A stretch of DNA of 64,000 nucleotides, taken from positions 89,218,001 through 89,282,000 of the forward strand of contig OZ320314.1 in NCBI GenBank assembly GCA_976226885.1, written 5' to 3'. Under the pieces are notes generated by a model. The model searched no databases and was not told where the DNA came from. It was given only the letters and a program-made list of their open reading frames with translations. The translations under genes and the position numbers were made by a program. Positions 1-64,000 of the stretch are shown here, piece by piece. The stretch is from Iphione sp. A-MEVVRFRX5 (Eukaryota). Numbering within the stretch: position 1 is the first letter of the stretch; the number at the start of each line of letters is the position of its first letter.

Positions 1-202
1 CCAATAGGTTTCTATGTAATTAAACTGCTGGCTAGGCAGTCTGTGGTATGACACCATTCACAACTTTTAAACGATTGCCTGATAGACAGTATAACATGTA
101 CGTATACGTGTAATTCATGAGGTCATCATTAGCCCTGAAAGGAGGTCGACTGTGTGTGTGTGTCAACTACATGTACATGTATTTCATGGTTTCTTGTCCT
201 TA

Positions 203-1836
203 GGCCAAAAAGTAGGTGTGTTTCTGGTAACCCATCCCTACCTAAAAATATTTTAGCCCCAAAGAGTTTCCAAGGTTAAATTTCCTTAGATATGTGTTTT
301 CACAGTAGGGGAAGGGTGGGTAATTTGGACCCCCTAAGAAAAACATGCTCTAAAATCAAAATGTCTAAGCCACTGTACAAAAACTTTGCTTATTTTGAAG
401 CAATAGGGGCTGTAGCATATTTTAACAAACTGGGGGAATTTTAGTTAGATTAGTCTTTGAGTAAAATGCAATTGAAAACTTTATATGACTGGTACAGTTT
501 ATCAAACAGGGAGGGTAAATTGGACCAGGTGCCATAGTCTGAACAGTCAGGTGTAAATTTAATCTAGGTCCTAGAATTGTAAGTCCCATGAACAACAGCA
601 TGGCTTTGAAAGGTTTAGGTCACTATTAGTTGTAATGCCAATGGATTTTGTGACTTCTACCATCACAATGTGTACAACAGAATGGGACCTACATTCCTAG
701 GGTATTAGATTCCTTTCATACCTGTTGCTGCAACTTTATAAACTGTGTGTACATGTATATCTAAAATGTTTCACTAAACATTTTAAAAACTGGAACAATT
801 CATTTGACAAGATAACCTCTCAGGCCTAAATAGGTCCTTGCACTAGTGACAGGAGCTTTGTTGATAACCTTCTTGAATACCTGGGCAAATTACCACATAT
901 CTATACTAGTTACCTTGTTATTAAAAGTCCAAAATATGTTAAAACCAAAAGTAAATAAATAAAAACCAATAAATGTTTCTCTATTTATTTTTTTAAATGA
1001 TGCCTTACAGTAGAAAAGGGTACATCATGGAGTTCCATAAACTTACACTACATTTACTGTCTTAGTTCAAAATAGATTGTTTTCATATGATAGCTCCATG
1101 TTGAGACCAAATACAGATACCACAAGGTTTCTCCAAAGCCTGCTTAACAGATAAAAGAAAAGGTAATGGTTGTGTAGGTAGATTGGACTGAGTCAGGTAG
1201 TTTGACCAGTGGTCCAATATACCCTCCCTAGAGTGGTCCAATTTACCCACACACCAATCCCCAGGAAAAATGTTTTCTACTCATTTTTGTGTAGATGACA
1301 GAGACTAAACTTGGTGTTAGTATTGCTTCTGAGTGAGACAGTATTGATATAAAGTTATGATAGGGGTCTATGTACTTTCTGTCTGCAACTGCATTGCCAA
1401 ATATAATTGGTAAAATTAGATCAGTGAGATGTAAAACCAATAATGTGTCTCAGCTTCGCACATGTTTTTTTAAAGCCACCATATTTTAGTTCTGAGACAT
1501 TGTGTAGTTATATCACTTATTGTTGGGTGGTGCTCATATTCCTTCCTTGCCTGAAAATCAGAGATCTGGATGTGGTCCAATTTACCCACTGGTCCAAATT
1601 ACCCACCTTTCCCCTATATGTGTTTAGTAAATTCAGTAGAAAAACAATAGAATCCATGGGAATTCAGCAAAGAACTGTAAAACTCATGTAAATTAGTCAA
1701 AATTCTTCATATTATCCTTAATATTATTGAAAACAAGAGGAACAAAGTTGGAAAAAATTATTTAAAAAAAAAGATACCCCCCTCCCTACCTAGGTTTTTG
1801 GCTGTCGTGACCAGAAACACACCTATTTTGTTGGCC
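203..1836. mobile_element. Non-autonomous TIR element (Tourist/PIF-Harbinger-like MITE) carrying a nested element
   Basis: Left end GGCCAAAAAGTAGGTGTGTTTCTGGT and right end ACCAGAAACACACCTATTTTGTTGGCC are imperfect inverted repeats; TTA flanks both ends (200-202, 1837-1839). Confidence 0.6.
308..1614. mobile_element. Non-autonomous TIR element with TA TSD (Tc1/mariner-type MITE), nested in the previous element
   Basis: TIRs GGGGAAGGGTGGGTAATTTGGACC and GGTCCAAATTACCCACCTTTCCCC, TA on both sides, internal copies of the GGTCCAATTTACCC motif. Confidence 0.7.
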
Positions 1837-4329
1837 TTAGGATATTAATTTAACCATCAGAATTTCTGTGGGGTTCATTTCAGGTCAAGGGGAACATCAA
1901 AGGCCTAATCAATCTCTTGATTCTTCTCGATGCCTGAAATGGCCTGTTGGGAGCTTCCAAACTAAATAAATGTATGAAGCCGCTACATTATACCAGTTTA
2001 GGAATGAACTGCTCTACGGATGTTACCTGTTTTTGTGGGTGTCTGATCTCAGACCTGGCTATTACTCTGCTTATTATATTGTGTAAGCAATTACTCAAAT
2101 TGACTGTCGACATCATAATAGGAATAGCATATAAAAGGAATTATTTGATTCCCTCCTGACCATGAGAAATAATGTAATATATACAGGTACACGTAGGTCA
2201 ACATAACTTATTCAACAGGCAGTATGCAATATCATATACCATGTGAAAGGCGATGAAATTCTGCTTTATTTCTAAGACTTTCTTTACTTTATTTGTTTGG
2301 TTACCATGGTAACTAAAAATATTACTCTTAGAAAGAAATGTTAAATTAAAAATGTGTGCAGCAAGTGACTTGCAGTCTTTTGATATATATATATATAATT
2401 TTATCATACATTGACCTGATAAGTTTCTGTCGTGGTTCAAATGACAATTAATAGAGGTATCCCTTGTGCTACGGAGACGGGTCAATGCAAACAAATTAGC
2501 GCCCCATTATCGTAAGCAGATTGTATGTCAATGTTTGTATGATGAAAGTACACGGATACATGCACATATTGCCAGGTCATGTCTATTTAGCTATATTATT
2601 ATGATGCGAGAGGGCCATAGAAAATAATAATAGTTTATTGATTTCAATAATCTTATATACAGTGGTCCCTCAGTAATGGACTCACCACATAACCGACAAT
2701 ACTACTTAACCCCCTGAGTTTTTAATAGGCATGTATGTTGAATTTCGACTATAATCTATTCCCACAACTGGCAAATCCCAAAGGGATGTGTCAGTTACAG
2801 AGAGACCATTGTATTTCCATCTTGTTCCAGTGTGACAAGAATTCACCAAATTCTCTTGTAATTTTGAAAATTAAAAGAGCAAAATAAAGGTCAGGATTAG
2901 CTGCATCTACTGGATACAGTTTTAGTGCTATAGCAGAGATTTCTAAAACTGATGTCCTGTTGCTAAATGGCAACTTCCAGCATTCCAAGAGTTGCCCTCC
3001 CACCGCTGAATTTTCCTCTGACATCTAAGTCAAGACAACGTTAGTCCCATGTGAAAATTAAAGTATCAAATGAGTTACAAGCCAGGATCCAAAACTAAAT
3101 AAAACGCAAACAAGGCATTTTAGAAGGTTCTAGAAGTTCCTCTTACCCCTATAACTTCACAACTGGCATTGTCTTTGATCTATCTCACACCTCCCCAAGG
3201 TGCAATATGATATGACACCAGCTAAGATGAGATGGAAACAAAAATATAGACACTTCCCATAGTATATTCAATCAAATAGTATAATCCTAATCAGTCAATG
3301 ATACTCCGTGTTTCTAAAGTCCACTGCCCCAGTCGTCCCAGTCAGTGTGGGCGTAAACGTTAAGGGTCTTCGAGACAAGCATCATTCTGAACTGAAGTGT
3401 CACCTTTGTCATATCCTGTGGAGACGGCTCAGGTCAAGGATTCACCTGTGTGATTCTAAGTGGAGACGACTTCAAGGCAAGCAGCAATCTCAGCTCAGCT
3501 CAGCTCACGCATCACCTGTCTCCAACGCTGAAGAGAAAACTGAGATACAAGCAACACTCTAAGCTCTGCAAAAGCTTTACCTATGTGATACCCTGTGGAG
3601 AAGACCTACAGACAAGCAGCACTCTCAGCTCAGCTCAAGTGTCACCTGTACCTATCCACAAAGTTTGATCAACCTGGAAGATAAGGCCTAATAAAAAAAA
3701 GTTCTATGTTTCTGGTAACCTGACTGACCCTACATTAGAGCCTATTGTAACTTTTTTTCTTGTTCTTGAATAACTTCAGGATGAGACTCATACAATACGC
3801 CATTTTGTTCCTTTAACCATTAGCTTTCATATGATATATATTTCATTAAAATCTAAGCACTAGAAATGACTATATACATTTGTCATCAGGACACATTAAC
3901 ATTGAAAAAAGGAAAAAAAGTGACCTACTGACGGACTCTCTTTTTTCAGCATTGTACCAAAACACTGAACTTTTTTATGTGAAATGTTTTGGGGCGCACT
4001 GCAAAATGCTTTAGCCACATCTACTTCAATAAGGTGAAAACTTATCGTCTACTCATAGGAAGTAACAGAGACAATTGACCATTGAATACCAGAATACAAG
4101 AATGTTTACTCATATCTCGACATTGGTCATGAGATCTTCCCATGAATATTTTAGTAGAACAATGTTAAGTGTTGTTTTTAGTTCAACTCAATATTATATT
4201 TTCTCATAGATCTACACATCACATTTGATAAAGTGACAGTGCGGCGATGAGTCAATTGGCTTTTCGGATGTTGTACATCTATCTTATGACTGATAACAAG
4301 TCCTAGTCCTACGGGCTTGCTTCTGTTCT

Positions 4330-4720
4330 TGACATATCCCTACAGAAGTCAGGGAGTTAAAAATACACATTAGACATCTGTCAATTCGTTCTCCTACAGA
4401 CTTATATCTTAGTAGTCTCTTCATATGAGTTCAGGTACAGTAATTCCTGACATAAGATTCTTCTCACTGAACAATTCACCTCGAGCTGCAGTCTTGTTTT
4501 ACTTGTTCCATGAGCCTAATGTAAAGACTATACCAAACTCAATTATTAGGAATATAAACGCCTTGAACAAAGTCAATCTGCTGTGTACTGGTAGCAGTTT
4601 ACTAACCCTTGATAACATACAGGTTTTTCGTGCATTTTTTTTACATGTATCTTGTAAAAAAATGTTTCCAATAAAGACTATTATCTATTGTTACACCAAG
4701 ACATATAAAACTCTTGTCTT
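4330..4720 (-). pseudogene. Degenerate LINE (CR1/L2-like) RT C-terminal remnant
   Basis: Minus-strand translation ...LSRVSKLLPVHSRLTLFKAFI... resembles the post-RT region of CR1/L2 ORF2; it contains stops. Confidence 0.4.
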
Positions 4721-4989
4721 GTTTTAACTTTCTTCCATTCAAATCAAGATTCAAATCAAAGGACTGAATATTGCGATAGCAAAAGACAAACGTACGCCGC
4801 ACTCAAGAGAAAAACAATGACAATGGAATATTATGAAATCTTAATTGATAGGGTTCTCTTAAAATTCTGCATATACTGTAGGTATATTCCTTCCTGACAA
4901 GACTCCTTCTGTCTAGGGGTCTGAGGCGACAGAAAATAAAACGGTCAAGGAGAGAGGCTGATTGTTTGTTTTTTTGTGAGCATGACTGG

Positions 4990-5300
4990 GGACTTTGAGA
5001 AGTATTTGGCCACAGGGAAAGTAGATAAGCGCAGCTACGTCTAGAACATGGGCATCAGTATACTTTTAATTACCTGGAAGGCCAACAAGAAGACATGGAT
5101 GGCAGCAACGTTCTTTGGGGTCTGGCTGATCCATTTTAACCATATGAAGGCCAGGGGAAATATAGCACTGATGCTTGATAATGCACCTCCACATCCCAAG
5201 GACATCAGGCTCAGCAATGTGAATATCATTTAGCTCGCAGTTAATGCCATCAGTGTCTTCCAGCCTCACATTGACAAGGACCAGGGGAGAGGATGGCAAT
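4990..5300 (+). pseudogene. Tigger/pogo-family DDE transposase remnant
   Basis: WKANKKTWM...ALMLDNAPPHP...LSNVNII matches the pogo/Tigger DDE_1 consensus (x-NxxAWM; LLLDNAPxHP); frameshifted. Confidence 0.7.
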
Positions 5301-6186
5301 AAAGTCAAAGACTGGTGGCGCCAGCCAGCAGGCAGAGGAAGAGAAAGATGAGGCAGAGGATAATGATGCAGGGATGCAGCCTATGACAGACAAGGAATTC
5401 ATGGATTCTTTGTCTAGTATGCAGAAACAATGTGCCTCCAAGGGACAGTCATCTGGCACAGACACGTCTCTCTACCTCCTCGAACATGTAGAGTGATGAA
5501 AACACCAGGACCAGGATGCAGAAGACTGCCTTATAAACCATCACAGCTTTCTTCAAGACGTCATAAAGCTCAATCCATTGTATATACCCAAAGACTTCTA
5601 ACTATTTAAATCCATTTGCTCTGGTATTAATTCATAGCACGTTATTTATCTACATGTATTCACAGCACATTTTATATCCATTAAGTTTATATAATAAAGG
5701 CTTTAAACTGAGCAGGTGGGTTGCATTTATATATTGAAAAAATTGTAATTATAGTACATGTGTACTGTGACATATATTGATAGTCCGAGAGAGCATAACC
5801 TAAAAGATATTGGCTAATCTGGACATCTTGCTCTCCCGATGGTTTTAGCTCAGACTCTTACTTGACCCGATTATAGAGATTCTTCTATACATCGGGCATA
5901 TCCAGCTTTCCTTGAGGTGTGATCATGGACATAATTAAGCCTCATGTCACCAATAACATTTTAAAATAAAAGAGGCTGCATACCATCATGATTTGAAATA
6001 TAAATGTAGGCACGTTACCATTAAATTGATGCATATATTTATGTCAGCTTCTATCTGTACATTATATTTCAATTTTTATCGTACACGTTGGAAGTTGATG
6101 TTTTCAATGGAGAAGATAAAGGGATCACCACGTCAGTTTGTCCACAATGTTATGTTACAGCAATAAAACCTTTTAAATGTACATCT

Positions 6187-6399
6187 TGTTGGGCTCCGCC
6201 CGGGTTTGTGTCATGTTCCACCCTGCAGAGTGTTTTCGTACCGGATTTATTCTGATCTCGTGGGGACTCCGCCCGGTGTTGCATTCATGTATAAATAGGA
6301 GCCGGGCGGAGTGCCGTTGGTCATTCACTTCTTGCATGTTGAGGAATAAACCTTTAAAAAGTGTACCAATTTGTCATGTCTCTTCGATCGGGGCGAACA
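6187..6399 (+). repeat. 5' LTR of Gypsy-1
   Basis: TGTT...AACA termini, TATAAATA and AATAAA inside; about 7 substitutions against the 3' LTR by manual comparison. Confidence 0.97.
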
Positions 6400-6401
6400 A
6401 T

Positions 6402-6419
6402 TGGTGGCAGCGGTGGGAT
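6402..6419 (+). promoter_or_regulatory. Primer-binding site for tRNA-Leu
   Basis: TGGTGGCAGCGGTGGGAT is complementary to the 3' end of eukaryotic tRNA-Leu(AAG/TAG) (...ATCCCACCGCTGCCACCA). Confidence 0.85.
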
Positions 6420-6447
6420 CTTCCCTCCGGGGAGCTCGGCGGAGTCA

Positions 6448-7622
6448 ATGAGACTCCGGGCGGAGGTAGCTGAACCAGGGGAGTCTGGTGAAGGAGCGGA
6501 GTTCGCCGTAGTTTGGCCGGACTCCGCCCAGTTCCGCCCGGAGTCCGCTCTGACTCGTGAACCGCCAGAAGAAGGAAGCAGTTGTTCCCCGGAGAGTGAG
6601 GATGCCCCACATGAAAGGGGAGTCGAACCAGAAGAAGAGGAAGAAGGGCCAACACCGGCCCTGGGCTCCGCTCCCCACGCCCCGGCCGACGGTGACGTAG
6701 GAAGTAATGACCCACACCTCGGTAGAGGTGCCGAAGAGGAGGAGGCAGAGGCGGCCACTCCGCCCCCCTTGTGGACAGGATTCGTGGAAGGGCTATGCTC
6801 TGCGCTCCAGCCTGAGAGCAGTCGGAAGGGTCAGGTGAAACCGGACACCTACGATGGCAGCACCCCACTCCGGGATTTTCTTCAGCACTTCGAGCTAGTG
6901 GCGCTCGCCAATCACTGGACGGAGGCAGATAAGGCCCTACAGCTAGGGATCACGCTCCGGAAGTCAGCACTGGCGGTCCTGCGGAGTACCGGAGTGAATG
7001 TGGAGCAGGCGGGGGCGTACCAACAGATAGTGAGTGCCCTCACGGAATGCTTCCAATCCAAGCACTAGACGGATGCCTACATCCAACAGTTAAAGGAGCA
7101 GCGGCAGGAGAAGTCTGAAGCGCTGGCGGACCTGGCTGATGAGATAGAGCGTCTGGTCCAACTAGCTTACCCGGAGGCAAAGGGCACATGGAAGGATTGG
7201 ATGTGCCAGGAGTACTATGTGGGAGCCCTCGCCAATGAGAAGGTCCGGAAGTGGGTAACTCAGGCCCGGGTGTCCACCTTCCGTGAGGCCCTCTCGGCTT
7301 CGCAGGTTGCAGAGTCCTATTACCAGAACAAGACGGATCGGGGAGGTCCCAAGAAGGTGCATAAGCTGGAAGCGGTGGGGCAAGCTCCCACCCCCCTGCT
7401 ACGGCGCCGAAGAAGGAAGCTCCACCCGGTGGATGGGAGCACTTGGAACAGCTGTTGCAGCAGTTGTTGGCAGGACAGTCAGAGGGTAATAAGGAGAACC
7501 AGCGGCCGGCAAGTAAGAAATGCTTCAACTGCGGCGAGTTGGGGCACTTCAAGCTGAATTGCCCCAATCCCCCCAAGGAACAACCGTCGGGAAACGGGGG
7601 AACGGCCGCCCCCCAACAGTGA
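6448..7622 (+). pseudogene. gag: gag of Gypsy-1 (one premature TAG and one frameshift)
   Basis: KPDTYDGSTPLRDFLQHFELVALANHW capsid-like motif; CCHC knuckle CFNCGELGHFKLNC near 7520; TAG at 7066-7068; G GGA AAC slippery heptamer at 7589-7595 at the gag/pol overlap. Confidence 0.9.
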
Positions 7623-9720
7623 GGGTGGCAGCCGAGGAGAAGCATGGTGGTGAAGAGGGCGCACTGGATGAACATCTATGGAAGTTGCGCCTGGAGGCGG
7701 GTGAAGAGGTGGTTCTGGAGGGAGAACAAAATCGAGGGATGAACATCGTGCTCCCCAGCAAGGTGGCCGGCCGGGCTCCGTTGTATCACAGAGCTTCAGA
7801 GTTTCGTCGGCCTCTGCTCCTACTATCGTAGCTTCGTTGAAGGGTTCGCCGCGGTAGCCGCCCCCTTACATGAGCTGCTGGAGAAAGGCAAGGAGTACCG
7901 TTGGACCCCGGACTGCCAGCAGGCGTTTATCATCTTGAAGGCAAGGCTAGTCTCCTCCCCGGTGTTAGCCTACCCCTGGCCGGAAGGACAGATGACATTG
8001 GACACCGACGCCTCTGCCGCTAGGCTGGGGGCGGTACTCTCGCAGGAGCAAGACGGGAGAGAACGTGTGTTGGCCTATGCGAGCCGGAGTCTTTCTCGCC
8101 CGGAGCAAAATTATTGTGTGACCCGAAAGGAGCTATTGGCAATGGTGTTTGGTCTACGCAAGTTCTGCTCATACGTGGGGGGCCAAAAGCTGGTGATCCA
8201 TACAGACCATAGCTCATTGCGCTGGCTATGCCACTTCAAGGCCCTGGAAGGCCAGCTCGCACACTGGTTGGAAGAGGTACACTGCTACGACCTGGAGATC
8301 ATCCACCGACCAGGCAAGAAACATGGTAATGCGGATGGCCTCTCGAGGCAGAAATGCCTACAGTGTGGGAGAGAGCCTATGGAGACGGAAGAACTGGGGC
8401 AGGTGGCGGCTGTGTCCGTGGAGCCGGCCGAAGAGGATACTCTGAGCCATGCCCAGAAACAGGATGGCAGGGTGGGGCCATACTGCGGGCTCTCGAGTCA
8501 GGGGAAACGATTCCCCCACTAGGCGGAGGAGATGAACGAGAGGAACGTTGGTTGAAAGGAGAGACACCTCGGTTGGAGATAAAGGGGGGCCTCTTGTGTC
8601 GTTGATGGGAGACCGAGGATGGAGCCACCTGGTATCAGGCCTATGTACCCGAGGGATATCGATTCCGCGTCTGGCGGGAGGTCCATGCCGGCGCCCTAGG
8701 GGGGCACCTTGGCCCTGAGAAGACTGAAGGGGCCCTTCGACGCAAGTACTGTTGGCCTGGGTTGGCCCGTGATGTCCAGCGGTGGGGGCGGGCATGCCTC
8801 CCTTGCCAGAGGAGACAAGACCCTGCCCAGCGGCATCAGGCCCCATTGCAGCTTCGGGTAGCCCCCGCTCCCTGGGAGTTCGTCGCAGTGGACGTGTGTG
8901 GCCCATTTCCCGAGACGGTCAGGGGAAACAAGTATATCCTTGTGGTGGCGGACCATTTCACCAAGTGGACCGAGGCTTTCCCCGCAAAGGAAGTAACAGC
9001 AACGGCCACAGCTCAGATTTTGTTACGAGAAGTCATCTGCCGGTTCGGACCCTGCGGGTTCTTCACTCGGATCAAGGAAGAAACTTCGAGGCAGCAGTTG
9101 TCCAGGAACTGCTACAGCTCCTCGGGATTCAGCGGTCTTGAACTACCCCCTACCACACCCAGAGTGACGGAGTGGTGGAGAGGTTTAACAGGACCCTCCT
9201 CGGCATGTTGGCCAAAGTGGTGCGCGAAGACCAGTCTGACTGGGACGAGAAAATTCTGTATGTCCTCGCTGCCTACCGAGCCACACCCCACCGTACAACA
9301 GGGTTCTCTCCAAACTGGCTTACCCTGCAACGAGAGACAACCCTACCTATTGAGTTGATGGTAGGGTCCCCGGAAGAAGAACGGCGGTCGGTGACTGAAT
9401 ACGTGGAAGAGGTCCACCACCGTTTTGTAGAAGCACATCGGACGGTACGGTGGCATCTACAGAAGGCCGCTGAGCATCAGAAGGACTGGTACGATAGGAA
9501 GGTCAGGCCCCAGGAGTTTGACGTCGGGGACCGGGTGTGGCTCTACAGTCCAATCAAGAAGAAAGGACGCTCCCCTAAACTGCAAAGTCGTTGGCAAGGG
9601 CCTTGGGAGGTCCAAACTAGGCTGAGTGCCGTGGTCTACTGGATCAAACGGGGACAACGTCACAGGGTAGTACATGCCGATCTTTTGAAGAGAGCCGTGG
9701 AACCAGTGGAGGACGAGGAT
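7589..9720 (+). pseudogene. pol: pol of Gypsy-1: RT thumb/connection, RNase H and integrase; protease and RT palm missing
   Basis: SFVGLCSYYRSFVEGFAAVAAPL, LDTDASAARLG, VLAYASRSL, TDHSSLRWL; integrase VAVDVCGPF, SDQGRNFE (frameshifted), VERFNRTL; GPY/F motif SPKLQSRWQGPW. No DTGA or YxDD motif is found. Confidence 0.92.
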
Positions 9721-10269
9721 GCGGAGGTGCTAGAATCAGAATGCTACAGAGGGAGCCGGGCCAAGGAGGCCAGGAAGAAGACCGGAGCCGATTTCCGGTG
9801 CCCCCTCCCCGCTGGTACAGGCGGGCCCAAGGATAAAGCTCTAGACCTCTGCTCCCTGCCCCGCGCCCCCCTCCGGCCGTATGGATTCCCCAAGGGTGGG
9901 TGGATCTGGTGGCTGCAGAACTTCGTATCCTGAGCGACCGGACTTGCCGAGCTCTCCAACTCCTCTACCTCCAGCGACCACCGCACGCGATGAGGGGGCG
10001 GGCCGGCCCAGTCCTAGGGTTCTACAGGGCCGTGAAGAGACTGCTTGGTCTACGGAGAAAATTGCAGCAGCGTTATGGGTGCCGGGCCACTAACCACTTG
10101 GTTCAGGTCCTGTGGAGGAAACTAGGAGAACGACGGCATCCAACTTGGAAGAGGCGCATAGTCGGCGGAGTTCGCCCTAGGCTCCGCCTGGAGTCCCCTC
10201 GCAGTCAGCGGAGTCCGCCTCGACAGCTGACTCCGGGCAGGAGAATTACCGCACTCCGCTCGGCATCGA

Positions 10270-10339
10270 CCAATCAGCACCAAGCGCAGGAATGCTGGCC
10301 CAATCAGAGACGGGCTGAGTTCTGGGGCCAAGGATATAA
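10270..10339 (+). promoter_or_regulatory. Candidate internal Pol II promoter for ORF3
   Basis: CCAATCAG at 10270 and 10300 (30 bp apart), TATAA at 10335, GC boxes upstream; ORF3 ATG at 10595. Confidence 0.55.
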
Positions 10340-10594
10340 GGAGGCGGCACTCAGGAGGCCGTTCGTACTGTCCACTGCCGCGCTCTGCCCCGCCTTCGAA
10401 GTGTTCGCTGGGCCTCACCGGAGTACGTTCCAGATTGTCCGCTGCCCGACGGCCGAGGCTGCATCGCTCCGCTACCGGAGTACGCCGAGAGTTCTCTTCA
10501 GAACTCACCTGGGCTATCGGAGTCCGCTACTCCACTACCGGAGTTCGCCCAAGCTACCAGAGTCCGCCCTGTTGAAGCCCGGGCGGAGGACAAG

Positions 10595-12670
10595 ATGCCG
10601 CAGGACGAGGCCCGCCTTTGCCAGATCTGTGGCTATACCACAGAGCACGCGTCCAACTTCAAGCGCCACAAGAGGAAGCATGCTAGGGAGGGGTTCGTAA
10701 GGATATGCCCTGTTCCTCGCTCCCGGGGGGCGCATTTCGGCCGTCGGGATGACTTCCGGTGGCACCTGGAGAAACAGCACGCCCAGGAGGCCGAGCGACC
10801 ACTGGAACTGGGCCAGTCAGTGGACGTGGTCTACATGGACCTCACCAAAAGAGAGATCATCCCCGTGCCGCCTGAGAAGGAAGCAGAGTACCAACGCCAG
10901 CGGAAGGTTGAAGCCTATGAGAGGACCAAGGAGCTGGCCATGAGCCGGGGGGAGACCCTGCCGACCCGGCCTAAGCTAGGACGTCTCCCTCCTTCGACGG
11001 CGCCAGCTGCTGCTGGGGCCCCACCACCCGAGGACTCAGATTCTGAGGAAGAAGAAGAGGAGGAGGAAGAAAAAGAGGTGGTGGAGACTCGCCAGCTTCG
11101 GCCTCGGACGGGAAGGGGCGCCCAAGTCTCTTCCACGGTGTCTACGCCCGGGGGATCGAGGACTCCTGCTACCCCGGTATCCATGGCTTCCATTGAGGCT
11201 CAGCTTTATGAACTGGACATGTCCCCCGGGGCTCCCCTTCGGGGAGTCGGACGAGGGATCCGGCAGCGGGAACCATCTCCCTCTACTTCCACGAGCTCCA
11301 TTGCGCCCGCCCTTTCCTCTATCCCTGGGGTGGCGTGGATCAGGGTATTGGCGAGAGGACGGGCCAGAATGATGTCACCGCCAGAGGAGGAAGACCCACT
11401 TACCCCTGGTCATGGCTGGGATCTGGCTGCTATGAGAGAGGAGGCCCGGGGAAAAAGGAAGTACCAGCCGCATACCAGCCCCATTACCCCGGCCAGCCTG
11501 CCTTCACTGGCGAAGAAGGGTGCCGCTTCGTCGACGATGTCTCCACTGCACCGAGCCTTGGTTACGTCCGGGATTAAAGGCCAGGGCTTTACCCCCCAGT
11601 CCACCCTAGGCTCTGCGGGCTCCTCCTCCTACAGCTCTGCGGCGAAGGAGTTGGACAAGCGGTTGGGAGAGGGCTGGGAGAATGTGGAGAGGTCCGAACA
11701 GCCCCGTGACGTCATAGTCATAGGGTCCGACCCAGACTTGGATGAGGAAGGAGGCGGAGGCCAGGATGAGACGGTCGCTTCTAGCACCCTGGCCACTGAG
11801 TTGAGCCATAGCCCTGAAGGCACTTGCGGCCGGGTGTGCTATGCTCGACTCGAGATGACTGGGGGAGTCATCGAAGAGGAGTCAGAGGAGGACTTACCTA
11901 CCGAAGAGGAAGCGGCAACTACCTTGGCGGAGCTCGGCGGTGGCCCATCTGCCTTCGAGGCGGAACCCCGGCCGGACTCCGGTGTCTTCCGGCCGGGGTG
12001 GAGTAAGTCAGTGGAATCCGGCCAAGGCAGAGTCCCCCCGGGGTCCCTCAGTCGGCAGGGCAAGACAGAACCACCGCCTGACACAAGCGTCCGCGGTTCG
12101 ATAAGGACGATGGAGTCTGTTAGCCCCCCAGCACTCCCGGGACGACGGGAGAAGGAGAGTCAGTGGCCAGACTCCCCTCCCACGGATAAGGAGGTTCCCT
12201 CCTGGGCACCCCCAGGACGACGAGAGGAGGAGGGGGAGCAACCGGCCCCTCCTCCACCGGACCTGGAGGTCCCCCCCCGGCACCCCCGGGATGAGATGAA
12301 GAGGGGGGGCAGCCAGCCCCTCCTCCGACGGACCAGGAGGTCCTCCCCTCGGCACCCCCGGGACGACGAGATGAAGAGGGGGGGCAGCCAGCCCCTCCTC
12401 CGACGGACCAGAAGGTCCTCCCCCCGGCACCCCCGGGACGACGAGAACGAGAAGGAGTATGACCCACTACCTCGGCGGGCCGAGAGGCCTTCCCCCCGGC
12501 ACCCCCGGGACGACGAGAGCAGACCACCCACTCCATGTTGGTGGAGCGACGCCCAGGGTTTATGGCTGGACTGTTGCGGTGAGACCAGGCGGTCCCGCCC
12601 TTGGCTACTAGCACACCAGCCCCGGCTGGACCCTTCCGCCCGGAGACGTAGTCAGGCGGGCCAGTACTAG
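10595..12670 (+). CDS. Gypsy-1 accessory ORF3: two N-terminal C2H2 zinc fingers plus a long acidic/Pro/Ser-rich disordered region; probably continued to 13043 before a frameshift
   Basis: 691-codon ORF with CQICGYTTEHASNFKRHKRKH and CPVPRSRGAHFGRRDDFRWHLEKQH (second Cys degenerate); lies between integrase and PPT inside the LTRs. Confidence 0.8.
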   Translation: MPQDEARLCQICGYTTEHASNFKRHKRKHAREGFVRICPVPRSRGAHFGRRDDFRWHLEKQHAQEAERPLELGQSVDVVYMDLTKREIIPVPPEKEAEYQRQRKVEAYERTKELAMSRGETLPTRPKLGRLPPSTAPAAAGAPPPEDSDSEEEEEEEEEKEVVETRQLRPRTGRGAQVSSTVSTPGGSRTPATPVSMASIEAQLYELDMSPGAPLRGVGRGIRQREPSPSTSTSSIAPALSSIPGVAWIRVLARGRARMMSPPEEEDPLTPGHGWDLAAMREEARGKRKYQPHTSPITPASLPSLAKKGAASSTMSPLHRALVTSGIKGQGFTPQSTLGSAGSSSYSSAAKELDKRLGEGWENVERSEQPRDVIVIGSDPDLDEEGGGGQDETVASSTLATELSHSPEGTCGRVCYARLEMTGGVIEEESEEDLPTEEEAATTLAELGGGPSAFEAEPRPDSGVFRPGWSKSVESGQGRVPPGSLSRQGKTEPPPDTSVRGSIRTMESVSPPALPGRREKESQWPDSPPTDKEVPSWAPPGRREEEGEQPAPPPPDLEVPPRHPRDEMKRGGSQPLLRRTRRSSPRHPRDDEMKRGGSQPLLRRTRRSSPRHPRDDENEKEYDPLPRRAERPSPRHPRDDESRPPTPCWWSDAQGLWLDCCGETRRSRPWLLAHQPRLDPSARRRSQAGQY
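12260..12520 (+). repeat. Coding tandem repeat (PRHPRDDE-containing units) inside ORF3
   Basis: CGGCACCCCCGGGA recurs four times; two ~63-bp units are nearly identical. Confidence 0.85.
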
Positions 12671-13145
12671 GCCCGTCGCCTGTCGCCAGTTGAGACTGGA
12701 GTCGGCGGAGGTGCCGGGGCCGATAGTCCGCTGGGCTCAGGCCCAAGTTGTGACCCCCCTTTCGGTCCCCCCTGCCGGATGGCGGCTGCTCTCGGCACGG
12801 GGGACGGCGACGGTCACTCCACAGATGAACAGCACCTTGGTACGGGTCCGACAAGGGGTGCAGCTCCGCCTTCGGGCCCCGGACCCGGCTACAGCAGGGT
12901 CCCCGAGTGAGCAGCTGCAAAGACACGGGCGGGAAGAGCCCCGGGTGCGCCCCATGCTGGAACTGACTGCCCATGTGTCGGAGACCGATCAGTTGGAAGA
13001 GGAGTTTCAGGTCTCCATGGAGAGGCCGACTGGGGACCAGTAGAGGTCCCCTGTCTTAGTGATCTTTCTTTTTCTTGGCTGTTACGTAGTTACTTCTTGT
13101 TGCATGTTTTCTCTTCTGCATGTTGCTCAGGGACTGAGCCGTCTT

Positions 13146-13157
13146 AGAGGGGGGCAG
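13146..13157 (+). promoter_or_regulatory. Polypurine tract of Gypsy-1
   Basis: AGAGGGGGGCAG immediately before the 3' LTR. Confidence 0.85.
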
Positions 13158-13370
13158 TGTTGGGCTCCGCCCGGGTTTGTATCATGTTCCGCCCTGCGGA
13201 GTGTTTTCGTACCGGATTTATTCTGATCTCGTGGGGACTGCGCCTGGAGTTGCATTCATGTATAAATAGGAGCCGGGCGGAGTGCCGTTGGTCATTCACT
13301 TCTTGCATGTTGAGGAATAAACCTTTAAAAAGTGTACCAATTCGTCATGTCTCTTCGATCGGGGCGAACA
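13158..13370 (+). repeat. 3' LTR of Gypsy-1
   Basis: Direct repeat of 6187-6399, followed by the ATCT TSD. Confidence 0.97.
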
Positions 13371-14270
13371 ATCTCAAACAATAACATTTTCTATATATTC
13401 GGTATAAGATTTCACATACATGCAGCAATGAGTAAAAAAGAGGTCATCAAATTTGTAAACAAAAGATGCATGATACTACATACTCTAATACTTAAAGTAA
13501 CCCACTAATAACAGTTCCGAGTTGCCGCGCAAAGTTATAAAGGGAACGGAATGACAACTAAATGTAACACAAGGATCCTTGTCACTCTCCTGTAAGCTTT
13601 CAATACTATAATGCCTTAATGTAGTTTTCTTCTTCAATGTTAACATTTATAATAATTTTGTCCTATTGTCCTAGAGAAACGGTATGGAAGTCACAGGGAA
13701 AATAATTATGGTCTAGTGCAACTAAAATGCAACAAACCACTACATGAGCCAGACATTTTTGGTTTACAGACCATTCCGTGTTTTATCACTTAGAAAGAAT
13801 GGAACTGGTGCTATGAAGGAGCACTACTGAAATACGATATGCATAGGTTATGGACCAATATTGTGTAGCGGAGCGATGGTCATGCTCTGCTTTGTGTCAT
13901 TTCCGGAGCATTAGTGGGTTTGTAAGAGCATAGTTTTGCATACCAGAGCTGGTCACGTGACTGCTGTTAGGTGCTCTGTTACTTATTCTGTTATCTGTTA
14001 CCAGAGTGAACAATCAAAAGTGATGGAGAGGCTATTTCTACCAATTGTCTTATGTAACTTTCTACAAATAACCATGCCACCTGATCTACTCAGGAGTATA
14101 TGAGGCTGCACCATTTTTGTGAATAAAGACATTCTCTCATGCACATTACAAGAGAGTTACAGCCAGTCACATTCAGCATATGGAGTGAACGAGATATTTC
14201 TATGCTAACTGTTGTTATTTTGTGATGCATCACTTATCGGAGACCAGGCACATGTTACAATTGTGTGGTC

Positions 14271-14641
14271 ACCCTCCCTATGAGGACACCTGTGAACAAA
14301 TCAGCTCAGCTTTTGACAGAATCCCAAATAAGCTATGCCACCTTTAATACAGGGATAAATCTATCTGATCGATTACATACCCATGTGAGCATTTACTAAT
14401 AACTATATATAACATTGCCCTGCTTGTAATGGATTTGAGGCCCAAGTTATTGACACTTCTATAATTTCTATACTGGCATTTGGTGTTGTGGAGGCGCCTT
14501 ACCCCGGCCGGCCACCTTGCCTCCAAATCGCATGATGTTAGCATGCCACTGTCATGCTACTTTTCATACATGATTTGTTGTCCCTCTGTCACAGGCCATT
14601 GACATGACTATGCCGTACCATCTAAGACGGTAGACTGGTAT
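14271..14641. repeat. Left copy of a 371-bp direct repeat flanking a LINE
   Basis: Matches 16559-16929; one substitution seen by eye (ctatctgatc vs caatctgatc). Confidence 0.95.
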
Positions 14642-16558
14642 ATATATATATATATCTTTATTTATCCTGGCAAATTCATACATTTTGTATTCGCAGCCAG
14701 TTCAGTTATTCAACAAATCTTTTTACATATCTAACTCATATCAAACAGAAAATATAGAAAAAAATAGAAATGTAGAAAAAAATTATAAAAAGCTAAACTA
14801 AACGTTAGTACAGCCTATTTCATATCATCTACTTCACACACTGGGCAATTATATTCTCTTCACGGAATTTAGTTAAGTTCTTGCCGATCTGTTACATTTA
14901 TACACAGGGTTAGACAAAGTCCTCTCCAGTCAATATATTGTAATTTGATCATGGATTACATCCTTTCCATTAGCGTTTATGCATAGTGTTAGACATAGTC
15001 CTCTCCAGTCAAGTTGTAAGTTAATCATGGATGACATCCTTTCCACTGGCGCTTCATAGATAATGAGATTTGAACTATTCTATTTGATTAATTATGTTCT
15101 TGGACTACGTCCTTACCAATTTGTTCACATTTTAAGGTACATAGTAGTTTGCAGCTACCCTTTTACTCCTCCGAACTCTTTTCCAGAGAGATTTCATCCT
15201 TAATTCATTATAGTTACTTTCTTCATATGTAAGATTCATCCATATCTCTTGGAACCTATAAATTGCTGACCTTTTAACACCTTCTCTTTTTGGCCTACAC
15301 ATTGGAATCTTTCTCTTTCGGTCTTGCCTTGTCCTAGTGTTAGTGTGAATGTCTTCATCTGGGTATTGTAATTCATAGTAGTAATAACCAAGTCTTAATA
15401 TTGTGGAATCTCTTATTCCATCCATCTCAGCTACTACCTCTGCTCTAGTTGGTACCGGATTTGGCAAATAGCAAACCCTGTAGATCATGCGCCTCAGGGA
15501 TATCAACTTCTCATACATCTTACCTTTTTCATTTACAAACAAAAACGATCCATAATCAATTACTGGTAGTATCATTGCTCTTACTATCTTTTGGGCATAA
15601 TATTGTGATATAAATTTTCTAATCAATTTAAAATGCTTCAATCTCGCATACCCTTTTTTTTAGCAGTTCCTTAATTTGGGGTCCCCAAGTTAGTTTACTT
15701 GTTATGACTACTCCAAGGTATTTGAAATAGTCAACTTGTTCCAAATCATGACCACCAATAGTTAAATCTAAGTTTATTTTTATATTACCATAACTAAAAT
15801 TCATAACCTTGGTTTTACATAGGTTAATCAGGATTCTATTTGCAGTTGCCCAATCATTAATATGGTTCAAATCATTTTGCATGTTACACACAGCTGATGT
15901 GGCCGTATCTCCTCTAGCAATTATTGCAACATCGTCTGCATATAGGTAGCATATGGATGTCTCTAATACTTTCGGAAGATCATTAATAAATATAAGGAAC
16001 ATTAGGGGTCCTAAAATGGACCCCTGGGGTACACCACATGTAATTCTAGCTTCTGTCGAATATGCTTCTTCAATTTTTGTACATTGCCATCGATTATCCG
16101 GATAACTTCTCATTAGCGGGATTATATCCTCAGCTCCTATATTATGTAACTTTGTCAGTATGACATCGTGACTAACCGAATCAAATGCTTTTGAAAAGTC
16201 AATGAAACATCCTAAAACTCTTTTATTTTCATTTAAATTTGCACTAATGTTTGTAAGAAGTGCGAAAATTGCTGAGTCCGTACCCTTACCAGGACGAAAA
16301 CCAAACTGTTCACCTGCCAATAAATCTTCATTTTCCAGATAATTCATTAAGCGATCATATATTATTCTTTCCAGTATTTTTACTGGATATGGAAGTTGGC
16401 TTATCCGGCGATAATTATTAGCATTAGTACTACTTCCTGATTTGAATAACGGAGTAATAACAGCTGTTGTCCACTCTCGTGGAAATTCACAGTCTCTTAT
16501 TATTTCATTCATTAAATGTAACAACTCCCATTTCAATATATTAAATGCAGTTTTCAAA
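14642..16558 (-). mobile_element. 5'-truncated CR1/L2-like LINE (RT domain, 3'UTR stem-loop, AATAAA and (TA)n tail)
   Basis: QFGFRPGK, DFSKAFDSV, GVPQGSILGP, YADD, FKYLGV; one frameshift near 15640; the minus-strand 3' end has a CTGGC...GCCAG hairpin, then AATAAA and (TA)n. Confidence 0.92.
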
Positions 16559-16929
16559 ACCCTCCCTATGAGGACACCTGTGAACAAATCAGCTCAGCTT
16601 TTGACAGAATCCCAAATAAGCTATGCCACCTTTAATACAGGGATAAATCAATCTGATCGATTACATACCCATGTGAGCATTTACTAATAACTATATATAA
16701 CATTGCCCTGCTTGTAATGGATTTGAGGCCCAAGTTATTGACACTTCTATAATTTCTATACTGGCATTTGGTGTTGTGGAGGCGCCTTACCCCGGCCGGC
16801 CACCTTGCCTCCAAATCGCATGATGTTAGCATGCCACTGTCATGCTACTTTTCATACATGATTTGTTGTCCCTCTGTCACAGGCCATTGACATGACTATG
16901 CCGTACCATCTAAGACGGTAGACTGGTAT
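16559..16929. repeat. Right copy of the 371-bp direct repeat
   Basis: Matches 14271-14641. Confidence 0.95.
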
Positions 16930-17087
16930 CCAGTCCCTTGATGTCTATTAAGGTAGGAACGACTCCTACCCCATCTAACGGATAATGATGGAACTAGCTG
17001 CATGCGCATTAGGTGCATGGCACTACATTAAACGTTTGTATGCTTGTTCAGCGGTTCCAGTTTATGATTATCCTTGATGCCTGGACG

Positions 17088-17781
17088 AGGGTGTACGACG
17101 TTTTATCGAATCCCACTATATCGAATGGCCCTTTGATCGAACAGACTTTTTATCGATAGGACATTTCATCGACCGACCTTATATCGAATCTCACTATATC
17201 AAATCTATATCTGCCTATCACTCCTCTTCTCTCTCTACCTATGTATCTCTCTCCCCCTCTCTGTCCCTCTACCTGTCTCCCCCTCTCCCTCTTGCTCTCT
17301 CTCCTCCCCCTCTCCCTCTTGCCCTCTCCTTTTTCTCTTGCTCTTTCTCTACCCTTCCTCTCTAACTTTCCCTTCCACCCTCTCTATACCTCTTTCTCTC
17401 TCTACTAGTCTCTTTCTCTCTCCCATTCGCTCATTCTCTTCATACCCCTCTCTCTTACCCTCTACTTCTCTCTCTCCCCTCTCTCTTGCTCTACCTCTAT
17501 GTCTCTGCCTTCCATTCTCCCTTTTCCTTCTTTCTCTAGCTCTATTCTCTTCTCTATCTTCATCCGTCTCTATCTTTCTCTCCCTCCTCTATCCTCTATC
17601 TCTATCTTTCTCTCTCCTCTGTCTACCTCACTCTTTACCTTTCCCTGCAGGCTCTGAAGCCCCCCCCCCCACCCCCCGAACAGTTTTCGATATAAATTTT
17701 CGATATGGAGTCTTTCGATAAAACGTCCAATCGATAAAGTGTCCCTTCGATATTGTGGGATTTGATATGCAGTCGGTCACC
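17088..17781. mobile_element. MITE-like element with long imperfect TIRs built of ATCGA units and a central (CT)-rich microsatellite
   Basis: 17095-17205 is an imperfect reverse complement of 17690-17775; pyrimidine-rich tract at 17220-17645. Confidence 0.55.
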
Positions 17782-18164
17782 GCTGGAGGGTGGGCATTCC
17801 ACTCAGAAATACCTGTACACCAAAAGCTAGTGGTGCAGACCTCTGGTTTTGGTTTTCCGAATGACGGTTGTAATGGTCATCAGTGTAAATAGCTGACATT
17901 CTGTATAGCCGTCAATGGTCGTTTATGGCCAGTATTTTTCTGTAAATACAGGTGGCCCCCGTCATCCGGAGGGGTACTGGAATGCGAAATTTTGTCCGGA
18001 TGACGGTGATTCCGGAGTGGGGAAAAGTGCATCATGCGTTCCTGGTAGGGAAAATTGTCATAATAGTAAAGCATGGGAACATTATTGAACTTGAATTATA
18101 TTATTGATTATCGATCTACAAGTATCGCCTGGTATCATGTATATTCCCATGTATCTCCTGGTGG

Positions 18165-18350
18165 GAAAAAACGGCAAAATTCATGGAGATTGAGGCATAT
18201 TCCATGGAGAAAGTGTCAAAAACGGCAAATTTCAAGGAGAAAGTGACAAAAAAGGCAAACTTCATGGAGATTGAGGCATATTCCATGGAAAAGTGTCAAA
18301 AAACGGCAAATTCCAAGGAGAAAGTGACAAAAAATGGCAAATTTCAGGGA
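18165..18350. repeat. Minisatellite
   Basis: Repeated AAAACGGCAAA...CATGGAGATTGAGGCATATTCCATGGA units. Confidence 0.8.
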
Positions 18351-19199
18351 GAATGTATCATTTCTTTGTTCTCTGCGCTATGTTGTCTCCTCCTTTAGGA
18401 GGTCACCACCCATGCGTCACTCTTATGTAATCATCTTGCACGTCTGTATTTGACTTTGAACATACATTACTCGCTCTGCGCTGTGTTGTTTCTTCTTTTA
18501 GGAGTGTCTGACCTGCATTTCACTGTTATATAATCATCTCGACCATCTGTATATGACTTTGAACCTCTGATGGTCGCTCTGTGCTTTGTTGTCTCTACGT
18601 TTAGGAGTGTCGCACATCTCTGACGTTTTCTTTGTTCTCTCTAGTCCGGTTAACTGCATGTATTTCCTATGTTAAATGCTCTAAAATGAACGTAAATATC
18701 GTCTGAATACAGAAAGCAAGTCTCCGGTTAAACAGTGAAAATAATATAGAAAAACACTTGGTAATTCAAAAACCCTCCGGTTAGGACGATATTCTGGAAA
18801 CGATGGGTCAGGTGGGGGGGGGGGGGCACCTGTATAGCTAACCCTAACCACTGCTGGGCATATTGACTGACCACCCTGGCCTTATATACCTGGCCATAAG
18901 TTACACCGGCCACTCTGACTGGTACTGTTCTTAATGTGGCTGCAGATTTCCTAGTTTTGCAAGAGTTCATTACAACCAATTTAAGAAGCTTATCGTATTC
19001 AATTTAGACATGTTCCAGTGACTTTAAACTGAAGACCATAGTCAAAGTTGGGTGTCAGGAATGTTTTAAACATTCCTACTCTGTCCCAAACCCTTCCTGA
19101 GGCATGACCTCTTGCCCTAGCCCTCCTTATATTGTCGACCATATACTTTCACAAAAGCATGTAATTAATTAGGTACTCTAAGAAGAAAGTATGGTCATA

Positions 19200-20095
19200 C
19201 TTTGTATGATCAGTAAAGGTATATCACAAACCGACAGATGCCCACCTATACCTCGACTTCTCCTCTCATCACCCCACCCATCAGAAGGTGTCCATAGCAT
19301 ATTCCCAAGACATTCGGCTCAGGACGATATGCTCAGACATAACGGATTATGACACAAGTAGCAAACAACTCCTAAAGGCACTTACCCTATGGGGCCACCC
19401 ACATGCCAAAAGCAAGGTAGCTATTGCGAAGGTAAGATCACTGGACAGATCTGAACTCTTGCTGAAAAAGAAAAACAAAGATGACCTAGTTATTCCATTT
19501 GTTTTGGAATATAATCAAGCCCATTTGACTGCCCCATCGCTAACAAAACAAGCTTTCGCCTACATTACGGCTGACCAAAACCCAGTGGTCCACAAACACA
19601 AGGCACTAGTTGCCTTTAAAAGAACACATAACCTCAGGGACATACTCACCAGTTCACAGTTTCCTCATCCAAAAACACTACCAGCTGGCAGCCGACCCTG
19701 TTTTCGACCGCGATGCAGGGAATGCGTCAACATACACACAACATCTGAAATCACGTCCTCACACAATCAGAAAACATTCCGCATCGTAGGAAATAACTGT
19801 TGCACCACCACGAGCATAGTATATGTACTGATTTGCCCTGTATGCCACCAACAATATGTTGGTGAAACAGGGCAAACAGCGAGCACCCATATACGGGAAC
19901 ACAAGTACAATCTATGCACACATCGACAAGATGCGCCCTGTATAGGGCACCTCCTGGACCAAGATGTTGACCCCAATAAAATAATCGTAATCCTGGTTGA
20001 CTCATCAGCCTCTTCAAAAAGCAAGACTCAGATTGGAAGAGTCTTGGATATGAGGTCCAGAGACCACGGCACTGCAAGGCTTGAGCGCAATCCTA
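19200..20095 (+). mobile_element. Penelope-like element fragment: RT C-terminus plus GIY-YIG endonuclease
   Basis: VYHKPTDAHLYLDFSSHHP, VIPFVLEYN, CFRPRCREC, IVYVLICPVCHQQYVGETGQ..HIREH, and a frameshifted RLRLEESWI...LQGL end. Confidence 0.9.
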
Positions 20096-20281
20096 TAGCG
20101 CGAAATCCCCGTTACCATGGGAGACCCTCCTTCATGACGCAATCAAGGTTTTTGATTACGTCACACTCGAAGTACCGAAACGGCTCATTCACCGTACCTT
20201 AGGATGTTGAGAACAGCATTGTGTTTACTCCGCCACCGCCGAACGATTCATCTACGTCGCATACTCCGACAATACCTCAAC

Positions 20282-21469
20282 ATGACCTCTCCAGCCACCG
20301 CCAAAACCATAAGATGCCCACAAACACGCTGCCGGGCATGGTTTATGACAGACAGGTCATTACTTTGCCACTTAAACTCCGTGCACTGCTTTGAGGACGA
20401 GTCGACACCCGACACCCCCACCACAATTGGTAAGCTACAGTGTACTTGTGGAAGATTGTACTCCAAATGATACAACCTTAGACGCCACCAACTATCATTC
20501 CACAGCTTCCAGTTTGAAATTGAAAACAATGTTAAGGCAGTAGCTAAGAAATCGAAGAAACCAGTATCATGTAAACTCTGGCGTACTAACTCAATAACAC
20601 CTGAAAATGTTACATTCCGAGTGATCCCCGCCGCTCCTGTTTACAGGGACCCTCGATGCCCTGAAGGACGGTGCCGGACTGACGAGTACATCCACACCCA
20701 CACCACGAACATGGCAGACCGACGCCCAGAGTGTACCCATGCCATCTAAGATGAACCAAGCAAGCGCCCCGCCCCAACAACAACCAAGGATGCCGAAGGT
20801 TACTCCAGAATTGATGCAGAAACATCCAACCATGAAACCCAAGAATCGCCACACTCCGGATGTGACCCAGCCTGTGCACCTGTCGGGGGTGCATTCATCA
20901 ATACAAGTGGGGCAGTTGAAAAGCCAGATGCAGCCTACAACATCATCTACAGCCAGTAAACCAGCTCCTGCAATGGTGACAAAGCCTGACCATGTGGTGA
21001 GTCTGTCAGACACGGACTCCAGCGACAGCGATGAAGAAAACAACCCGCTAGATGCTGACTTGCAAGTTTCATCAAGTGACTCTGACACTGACTTAGAGTC
21101 GAGTGACGCACGCTTTAAAGACAATCCGAACAACCCTTCGGGATCCACCAACACAGCATCGTCAGTTGCACCTCTCACAACACAACCTACCAAGACTGAC
21201 CGCTGGCCAACAACAAGTAAAGTGTCAAACACACTCCGGACACTTTCCAACAACATCTGGTCGAATAGACCCGAAGAGTGCCATGCTGACAAGAGACAAC
21301 ATGAGAAGCCACGACCGGTTTCTCAATGCACCAACGACAAGAAATACCCAGAAGAATACATACCCAAGTATATCGCACTAAAAAGACCCAGACAGGATGA
21401 CTATCGACAGTGTGAGCATCGCCAGACAGATGATCGATGTCGGGTTGAATATATTCCAACCCCCATTAA
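20282..21469 (+). pseudogene. C2H2 zinc-finger ORF with a long S/T/P-rich and acidic tail, interrupted by piggyBac
   Basis: CPQTRCRAWFMTDRSLLCHLNSVH and CTCGRLYSK*YNLRRHQLSFH; one TGA (20468-20470), a probable frameshift near 20650, then ORF 20739+ with an SDTDSSDSDEE tract. Confidence 0.65.
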
Positions 21470-23790
21470 CCCTACAGCGCCGGCTTGTATCCCCAGGGAT
21501 ACACCGTATATGCCGGCTTGTATCCCTGGGGATACATCCGTGTGGTGCCCGGATGTATCTCTGAGGATACATACATACATTGTTTAGTTTGATATAATTA
21601 TTTTTAAATATAACAACAGGAGAAGGGTTTATATTGGGAGATTATTGGAAAATATCATTTTCTATTAATATTTACTTTTTCGTAGTAGATAGGTCTTGAG
21701 AAGCCTAACCACAAGAGTATATTTGTAATTATTTGTTTCGTATTGGTTAGCTGGATTACTAGCAGCCGACATTACGTGTTTTTGTGCCACAGTTCATTGA
21801 ATAGGGAATCTATCATGGAGAATGAGGACGAATTTGACTCTGATGATGGTATTAGGGTCGAAGACATGCCAGATGAATTAAATCAGATTATTGATGGTCA
21901 GTCCAGCTCTGAGGATGATTCAGAAGTGGCAGATGACAACGACGACAGTGAATATGAAGATGATGATGTGGCATTCACTGAGCTGCTCGCAGTTACCCAA
22001 GACTGAATAGATTACAGTGGATGGCGTACCCTGAAGGCAGGAACAGATGACCCTACACCGAACATTGTATTTGATGAAGCGGAATGTGGTGTGGCCAATG
22101 ATAGTAGTTTAGATGAAACTTCAAGTCCCCTCAGCGTATTTTCACTGTTCCTTACCATGGATCTCCTGACATGATCATAAAACGAACAAATCAACGTGGC
22201 GCTGTTGATGGAGCTACAGGTCCGAAGTCCCACATGAAAAAGTGGGTTGAGATGACAGTAAATGAACTGAAATGTTTTCTTGGACTTGGACTACTGATGG
22301 GAATCGACAGGAAACCATCACTAAGGAATTATTGGTCTGACTGTGTTTACCTGATGGCACCCATTTTCCCCCATGTAATGACTTGTGATCGGTTCTTGAG
22401 TATCCTCAGGTGAGATATAATTTTTCAGCATTATTTGTGTATGTAGAAATGTGAATTACATGTCATTTTATGCATTTTTTCAACAATAGTCACAAATTTC
22501 AGTGAATCCAATGAATTCATGTGTTTCTTTTATCACTGTTTACAGACATTTGGCATTCTGTGACGCAGAGAGTGCTGCAGACGGTGTACGAGCCCCATTC
22601 CACCCGTTATGGAAAATAATGAAAATCATCGATGCCTTCAACTCTGCTGCAAAGAAATGGTATAAACCCAAATGAGAGATGTCTGTGGATGAAACTCTGG
22701 TTTCATTTAAAGGAAAAATCTACTGCAAACAGTACATGCCCAATGAGCCCCATAAATGGGGGCTTAAGATGTGGACGTTGGCAGAGGCAGCTACTGGTGA
22801 GTATGAAGTAATTTATATGGTCATATTACATATGTATAAATGTGGTGTAAATAAAAAAATTACATTTTGTGTATATTTCTTCAAAATAGCTACAATTATA
22901 TAAAATACTTAGAGAAATATTCTTTTTCTGCAGGTTATGTCACTCAGTTGTTACCCTACTATGGGAAGGAGCCTCGACATGGTCTACCCCTGGCGGAATT
23001 CGTAGTGTCAAAAATTGTTCACATGGCTGGTGTCACTGGTAAAGGAATAAGACTTTACATGGATAATTTTTTCTCAACTGTTCCTCTCTTCAAAAAAATG
23101 TATGATTTAGGCATTTACTGTTGCGGTACTGTACGCAAAAATCGCCGCTTTCTCCCAAGGAATGTCATGAAGAAAACCCAGTATGTCTTGGCAAAGCTAG
23201 GGGATGTCAAATTTTTTTCTAAGGGTGTTCTCAAACTGTTTGCATGGAGGGATAAAAAAGTGGTCCATCTTTTATCTACTTGTCATGGAACTAAAATGGA
23301 AGAAACCTTTCGTGCTGGCAAAGACCCTAAGACAGGAAAGTTTAGCAAAGTAAATATTCAGTGTCCCTCTGCAGTGACCCAATACTCAAAATTCATGGGT
23401 GGGGTTGACTTATTCCACCAATACATTCAATACTATATACATAACAAGAAAACAATTCGCTGGACATTGAAAATTTTCTGGTTTCTTTTGGAATTGATGA
23501 AAGTAAATTCTTACATTATGTACAAGTCCCTCCACCCTAACAATGCTAAAATGAGCTTCTTGGATTTTTCTTTGAAACTGATTGATGAATTGGTTGGAGG
23601 TTTGCCTGTATCGATCATTGACAATCCAAGACAATGAGAAAAATAATCCAGAATAACAAGTTTGCCTTCACGATGCATGCCAGGAACCCTCCCAAGGAAA
23701 GCTCGTTGTAAAGTCTGTTACATGAGATATTCTGCAAGGCTGGGTGTTAAGTTAGGACAAACTAAATATGGGTGTGAATCGGAGCCTTAT
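21470..23790 (+). mobile_element. piggyBac transposon, right end missing
   Basis: TTAA|CCCT left end with subterminal palindromes GTATCCC(C/T)(A/G)GGGATAC and transposase homology; no matching right TIR found. Confidence 0.85.
21815..23760 (+). pseudogene. piggyBac transposase with two GT-AG introns (22410-22545, 22797-22933)
   Basis: Catalytic SVDE, MDNFF, MGGVD; splicing restores ILR|HLAF and ATG|YV in frame; several stops and frameshifts. Confidence 0.88.
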
Positions 23791-24038
23791 ATCAGGAAGT
23801 CATTCTTGTAAGACAGGACTAGACATATACAGAAGCCGTTATGCTATAGGACTTTTTTGCAACAGATTCAAGCAAGTAGTAATCATTTAGTTAGTAACTT
23901 ACGAACCTATGAACATTTTAAACATACATTCCAGAGATGGACAGTTTTTTCACCAGAAACTTTAACACAGGCTTCGATGGTAGTAGCATAAAGGCTCCAT
24001 TTATGTACTTCAGAGTTAATATATCCCAGTTAAAATCA

Positions 24039-24076
24039 CCCCTGATGAAGGCACAAGAATTGTCCGAAACGTTGGG
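24039..24076 (+). ncRNA. Minimal type I hammerhead ribozyme (Penelope pLTR type)
   Basis: CCC-CTGATGA-AGGCACAAGAATTGTCC-GAAACGTT-GGG: conserved core, stem I CCC/GGG, stem II, palindromic ACGT stem III. Confidence 0.6.
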
Positions 24077-24136
24077 AATTAAAAAACACCAAAACTTATA
24101 TGCCACGTTGTGTTTGTATGTTCTCTACACTTTTAT

Positions 24137-25353
24137 TCATATTAATACATGTATAAAATGTTTATCATTGTTGATACATACAAAAGCAGTTGATGTGCTT
24201 CGTTGTTTCCTGAAACCATGCTGCTCTTCTGCAAATTGCTTCGATGATTCCAGATACTCTGTTATCTGTTTATGTGCAAATTTTTCAACACGTTTGCCAA
24301 ATGCAGGAAGAAATAATATCGACTTATAGTTAGCTATATCATAAGCTGGGGGCTTTTTCAGAAGAGGGCTGAATCGCGCCACCTTCCAGGCTTCCAAGAA
24401 GACACCAGCCGTCAACGATATATTGCCAAGTTTATAGATCAGGACCAGAAATACAAATAGTGCATCTTTATAGACTATCAGAGGTACGCTATCTAGACCT
24501 GTAGGCTTGTTTACATTGTGATCCTTAATATTTCCTTTCTCACCTCATCCAGGGTTAGAGGCTTTAGGTTCCACTCACCTTGACTGTCAGGAGTGGTTAT
24601 ACCAATCTGTGGATCAGGTAACTGGAATGACAAGTTTGATTAATGAAATGAGTGTTTAAAATAGTCAGAACGTCAGCTATATGAACAGAAACATCATTAA
24701 TTGTCAGTTTGATATCAGGTACAACAGTTTTCTTATTAAGAATTATAAAATTAATTACCCTCCAATAGTCCATCGAGTTCTTATATCTGCTTGGCTTGGA
24801 CGCCACATACACTTTCTTGGCTAGACGTACAGATTTCTTTACTTGTTGTTTATAGAACTTGGTTATGCAGAGACTATTTTTACAACCTGTTTCCAAAAAC
24901 AGAGAGAAGAAAATCCCTATTTTTTATATTCTCCCTGATTTCATCATTCATATACGGATTTCGCCGGCGACTTCTCCTTTTAACCATAAAACAAAAGGGA
25001 TTGGCAGCTAGACGCATACTACATTCTATTCGCTCCCACGTTTGGTCTAGGTTTTGCATGTTGTCACCTTCTACCATGGATACAGTTATGTCAAAGAAAT
25101 CAGCTAAAATAAATAGATTGTAATATCTGTACGTCGTCCCTTCATAAGTCACAGAGTTCTTGGTCTCTCTACCCTTCTTGTTAACGAGAAACACTGCTCC
25201 AAAGAATGAGTCCCATTCACCTCCTGCTAAGTATTTTGAGCCTGTGCCCAGTACGGTATTACAAATTAAACCACCTGCTTTTCTCGTCTCTCTTTGTTCC
25301 AACCATCCCTCCGAGTACATTCTTCTATGTAACTGTACTGTTCTTCTGGTCAA
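24137..25353 (-). pseudogene. Degenerate CR1/L2-like LINE ORF2 fragment
   Basis: WKVARFSPLLKK...NYKSILFLPAFGKRVEK...QHGFRKQRST on the minus strand; many indels. Confidence 0.8.
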
Positions 25354-25779
25354 TCAAGTGTGGCCGAGATGAAATCTGATCAGGTCCGACTGTGGTGAGG
25401 GTTAGGTGAGGATACGAACCCATTTCTTATTCTCTCTGTGCATTGCCTGTGTGAGGGCAAGCTCTCTTATCTAAGTACTGTGCCATAGAGGCTGAACAAA
25501 GGTAAGACCATAATTCTTTCATTTATTGCAGAGTTAAAGTCTATTTATGAAAAGTGTACGCTGCAGATGATCCATACACACGGAAAGGCCTCCCTGCCAC
25601 CTGGTACGTGGTGTGCAGCCCCCCTGCCCTCCTGTCGGGCATGCAGATTTTCAATACACGTACATGGAAAAGGCCCCCTAAAGGGAGCAAACATGGACAG
25701 ATGTATACCAATGTGTGTTTTATTCTCTCTTGATTTCAGATACGGCTGTTTATATACGCTGTACATAGAATGACATAAT

Positions 25780-27355
25780 TATTGTATACATATCAGTATA
25801 CATGATTTTTAAGAAGCAGAGCGTGTGAAAACATGTTCGGACTTATTCTACAAGGATGGTGACATCCTCACAGTACGATGCAAACCCGGGAATAGAAAGG
25901 CACACATAGTCATAGTTGTCTATCGACCACCATCAGGGTCCCTGGACCTTTTTCTTGAATGACTGACAGCTGCAGCGAGCAAATGCATAAGGGATGGCAG
26001 GGCCCTTCTAACAATAATGGGAGACTTCAACGTAAACTGGCACCTAAGAGGCTCACCAAGGCAGAAATGTGAATTGTTTGCCACTACACTAACCCTTGAA
26101 CAAGTAGTTACTGATTCAACCCACAGTAACAAGTGACCACTGGGTTACTTATGTTACATTTAAGAAGCAATGAGCAAAAAGGAGGGGGCGCAAGATTGAG
26201 AGCAGGGACCTCAGGGACTACTCATTCAATAAGCTTAGGGATGCCCTTGACAGCTCGGACTGGAAAACTAACAAAGACGAGTCAGTGAATGAGACATGGG
26301 ACCACTGGTTAGACAATGTCAAAAGAGCTAGTGATGATATTGCACCATTGAGAAAGAAAACAGTTAGGAGGACATCTGAGTCTGGTGGGATGACAACAGC
26401 ATTGAGCTAGGGAGGGAATGTGACTACTTTAGGAAAAAGTGGGTACGGACAGGCTCTGAGGATGACAAGCATATATCCAATTTCTATCCAAACATAGTAA
26501 ACAGAGCCATCATTGCACGGAAGCAAGCCTCCATTAGGGATGCACTGCTTGAAAGTGCTGGAGATGACAGTAAGGTTTGGCGGATCCTTACCGAGGTGAC
26601 TATGGGGCAGAAGAGACAGGATAAGGAAATAGTACTGGGAACTGAAGACTCTCAAGTATCAGGCAAAGAGGCAGCAGAAAAGTTAAACGACTGGTTCATA
26701 GACTCTGTCACTGCACTTAGCGATAACACCAAAGCAAGGTGCGGAACACCTTGTGACAATAGGGAGACACTGGCCAGCTTTAAAGAGGTAAAGTACGAGG
26801 AAGTGGCAAAATTGATAAATAAAATCAAAGTAAGCAAAAGCACAGGGCTAGGCAATCTGAAAGCAATCATCATTAAAGATGCCTTAAAAATCATGATCCA
26901 CTATTTTACAGATTTGCTCAACCACTCTTTAGCAACAGGAGTCTTTCCAAGAGGATGGAAATCAGCCACCGTCATCCCACTGCCCAAATCGGGCAAAACC
27001 AGTGACCCAGCAAACTACAGACCAGTGGTCCTCCTCCCGATACCGGGTAAATTACTGGAAAATGTGGTATACAAGCAGGTAAACGAATATGTGGAGAGCC
27101 ATAATATTCTAAACACTGGTTAATTCGGTTTCCGTGCAGGCAGGAGCACCCAAACAGGTTCCGGAGTCCTGCTGAAGTCTGCACTTGAAAATCTGAATGA
27201 GGGCAAATACTTGGCCATATCATTGTTGGACATGTCCAAGGCATTTGACTTGGTCAACCATAACGTAATTCTTGAGAAGCTGTACAACTATGGGTTCCGA
27301 GACAAGACACTTGAGTGGCTAGGGTCATACCTGCAGGGGAGAACACGATCAGTAT
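25780..27355 (+). pseudogene. CR1/L2-like LINE ORF2, 5' part (endonuclease to RT), split by Gypsy-2
   Basis: YRPP and GDFN endonuclease motifs; WKSATVIPLPK, NYRPVVLLP, FGFRAGRST, DMSKAFDLVNH. Confidence 0.88.
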
Positions 27356-27599
27356 TGTGGCGCGCGTGCGGGGATGTCTGAGCAGAGTGTGTGCGAGCAT
27401 GGTTGTGCGGATGAGTGGGCGTGTGATGTTGGTTGTGCGAGTATATCTGTGCAAGCTAGCTCCTCAGTGATGTTATATAAGGGTGAGCAGGAGATGGGGC
27501 TGGCTCAGTTTAAGTCTTGTTTTCATGGAATAAAGACCTGTTATTCTTACCTCTGCATTCCCGGAGTCATGAGTTTAAGAAGCGGTAGACAATGCAACA
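27356..27599 (+). repeat. 5' LTR of Gypsy-2
   Basis: TG...CA termini; roughly 15 differences against the 3' LTR by eye. Confidence 0.95.
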
Positions 27600-27685
27600 T
27601 TGGTGGCAGCGGTGGGATCCTCCCCGAAACTGATTTGGGATATTGTGATCTCTTTGGGGAGAATTTTCGGACTAGTACCGCTTCA

Positions 27686-29010
27686 GACATGGAGAATGTG
27701 GAGGGCGAGCCAAGTGGTGTGGGCTGCGGTGATGATGGGCAGTGCATGAACACCTCCGCATCGACGGATAGGCACAGCGCGGAGGCCACGCACGTTCAGC
27801 AGCGCACAGAGAAGCGCGGAGCGGGGGCCACGCACGAGCTGCAGTGCACTGGTGCGCTCGTCCCGCATGCTAATGCTCCGCATGGCCAGCGTACGGGGAC
27901 TGTGCACGGCGGACACACAGGATTCACGCAGCTCGTGCGTGGGCGTCCCACGCCACACCCCTCCTCGTCGACGCCTACCCTCTCCAGTGACTGCATCAAA
28001 GGGGATCGGTCGGCTCGGCGCCGGAGCATGGTGGGAACGGTCCCTGAAGGTGAAGAGGAGGAGTATGAGGAAGAAGGAGAAGCATCAGAAGAGGAGTCAG
28101 ATGATGAGGGGGAGGAAGATCAAGGTGTGGAAAGGAGTGAGCACCCGTCCAAAGAATTCCCCGCGACTAAGCCCAACCTGATTCGTGACTTAGCGCAGGC
28201 CTTAATGGCCGCCTCCCAGCAGGGGATGCCTCGGAAGTGTGTGGTGAAGCCCGAGGTTTACGACAGGACGACACCCCTCACTGATTACGTACAGCACTTC
28301 AAATGGGTTGTGCTCGCAAACCGATGGAACGATAAAGAAAAGGCACTGCAGATGAATGAATGAATGAATAGTGTTTATTAACCAAATCTCATACCCCCAG
28401 GCTTATCAGAAGTTGACGCAATTTCTCAAACAACGCTTCATGTCTAAGGACCAGGCAGGTCTCTTTGAACAACAACTTAAAGGGAAGTGTCAAGCCAAGG
28501 ATGAGGACCTTAACCAACTAGCAGAAGAGGTGGAACGCCTCGTTCGTCAAGCATACCTGGAAGCGGAGGGCCAGTGGCTTGACAGGATGTCCCGTGAGTA
28601 TTTCACGGGGGCCCTCCGTGACAAGCCCATCCGCAAGCAGGTGACGTTGTCCAAATCCAACACCTTTCAGGGGGCTTTGTCCCAGGCCCTGCTCGTGGAT
28701 TCGTATTACTGGGCAGAAGCCGAACGGGTCGGGCCCAACCACGTCCGTGTTGCAGAGGAAGTGGAGGGGCCGGGGAGATGGTGGCCATGGTCACCTCCAA
28801 TCCAGAAGGTGATTCGGCTACTCTGGAACAAATTGAAAGACTGCTGTAGTAGTTGGTGGCACCCGAAGAACCCAGGACGGATACCCAACGATCACGTAAA
28901 GGAAACAAGAAAGGCAAGTGCCATTTTTGTGATGTCGTCGGACATTTCAAGAGAGACTGTGAAAAATGGCAAGCCTACCAGGCAGGAAATGGCAACCCGC
29001 CCGCCCCGGA
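27686..29010 (+). pseudogene. gag: gag of Gypsy-2
   Basis: KPEVYDRTTPLTDYVQHFKWVVLANRW; CCHC knuckle CHFCDVVGHFKRDC near 28920; interrupted near 28355. Confidence 0.88.
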
Positions 29011-32000
29011 ACAGTAGGGCGGGTGGAGAGCCAGCCCGATGAAGATTGGCCTGAGCAGCTAGCTGTCCAACTAGCCTCTACGGCCAACAGGATGTTACAA
29101 GCATCACGTGGCACCTCTGAGAAAGGCTGGGTGTTGACGGGAACTATCCAAGAGGTTGAAGTACGTTGGTTGATTGATACGGGAGCCTCAGTGACAGTGC
29201 TAGTGTCACAGATTTTTGAAAGGCTCAATGGGGTACCATTGCTACCCTCGCGGGGACGTATTCTTTGTGCTGACGGGCAACCCCTGGAGGTGCTTGGGAG
29301 TGCTAGACTCACCGTCCAGTTTGAGGGAATGTGGCTGCCTATGTCAGCGCATGTGGGTCACATCGAAGCCGATGGGTTATTGGGACTGGACACCTTTGAA
29401 GCCTGGGGCGCAGCCATTCATAGGAATACTGGCAGAGTTGAGGTTACTTTCCCCAGAGAAGAGGGGAGAGTGTTAGCCAAGGAGAAGAGTGTCATTCCCG
29501 GTCGTAGTCAACAAGTGTTAGCCGTGAGTCTACCCAAAGGAGGGGAACAGGGACTGACTTTAGTGGAACTGGGTGCTAACTTTGAGGATTGCACAGGGCT
29601 CCATCTATTGCCAGTGGTGTTGGACCCGAAAATGACTGATCCCGGAATTCCCATGTGGAATCCTGGCGAGGACCCTCTTAGGATCTACTCTGGAGCCTGT
29701 GTGGGAACTGCATGCTCAGTTGCCCTTTGTGAGGCTCCCGAGGCGGATAGGGAGGACCTTCACCAAGAGTGCCAGGAAGCCATTGAGGAGTTAATGGCGA
29801 CGCTACCTTCCACTGTGAACCCTGAGGAAAAGGTGATGGTACGACGTTTGTTGGAGAGATTCAGCACCATCTTACAGACAGCCTCCAGCATGCCCGGCAC
29901 ACTGAACTGATAACCCACCAAATTGATATACAGGGACACCCACCTATTTGCCAAAGGGCATGTCAAGTCCCCTGTGACAAACGGTCCCTGATCCAACGGG
30001 AGATCAGTAAAATGTTGGATCAAGGGGTGCTGGAAGCCTCCGTCAGTCCCTGGGCTTCTCCAGTACTCCTGGTGCATAAGAAGGATGGGGGAGTACGATT
30101 TTGCGTGGATTACAGGCAGCTCAATCATTGCACCAAGAAAGACGCCTATCCGCTCCCTCGCATAGACAACACCCTTGACGCTTTGCAGGGAGCGCGTTTC
30201 TTCTCTATCTTGGACTTGGCCAGTGGTTACTGGCAAGTGGGTGTACACCTGGAGGACCGGGAGAAGACCGCTGTCAGTACCACCGAAGGACTGTTCCAAT
30301 TTTGAGTGATGCGATTTGGACTCTGCAACGCCCCCTCAACCTTTGAAAGATTGATGGAGGCCATCTTGTGGGGCATTGTGGGGGACAAAAGTTTGGTTTA
30401 CCTCAACGATGTGATAGTCCTGGGCAACGACATCCAAGACTCTTGTCAGAATTTGGAGCTAGTCTTCCAGCAATTCTCAGATGCCGGTCTCAAGGTGAAA
30501 CCATCCAAGTGTCAACTTTGTCAAGAAGAGGTTAGATACCTGGGGCATGTTGTTTCCATGAAAGGCATTGCCACTGATCCTCAGAAGAACAGGGCTATAC
30601 AAGATTGGCCAGCACCTCAGTGTGCGACCAAGGTTAGAAGCTTCGTCGGTCTGGCCTCTTACTATCGCAGTTTTGTATGCGGATTTGTGGACATCGCATC
30701 CCCCTTGATTGCCCTAACTGAGAAATGAGTGGAATTCCATTGGTCTCCAGAGTGCAAACAGTCCTTTGGTGAGTTGAAAGACCATCTCACCTCAGCTCCT
30801 GTGTTAGCCTACCCGAGAAGCAAGGGAGAGTTGTGCCTCAATACTGATGCATCTGTGGTGGGAGTAGGTCAGTTCTGAGCCAAGAGCAAGATGGGGAGGA
30901 GCGAGTCATCGCCTACGCCAGCTGACGGTTGAGTAAATCTGAAAGGAATTACTGTGTCCCTCAACTCCCTCAAGTGGCTGTGCCAGTTTTGGGAACCAGA
31001 GGGCCAATTAGCCAGATGGCTAGAGGAGGTGTTCTGTTACAACTTCAAGATTGTTCATCGCCCCGGCCGGAAACATGGGAACACGGATGCCCTCTCCCAT
31101 GTGGAATGTCGCCAATGTGGGAGAATGGAAGTGGACACTACCCCCGAGCAAGTCCATAGGCTAGAGCTCTAAAGTCATGACAACCGGCTGGGGATAGAAG
31201 TGGAAACCTGAGCTGAAGCTCTACCTGCTCGATTGCTGGACTGGTTGGAGAAGGGGGAAGGGGAGGCTCCCCAACCCACTCCCGAGTCTATGTGGGAAGA
31301 GAGGAAGCTATGTTCAGAGGTGGGCTGTTTGGAGCTGGACCGAGGGAAACTCATCCGTAGGTGGGAACTTGAAGACGGTTGGTCGCTGAGGCAATGTTAT
31401 GTGCCCAGAGTCTTGCACCAGAAACTGTGGAGTGCTACTCATGCAGGACCCACTGGGGGTTATCTGGGCATTGAGAAGACTCTGGGGGCGCTGCGACTTA
31501 AGTACTTCTGGCCCGGGCAGTGACGAGACATCTCTTGCTGGGGCCAGAGTTGTCCGGAGTGCCAGCAGTGGAAGCCACCTGGAGCCCTCCATCATTCACC
31601 ACTGCAGAGTAGAGGAGTGTCTGAGCCCTGGTTGTTGGTGTCAGTGGACGTGCTGGGACTGCTACTGTGCACGGAAAGAGGAAATCGTTATGCCTTGGTC
31701 GTGATGGACCATTTCACGAAGTGGGGAGAAGCGTTCCCACTGAAGGAGGTCACTGCAGTGTCCACTGCAGATGTGCTGGTCAAGGAGGTAGTCTGCAGAT
31801 TTGGGCCCCCATGCACGTTGCACTCTGACCAGGGAAGAAATTTTGAGAGCAGTCTGGTCGTGGAAGTCCTCAGGTTGCTGGGAGTACAGAAGACCCACAC
31901 TACCCCGTACCATCCACAAGCAGATAGGGTGGTAGAGCGGATGAATCGTACCCTCCTGGGAATGATTGCCACATCATGCAACCGGGCACAGGAGGAATGG

Positions 32001-32460
32001 GACCTACAACTTCCCTTTGTGATGGCCGCCTACAGGGCTACCCTCCATGCGAGTACCGGACACACCCCAAACTGGCTCATGACACAATGCAAGACCAAGC
32101 TGCCCGTAGAGGTAATGTATGGTGGACCAGGAGGAGAAGACCAAGACCCTTCCCTCTATGCCCAGGATCTACAGGAGAGGGCTCAGGCTGCCTACCATGG
32201 GGTGGCCCTGCAGCTGAAGAAGGTGGCTAAGAGGCAAGCTGACTGGTATGATGCCCATGTTCGACCCCAAAGACTGGAAGTGGGACAATCTGTGTGGTTA
32301 TTCCAGCCCATGAAGAAACCTGGTCATTCTCCTAAGCTGGAGTGCTGGTGGACAGGTCCATGGATCACAGATCAGTAGCTTTCTCAAGTGGTTTTTTGCA
32401 TCAAGAGAGGCAGACGCATGAAGATTGTGCATGGAGATCTTCTTAAGAAAGCAGTCCTGG
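28966..32460 (+). pseudogene. pol: pol of Gypsy-2 (PR-RT-RH-IN)
   Basis: WLIDTGASVT protease; SPWASPVLLV, CVDYRQLN, DLASGYWQ, FGLCNAP, YLND (second Asp lost); integrase SDQGRNFE, VERMNRTL; multiple stops and frameshifts. Confidence 0.93.
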
Positions 32461-32539
32461 ATCAATTGGCTGAGCCGAATAATCAGGAGTCTACTGAGGC
32501 TGAGTCTGTGGTAAGAAGATTGTTGATTGAGTGGTGCGA

Positions 32540-34153
32540 GTCCAGTTCGTGCGATGAAGATGCAACAGAGGCTCAACTGTGCGCGGAGCGTTGGCACGAC
32601 ATGTGTGAGAGTGTTTCACACAAAAGCAAGTGCGATGCTGGTGAAACGGTGTCACCCCCCTGTGGTTTGCGAGCCCATTACCAACCGCGCATGACAGAGG
32701 CACCACCTGGAAGGATGTGGATGAACCATTGGCTTATCGAAGGAGGATTGTTTTTGTCAGATTTCGAGCGGATAACCCCTACCCCCTTCAGAAAGGCTCC
32801 CGCCTCACGTGAATCTACTTGTGCATCTTCCATGAGTAACTATATGGAACAGACACCGAGTCCAAACAGCCCCCAGCGGGGACCGTAGGGATCCACCTAT
32901 AGAGCCAATGGATTCTCTACCTGTCGACCGAAAGGTGCCTCGTCGTCTGGAGTGTGTCCCTGATGATCTGGATCAGATGTGCCTGATGGAGGTCGATACC
33001 GGAGTGGAGCATGGGGACCAGGTGTCCTCTAGCGGGGGACATCGGGAACCGTCATAGCCCCCCTGCGGTCCCCTCCTCTACTCCGACTACCGAGACTTCT
33101 TCTGCCTTACCCATCAGGCCTATCGCTACCGCAGAAGATGGTAAGATTCTGGTTGAAGGTGTGCCTACTACTTTGGAATTCAAGCGGCCCATCTTGGTCA
33201 AGGAGACTACCCAGCCACCTCTGGAGGTGCCACCTCACTACTCTGACTTCAAGGACATTTCCTCAGCCTCTGAGGCTGAGACTGGGATTCCGCCTAGGTG
33301 CCTAACGTCCATCACGGTCACTGAAACGCCCCGACCTGTTTGACCTGGTCCTAGGACAGAGATCCGTAGCCCAGAGGATGGCCAGGAGGTCCACTGCAAA
33401 GGGGTGGCTCTGCTCCCTGGCCAAGAATTTGTCCAGACTTCGCCAGCACCGGGCCCCGAGAAGGGGAACAGCAATGCTGACAAGGTGACAGATGGTGACC
33501 AGCCACTACCCTCCACTGAACAGAATCCACCAGTGCAACTGGACGGTAGACATTCTGGTGCGGGTCAATCTCCACTCTCAGTTGGGGGCAATCAACTTAC
33601 GCGACCGAGCAGTGAGCAGCCAGGTACAGGTGATGCCAACCACCAAGGATTAGTGGCCAGAATTACTCCCCAGTGCTCATCTACCCTACCCCGTCCCAAC
33701 GCCCCTGGGAAGGCAGGAAGTGAACGTCTGAGAGGAACCGCAGATACCTCCTTGGACAAAGCCAGATTACTGGTGCATATGGGTAACAAGACCGAATGGT
33801 TTACTATTTCCGGGGAAGCCATAGTGGTATCCCAGCTGCTGATTTTGTGGCAGACAGCCAGAACTCCGAAGGTGCCCCCACCTCCTGGCTGGACCATTCA
33901 AGAAACCAAAGGACTCACCCGAGCCAGTGTAGAGGGGAGAGTTGTTACCCTGACCGTGGAACAATCTATGACACTCAGACGAGGGGACTTTGGCACCATC
34001 TTAGGAGTTAGGGTCTGGTATTATGAAAGATCCGCCATGTTGGAGGGCAGACAGCCCCGGTTAATAAGAGAGCAGTGGGGGCATACTAGCGACGGCCCTG
34101 TTGTGAGAGTGTTTACCATGTCCGAGGTTTTTGAGTACCTCTTAGATGAGTAG
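32540..34153 (+). pseudogene. Gypsy-2 accessory ORF3 (fragmented; C-terminal 249 codons open at 33404-34153)
   Basis: Lies between integrase and PPT; degenerate finger-like motifs at the 5' end, a disordered middle and a hydrophobic C-terminal segment resembling Gypsy-1 ORF3. Confidence 0.6.
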
Positions 34154-34465
34154 ATTGTTACCCCTTCTGGGTATGTTCCTCCTTCTCAGAGGTAGTTTAG
34201 TTGGTCTAGGGGGAGCGTCTTATACCAGTCCATCTTGGCCCCCCTGGTAGTGTCTCTGATTAGCAGAACACAGCTCTGGTGCTGTGCTGCACTGGTTTTT
34301 CTTCTCATGTTCTTACCTGCTATATAGGGCATTTTCTAGTTGTTATAGTCTGCTCTTGTTGACTGTAACCTTGCTGGGAAAGTACATTCTCAGAGTTGTG
34401 GTCTTGTTGCTGGGAAAGTTCATTCCCAGGGTTCTACCGGGGCGGTAGATCTAAGGAGGGGGATG

Positions 34466-34710
34466 TGTGGCACACGTGCGGGGATGTCTGAGCAGAGTGT
34501 GTGCAAGCATGGTTGTGCAGATGAGTGGGCATGCAATGTTGGTTGTGTGAGTATATCTGTGCGAGCTAGCTCCTCAGTGATGTTATATAAGGGTGAACAG
34601 GAGATAGGGGATGGCTCAGTTTAAGTCTTGTTTTCATGGAATAAAGACCTGTTATTCTTACCTCTGTCTTCCCGGAGTCATGAGTTTAAGAAGCGGTAGA
34701 CAACGCAACA
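34466..34710 (+). repeat. 3' LTR of Gypsy-2
   Basis: Direct repeat of 27356-27599, followed by GTAT. Confidence 0.95.
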
Positions 34711-35650
34711 GTATACTGCAATGGCAAGTTGTCAAGCTGCAGGGAAATCAAAATGGCTGTTCCCCAAGGGTCGATTCTCAGCCTTTGGTTCTTTATAATG
34801 ATGATAAATGACACCTTTTTGGTAGCCTTCTTGAGTAAAATGGTCGTATAGGCGGACAACGTTACTATTCTCACTTGGGGAAGCAGTGCATTGGCCCTAA
34901 GGCAAAAGGCTCAACACATGTTTGACCAAGTATCTGTATGGTGCTGTAGCAATGGGCTAGTATTGAACAAGACTAAAACTAAGTACATGGCCCTAGGAAA
35001 GGCCCAACCCTTCAATCTTGACCTAAGGCTGGGTAACACAAAAATTACTAAAGTATCTGAGTTCAAATTCTTGGGTCACCAATTAGACTGCAAACTGAAT
35101 TTCAGTAGTATGGTTAACCAAAAGGTTAGGAAGCTGAAGGCGATTGGGTTCTTGGTCAAAAGAGCATGGCTGTACTTGGATGAGAGATCAATTTGTCCTA
35201 CCACATGTGGACTATGGTCTGTCCCTTATGGTAGGAGCTAGAGAAAGGGATAAATGGAAACTAAAAAGGGCTTGGTATCAAACAGTGCGTAACTGTCTCT
35301 TCCAACCTCACACCAGCACAATGGCAATCAAGGCCAACCTAAAATGGTGTAACATCTTACATCTAGAAGAAAGGCAAAGGTACATGTTGTTAATGTTGAT
35401 CCATGACCTCAAAGACTTGTCTGTTTGCAAATCACACAGGAGGAGGTCAACGCGAGGCAATGAGCGAGGAGTCTTAGCAGTTGAATGCCCAAGGCAAGAA
35501 CACTTCAGGCGGAGCTTCCTGTATGGAGAGATATCTGACTGGAACGCCCTACCAACACACCTGAGTCTTACCAAGGTATTTGCTGAAGGCCAAGCTAAAG
35601 CAGCATGTCAAAGTAGCCCAAGACCAACAGCATCCCTGAGTAGCAGTTGA
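34711..35650 (+). pseudogene. CR1/L2-like LINE ORF2, 3' part
   Basis: Joins 27355 in frame (RTRSV|YCNGK); VPQGSIL, FKFLGH, HVDYG, and a C-terminal RRSFLY motif. Confidence 0.88.
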
Positions 35651-35704
35651 TGTCATTAGCAGCCAGTATGCTATAACAAGTAAATTCGACTATACCTGTC
35701 TCTG

Positions 35705-37184
35705 CCCAGTCAAGACATGAGCTCACGTAGATGTCACAGTTAGATCACAAGAACCTCACAGATGTGAGCTCACATGTATGACATCACAGTTAGCTAACAG
35801 ATACCTCACAGATGTGAGCTCACATGCATTACCTCACAGTTACCTCACAGATACCTCACATGTTTTAGGTCACTGGCAAGAGGTCACAGTTAGCTCACAG
35901 AGACATCATAGCATGTGTTGTTCATGATGCTGTGTTGTGAGACCTGAATAAAGGGTTCTGCCATCTTAAATCCGACATGTGAGTTGCTCCATTATTTACT
36001 CCATCTTCTACCTACAAATACAACACTCTGGCAAGCAGGACTGTGGAAAAAGTGTGTGCATCTCTAAGTTGAAGGTACAAGGTCCATGTGGGAGAAGTTT
36101 GAACCATGTTTTCGATCTGAAAGTGAGTGGATTGAAGGAGATAAGGTTTTGCTCAGTGTGAGCAAGGAGGAGCACATGGAATGGCTGACCAGGACCATCA
36201 TCTCAGGTTTATCCTGTCAAGTGGAGAGTAGGACTGGAACCCTACCTCATCTGCAATGTGGTAGTATGTGAGTACATTGTAAATGTGTTATACAATGTGA
36301 TATATGTACAAGAAGATTGTACATGCTTTTGTACATTGTGGTACATGTGCTGGATAGCCACAGTAACGTCCGACGGCCGCCATCTTTGTTTACAACTTGT
36401 AACGGTTGTACAGCCATCATATCGTTGAAATTCTGTGTGAATTACCTCCTCCAGTCATCAAGGAAGAATCTCCAACATTAATAATAGGTCTGGCAGTGAA
36501 TATGTGTCCTCACAACTGTGTAGGAGGACTGTACACCACCTAAAAGTCGCCGATTTTGCGTCGGAAAAAGTCCGACGGCCGCCATGTTTGTTTACAACTT
36601 GTAACGGCCGTCGGAGCATCAAGTCGGGAAAATATGTGTGTTGCAGTATCCCAAGTCATCTAAGAATAGTGTACAACATTGAGAATAAATATGGAAGTGT
36701 CTACAAGTGTGTGTGATGGATGTGGGATGTCCCAAGATCGCCAAAATAGTCGCCGAATGATGTCTAGTAACAAGTAACCAAGTAAGCAAGTAAAAAGTAT
36801 GTTCAGATTTCAGATTTGTGTGGAGGAGTGTTGTGTATTATACTGTGTTGTGAGACCTGAATAAAGGGTTCTGCCATCTTGAATCCAACATGTGAGTAGC
36901 TCCATTATTTACTCCATGGCCATCTTCTACCAACAAATACGACACTCACATTGTGAGGTCATAGTGTGAGGTCACTGTGAGATATCTGTGAGGTTACAAA
37001 TTTAGTTCAATGTGAGCTACTTAACTCATGGTGTGAGGTCAGTCTGAGCTCATAGTGAACTCACACTGTGAGGTCACAATATGAGCTCACTGTGAGGTAA
37101 CTGTGAGGTTACAAATTGAGTACAGCATGAGCTCATAATATGAGGTCACTGTTAGCTCAGTGTTAGGTCACATTCCTGACTGGG
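35705..37184. mobile_element. Non-autonomous TIR element with repetitive subterminal arrays (CCCAG termini, CACTA/EnSpm-like)
   Basis: Begins CCCAGTCA and ends TGACTGGG; arrays of (C/G)CTCACAG on the left are mirrored by TGTGAGG on the right; TSD not resolved. Confidence 0.55.
35916..36944 (+). mobile_element. Miniature non-coding LTR element (TRIM-like) inside the TIR element
   Basis: ~110-bp direct repeats (35916-36025, 36829-36944) with TG...CA ends and AATAAA; TGG-initiated PBS-like site after the first; GGAGGAG purine tract before the second. Confidence 0.55.
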
Positions 37185-37946
37185 TATGTACAAGCATTCA
37201 ACCCAGACAATAAAGGCAAAGAGGGTTGAGTGCTTATTGAAAAGCATCTTTGTAAAAGATGAATATTCGCTCAATAAAATAAAATTAAATCAAATCTATG
37301 CAGCTCCATGGATATAATTGCACAGTTGATAACACTAGAAGCATAAAACGTCTGTGGAAAATATTCCACATGCTTGTGCATTCGTTTTCCTCTCCTATCT
37401 AGTCAGATGTTTGCAAAGAGATTAGAGGAAACATGGACATGTGTATTCCAATGTATACATGCATTTTTGATAGCAGATAAAGCCTTATAGATAGATTCTC
37501 GAGAATATATACATGTATGTATTTATGTGGGGGTGCGACGTGGCTATTACTTCTCATAACTGAGTGCTCGGAAATCAAAAGGGTGAGACGTGGCTATCAC
37601 TTCTCCCCACTGAGAAAAATGTATTTATGTATGTATACATGTATACAAATGAATATGAAAATGAGTAGAATCTGTATAATCTGCACTAGGCCTACACCCC
37701 TGTGCCTACCGGTCACTCTGTCTCCAGGGGGTAGTTCCTCAATCAGAGTAGATCGCCCGATCAGAGTCTGATCTCTGGATCAAGCGCTGATCTGGGGATC
37801 TGCTGTTCCTCAATCAAATATCTGACATTGGATCAGAGATTTGATCCGTCGGTTGATCTGATCCGCCTGGAGGTGTTCCCGAATGCCCAAATGAGTGCCT
37901 TTCACTGATCCTGCTCAAGAGTAGGATTAGAGTCGTTGTCAGTAAG

Positions 37947-40067
37947 ATGGATTCGTCATCGGACGACGATGTCGTCCGTGACGACTTTCCCATTCAGAGG
38001 GTCTACAGACGTTTTTACACAAGAGGACTACTTCCAAGACGTCTTTCCGATCCTCTGAATCCCTTGGAGGTTTTCACGGAAAAGGAAATATGGCAACGTT
38101 TTCGATTTTGGCCAGAATCGATAATGTACATCTTGGGGCTCATCGCCGAACAACTAAAACACCATAGAAGAGCCTGTCCTTTTCCACCTCTTATACAGCT
38201 ACTGATTTTCCTTCGCTTTGTAGCAACTGGTATGTACTTGTTTTTTCCTTCTATAACATTTACTTTATATGAATGACTCTTTTTCTTTGAAAATGAATAT
38301 ATGAATGACTCGTCCGCCATTATTTGTTTACAAGATAAATGCCGTCTGGCGGACATTGAGTTATTCCCGTTAGTAACGATAGGTGGCGTGTGTGTTGCAT
38401 GCAGTACAGACTCGCCGTGTTCCTTAATTTCGTTAATCTTGCCAAAACAACTCAATGTAATATGGTTCCATGGATCAGTGTATGGCAGGAAAACTAAATG
38501 CAGATGATTTTTAGAGTTTCACTTCTGGTTAGTATGTTGTAATAATCCAGATGGGCATCACCTTATTGAAACCTATATCTGTTGAATTTTCTAGGTGCAA
38601 TGCAGAGAGATGTCGGTGACATCTTCAGAGTAACAAAATCATCCGTTTGCCGCACTGTACATAAGGTGGCATACATTATGTACGAAAAACTCTTCGATCG
38701 TTTCATACGTATGCCACTTCCTGAAGAGTTCCCTTCTATAAAGGAAGGATTTGAGAGAATACGTGGTAAGATCACATTTATTATCTTTTTGCCCAAATTC
38801 TACTTATGGCATTTTTTTTCCTTTTTTTTTCTTACATTCTGGTGTTGAGTATGTTACTATGTAAGCTAATTTAAGATTACATTATGCAAGATATTTAGAA
38901 TCAACTGATTGGGCTTATACCTATTGCTTCCTTTGTAGGCTTCCCTGAGGTCATTGGCTGCGTCGATGGCACCTTTGTAAATATTAAAAGACCCTTGCAG
39001 TCGCCCGGAGAGTTCTGGAACCGACATCACCATTATGCCATTAATGTGCAGGTACGTTTTAAATTAATATGAGAGTCACAATTACCTAGTTAACACATTA
39101 CCGCCTGAAAGCTGTGCTATACCACCTAATGTCATTGAATGTGCCAGTTTCTTCTCTGAAATCTTCATACGACGCATCAAATTTGTTTACTTTGTTCCCC
39201 ACGAAATGTTTCAATGCTGAGAGCAGCAATGGTCATAATCATAAAGTAGTAATATGTTTTAATTGGATTTCTAACAGTGACATTACCTTTCCGTTATGCA
39301 CTTGCTTAAATGTACTGCATGAAATTTAAATTGTGTGATTTTTAAAACAATATCATCTTAATAAAATTCGCAGGTTATATGCGACCACGTCTTGCGCATC
39401 CGCAACCTTGTGGCTTCATGGCCTGGCACCACACACGACGCAAGGGTTTTCAAGAACAGTGCAGTTGCTACATCTTATCTTCCAAATTGTAAGCTTACAT
39501 TATGACTTTCCAACTAGCAATGCTTTACTCAATGTGTAATGATTTAGCAATAGCCCTTGTAAATATTGTCAATCTAGTGTTCTGGAATTACTTGGTGTAT
39601 TGAGAAAGCTGATAACTGGAAGTATTTTTTGTTCTTGACAATGATCTATCAATGCTTGTATTTCAGTACCGATTGAAGGCCATCTACTTGGAGATGGGGG
39701 ATACCCTGCTGGTATGCGAGTCCTGACACCCTACCGGAAAACCACCCGACCTCACCAGAGAAAATATCAAAGGGCTCATAAACGTACACGTGTTCGAGTT
39801 GAACATACAATCGGGGTCCTCAAGCAGCGTTTCTTATGTTTGGCTCAGACTTTAAGATTCTCCCCTGAAAGGTCGTCTTGCGTCATTGCTGCAACGGCGA
39901 TACTGCACAACATTGCCATTCAGTTAAACGATCGCCTCCAGGAAGAGGAACCTCGCATTGTCATTAACGATGATGATGATGACCAAGATGACGGCCCTCG
40001 ATGTGTGAATGAAGGTAATGGACTGCATTATCGGGAATATTTTGCCAGGAGACATTTCACCCAGTGA
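37947..40067 (+). CDS. Harbinger (HARBI1-like) DDE transposase, 5 exons, ~360 aa, apparently intact
   Basis: Exons 37947-38229, 38595-38765, 38939-39051, 39374-39488, 39667-40067 join in frame with GT-AG introns; GCVDGT, SWPGTTHDARVF, LLGDGGY, RVRVEHTIGVLKQRF. Confidence 0.92.
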
Positions 40068-40378
40068 ACATTTCATTCTTCATTCTATGCATTGGTCATG
40101 TTATTGCATTCGACCCATTCGTTTAGGTAATCTTTACAGCAGAAGCGACGAGCCTAGCAATATATATCTTCTTGTCTGGGTCAGCGAATTTACCATAATA
40201 TGCTTAACACCAATGCGGACGTCGCATAAAACTTGCTAAATAACCTCAGCGACTTTCCTCAACTTGTAATTACAGAAAGAACAACCTTAACTATTTTTCA
40301 ATTGGAAGTAACACGTATGCGACTGTCAAACATAGTAATTCAGGTATTATGATTTTCTGATGCATTTGCAGAAGGGTT

Positions 40379-43300
40379 CTAGAGTGAAAAATACGATTTC
40401 CCGTTAGCATAAGCAAATCTTGGGAAATTATCCATATCTGCACCCATCTCTCCTAATTTCAACTCGTTAATCTTCAATTGTGAAGTGTAAACAGCGGACA
40501 AGAGGTCTTCATTCTCGATCTGCGAATTATATGATGTAAAAGAAAAACGGATTGTATGAGTACATGTGTTCCATGTAGTTGTGTTGCTATTTCAATTACC
40601 ATGAAAATTATTTCATTATAACGTTTTGAGTAACACAGTACGTATGTGCAAGTGGCCTAAAATTATGTGACCAGTGCACTATAATAGTCGTAATTGTAGC
40701 ATATAAGTTTTTCCTTATAGGAGTGTTCACTCTCCATTTATGCGTTATACATCACACATTTAAGATGTTTCTAGCAGTGTAATTGCCTGTTGTATGAGGT
40801 ATAAAATTTAAATATGAGATCTTTCAACAACAATATATTCTTTCTTGATCGTTCTTAAAGTAGCAAACTATTTGTAGGAACAATACCTTTCTTTTCAGCA
40901 ATGTTGTTTCCTGGATTGCTGCCGCTTTCCTAATTGCCTCTGTCTCAAGCTGAGCATCATAGACGCTCTTCTTCAGTTTATAAGCAGCACGTTTCATTTG
41001 CATTATCTCTGCGTCATTCTTCTCTTTGGTTGAGCGCATTGCTATTTGTTTCTGTACATTCTGCACTTCAGCCTGTAGGAGTGAATCTCTCATACGGGCA
41101 GGCATGATCGCTGTTGAAAATGAGCCAAAGTTGACAGTTACTGTATTCTTTCTTCATTGAACATGCTCCTTGCAATATGCTTAGAAATTATTACAATATA
41201 TAGCAATGACTTTGTTGAAATAATTAATGAAGATATAATAATGTTATACTAGTCTTCATTTCCAACTGAAACAGAACAAGTTATATTATATAAATATAAG
41301 GATGCAAGTAATAGACTGTGTGGTAGCCACGCATTTCAATGTGTGCTTAAAGACGTTCAGATTGACTGACCTTGCGAGCTATCATTTGGCGTAGATGATG
41401 CCGGATTTGAGGCGACGACAGGTTGATCACCACCGGCATCTAGATCGATCTCAATGACCTCCGGCTGTGAGGCTGAAAATTAAATGTACCATTGTACTAT
41501 AGGACAACACTGAGTTCAATGCGTGTGTAATCGACATATAATGGTAATTTGTAATAAATATTCATATAAAAGTATTGTATTGTAATCAAGTGTATCTTGC
41601 ATTAAATTACTTGTTATCGCATGTGCTTGCCTTGGTGTTATCTTTCTGACAGGGTGGTACACTGATGCGCAGGTATTCGATATTAATATATATTAAACTA
41701 TGAATACGCCTGTCATAAGAAAATATTAGCGATGAAAATAACTTTACGCACCGGGAAAATGAGTGCAAGGGACAGTAGCATTAATTATAATCCATTGAGT
41801 TTGGATACTAGAGCTCATTGAGACCATAGACACGTTACAATAGTTCATTTTTTACATGCAACACTGTTCTTCATTGAGAAAATTCGCAACATACGGTAGG
41901 CAGAAACACATTCTGGGTACAATTTTAGCCAAAAGGTTGGTTAATTATATGTTCTTCGTTGAAAAAGTCGAAACATTAGACAAGCACACACGCATTCGTA
42001 GTTCATCTTTTACGTGCAACGCTGTTCTTCATTCAAAAAGGTCGAAGCATTCGGTAAGCACACACACAATCGTAGTTCATCTTTTACTCGCGAAAACCTT
42101 GGTTAATTATATGTTCTTCGTTGAAAAAGTCGAAACATTAGACAAGCACACACACAATCGTAGTTCATCTTTTACTCGCGAAAACCTTGGTTAATTATAT
42201 GTTCTTCGTTGAAAAAGTCGAAACATTAGACAAGCACACACACAATCGTAGTTCATCTTTTACGTGCAACGGTGATCATCGTTGAAAAAGTCGAAACATT
42301 AGACAAGCACACACGCATTCGTAGTTCATCTTTTACGTGCAACGCTGTTCTTCATTCAAAAAGGTCGAAGCATTCGGTAAGCACACACACAATCGTAGTT
42401 CATCTTTTACTCGCGAAAACCTTGGTTAATTATATGTTCTTCGTTGAAAAAGTCGAAACATTAGACAAGCACACACACAATCGTAGTTCATCTTTTACTC
42501 GCGAAAACCTTGGTTAATTATATGTTCTTCGTTGAAAAAGTCGAAACATTAGACAAGCACACACACAATCGTAGTTCATCTTTTACGTGCAACGGTGATC
42601 ATCGTTGAAAAAGTCGAAACATTAGACAAGCACACACACACGCATTCGTAGTTCATCTTTTACGTGCAACTGTGCTCGTAGTTCAAAAAGTCGACGCATT
42701 CGGTAAGCGCAAACACACACATTCGTATTTTTTTTTTTTACGTGCAACTGTGTTCGTAGTTCAAAAAGTCGTAAGTTAAGCACACACACATTTTTAGTTC
42801 ATGTTTTTTTTTTTAAGACTAACGTTCTTGATACACCACACTCAACTTCCTGTTAGCACTGACCACAAGGGAGCTACACTCTAGCTATATCAGGTAGGTT
42901 CATTCAGTTTTCCAAGGCTTACGACTCCACAGCACCATATCCATCTTTGAAAAGTCTTGTCATAGTCATAGGCGGGCATAGACATGTGTGGAATTAAAGT
43001 TTATATCAACATCCATCAGGTTTCGTTCCGACGGCCGCATGGGCCCTTCACCCAATGCGGCGGTCGGGTTTCATCCCGACGGCCGCATGGGGTGGAGTTC
43101 CGACCGCTGCATAAACTGATGCTTGTCTGTCTTGGCTGCATTTGACACATTTTGAGAAGCACCAACCAACATAATTCCAATGATATTCTGCTTTTCATAA
43201 AAAGGAGTATTTCAGGCTCATGAAGCTACTAACATGTACAGGGTTTGAGATTATGTTTTCCTGGATGTAGTACCTGCCATCTGGTGTGCAAAAAAGTGAC

Positions 43301-44067
43301 ACTAGATGTCACCGGTGTGCCTGATTCAGTCTGCAGAGTCTACCTCCCTTGCTGTCATGTATGTAATTTCTGCTCTTGTACATAACAGGGGCCCTTTCAA
43401 TTAGTGACTCCATTAATTTTTGGAAATTAAGAGGTGGAACTCTCTGTTTTCGCATTACATTTTCGGAAATTAACAGATCTCGCTCTCTGTTTTCGCATTA
43501 CATTTTCGGAAATTAACAGATCGCGCTCTCTGTTTTCACATTACATTTTCGCAAATGGACAGTCGACACTCTGTTTTTGCATGGTCATTCCAACACTGCT
43601 CTGCGACTCGACCATCTGGTTCGACGTCGAGCAGTGGTTACCCTCCCTCTTTTAAAACGGCTGCCGAAAGTCGGCGGAAAGTAGATCCGTCAAGTGGTTC
43701 CTGCCTACCGCATGAAGACAAAAATTATTTTTGTATGTCTGCCCCTCAGAAAAGTATCTTTCTGAGAGACTGGCTGTACAAGATTATTAAATAGTATTAA
43801 AATGGAGTTGTAAGAAAAACATTTAGAGAGAACTGCACTCTTTCCTCAGTTGGCGTAGGGATAGGGCCTACTGTCCCACTTAAATTTGAATGCACAGTAG
43901 CGGGATAACTAGGCCACTGACTGACTCGGCCGCCAATCAACTTGGCCGGGGACTGAGTAAGTGACTCGGCTGCTCTCGCTGGTGGGTAGACGGCTGGGGT
44001 AGGCAGGCAGCCACCAGGCGTGGCAGGAGGTGGCCGAAGGCACGCACACACACACTATCTCTGTCTG

Positions 44068-44110
<43 letters not shown>

Positions 44111-47100
44111 GAGAGCGGCTGAGTCAGTTGTAAACAACCAGTGCAAGCGCCGAAGGCGCTTGTTGTATTACAAATCGACCCTTTAGGTGCAATAGCATGA
44201 ATGAAATGACCATGCTCTCGTCAACATGATTAACGGGGAAGTTTACATTGGCTTTAAAGCATAAGACACTTAATTATATCACCATGCCTTCCTAACAGTT
44301 CTTGATTTCAATTTATGCAGATTTACTTGCAGAAAGAAAAGAATGGAGGGACAAACCGAAACGAAGAAGGAAGTATCATTCTATGCGGGTGCACATCCCG
44401 GTGAGTAAATAGCATACCATGGGTATTCATACAATGCTGAACATTACATGAGAGCATAGCGACAAATCTGCGAGAAAAGCGGTATAATTTTGTCATATTT
44501 AGCAAATGGTATCATCATGCATTTGACCATTCCCATTTCCCATTAACCCGCTTGTCGATAAGATGTACTAATGTCATGTACTTTCATCTGTAACTTAGCA
44601 ACCGTTCTACGCTGCATCCAGTGTGGCTGGATCAGGTGGGAGACGATGGAGCTGAAGGGCAGTCTGCTGGACATGCCTGCCAGCGCCATCCCCCGCATTG
44701 AGGTGAGTGTGACCAATTCATGAGACCGCCGAGGATTGCCTTGTAACATAGTTTATTCCATGCATGTGCGCGTACAGAAGGTGTGTACCACCTGCTGCTG
44801 GGAATTTGGCACGCTGGAGTGTACCGCACATACCTGTGTGGTATACACTGTAAATTTTCAAATGAAAAATTAGATTTTTGTTGGAAATTTCATGAGTTTG
44901 ATGGTCATAAATAAGCCTTCAGGTTTGAAATGTTAACAAACAAAATGGCAGACATTAAGTAAGGCATGGAATAAGAACAGAATGACTACAAGGTGAAGGT
45001 ACTTGTTTTTATACCATACCTGCGGTCTCGTTCGATAAAAATCAACATCATTGCATGGTGCACACACAAATACCCTCACCATGTGGTCATTCTGTATAAA
45101 AGCTCATTAAGTACTACTTGTCTTGAAATGATTAACATACTTGGTAGTCACCACAAAACACACATGATTAGCATGACACCTGCAATGTTCAAAACTTACC
45201 GACATTAACATCTACTTTTATACACAGGTACCGGCAGCTCCAGCATGCGACAATGTGAGTACATTGCTTGAAATACATGCTTTCTTATTTGGCTTACAGG
45301 TTTAATTGTGACATCGGCCTATACAATGTTAATCACTGTGCATGTCCTGTTCTTTTCTCCAAAAATAATGGAAGAACCATGTCAAATTTTTTTCAGTGCG
45401 ACCTGCATCGGCTTGCAGTTTTCTATCGTGGTCAGTGACTAGTGAAGATATTGCACTTTGTATTTGCTTGTTTATATGTTGAATTTATTACGTTATTCTA
45501 TGTTTGAATTACAGTTTTGTTCCTTGTTGCAGGAAAGCAGTTTACATTGACTTAGCCCAATCAAGAAAATCAAACAATGCCCAAAGGAACAATTTTTAAA
45601 TATATATCTTTCTTCTCTTCTTTTGCAGTGGACGGATTCTACTATGTTTGAAGCACCATACAAAGGATGACAAGGATTATCTTTTTTTTTTTTTTTAGCA
45701 TGAAAAAATATTAATAGTCTTTTTATTTGCCTTTTTTATTGTATTTTTTTGAAGCCGTCGCCTTACCACACCTTGTCTATTTATTTTTATTTTTAAATGA
45801 ATAAATGCATGTATATTGAGTAATGGAAGTGAGCGTTGTTTGTAATAACTTCCTTTTGGAAATATTACCAAAAAAAATTCAAATAATGCTAATGTTGCAT
45901 CAACAGATAAGGACCTAATTTTGTCTATTATATACCCAATGATTCAAGTACATAGTCATGTTATACGTCATGAGTGAGACAAATCAACATTTGAATCTAG
46001 CCAAATGGATATTCAACAAGTAAACCGTACATGTAGGTTAGTATATGGAGTCAAGCATCACGATACACTGGAACAGCGGTAACAAAGTTACTAGTTCAAT
46101 TTCACACCAACCTTGTGTGCTGGGGACACCATTGTGATGATCGTTCGTGCATGCCTTGGAGGCAGTACTTGCCTTGACACTTGGTGTTGAAGATATGCAG
46201 CTCATCTTAGGTATTTCTAAGGGATAGAATAAACTTATGTCAAAGGCACATAGTTGAGGTGAACGTTCAGATATCTAATTATCTACCGTATATTGGCCAG
46301 AATTGCTGTAACTGCATAACATTTATTCTATTTTGGTTCGTATTAAGGAGCCTTATTAGGTAAAGCAGCATTTTTTGTTGTCCCATTGCATACTCAAAAT
46401 ACAATAAGCACATCAAAGTTTACTTACTTCCGTACGGCCCGCCAGCTCCCCGGAAACCAAAAACAGCACCAGGAGCATTCTTAATGTACTCATTTACGAC
46501 AGCATCGGGTGGTGGGACTCCACCAGTTCCACTTTGCAGTCTTTTGTTTTCGTGTTCCTTACCTGAAACCCAAACCGCAAACTTCTCCAAATGTTAATTC
46601 AAAATTGAACGCAACTACACCAATTATATTTAACAGCATTACGCATTTATTTGTGACCCGAGAACAGTTGATGTGAAAACAAAACCTACAGTAAGCACTG
46701 TGAATCACACTGCGTATTAGTAGTCGTATTTAAATTTAGCAAGAGAACCTCTAACCTGTTAACATCAATATGTATTAAGCTGAAAGTCTATTATTTGAAT
46801 CATCCTGCAAAAAAGCGAGTAAATCTGCAATAAGTTGGAAACAAGATGAGCATTTATCGCAACAGGGTCTGCAAGTCTGTACCTTAAAAACAACAAGAAA
46901 AAAAACCACTCCATGAGATACAGACTGCAATGACAACCTCGCAATCGACTGGAATAAGAACGGTTCAACAGCTTATGACAATAACAATTCAAAGTTTAGG
47001 CGAGATGGATTCAATCAACGAGAAGTGCATGTTGTTGTCATTATTGCGTAACTCTATGGTTTCTCTGTAGCCATATCCATCCTCAGGGCTGAAATATCTC

Positions 47101-48972
47101 TACTCATCGATTTCTGCATTTCTAGCATTCCTTCCATCATCTGGACCTGCCTCTCCAGCAACCTTTTGGCGTCCTGATGGAACTGTTCTGTCTGACTGTT
47201 GTAGAATTGAGCTGCTTTGACATGTCCGGTCAAACTCAACGACAACTTGTTCCAATCTTCATACCACATGTCACGTCTCCTCATTTTCATCATGGTGTTA
47301 CGCCTTGACACAGCATTTAATTCACGCTTCAGGCAATCCTCTTTACTCTCATGACACCAATCTGCAGAATAAAAAAGAGTCTGCGTACTAGTAATAGACA
47401 AAATTTAAACAGTAACATATGCGAAATAATGTAAAATGAAATTTTTTACAAAATGCAAGTTTTTACAGTAACCTATTAACACTGAGTTACATTAAGGAAA
47501 TTTATTGTCATTGTGACATACACTACATTCATAAATGGAAGAATTAATGTATTATGTTCTTTCGTTTTCAAATAAGGATTACATACCTTCGTCTACAGAG
47601 TCACATTCGTCCCTGTACTGCTTGGAGGTGCATATGTTATTTGGACATTTAAATAGTTCAGCACCGTCTGTTTCGATTCCTACATCACGTGATTTCCTCT
47701 TGCTTCTAGGGCGTCGGCGATGGGGCCCTAAAGTCTGGATGGGTGGACTATTGCACAGGTCTATGATCTCGACCTCTTCAGATTTGGTATCAGTCTTTCC
47801 CTCTTCGAAAACCAGAAGCACTGTTTCCTCATTTGACGATTCAGAGCTATCTGTAAATTCATCACCACAACTGTCAATCAAATTATAGCTGCCAGACACA
47901 CCGGTGCTCGCATTATATATTGTACATGTTTGCCACTGAACCCAGAAAAATATACTTGCAATTGTTTAAGTCAATCTCCAGTCGATATACAAAATCACTG
48001 TAAATACATCGAAACAATGTATTGTTGTCACACGTTACAAGAGCCACATTCTGTGTAAAGGTTGCAAATAATGAGAAGTTTCAACTCTCCCCACTGAGAT
48101 AGGTCTCTGCAAATGGGAAAGGATCTTAATTTAAATAACTGGTTCGTTGATTTAGGCAACTGAAGCGTACAGAGAAGAAAATACTATGGTGTAAATAACT
48201 TCCAAAACTAAGTTCAATCATTCATCATTCGTGGCCATGCGTGTACAATTGAACAAAAAATGGAAATCAAACATGAAAATATTACTTCATGCACTCCTAG
48301 CGACACACTAAGGAACAGAAAAACAACACAAAAACAAACAAGCGTCAAGTGAACATACGATGAAGTGAAAGAATGTGAACAGACAATAAACTTCCTTTGA
48401 TACTTTGGTGTCTTTACCTCTATGGAACGTACTCATTAACACAACGTAAACATTAATACAATAATAAATGAAAAAGGGAATCCCTACATGAAAAACTTAC
48501 TACGCTGCTTGACATTCTTTAGTCTGCATCTTAATTCAGGCTCATCACGTCTATCATCAAAATCTCTGTTCCTGTGGAATATTTGACAACCTTACTACGT
48601 CGTCTGGTAACAGCCGCCATTACAGGTGCTCGTACTCACCAACGTAGTACCACCGCTTTTTATCTTCATTTGTCACACTTGTCTACATATGGTTGCTTGT
48701 TCATAGAAATATCAATAGTGCTTTGATTATATTACTTCATCAACAGGAGTGTATGTCATGACATACTTGTTAAAACATTATACTCACTCATTGAACTTGG
48801 CAGTAATTTCATCCCACATGCGCTGCCGGCGTTCCTTTCCAGCTGCGCCATGCATTGGAGCTGCTACACTTGTCTCATGATCTGCAACCAATCGGAGCAG
48901 CAACATCGTGTCATCTTCAGACCAATTATCTCCTCTTTTCTTGGAATCCCCTTTTGCATCGGATGAAGCCAT
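40379..48972 (-). CDS. Harbinger Myb/SANT-like DNA-binding protein (long model, 8 exons, ~337 aa)
   Basis: Exons 48972-48788, 48571-48501, 46562-46428, 46216-46112, 41661-41611, 41472-41371, 41110-40887, 40519-40379 are phase-compatible; NWSEDDTMLLLRLV...MWDEITAKFN...LKNVKQR...SGTGGVPPP, then a C-terminal coiled-coil-like region. Confidence 0.75.
41880..42800. repeat. Tandem repeat array with higher-order structure inside a Harbinger intron
   Basis: Recurrent TTGAAAAAGTCGAAACATTAGACAAGCACACACA...CGTAGTTCATCTTTTAC units in variant lengths; a block of about 330 bp is itself duplicated. Confidence 0.9.
43790..44170. mobile_element. Probable Helentron/HINE-like short element
   Basis: Central (CT)n microsatellite and terminal hairpin CAAGCGCCGAAGGCGCTTG. 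Confidence 0.35.
44343..45555 (+). CDS. Small Cys-rich protein (~102 aa, 6 coding exons) nested antisense in a Myb-gene intron of the Harbinger
   Basis: Exons 44343-44400, 44599-44702, 44778-44840, 45228-45254, 45397-45430, 45533-45555 join in frame and give CxxC-x28-CxxC-x8-CxxH-x9-CxxC. Confidence 0.55.
47054..48419 (-). CDS. Alternative 3' exons for the Myb-like gene (48419-48392, 47870-47587, 47361-47054), or a separate nested gene
   Basis: The exons join in frame to exon 2 of the Myb gene, giving ~291 aa with an acidic linker and helical C-terminus; the 48392 donor (GTTTAT) is weak. Confidence 0.55.
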
Positions 48973-49858
48973 GTCTTGTTCCTATACTTAACTAACAACC
49001 TTGATTATCTTCTGTGCACGAGCCACGTTCACGATGTTCTTGAACTCGTCTGTTTCGTAAGCGCGGGAAAACAACCGCAACCGGAAATAGTTGCGACCAA
49101 TGAAATTGCGGAATACAAATTCACCAGGGAAACCTTCTGACGTCACACGGATCAACCTATTTACATACTTATGGGCCTGGCTCAAATTTGAGCGGACCCG
49201 TGATCGTGCGATCACGACTGATCTAGTACATTTGATCTCTGGGATCTATTGCGATTGAGGAACTACCCCCAGAACTGGCACTCCGTCTCAACCAGCCACC
49301 ATTCTGTCTACAGCACTTCGGCAGTAAAGTAAATGTTCCTTTACTCAATCTTGGCACTAGCTACGTAAAATGGCTCATGAAAACACTGCCTGCAGTAGAA
49401 AGGATATCAAAATCATATACCGTAAAGTGAAAGCATGTTCCCGTTCAGTAATTTAATGTTGGTGACACTATATAACATTGGTTATTCGAAAGATTGATAC
49501 CAGCAACAGACATGGTATTATGTACATGTATGAACATTGCTTGTTTTCACCGGTTCCACCTGACTGATCATTAAATACACGACTGTCGGCATTCCTAGAT
49601 CCTTACTTAAGGTATACCGTCTTGCGTCAGGAGGCATCTTCACACGGTCTGTCTAGTGAGCGCAAAGGTAAAAAGGGAAATCGCATCTGCCTCGTTCTAG
49701 TTCTGTGACGTCATTTTATCAGTGGGGGTTTCCACGTCGTTACAGCTCTACTGCATGCTTCAAGTCCCGACAGGCGAGGGTCAAAAACAAAAACGGTCCC
49801 ACCGGTGGCATTTGTCAGACCGTTCGCGTCGGTCAGTAGTCCAAGTTCAGCCGCCAGA

Positions 49859-52800
49859 ATGGCGGTGGACATAGCAAAGATCGGGAAAAATAACATCAAG
49901 TCCATTGCAACCGGGGAGGTGAGTACTGGATTCAAGCGTTCGTCACTAAAGGTTCCAGAAGTGACTGGGGTAGGATGTTGATTACATAACAACAGAACTT
50001 TTTTCGATCACCGGGTACATAACAAACTTTAGTAGTTTTATTTCCCAAGCGTTTGTAGCATCCTGCTAAGTCAAAAAAGTTTCCACTGTATAACAACCGT
50101 GGATATTTTTTCTTAAAACTACAGGCGTACCGGTACCTGCAGCCACACCCAGTATTTTATAAAGTCTACAGCGGTATGCCGGTATGAGAGGGATTTGGCG
50201 ACGTTTCGCCCTCAAACCGTTTCGTCCTCGCCAGTTCGCCCTCAAACCAGTTCGCCCTCAAGACGTTTCGCCCTCATTCACAAAAATTCTATTTCATTAT
50301 TACTTAATTGCTTATTTCATTGAATTGTGATACGAGTTAACAAAAATTAATTGTTATGAGTGTATTTTACTTCATAGACGAGATACTCATTCTTAGCTCC
50401 ACAGGTACACTTGAGCAACTTACCACCTTCCTGCCTACCCGGCCTCCTCTGGCCCTGTAATCATGCAACTTCGCGCTACAAAGCTTTTATGTGCCCGGCC
50501 CCGCCCCGCTGGCTTTAGCGGTGATGAGAGCGAACCTTGGATATTACCTTTCCTTTTTCATAGTATGGGGACTTGGCATCGTTTAAGAACTTTTATTTGT
50601 GGATGAGGGCGAAACGTCTTGAGGACGAACTGGTTTGAGGTCGAAACGGCGAGGGCGAAACGGTTTGAGGGCGAAACGTCGGTACTTGATGAGAGGTCAG
50701 ACGAGTTCCTGATTGATTTTATTCTCGAACGAAGTTTAACAGTGATGGTATAACAGCAGAAGATCATATAAGGTCATTTGACATCAAAGATTACAATTCA
50801 GAAATCATTCTTGTAAAGATAATTTAAGTATCAATATCCCCATTCCATTTGCAATAAATAGCTGTAGGATTTTCATTTGACCATACCTTGATGTATCCCA
50901 GACAACAACATGTGATTATCAGTGGAGGTCATATTTACTTATGTAGCAGATCATATATGACTTCCACTTAATGCAAGGGGTAGTGCTGCGCAGAAAAGGG
51001 GAGGGACCTATCCTTTGAAGTCCAAGCAAGTTTGAGCTGACATGTAAGGGTGTTATATCATCTCCTCTAAGAGATCAGTTGGAGAAATCTCTGACTTGGT
51101 GTTTGAAACCTCCTCCTTTCTTCTCCGACTAAGCTTAGCTGGTGATTGTATAAAAGATGTCATCAGACCTACGTTTTCTTCTTGCAGGATTCGTCAAAAT
51201 AAGGGCAATTAAATCCCTTTACATTTGTTATTTGTTTTTAAAGATTAAAGTGCATTTATGTAAATGGAAAGAATATTGCCTTTGTGGTACTATTTATCCT
51301 AGTTTCGACTGATGCGTTATGCTGAATGATTGGGAAGCTAACGTAAGGTGGAAATGTTAGTATACTTCATATAAAATGACTCTCTTTTCCCTCAGTCTCA
51401 TGACAGATATTTTGTCCATGTGATTTTAATAAAAACCCTCATAACATTGGGAGTGTTTTTAATAACCTGAACCAAATATGTACTGACCATGAGGTTAACA
51501 TAAGTTATCAACTCTGCAAATTTCAAGTTTTTATCTCTCACAGATAGAGCTATCGTGTCCACAGATACGGACAAATGGTTGGATGATCAGAAAGTTGGAG
51601 GGTGGCACAGCATCACTTGTATGGTCTCACCCACTTTTGGGCAGGCGACCATTAACTTAGTTACTTTGTCTCATTACAAAGGCACACATGTCCCATCTTA
51701 CCGTCAAGTATCAATTTATGAAAATAGAGTATCGGAAACGGACATAGTATTTCATATTTTAGGCATCAAAGAATGATCTCATTGTGGGTCTGGTCTCAAT
51801 GTATTGTCATGTTGATGTTTGACATTCATCGTGCAGGCACGCTAACGTACCAAGCGTGTTATAGATAAGAATACGTACGGGATGCTGTACCGAGAGTCCG
51901 TCTCTGGTGGTGTAGTTATTGCAGTTCAATGGCTGTGTGGCTTTCCTTCTAACAGCCTCTTTGTGCATACACACGTGCACGCATGCAATCACGAGCAGTG
52001 AAAGTGGGCCACAAATCTTAGAAAATGTTCCGGTTCCAGCAATGTAGCTGTTGTCGATATACAGTGGAGTCTTGATTTCCGACCAGTGGTCAGGTCCAAC
52101 CTGAAATGGTCGTAATAGCAAGTTTGGTCGGAAATTGAGACTCCACTATAATAAAATCAAGACTTTGGGTCCTACCTCAGGTGATCGTAATAGCAAGAAT
52201 GGTCGGAAATTGATGTGGTCGCAAATTAAGACTCCACTGTACATGTGCATGTTTTTAGTTTGCAGTACAAATAACAGGAAACGACCCCACTATAAAAGGG
52301 ATGACCTTTGAAAATCTTATCACACTGCTATCAGATTCTTCATTGATAAGGAGGCAATTACTTTGATAATGCTACTGTTTGCATTCCGGGGAGGGAAATA
52401 GTAAAGGTTCTTTATCGAAAACAAATAGAGTGTTAAATGAAGGACTCAGTTTAAAAAAAAAGCCCCAAAAGTATCACGTGCTACTTTTTGGTATTTTTGT
52501 GTCATTCATATTTTGCACTAGAACCATCATATTTCACCTGCCGACTCTTCGGTCAATATTATGCCTCATTGTTGCTACAGTACACCAAATCGACACATTA
52601 TAACGTGTACACAATCAGTGCATTTTTTTTGTCATATTGAAAAATAGTCTCTTTACCATTTGATAGGAATGATCTGTAAATTCACTGGCATTCAGCAGAT
52701 AAAGGTATCAACTAGCTTTAAAGGTCGCTATATTATAAAAGGACTTAACCTGTATTTCTAGGTGGTCTATTTCACAATGTTGAAGAAATTTCTGCAGGGA

Positions 52801-53966
52801 AATTTCTGAGGGAACCTTTACCATTTAGGTCAACTTTTCATTGTGGTAGGTAACCCTAGGATCACTCTTCTTAGTATAATTTTTTTTATGTGTGAGCTAC
52901 TGCAGAAACCTTTTGCCTCACAGTTACTCAAGGAGAGGCCGAGGATCCATTTAAGACCATAAGAATGCAGGATCCAGAACACTGCATTTGTAATTTAGTC
53001 TTTATCTATGCATGTGACCTCTATGATGCAGGTTCCATTTGCATCTTTGCAACTAGTATATTCAATCAAATGTGTCATGGTAAAATGTCTGTTGTCTCTG
53101 ATGAAAAATCTCAAAATTTTAGTGTTACCACGGCCTATGGTGGTTATATGGGATATGTCTGTACTTATTTAACTCCCAACAAATCTGTAAGTTGGAATTC
53201 AGACATGTAAAAGTGCAGTGCCCATATGACATTAAGACACTTACGTAAGTTCAGTCATATATAATGTCTGTCCGTCAGATGGTTTCATATTGCTAAATAT
53301 TGGTGTGTGCCCATGTACGTGTTGCACATTGTACGTTGACAACAACCTATCCATCCTTATCTGCGTTTTTCCTGGCTTATTGTCCCCCGCCTCATAGAGG
53401 GGGGGACATTAGGAATGCTACGGGCTGGTGTCCTGACCATCCGTCACACTCTTGTGGGTCTTATAAGTCTCAAACCCTTCACTCAAAAAAACTGATTTTA
53501 ATATATGATATTGATATATATGGCCCCATGGCACTGGGTAATTTTGGTAGTAATCCAAGTATTTTGAAGGTGAAATTAGGCCAATTTTACTCTTTTCCTA
53601 ACACACCTACAAACATACATATCTGGTTCAGGGGTTCCTAGGTCTGACAATGCACATACATACACACTCAGTGCTCAGTCATGCAGAACCGAGGGTTTGT
53701 AGCAGTCTGGTGCTCAGTGAGGCAGAACCGAGGGGGCTGTGCTCGGTCAGGCAGAACTGAGAGTTGTAAACCTGAAGGACTTAAACAAGTCTAGCCAACC
53801 ACCCCCAAAACAAGGTGCCAATCAAGGTGGTTGTAAGGAGACAGAGACACTACACACTACACACACACACACACTCACTCACTCTCTGTAACTCTCATTC
53901 TCTCTTTCCACTCTCATTCTCTCTTCATCTCCCCCTCTCTCTCTCCCCCTCCCCTCTCTCTCTCAT

Positions 53967-54012
<46 letters not shown>

Positions 54013-57000
54013 TCCCCCCTCCCATCTCTCTGGGCAGTTGATGGCGGGGGACAATAGACCTCACAGGTCCACACTCTTGTGTTTAATAAGCACCTTTCAG
54101 CTACCCCACCTCAAATAGTACCCCAGACCCTCCAACCCTCTCTCAGGAACTTGTGGGACTGTTTACTTCTAAACAGTTGAATCAAATTGTCTGATTTTCA
54201 ATAATCATTCTGTTGTTCTAAATATGGACGTTTGTTACTGGTTTACTCTCCGTTTCCCTTTCTCTCTGTCTCTGTCTCTCTGTGCATCTCTTTCTGTGTA
54301 AATGTACATATGTTAACATTGTAGGTGGCATGGGAGTAGGGGCCTGAGAGATATTTCATAGTCTTCTCACCGAAGCATCGCCAATGAGAAATGCTTGGTT
54401 GGCTGGCTGGCGGGCGACAATAGACCTCGCAGGTCCACATCCTCATTTCTGTAGAATTAGTACTAGATCATCATATGTTCCCGTGATGTCCAACACTTGT
54501 GATGTACAAAAAAACTGTCAATGCAGAGACAAACAAATGGACACTGTTCCTAACTCCGATGCTTCAGAAATACAGACTTGACAGAACCATGTCTCCTCCT
54601 CACCAACTGCTCTTGATTGCAGATGGTGAAGCTCGAGTCTCTTTGGTCTGACCGAGCTGTTGTGATCACCTTCCTGCGACGCTTTGGATGACAGTTTTGT
54701 CGGTTGTATTCCCGCAAGTTGTCCACCCTGAAACCACAGCTAGACGCTGCCAATGTTGGTATGGTTGGTGTCGGGCTCGAGGAATTAGGGGTCGAAGACT
54801 ATGTTGCAGGGAAGTATTTCGATGGGGGTAAGTTGCACGCTATATTTTTTCCTGTGATAATTTTCATCACACCGTGGGTGTTCTTGACCGGACAGAATTT
54901 TTGTAGATAGACCAAATTATTCCTTGTTCTTTCGCATTACATCTGACGATCCTTTCTTAAATACCTTCAGGCTATAGCCAGATTCTCACAAACAGTTCCT
55001 TTTACTAACAAATTTTGCTTCTTCGCAACACACTCCCGAGTATTTCTTATTAGGAGAAGCAACTTCAGTCAGAATATGTTGACACTGTATCGTTTGAATC
55101 TTTTAGTCAGTATTTTAGTACATTTCTCTCAGTGTATCATTTTTTCTTCCGCAATCTTTTCTCATATTGTGATTCTCTGCTTCAGATTTGTATATCGATG
55201 TCAATAAGAAAACCTACAAGGACATGGGCTACAAGAGGTAAATATGTATATTCTGATTTCACAGGTGACATCTAACTAGAATACACAACTGTAGTAACAT
55301 ATATTTATATATCTATTATGTACATTTACTGGACATAGTCTGGAGTCTTCATCCAGATTTGAACAAAGTGCATGTTTATAAAAAAATATGAACATTTGCT
55401 AGATCTGTATATTAAGAATTTTATACATGAACTCTGGTTCGCCGCCATTCTGGTAGGAGGGGCAGCATGTGATATCACATGTTCCTACAGGTGGCACGGC
55501 AGTATGCGCATTCCTACAGCTTTGATGCTAGACGATACGTCACCCGGGTGCAGTAAGTTATCGATCCCTTGTCGATCATTATCGATCTTTTGTCTGTTTT
55601 TCGAACTGATATATGAGGATTAGTGTTTATAGACGCGCTTGAGCGTTTTTGTCTCTCAGGTTTGCTTAGAATTGCTTCGCTTTTCTAAAACCTACCCATC
55701 CACGGCTTGGGCGCCCCGGATGGCGAGCTCTCACACACTCGTAGAGTTAGGCCGGAGGTTGTGGTGACTTGTCTCGTGAATTAATCTAGTGTTGTCTAAG
55801 GTTTTAAGGAGGTTTTGAGTGGTTGTCCATCTTCTGAAACTCCTTCAATCAGCATGTCGTCACCGCCTGAGACTGAAACGACACCAGACACAGGTACCGT
55901 TGAACAGACCAGTGATAAGACTGTGTCTAGAAAGAAAGGATCGTCTAAATCCAATCCCGTGAAAGGAAAAGACACCCTCAAACCTGTCACCAGAAGCAAC
56001 AATGAAGAGAAAACTGAGTCTGGAGAAATTAATATGACGTTGCTACACGCAATCGAATCGCTTAATGCCAACGTAGCTGGTTTTCGTGATGAGTTTCAAG
56101 GTAGTCTCTCACAAGTTGCTGACACCATGAATGCTGGGTTTCAAGGCCTTATGAAGAACCAGATTACACTGACCCTACTCCTACTGACGATGATCAATCT
56201 GAAGTGTCAGTTACAGGCATTCTGGACGAAATGATTCCTTCACCTAGGCCAATCCATGCTATTTCGGATTTGGAGGATGCTGAGGATGAGGATCTCTTAA
56301 CTCCAGGGGGAGGCCCTACAAGATGACTTAATCAATAAAGATGTGAAAGGCTCGGTAGCTCACTTCGTTAACAAGGTTCAACGCAGACTGGTGTCACCAG
56401 AAGAGCTTACTCAGAAAAAGAAGCAATACCCAGGCCAGGAAATTGCAAGAAATTACAAGTGGTCAAGGTAAATGAAGCTTTGTGGCCTGCTCTTGCTAAG
56501 CCATTCAGAGGGCGAAAAAGGAATTTTCAGCATGTGCAAACGATTTTGCTTACAGGAGAGACAGCACTCCTTCAGGGCACTCTGCAAGTGTTTCAACACG
56601 CTAAGGAGTCTACAGAGTTGAAGCAAGCATCTAAGTGTTTAATGCTTAATGCCGTACAGGGCTCCTCTCCCAAGAAATGACTTCAGAACGACACCTCAGC
56701 AGACACCTAGGCCCCCATTCCAGCCATCGGACCAGAGGCCAGATTTTTCGGTAAGGCCGGCCAAGAAGTAGATGAAGGACACTCAGGTCCTTGGGCTGGC
56801 AACCTGAAAAATCATTTTAAAATGTGTTAGAAGTTAACATCTGACTCTGACATTCTGAATACTATTTTAGGCCTTAAGTTAGACTTCTGTCGCCAGCCCA
56901 AGCCTAGACCCTTTCTCAGACCGTTGAAATTCTTCCCTGACGAAGTCATTGAATTAAATGAAGCAGTTAGGGAGTTACCGGCCACTGAAGTCATCAGGGT

Positions 57001-60000
57001 TGACTATCCTCCATCGCCTTTCCAGTCTAGAATATTCTCTAGGAAGAAGCCTGATGGGTTTACCAGGCTGATTCTGGATGTGTCAGAGCTGAACAAGGCA
57101 CTACCGTACATACACTTTAAAATGGACACTTTCCAATCTGTCGTACAACACCTCTATTATAACTGTTGGTTAACATCCATCGATCTTTAAAATGCTTATC
57201 ACATGGTTCCCGTACATCAAGCCCATCTGAAATTCTTAGCCTTCTCCTGGGGTAACCGATTTTTCAAATATCATGACCTTCGGACTGTCACCAGCTCCTA
57301 GAATCTTCACTAAACTGGTAAAACCCATTTTAGCACTGCTCCATGATCAGGGTCACGATGTGATTGCCTACCTTGATGACTTCTTAATCTTAGGACAATC
57401 TCCAGATGTTTGTCAACGCTCTTTTCAAGCGGTTGCTAGACTGTTATCTACTCTTGGCTTCCAAATCAATTGCGCAACAGCTAGTCTTCCTGGGATACCA
57501 CCTGGACATAGTAACTATGCAGATAAAGCCTACTCCCCAAAAGATTGCAAATGTCCTCAGTAAAATTGATCACCTATGGGCATATCCAACACAAACAATC
57601 AGATTTGTTACATCGCTTACGGGGACTCTGGTGGATTTGACCAAGGGGTCCCAGTACGGCCTTAGCCACTATAAGGCGTTGGAGAAGGCCAAGATGACGG
57701 CACTGGTACATAACAGAGGAGATTTTGACAAACAAATGGTGTTGCCAACCCAGAGTTACATTGACCTCCAGTGGTGGAGGGACAACATCGAACACACTCA
57801 TCGGCCGATTAGAGTTCACGCTCCACCCACCGTAATGTTCACTGATGCCTCTAATGAAGGCTGGGGTGCAGTCATCAATGCGGATGCTACAGGGGGTAGA
57901 TGGTTGCCTATGGAAGCAGCGAGTCACATTAATACCCTTGAGTTAAAGACAATCCTCCTAGGACTGAAAGATTTTTTTCACGGGAGTCCACCATTTCCAC
58001 GTCTTCATCAGATCAGACAACACAACAGCTATTGCATATGTCAACAGACAGGGCGGAGTCAGATCGCCAACATGTGACTTATTAGCTTGAGACATCTGGG
58101 AATTTGTAGGATGCCATCGTGGGTGGATACGAGCAGCTCACATCCCAGGAGTGGAGAACGTCACAGCTGACTACTTCTCTCGCGTATTCAATGAGGATAC
58201 AGAATGGCAACTACACCCAAAATTATTTCAACAAATAACTAACAGTTCAGGTATCCCTGATGTGGATCTGTTCGCATCACGAGCTACTGCCCAGCTTTTG
58301 ACATATGTGAGCTGGAGACCAGACCCTGCAGCATCCTACATCGATGTATTCACCCTAGACTGGTCGAAATTCAAGTTTGCTTATGCTCTTCCCCCGTTTT
58401 CTCCTATTAATAGAGTATTGCAGAAGATACTCCACGAGCAGCCTCGAGTGATCCTGGTGATGCCAGCGTGGAAGACACGACCAGCATTCGGTCACATCCG
58501 ACAGCTTCAACACGTTCAGACCATGTTCTTTCCCAAGAGGCCACACAACCTGATCAACGTGTACAACAACAGAGATGTCAGGGGCATAAACAACGTCCCT
58601 TTGGTTGCAGACATTTGGTGGCAGACATACTGTACACTGAAGGGGATTAATCCTTTGAAGCCTAAGATCAAAGAGCCATTGATGTTTTTGCATACTTTAT
58701 TCAAGGGGGGTCTGGGATGTAGTGCTTTAAATACGGTGCGCAGCGCCCTATCAGCTATTCTTAAGCCTTACAAAAAAATTCCTTTTGGGCAACATCCCCT
58801 CACATCTCGGATTTTGGGGGGGATGTTCAATCTACGACTGTCACAAGCCCGACTAGACCACACCTGGGATGTAAATACAGTGTTGGAGTTCCTTCGCCAT
58901 TGGGAACTGTTGGAGTCCCTTTCTCTTAATCAGATTACCTTGGAGTTCACTGTTCTCTTGCTATTGGCTTCGTGTGGAAGGTTGCAAACCGTTCAAAACA
59001 TAGATTTAAGAAATGTTCATTACCTAGGACAGAATAGGGTTCAGATTAATTTCATTTGCCCAGTTGTCAGACACCTTAGAGAGTATATCAGACGGACTCA
59101 GAACATTAGAGCAGATGAGCAGGGCCTCCTCATCAGCTATGTTCCTCCATATAGTACAGTGGTCACCCCAACTATAGCACGTTGGGTCAAAGAAGTCCTC
59201 CATAGGGCTGGGATTGACGTCTCCCTATACACTGCTTATAGCACCCGGGCGGCGGCAGCGTCTAAGCTACATACAGCTGGTGTACCACTAGCTGACATCC
59301 TTAGAAAAGGTATGTGGTCTGACGAGAGCACATTCAGACACTTCTACTTGAAACACATCATCTAACTCAAGTTGGGTAATCTGTTAAAAAAAATCAGTTC
59401 AAAACACCCATTTGTGCAGTCTCAGGGGGTTTTACCTCTTCGTTAGCACCCCTGATAACCTAAACATATCACATGCCACCGCTCCTACCGGAATGGCAGT
59501 GAATCAGAGTTATGGAGTTACCTAAAGGTTCCCTGGAAGGTGACTGCAACTCTGGTTAGCTTAGGCATGAAGGGGAGCAGCGCTGCATGTGCCCTTCCCC
59601 TTTAGGCTGGTGTTACTGATACCCACCACTGTAAATGATTTCATTTGCTCACATGCAGCAATGACTTTTTTCCAGACTGTTTGCAGACCACCTTAAACTA
59701 TTCATCAGTCTGTGTTGATCTTTGTGAAGAATCAGGGATCCTAACAAAGAGGATCTGAAGGACTGCCGCACCACCTGTAGGAACATGCTATATCACATGC
59801 AGCGCCCCTCCCCTTCATGCCTAAGCTAACCAGAGTTGCAGTCACCTTCCAGGGAACTGCAGGTAATTCCACAATTATGATTCGGATAAGAAAGAAAATC
59901 AATAAAATAGCTGGACATTAACACGAAGATAGTATGTGTCAGAAGAGCCACAAATGTCATCATCTTTATGCTGGTAAGAAGGCCTGTCAGCCAGTAGCGT

Positions 60001-62568
60001 TAACTTGATAAATAGTGCTCCCATATCAATCACTTCCAGTATCTGTTCCTATTCAGTGTCCTCTCGCCTGTGGTTTTCCCCATTACCACAGCTTTTCTGT
60101 GCTCCTTTTACTGTAGAATTCCAGACAACGATTCATACTATCCCGACTTGAGAGGTGACTAAGCATCCACCTCTTAATGCATTGTTAAGAATTTGATTGA
60201 AATTCCTAAACGTCTAGTGATCTTCAGATTCATATGAGATTTTCCGGCTTGAGGCTCTGTGTACCTGCGAAATTTCTGTACCCGTGTACCTGTGAAGAGC
60301 CTTATCATGCACACACTAGGAGACTGTGGTCTGAGTTCAGGTCTGATCAGAAGATACCACTTGCATGTTTTCGTAAACAGGTATATTGATGGGATGGGAT
60401 TTGGGGTTAGAAAACCACGGGCTGGAGATAAAAACAAAACGCCGGAGTGGTAACAGGATGATTATTGTAGGTATAAAGATGATCCAGGTCTAGACAAAGA
60501 GATATTGCTAGTGATGAAAAAGCAGTGGACTGGAAATGTGTGGAATGCAGAAGTATAGAAACAGCACACGGTTAGCAATCAGGGAGTAATAGAGTGATAA
60601 AAAAAACATTGGGAACTGATGGATTAGAGCTAACACAGTCTTCGACGTGGAGAGATTACTTCTAAAGAAAACTATTACTGATGTAGAAATGTGTAGATTA
60701 TTCGATGTATAAAGATATTGCAAGGATTGTCTGGGCCCAGAACATGGAGGTGGCTAGGAACATGTCAGTGTAAATTCTCAAGCCTCTGCCTTATACATGT
60801 CGGGGTTGAGGATTTATGTTCCATAGAGATATTTAAATTACTTATGGAGGACAAAGTTTCAGCAGTTCTGTTTCCTTTATTTTGTCTAGGTTTGGCATAT
60901 TCTCAGCGATTGGGGCTGCATTAGGCTCCATTGGTCGCCGGGCAATGGGCGAGGTGAGAGAGAGTAAAAAGATGCTTCCACCTTGTTTGAGCACCGCCAT
61001 CACAATGGCAGAACAACATAAAGACGAGTAATTGTAATGTTTCGCAAAATGAATGAGTCTTTTCGCATTGTGGTGTCACTCTTCGACTATAAACACACAT
61101 GTACTTTGCCTCGAAACCTCCTCTTCGATAGTTGATATATGGTGAAACTGTTTTGAACATTTCAGGCCAAAAAGCTTGGGATCTCAGGTAACCTGTCCGG
61201 GGATGGATACCAGAATGGTGGAACACTTATCGTCAGCAAAGGTCAGCAATTTCCCCGACTCTTAACATAGTCTTCATAGTCTTTAAATCTTTGTCCCCTG
61301 CCTCATAGAAGGGGGGGGGGCATTAGGAATGCTGCTGGCTGGTATCCTGACTATCTAACACACTCTTGTCGGTCTTATAAGTCTCAAACACTTCACTAAA
61401 AAAATGATTTTAATATATGATATTAGTATATATGGTCCCATGGAACTGGGTAATTTTGGTAGTAAAGTATTTTGAAGGTGAAATAATGACAATTTTACTC
61501 TTTTTTCTAACACACCTACAAACATACATACTTGGTTCAGGAGTTCCTAGGTCTAATAATGCACATACATGTACACATACACACTCACCAATATCTCCCT
61601 TCTACCAGTATCAGCTTGTAGCAGTCTGGTGCTCAGTGAGGCAGAACTGAGGGTGTTGTTCTCAGTCATGCAGAACTGAGGGTTTGTAGTAGTCTCATGC
61701 TCAGTAAGGCAGAACCGAGGATGCTGTGCTCAGTCATGCAGAACCAAGAGTTGTAATGTAAACCTGAAGGACTTAAACAAGCCCAGCCAACTACCCCAAA
61801 ACAAGGTGCCAATCAAGTGGTTNNNNNNNNNNNNNNNNNNNNNNNNNNNNNNNNNNNNNNNNNNNNNNNNNNNNNNNNNNNNNNNNNNNNNNNNNNNNNN
61901 NNNNNNNNNNNNNNNNNNNNNNNNNNNNNNNNNNNNNNNNNNNNNNNNNNNNNNNNNNNNNNNNNNNNNNNNNNNNNNNTCTGGGCAGTTGATGGTGGGG
62001 GACAAGAGACCTCAAAGGTCAACACTCTTGTTTTTTTACATTGACAAATATTATATGTAATACTCAGGGTCCATGTATGTGATTGGGTACAAACTACAGT
62101 TGGCTGACGATTTGTGATTCCGTCTAGAGAATTCTTACCACCCTATTAAAGGCTACCTATGTTTTATCTTGCCTTTCAATGATCACAGTTTTCAGAGGAC
62201 AAATCATTGAACTGTTTAACTTCTTGTGCTCTTCTTTAGCCGTAGTATCAATTGATAGTTAGCCTTTCAGGCTGATATCTATTAGTCAACATCCGCAACT
62301 GCTTCTGCCAGAACAATATGCCAATGCTCAGGATTTAGTAATGGCTCGAATTCCAACAGTTATGCATTTAAAGTGATATTGTTACTTGACAGAGGGGAAG
62401 GTGCTGCTTTCGTTCAAGCAGGACAACCCATCAGAGCATGTGCCACTCCAGGATGTCCTGACAGCCCTCAACATTGAAGGTGGTCCACCGCCACCTCTGG
62501 GTGAAGCTGGTGCGGAAGGAAAGCCAGAAGTAGTCTGCAATGAGGATGTGTGTGAAATAAAGAAATAA
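49859..62568 (+). CDS. PRXL2B: Peroxiredoxin-like 2B / prostamide-prostaglandin F synthase homolog (SelU2 lineage), Sec-containing, ~210 aa
   Basis: Exons 49859-49918, 54623-54827, 55186-55237, 60890-60953, 61166-61241, 62393-62568 join in frame: MAVDIAKIGKNNIKSIATGE MVKLESLWSDRAVVITFLRRFG-U-QFCR...GVGLEELG...DLYIDVNKK...GNLSGDGYQNGGTLIVSK...VLLSFKQDNP; collinear with vertebrate PRXL2B (FAM213B) as I recall it. Confidence 0.9.
50199..50681. mobile_element. MITE with long TIRs built of TTCGCCCTC units (intron 1)
   Basis: 50199-50277 is the near reverse complement of 50603-50681. Confidence 0.75.
52062..52239. mobile_element. Short Tc1/mariner/pogo-type MITE
   Basis: TA|CAGTGGAGTCTTGATTT ... 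AAATTAAGACTCCACTG|TA. Confidence 0.7.
53380..54082 (+). mobile_element. Helentron/HINE-like repeat, copy 1
   Basis: 5' TGTCCCCCGCC...GGGGGGACA, internal (CT)n, 3' GGCGGGGACAA plus GACCTCACAGGTC hairpin; a related copy lies at 61290-62030. Confidence 0.55.
54689..54691 (+). other. In-frame TGA at the first position of the UxxC motif (selenocysteine codon)
   Basis: Aligns with the first Cys of the CxxC in PRXL2B (LRRFGCVVCR); the reading frame is intact on both sides; SECIS downstream. Confidence 0.85.
55428..59872 (+). mobile_element. DIRS1-like tyrosine-recombinase retrotransposon in intron 3 of the host gene, degenerate
   Basis: Inverted terminal repeats (~55457-55500 vs ~59763-59810); internal complementary region ~59475-59595 pairing with both termini; gag-like ORF, RT (YLDD), RNase H (FTDASNEGWG), methyltransferase-like (DLFAS...YALPPF), tyrosine recombinase (YSTRAAAAS, WS..STF..FY). 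Confidence 0.9.
56800..59365 (+). pseudogene. DIRS RT-RNaseH-MT and tyrosine recombinase coding regions
   Basis: Motifs as above; frameshifts and stops (e.g. TAA near 57190); the catalytic HSTR appears as YSTR. Confidence 0.85.
61290..62030 (+). mobile_element. Helentron/HINE-like repeat, copy 2 (contains the assembly gap)
   Basis: Colinear and similar to 53380-54082. Confidence 0.55.
61823..61979. other. Assembly gap (N run)
   Basis: Run of N at the position of the microsatellite in the paralogous copy. Confidence 1.
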
Positions 62569-62611
62569 AGTAAGACATGACAAAAAACACCTCGGACAGT
62601 CTGCAGATATA

Positions 62612-63232
62612 CAGTACACTCTCTCCATTCCGGACACCCTCCGTTCTGCTTCAAATCGTCCACATTGGAGACGTGTCCGCATTGGAGATCACTACAGGGG
62701 GGTCAAACTAGAAAATAAAATCCCTTTCTCACTCTCTCTCTAACCAGTTAAGGTCCAGAAAGTACTGAATTTGACCAGTAAAAGTCCTAAAAGTCCTAAA
62801 TTTGACCAGTAGAAGTCCTAAAAGTACTGAATTTGACCAGTAAAAGTCCTAAAAGTCCTGAATTTGACCAGTAAAAGTCCTAAACGTACTGAATTTGACC
62901 AGGTAAAGTCCTAAAAGTACTGAATTTGACCAGTAAAAGTCTTAAAGTACTGAATTTGTTATTCATATCTACCTTTTAAAAATGACTTCTGGAGCCTCTC
63001 TGAGGCCCCAAAGTCGCGCGACAACACCTCGTCTACACTGGTTATTCATATCTATCTTTGAAAAAGGACTTCTGGAGTGTCCACAGACAGACGCTCTTTA
63101 AAATTAGTCGTCCGCATTCAAGACGTTCCCTTATAATGGTTAACTATAGGAACTCAGTCGGTTCTGCGTCAAATCGTCCGCATTGTAGACGCGTCCGCTT
63201 CTGAGACGCGTCCGCAGGCAGGGAGTGTACTG
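62612..63232. mobile_element. Tc1/mariner/pogo-type MITE with internal ~30-bp tandem repeats, in the 3'UTR intron
   Basis: TA|CAGTACACTC ... GAGTGTACTG|TA; CTGAATTTGACCAGTAAAAGTCCTAAAAGT repeats at 62760-62960. Confidence 0.75.
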
Positions 63233-63554
63233 TAGTTCCTTTAAACCACAGATGATATCGTTCTATTTCAAATGTAAGTTATGTGACAGAAGCATGGCTG
63301 ATATACTCAGTCCTTAATTGATTTTTCATGGATAGCTGTTGTGAAATTTCTCTTATTAACTATGAGTGATCGGTGGAGTTACTGATTTAATACAAGGTCA
63401 TTTTGTAAAATAGTGTGGAGCACCCTATCCTTTCAGTCCGGAATGCAAATTTGACATTGATGTCTTTTCTTTTCTTACAGGTGTTAGGTCCAGGTATGTA
63501 GATCAGGTGGGCCCTGTTGGAATGAACCAAACACTTGACCGTTAGAAGGGTTCG

Positions 63555-63627
63555 GGATGCCATTTATGATGGGAGAGTGTCAAACTGTTCACTGCAGACC
63601 ACTCTTCCTGACTTCTCCTGTGCCTCC
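63555..63627 (+). promoter_or_regulatory. Eukaryotic SECIS element
   Basis: ATGA(63566)-T-GGGAGAGTGTC-AAA...GAC-C-ACTCTTCC-TGAC: AUGA/GA quartet, 11-bp helix II with one bulge, AAA 12 nt after AUGA, lower helix GGATGCCA/TGTGCCTCC. Confidence 0.85.
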
Positions 63628-64000
63628 ATGAGTGTCAATGGACAGGCCATCTTGGGACCCTTCTGTTAGTTGATTGTTGGTTGTTGCAACACTGCTCCCC
63701 AAGTCTACGTATGAAAGACTACATGTGGCAAACTGACAGAAATCCACGAACCAGAAAGTATGACAGAATTAGACAAATCGTATCTATTCTGCCAAGTTTC
63801 CATTTGTAAGTATTTAAGGTCTTACAAGAATGCCATTGTAACAGGATGTTAAGTATGAGCGGTATCATATATCAGTGTAAAGTTAATTCATGCTACTTTT
63901 TATTAACATGAAGCCAAAGGGTCGACATTATTGTACCCCACATCCGACCGCAGAGCCTAAATGTTCCTATTTTTGATGAAAGCATTCCTAATACAGGAGA

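What the first reader, a model, noticed from the sequence alone, without database searches (positions are those of the whole stretch)
49859..62568. Selenocysteine version of PRXL2B (prostamide/prostaglandin F synthase family)
Seen: the only in-frame stop in a six-exon gene is a TGA at the first redox position (FLRRFG-U-QFC), and a SECIS follows. Established: mammalian PRXL2B (FAM213B) has CxxC, and the wider SelU family has Sec forms with a scattered distribution. Inference: a true UxxC selenoprotein that standard annotation would truncate or call a pseudogene; the ORF track starts after the TGA.
Basis: partly seen in the sequence, partly recalled or inferred. Interest (0 to 1): 0.72.

Follow-up and report, generated by a model that had tools for sequence, protein, structure and literature searches.

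The report
Selenocysteine prostaglandin-F-synthase-type gene in a worm
This is an intact six-exon gene, most likely from an annelid worm, for a PRXL2B/SELENOU3-type redox enzyme that has selenocysteine (a recoded TGA) in place of the catalytic cysteine. Such forms were already reported in invertebrates, including an annelid, in 2012, so it corrects an annotation and is not a new kind of gene.

Summary
There is a six-exon, GT-AG-spliced gene on the + strand (49859-62568, 210 codons). Its only in-frame stop is TGA at 54689-54691. That codon aligns with Cys44, the catalytic nucleophile of human prostamide/PGF synthase (PDB 9US9/9USA). The N gap (61823-61979) lies wholly inside intron 5, and homologues leave no room for a missing exon.

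- **The TGA is not a local error.** The same codon is TGA in six other sequences, including a nemertean, an intronless (mRNA-like) shrimp-type contig and two close relatives. Synonymous sites are near saturation and both sides are under purifying selection.
- **SECIS.** A canonical element (ATGA, 9-bp helix, AAA, mini-stem, TGA) lies at 63557-63625, outside the finding's range. It is single-copy and 1 kb past the stop, because a 625-bp MITE sits in the 3'UTR.
- **Genome context.** The genome has tRNA-Sec. Its PRXL2A-type paralogue also has TGA. No Cys copy of this gene was found.
- **Host.** The mitochondrial gene order suggests an annelid.
- **Novelty.** Jiang et al. 2012 already list Sec-form SelU3 (the PGF-synthase clade) in Capitella, Lottia and Nematostella, so this is a new member of a known kind.
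- **Limits.** No sequencing runs were listed, so the reads, expression and 3' end are untested.

The parts
49859..49918 (+). Exon 1: start codon plus 19 codons (MAVDIAKIGKNN...), donor GTGAGT
   Evidence: Sequence read. It aligns to the N-termini of full-length PGF-synthase relatives.
54623..54827 (+). Exon 2: carries the redox motif. It has 22 codons before the TGA and 45 after, all in one frame
   Evidence: Sequence. Pfam AhpC-TSA_2 matches the post-TGA part. The pre-TGA part aligns to human PGFS 23-43 and the post-TGA part to 46-89.
54689..54691 (+). In-frame TGA, read as the selenocysteine codon (U of UQFC). It is equivalent to catalytic Cys44 of human PGFS
   Evidence: The same codon is TGA in L011, L012, L013, L014, L015 and L026.
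55186..55237 (+). Exon 3 (LYIDVNKKTYKDMGYK plus split codons)
   Evidence: Sequence; collinear hits on relatives.
60890..60953 (+). Exon 4 (FGIFSAIGAALGSIGRRAMGE). This is the least conserved exon. By its position between E3 and E5 it falls in the flexible Tyr108-Asp124 stretch of the human enzyme
   Evidence: Sequence. There are weak but collinear hits, for example on P0032 residues 101-119. Flexibility of the human region is from PMC12938796.
61166..61241 (+). Exon 5 (AKKLGISGNLSGDGYQNGGTLIVSK)
   Evidence: Sequence. Pfam AhpC-TSA_2 positions 78-102. Human PGFS residues 129-153.
61823..61979 (.). Assembly gap (157 N) inside intron 5. It is not part of the coding sequence, and I did not fill it or look it up
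   Evidence: Intron 5 spans 61242-62392.
62393..62568 (+). Exon 6: C-terminal 57 whole codons and TAA. It ends ...VVCNEDVCEIKK
   Evidence: Sequence. It is 52% identical over 56 residues to the C-terminus of the Lineus protein, including the VVC.EDVC motif. It is single-copy in the genome.
62610..63234 (.). A 625-bp non-autonomous transposon (MITE) in the 3'UTR. It has 15-nt terminal inverted repeats, TA flanks and an internal 31-bp tandem array
   Evidence: the repeat finder pair I1 and family D1. Forty scored copies at 78-99% identity out of 4253 first-look candidates in the genome.
63557..63625 (+). SECIS element: ATGA 63566-63569, helix 2 arms 63571-63579 and 63600-63608, apical AAA 63582-63584, mini-stem, 3' TGA 63609-63611
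   Evidence: Rfam SECIS_1 full-length match at 22.1 bits, below the gathering score of 35. The MFE fold shows helix 1, internal loop, 9-bp helix 2 and mini-stem. My own pattern scan finds 2 loci in 128 kb of window against 0.7 in shuffles. The region is single-copy.

Best explanation
This is the single-copy orthologue of prostamide/prostaglandin F synthase (PRXL2B, also called SELENOU3) in what is most likely an annelid genome. It is encoded as a selenoprotein. During translation the UGA at 54689-54691 would be recoded to selenocysteine by tRNA-Sec, guided by the SECIS in the 3'UTR at 63557-63625. That gives a 210-residue thioredoxin-fold protein with a U-Q-F-C active site. By analogy with the human enzyme, Cys44 attacks the endoperoxide of PGH2 and Cys47 resolves the intermediate. 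Here the selenolate would be the attacking nucleophile and Cys+3 would form a selenenylsulfide, which a thiol system such as thioredoxin then reduces. What is shown: the gene structure, the position and conservation of the TGA, the SECIS motif and the presence of tRNA-Sec. What is inferred: actual Sec insertion, the presence of the SECIS in the mature mRNA, and the substrate. The substrate could be PGH2 or prostamide H2 but could equally be other peroxides in a worm.
For: There is an intact six-exon model with canonical splice sites and no stop other than the TGA. The TGA aligns to human PGFS residue 44, with Arg40/Arg41 (RR of FLRRFG) and Cys47 kept. The roles of Cys44, Cys47 and Arg40/41 are described in PMC12938796. 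The same codon is TGA in L011, L012, L013 and L014 (genomic contigs), in L015 (a 559-nt intronless contig with 127 in-frame codons after the TGA) and in Lineus longissimus L026. Many database relatives show 'W' at this site. In the three I checked against their DNA, the codon is TGA. Against these relatives pS is 0.58-0.91 and pN is 0.17-0.28 on both sides of the TGA. A SECIS with every canonical feature follows. For the targeted question (one family, one strand, 1.4 kb) the Rfam E-value rescales to roughly 3e-5 by my own arithmetic. The SECIS region is single-copy. The Lineus orthologue has a pattern-positive SECIS about 330 nt after its stop. Two tRNA-Sec genes score 80.8 and 78.8 bits. The paralogous PRXL2A-type gene on C26 also has TGA at the same site (RRPG-TGA-SLC). 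Neither exon 2 nor exon 6 has a second copy in the genome, so there is no Cys back-up. Clade assignment rests on three results. Exon 2b is 73% identical to the Lineus 'prostamide/prostaglandin F synthase-like' protein against 41% to the genome's own PRXL2A-type exon. The nearest named relatives are all PGF synthases. The only clear PDB hits are human PGFS; one weaker unrelated hit to exon 2a had E 0.41.
Against: There is no read or RNA evidence, because the look-up of sequencing runs listed no run. So the TGA base call, the splicing and the 3' end are unverified in this species. The Rfam SECIS_1 score of 22.1 bits is below the gathering score of 35, and the hit does not appear at E<=1 when 15 kb is searched. 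The SECIS lies 997 nt after the stop. AATAAA motifs lie at the stop codon (62556, 62564) and inside the MITE (62714), while the next ones after the SECIS are at 64313 and 64376. A short 3'UTR isoform would therefore lack the SECIS. The fold energy of the SECIS is no better than shuffles (z -0.11), which is usual for such short elements. Rfam did not recognise the Lineus SECIS candidate. Each exon's Pfam score on its own (22.9 and 22.5 bits) is below the 27-bit cut-off.
Confidence: 0.87

Rival explanations
1. The gene is intact as DNA, but the 625-bp MITE insertion in the 3'UTR, or polyadenylation at the AATAAA motifs near the stop, separates the coding region from its SECIS. Sec insertion would then be inefficient or lost in this species, leaving a gene that is weakened or on its way to loss.
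For: A MITE sits at 62610-63234 between the stop and the SECIS. AATAAA motifs are at 62556, 62564 and 62714, and none follows the SECIS before 64313. No RNA data are available.
Against: SECIS elements are known to work at distances of a kilobase or more from the stop (my own knowledge). All six exons, all splice sites and the SECIS core are intact. The gene is the only copy of this clade in the genome. AATAAA inside A-rich coding ends is common and is not in itself a polyadenylation site.
Confidence: 0.07
2. The TGA is an assembly or sequencing error, or a recent nonsense mutation of a TGC/TGT cysteine codon. The gene would then be an ordinary CxxC PRXL2B or a young pseudogene.
For: TGA differs from TGC or TGT by one base. 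No reads could be laid on this stretch.
Against: The identical codon is TGA in six other sequences from other taxa, while synonymous sites around it are near saturation. A matching SECIS lies downstream on the right strand. The sister paralogue in the same genome uses TGA at the same site.
Confidence: 0.03
3. The functional product starts downstream of the TGA, as RefSeq models of relatives assume. That would give a protein without the first redox residue and with a non-catalytic role.
For: RefSeq and GenBank models in Lineus, Penaeus, Homarus and Meganyctiphanes start right after the TGA.
Against: In those species the start is simply the first ATG after the stop. Here the first Met after the TGA is 24 codons downstream, past the CxxC cysteine. 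The 22 codons before the TGA and exon 1 are conserved at the protein level and under purifying selection, which a downstream start does not explain.
Confidence: 0.03

Closest known systems
Sec-form SelU3 of invertebrates (Ct.SelU3 of Capitella teleta, Lg.SelU3 of Lottia, Nv.SelU3 of Nematostella; Jiang et al. 2012, BMC Genomics 13:446, PMC3473315)
   Same: It is the same subfamily. The paper equates SelU3 with prostamide/prostaglandin F synthase. Sec sits at the first position of the redox motif and a SECIS lies in the 3'UTR. One of the reported species is an annelid. The paper also notes that Cys forms of this clade are confined to deuterostomes.
   Different: The species is different. I could not align this gene to those sequences because they are not available through the tools. 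In Capitella the paper lists only this one Sec SelU, whereas here the PRXL2A-type paralogue is also TGA-encoded.
Human prostamide/prostaglandin F synthase, PRXL2B (PDB 9US9, 9USA; PMC12938796)
   Same: It has the thioredoxin-like AhpC-TSA_2 domain. Arg40 and Arg41 are kept, the resolving Cys47 is kept, the G-N-L-S-G-D block is kept, and the exon pieces are collinear with it.
   Different: Human has Cys44 where this gene has TGA (Sec). The XX dipeptide is QF here and VV in human. This gene's C-terminal tail, with a VVC.EDVC motif, found no PDB hit at all, human PGFS included. Activity was not tested.
SELENOU1 / PRXL2A Sec forms of fish, birds and other animals (Mariotti et al. 2012, PMC3316567; 2026 vertebrate survey, PMC13134290)
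   Same: It is the same family, with the same position for Sec (UxxC) and a SECIS-dependent mechanism.
   Different: It is a different paralogue. This genome has its own PRXL2A-type gene on C26 (RRPG-U-SLC), which is only 41% identical over the compared exon. In vertebrates all Sec forms belong to SELENOU1, and this gene is of the SELENOU3 branch.
RefSeq 'prostamide/prostaglandin F synthase-like' of Lineus longissimus (P0193, on OU343003.1)
   Same: It is 73% identical over exon 2b and 52% over the last exon, with the same FLRRFG-TGA-Q.C context and the same C-terminal VVC.EDVC motif.
   Different: It is annotated as a 166-residue protein that starts after the TGA. That gene is compact (under 2 kb), and the exon 5 and 6 equivalents lie in one exon. 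Its SECIS candidate lies about 330 nt after the stop with no transposon in between.

Membership tests
PRXL2B / SELENOU3 (prostamide/prostaglandin F synthase) clade of the PRXL2 family | AhpC-TSA_2 (PF13911) thioredoxin-like domain | tested here: met
   Exon 2b hits profile positions 2-37 (22.9 bits) and exon 5 hits 78-102 (22.5 bits), in order. Each exon alone is below the 27-bit cut-off.
PRXL2B / SELENOU3 (prostamide/prostaglandin F synthase) clade of the PRXL2 family | Redox motif C/U-x-x-C preceded by the conserved Arg-Arg | tested here: met
   The context is FLRRFG-TGA-QFC. It aligns to human residues 40-47, RRFG-C44-VV-C47.
PRXL2B / SELENOU3 (prostamide/prostaglandin F synthase) clade of the PRXL2 family | Closer to PGF-synthase-type proteins than to the PRXL2A and PRXL2C paralogues | tested here: met
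   Exon 2b is 73% identical (73.6 bits) to Lineus PGFS-like against 41% (28.5 bits) to the genome's own PRXL2A-type exon. A separate PRXL2C-like locus exists on C10. The named nearest relatives are all PGF synthases. I built no tree, because that would need the joined model.
PRXL2B / SELENOU3 (prostamide/prostaglandin F synthase) clade of the PRXL2 family | Reduction of PGH2 or prostamide H2 to the F2-alpha product | not testable with these tools
   This needs an enzyme assay.
Eukaryotic selenoprotein gene | In-frame UGA aligned with Cys or Sec of homologues, with conserved coding sequence on both sides | tested here: met
Eukaryotic selenoprotein gene | SECIS element downstream on the same strand: AUGA, helix 2 of 9-12 bp, unpaired AA, 3' GA and helix 1 | tested here: met
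   All motif features are present at 63557-63625. It is one of only two pattern hits in the 64-kb window on both strands, against 0.7 expected.
Eukaryotic selenoprotein gene | SECIS reaches the curated Rfam SECIS_1 gathering score | tested here: not met
   The score is 22.1 bits against a gathering score of 35, and nothing appears at E<=1 in 15 kb. The model also gave no hit on the pattern-found SECIS candidate of the Lineus orthologue. That candidate is itself unconfirmed, so this shows little about the model's sensitivity. I take the sub-threshold score as a caveat, not an exclusion.
Eukaryotic selenoprotein gene | Sec-decoding machinery in the genome | tested here: met
   Two tRNA-Sec genes score 80.8 and 78.8 bits against a gathering score of 47. 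A second TGA-containing SelU paralogue is present.
Eukaryotic selenoprotein gene | SECIS present in the mature mRNA; Sec actually inserted | not tested
   No sequencing run was listed, so read laying could not be used. Labelling and mass spectrometry are bench work.

The most novel reading that the evidence does not exclude
Sec may be the ancestral and still prevalent state of the PGF-synthase (SELENOU3/PRXL2B) clade across protostomes. TGA at this codon was found here in a probable annelid and a nemertean, and the decapod and krill models start just after the Sec site. Public annotation cuts the active site off these proteins in each case I inspected. If so, the picture that 'all Sec-encoding SelU genes are SELENOU1' holds for vertebrates only. 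Work on invertebrate prostaglandin synthesis, for example in shrimp reproduction, may have been using truncated or mis-spliced models of a selenoenzyme.
Probability: 0.55. Interest if true: 0.35.

Novelty: new member of a known kind. Interest (0 to 1): 0.2.

Why it matters
For this genome it is an annotation correction. A standard pipeline would start the protein after the active site, splice around it, or call the gene broken. The real product is a selenoenzyme, and it is the only gene of its clade in the genome. More broadly, the checks show the same error in RefSeq or GenBank models of a nemertean and several crustaceans. That matters to anyone studying invertebrate prostaglandin synthesis or counting selenoproteins. 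It does not open a new question. Sec forms of this clade in invertebrates, including an annelid, have been in print since 2012.

Tried and rejected
- **Rfam on 15 kb** (49000-64000) at E<=1 found nothing. The SECIS shows only when a short stretch is searched.
- **Sequencing runs.** The look-up of sequencing runs on the last exon, 3'UTR and SECIS listed no run, so read laying could not be used.
- **Naming the species** with the 404-residue retroelement ORF gave only unnamed hits at 44% identity or less.
- **Accession look-up.** A paper search for the accessions of the two closest relatives found nothing.
- **Protein searches.** The search seeded with the spider protein P0019 returned mostly spiders. 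The one seeded with P0022 was more useful.
- **Second SECIS-like hit.** A pattern hit on the minus strand 6.4 kb past the window end (L017:6405) was rejected. It lies inside a retroelement ORF and Rfam gives no SECIS hit there.
- **Paralogue and L011 SECIS.** I found no SECIS for the PRXL2A-type paralogue within 10 kb downstream of its second exon, or in the 20-kb L011 contig. Those genes probably run on beyond the fetched DNA.
- **PRXL2C-like locus.** I did not find its redox exon.
- I never joined the exons. There was therefore no full-length protein search, no whole-protein Pfam score, no structure prediction and no phylogenetic tree of the full protein. All comparisons were made exon by exon.
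- **The N gap** was not filled or looked up.
Full report
**What is there.** The + strand between 49859 and 62568 carries a six-exon gene. I read the exon borders from the sequence.

| Exon | Coordinates |
|---|---|
| E1 | 49859-49918 |
| E2 | 54623-54827 |
| E3 | 55186-55237 |
| E4 | 60890-60953 |
| E5 | 61166-61241 |
| E6 | 62393-62568 |

All five introns begin GT and end AG. The exons total 633 nt, which is 210 codons plus a TAA stop. The only in-frame stop is TGA at 54689-54691, in the middle of exon 2, in the context FLRRFG-TGA-QFC.

**The assembly gap.** The only run of N in the window is 61823-61979. It lies inside intron 5 (61242-62392), 581 nt after the E5 donor and 413 nt before the E6 acceptor.
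- E5 ends after the first base of a codon, and E6 supplies AG to make GAG.
- On human PGF synthase, E5 covers residues 129-153.
- In Lineus the equivalents of E5 and E6 lie in one exon. Five residues separate 'LIV' from 'K.LL' there, against four here.
- E6 and E2 each occur once in the 1.18-Gb assembly.

The gap therefore hides no coding sequence, and the two sides belong to one gene.

**What the TGA corresponds to.** I searched exon by exon.
- The 21 residues before the TGA align to human prostamide/PGF synthase residues 23-43 (PDB 9US9/9USA).
- The residues after it align from position 46 onward.
- The TGA therefore stands at residue 44. The Cys three positions later is Cys47, and the RR of FLRRFG is Arg40/Arg41.
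- The 2026 structure paper describes Cys44 as the residue that faces the PGH2 endoperoxide, Cys47 as its partner, and Arg40/41 as strictly conserved (PMC12938796).
- Pfam places exon 2b and exon 5 on positions 2-37 and 78-102 of AhpC-TSA_2.

**Is the TGA real and meaningful?** No sequencing run was listed for this DNA, so I could not lay reads. Comparative evidence stands in for them. A search of 1.8 billion representative proteins with the 45 residues after the TGA gave 113 hits. Many start exactly after the Sec position. Others carry 'W' there. I pulled the underlying DNA for six of them.

| Locus | Source | Context at the TGA |
|---|---|---|
| L011 | 26-kb ENA contig | RRFG-TGA-PFC |
| L012 | NCBI assembly; one of the two closest relatives (71-76% identity in exon 2b; exon 2a 86% in L013) | FG-TGA-QMC |
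| L013 | NCBI assembly; the other closest relative | FG-TGA-QMC |
| L014 | Logan contig | RRFG-TGA-PFC |
| L015 | 559-nt intronless contig; penaeid-shrimp type by its 82-94% identity to Penaeus proteins; reading frame runs 127 codons past the TGA | — |
| L026 | Lineus longissimus | FLRRFG-TGA-QMC |

Against these relatives the proportion of synonymous differences is 0.58-0.91, while the non-synonymous proportion is 0.17-0.28, both before and after the TGA. A codon that stays TGA across that much divergence, flanked by protein-level conservation on both sides within one exon, is a coding codon. It is not an error or a fresh nonsense mutation.

**The SECIS.** It is not inside the finding's coordinates. 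It lies at 63557-63625.
- Rfam's SECIS_1 model aligns end to end at 22.1 bits. This is below the gathering score of 35, with E = 0.03 for a 181-nt search against all families.
- Every invariant is present: ATGA at 63566-63569, a perfect 9-bp helix 2, AAA 12 nt after the core, a mini-stem, and TGA at 63609-63611.
- The MFE fold reproduces helix 1, internal loop, helix 2 and mini-stem.
- A 15-kb search at E<=1 does not list it, which is what the scaling of E-values predicts.
- For the targeted question (one family, one strand, 1.4 kb) the E-value rescales to about 3e-5. This is my own arithmetic.
- A simple pattern-plus-pairing scanner of my own finds two loci in the whole window on both strands. 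This is one of them. Shuffled sequence gives 0.7 hits on average.
- The 241 nt around it are single-copy in the genome.
- The same scanner finds a candidate about 330 nt after the stop of the Lineus orthologue, though Rfam does not score that one.

**Why the SECIS is a kilobase away.** The stretch 62610-63234 is a 625-bp element with 15-nt terminal inverted repeats, TA on each flank and an internal 31-bp tandem array. It has at least 40 scored copies at 78-99% identity elsewhere in the genome. It is a MITE inserted into the 3'UTR. Without it the SECIS core would lie about 370 nt after the stop, much as in Lineus. AATAAA motifs sit at the stop codon and inside the MITE. The next ones after the SECIS are at 64313 and 64376, just past the window. 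Whether the mature mRNA includes the SECIS is therefore inferred, not shown.

**Genome context.**
- The assembly has two tRNA-Sec genes well above threshold.
- A family search finds two other PRXL2-type loci. One is PRXL2A-like, on C26. Its redox exon reads RRPG-TGA-SLC, so it is also a Sec form.
- The other is PRXL2C-like, on C10. I did not find its redox exon.
- Exon 2b is 41% identical to the PRXL2A-type exon and 73% identical to the Lineus PGF-synthase-like protein.
- The nearest named relatives are all prostamide/PGF synthases: spiders, insects, ticks, a sea star with Cys, decapods and a nemertean.

The gene therefore belongs to the PRXL2B/SELENOU3 branch.

**Host.** Contig C89 is a 15,544-bp mitochondrial genome. 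All protein genes lie on one strand, in the order cox1, cox2, cox3, nad6, cob, atp6, nad5, nad4, rRNAs, nad1, nad3, nad2, with tRNA-Gln after cox3. ATA stands where relatives have Met. From my own knowledge this is the annelid ground pattern. Other agents' notes on this genome also call it an annelid. Those notes are unchecked and are not independent proof.

**Comparison with what is known.**
- Jiang et al. 2012 (PMC3473315) define SelU3 as the prostamide/PGF synthase subfamily.
- Their supplementary table lists Ct.SelU3 (Capitella, an annelid), Lg.SelU3 and Nv.SelU3 as Sec-containing. They state that all Cys forms of SelU3 are in deuterostomes.
- The vertebrate surveys say that all Sec forms there are SELENOU1. 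That is consistent with this result, because this is not a vertebrate.
- The gene is therefore a new member of a known kind.

**Misannotation of relatives.** I saw direct evidence that current annotation mishandles the clade.
- The Lineus RefSeq model starts at the ATG two codons after the TGA.
- Penaeus, Homarus and Meganyctiphanes models start right after it.
- A Penaeus vannamei model removes the site by a false intron.

**Mechanism (inferred).** The UGA is recoded by tRNA-Sec, guided by the SECIS. The selenolate at position 43 of the worm protein attacks a peroxide or endoperoxide substrate. Cys46 of the worm protein forms a selenenylsulfide. A thioredoxin-type system regenerates the enzyme. 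The substrate in a worm is unknown. PGH2 is the analogy from mammals.

**Limits.** There is no read-level or RNA evidence. The SECIS score is below Rfam's curated threshold.

Noticed in passing
window 55800-59400 (+), inside intron 3: A DIRS-like retrotransposon. A gag-like ORF lies at 55815-56234, an RT/RNase H ORF at 57406-58077, and a 404-residue ORF at 58151-59365. Database relatives of the last ORF carry the tyrosine-recombinase domain PF00589, and the best is only 44% identical. The ORFs look open.
   Followed up: partly
window 62610-63234: A TA-flanked MITE with 15-nt terminal inverted repeats and a 31-bp internal tandem array. It is abundant in the genome, with 4253 first-look candidates and one copy 99% identical on the same chromosome. 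That suggests recent activity.
   Followed up: partly
G000:C26:18937224-18937367 (L005:7224-7367) and L002:1492-1626: The PRXL2A/SELENOU1-type paralogue of this genome also has TGA at the first redox position (AVRRPG-TGA-SLCRE, then a GT donor). Its SECIS was not found in the 10 kb I fetched downstream.
   Followed up: partly
L026 (Lineus longissimus OU343003.1), 9932-10939: The RefSeq protein 'prostamide/prostaglandin F synthase-like' (166 residues) is an N-terminally truncated model of a Sec gene. Conserved exons and FLRRFG-TGA lie just upstream of its annotated start. Penaeus, Homarus and Meganyctiphanes models show the same truncation.
   Followed up: yes
L012 and L013 (NCBI assemblies GCA_013332915.1 and GCA_013332895.1): In the two closest relatives an extra intron splits the exon just before FG-TGA. 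This genome and Lineus have that stretch in one exon. The species of these assemblies could not be named with the tools.
   Followed up: no
G000:C4:89642397-89642808: Three short cox1-like fragments lie in a nuclear chromosome, two of them with TGA inside. This is probably a nuclear copy of mitochondrial DNA.
   Followed up: no
G000:C89 (15,544 bp): A complete-looking mitochondrial genome with the annelid-type gene order on one strand. ARAGORN in its default bacterial mode found only two tRNAs.
   Followed up: partly
L017:438-2027 (-), which is 0.4-2.0 kb past the window's end: A 530-residue open frame begins MSSPKRRELCLAEKVKLIQ. It looks like a Tigger/pogo-type transposase. A second retroelement ORF lies at L017:6209-7396 (-). 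The nearest downstream neighbour of the gene is therefore transposon DNA.
   Followed up: no
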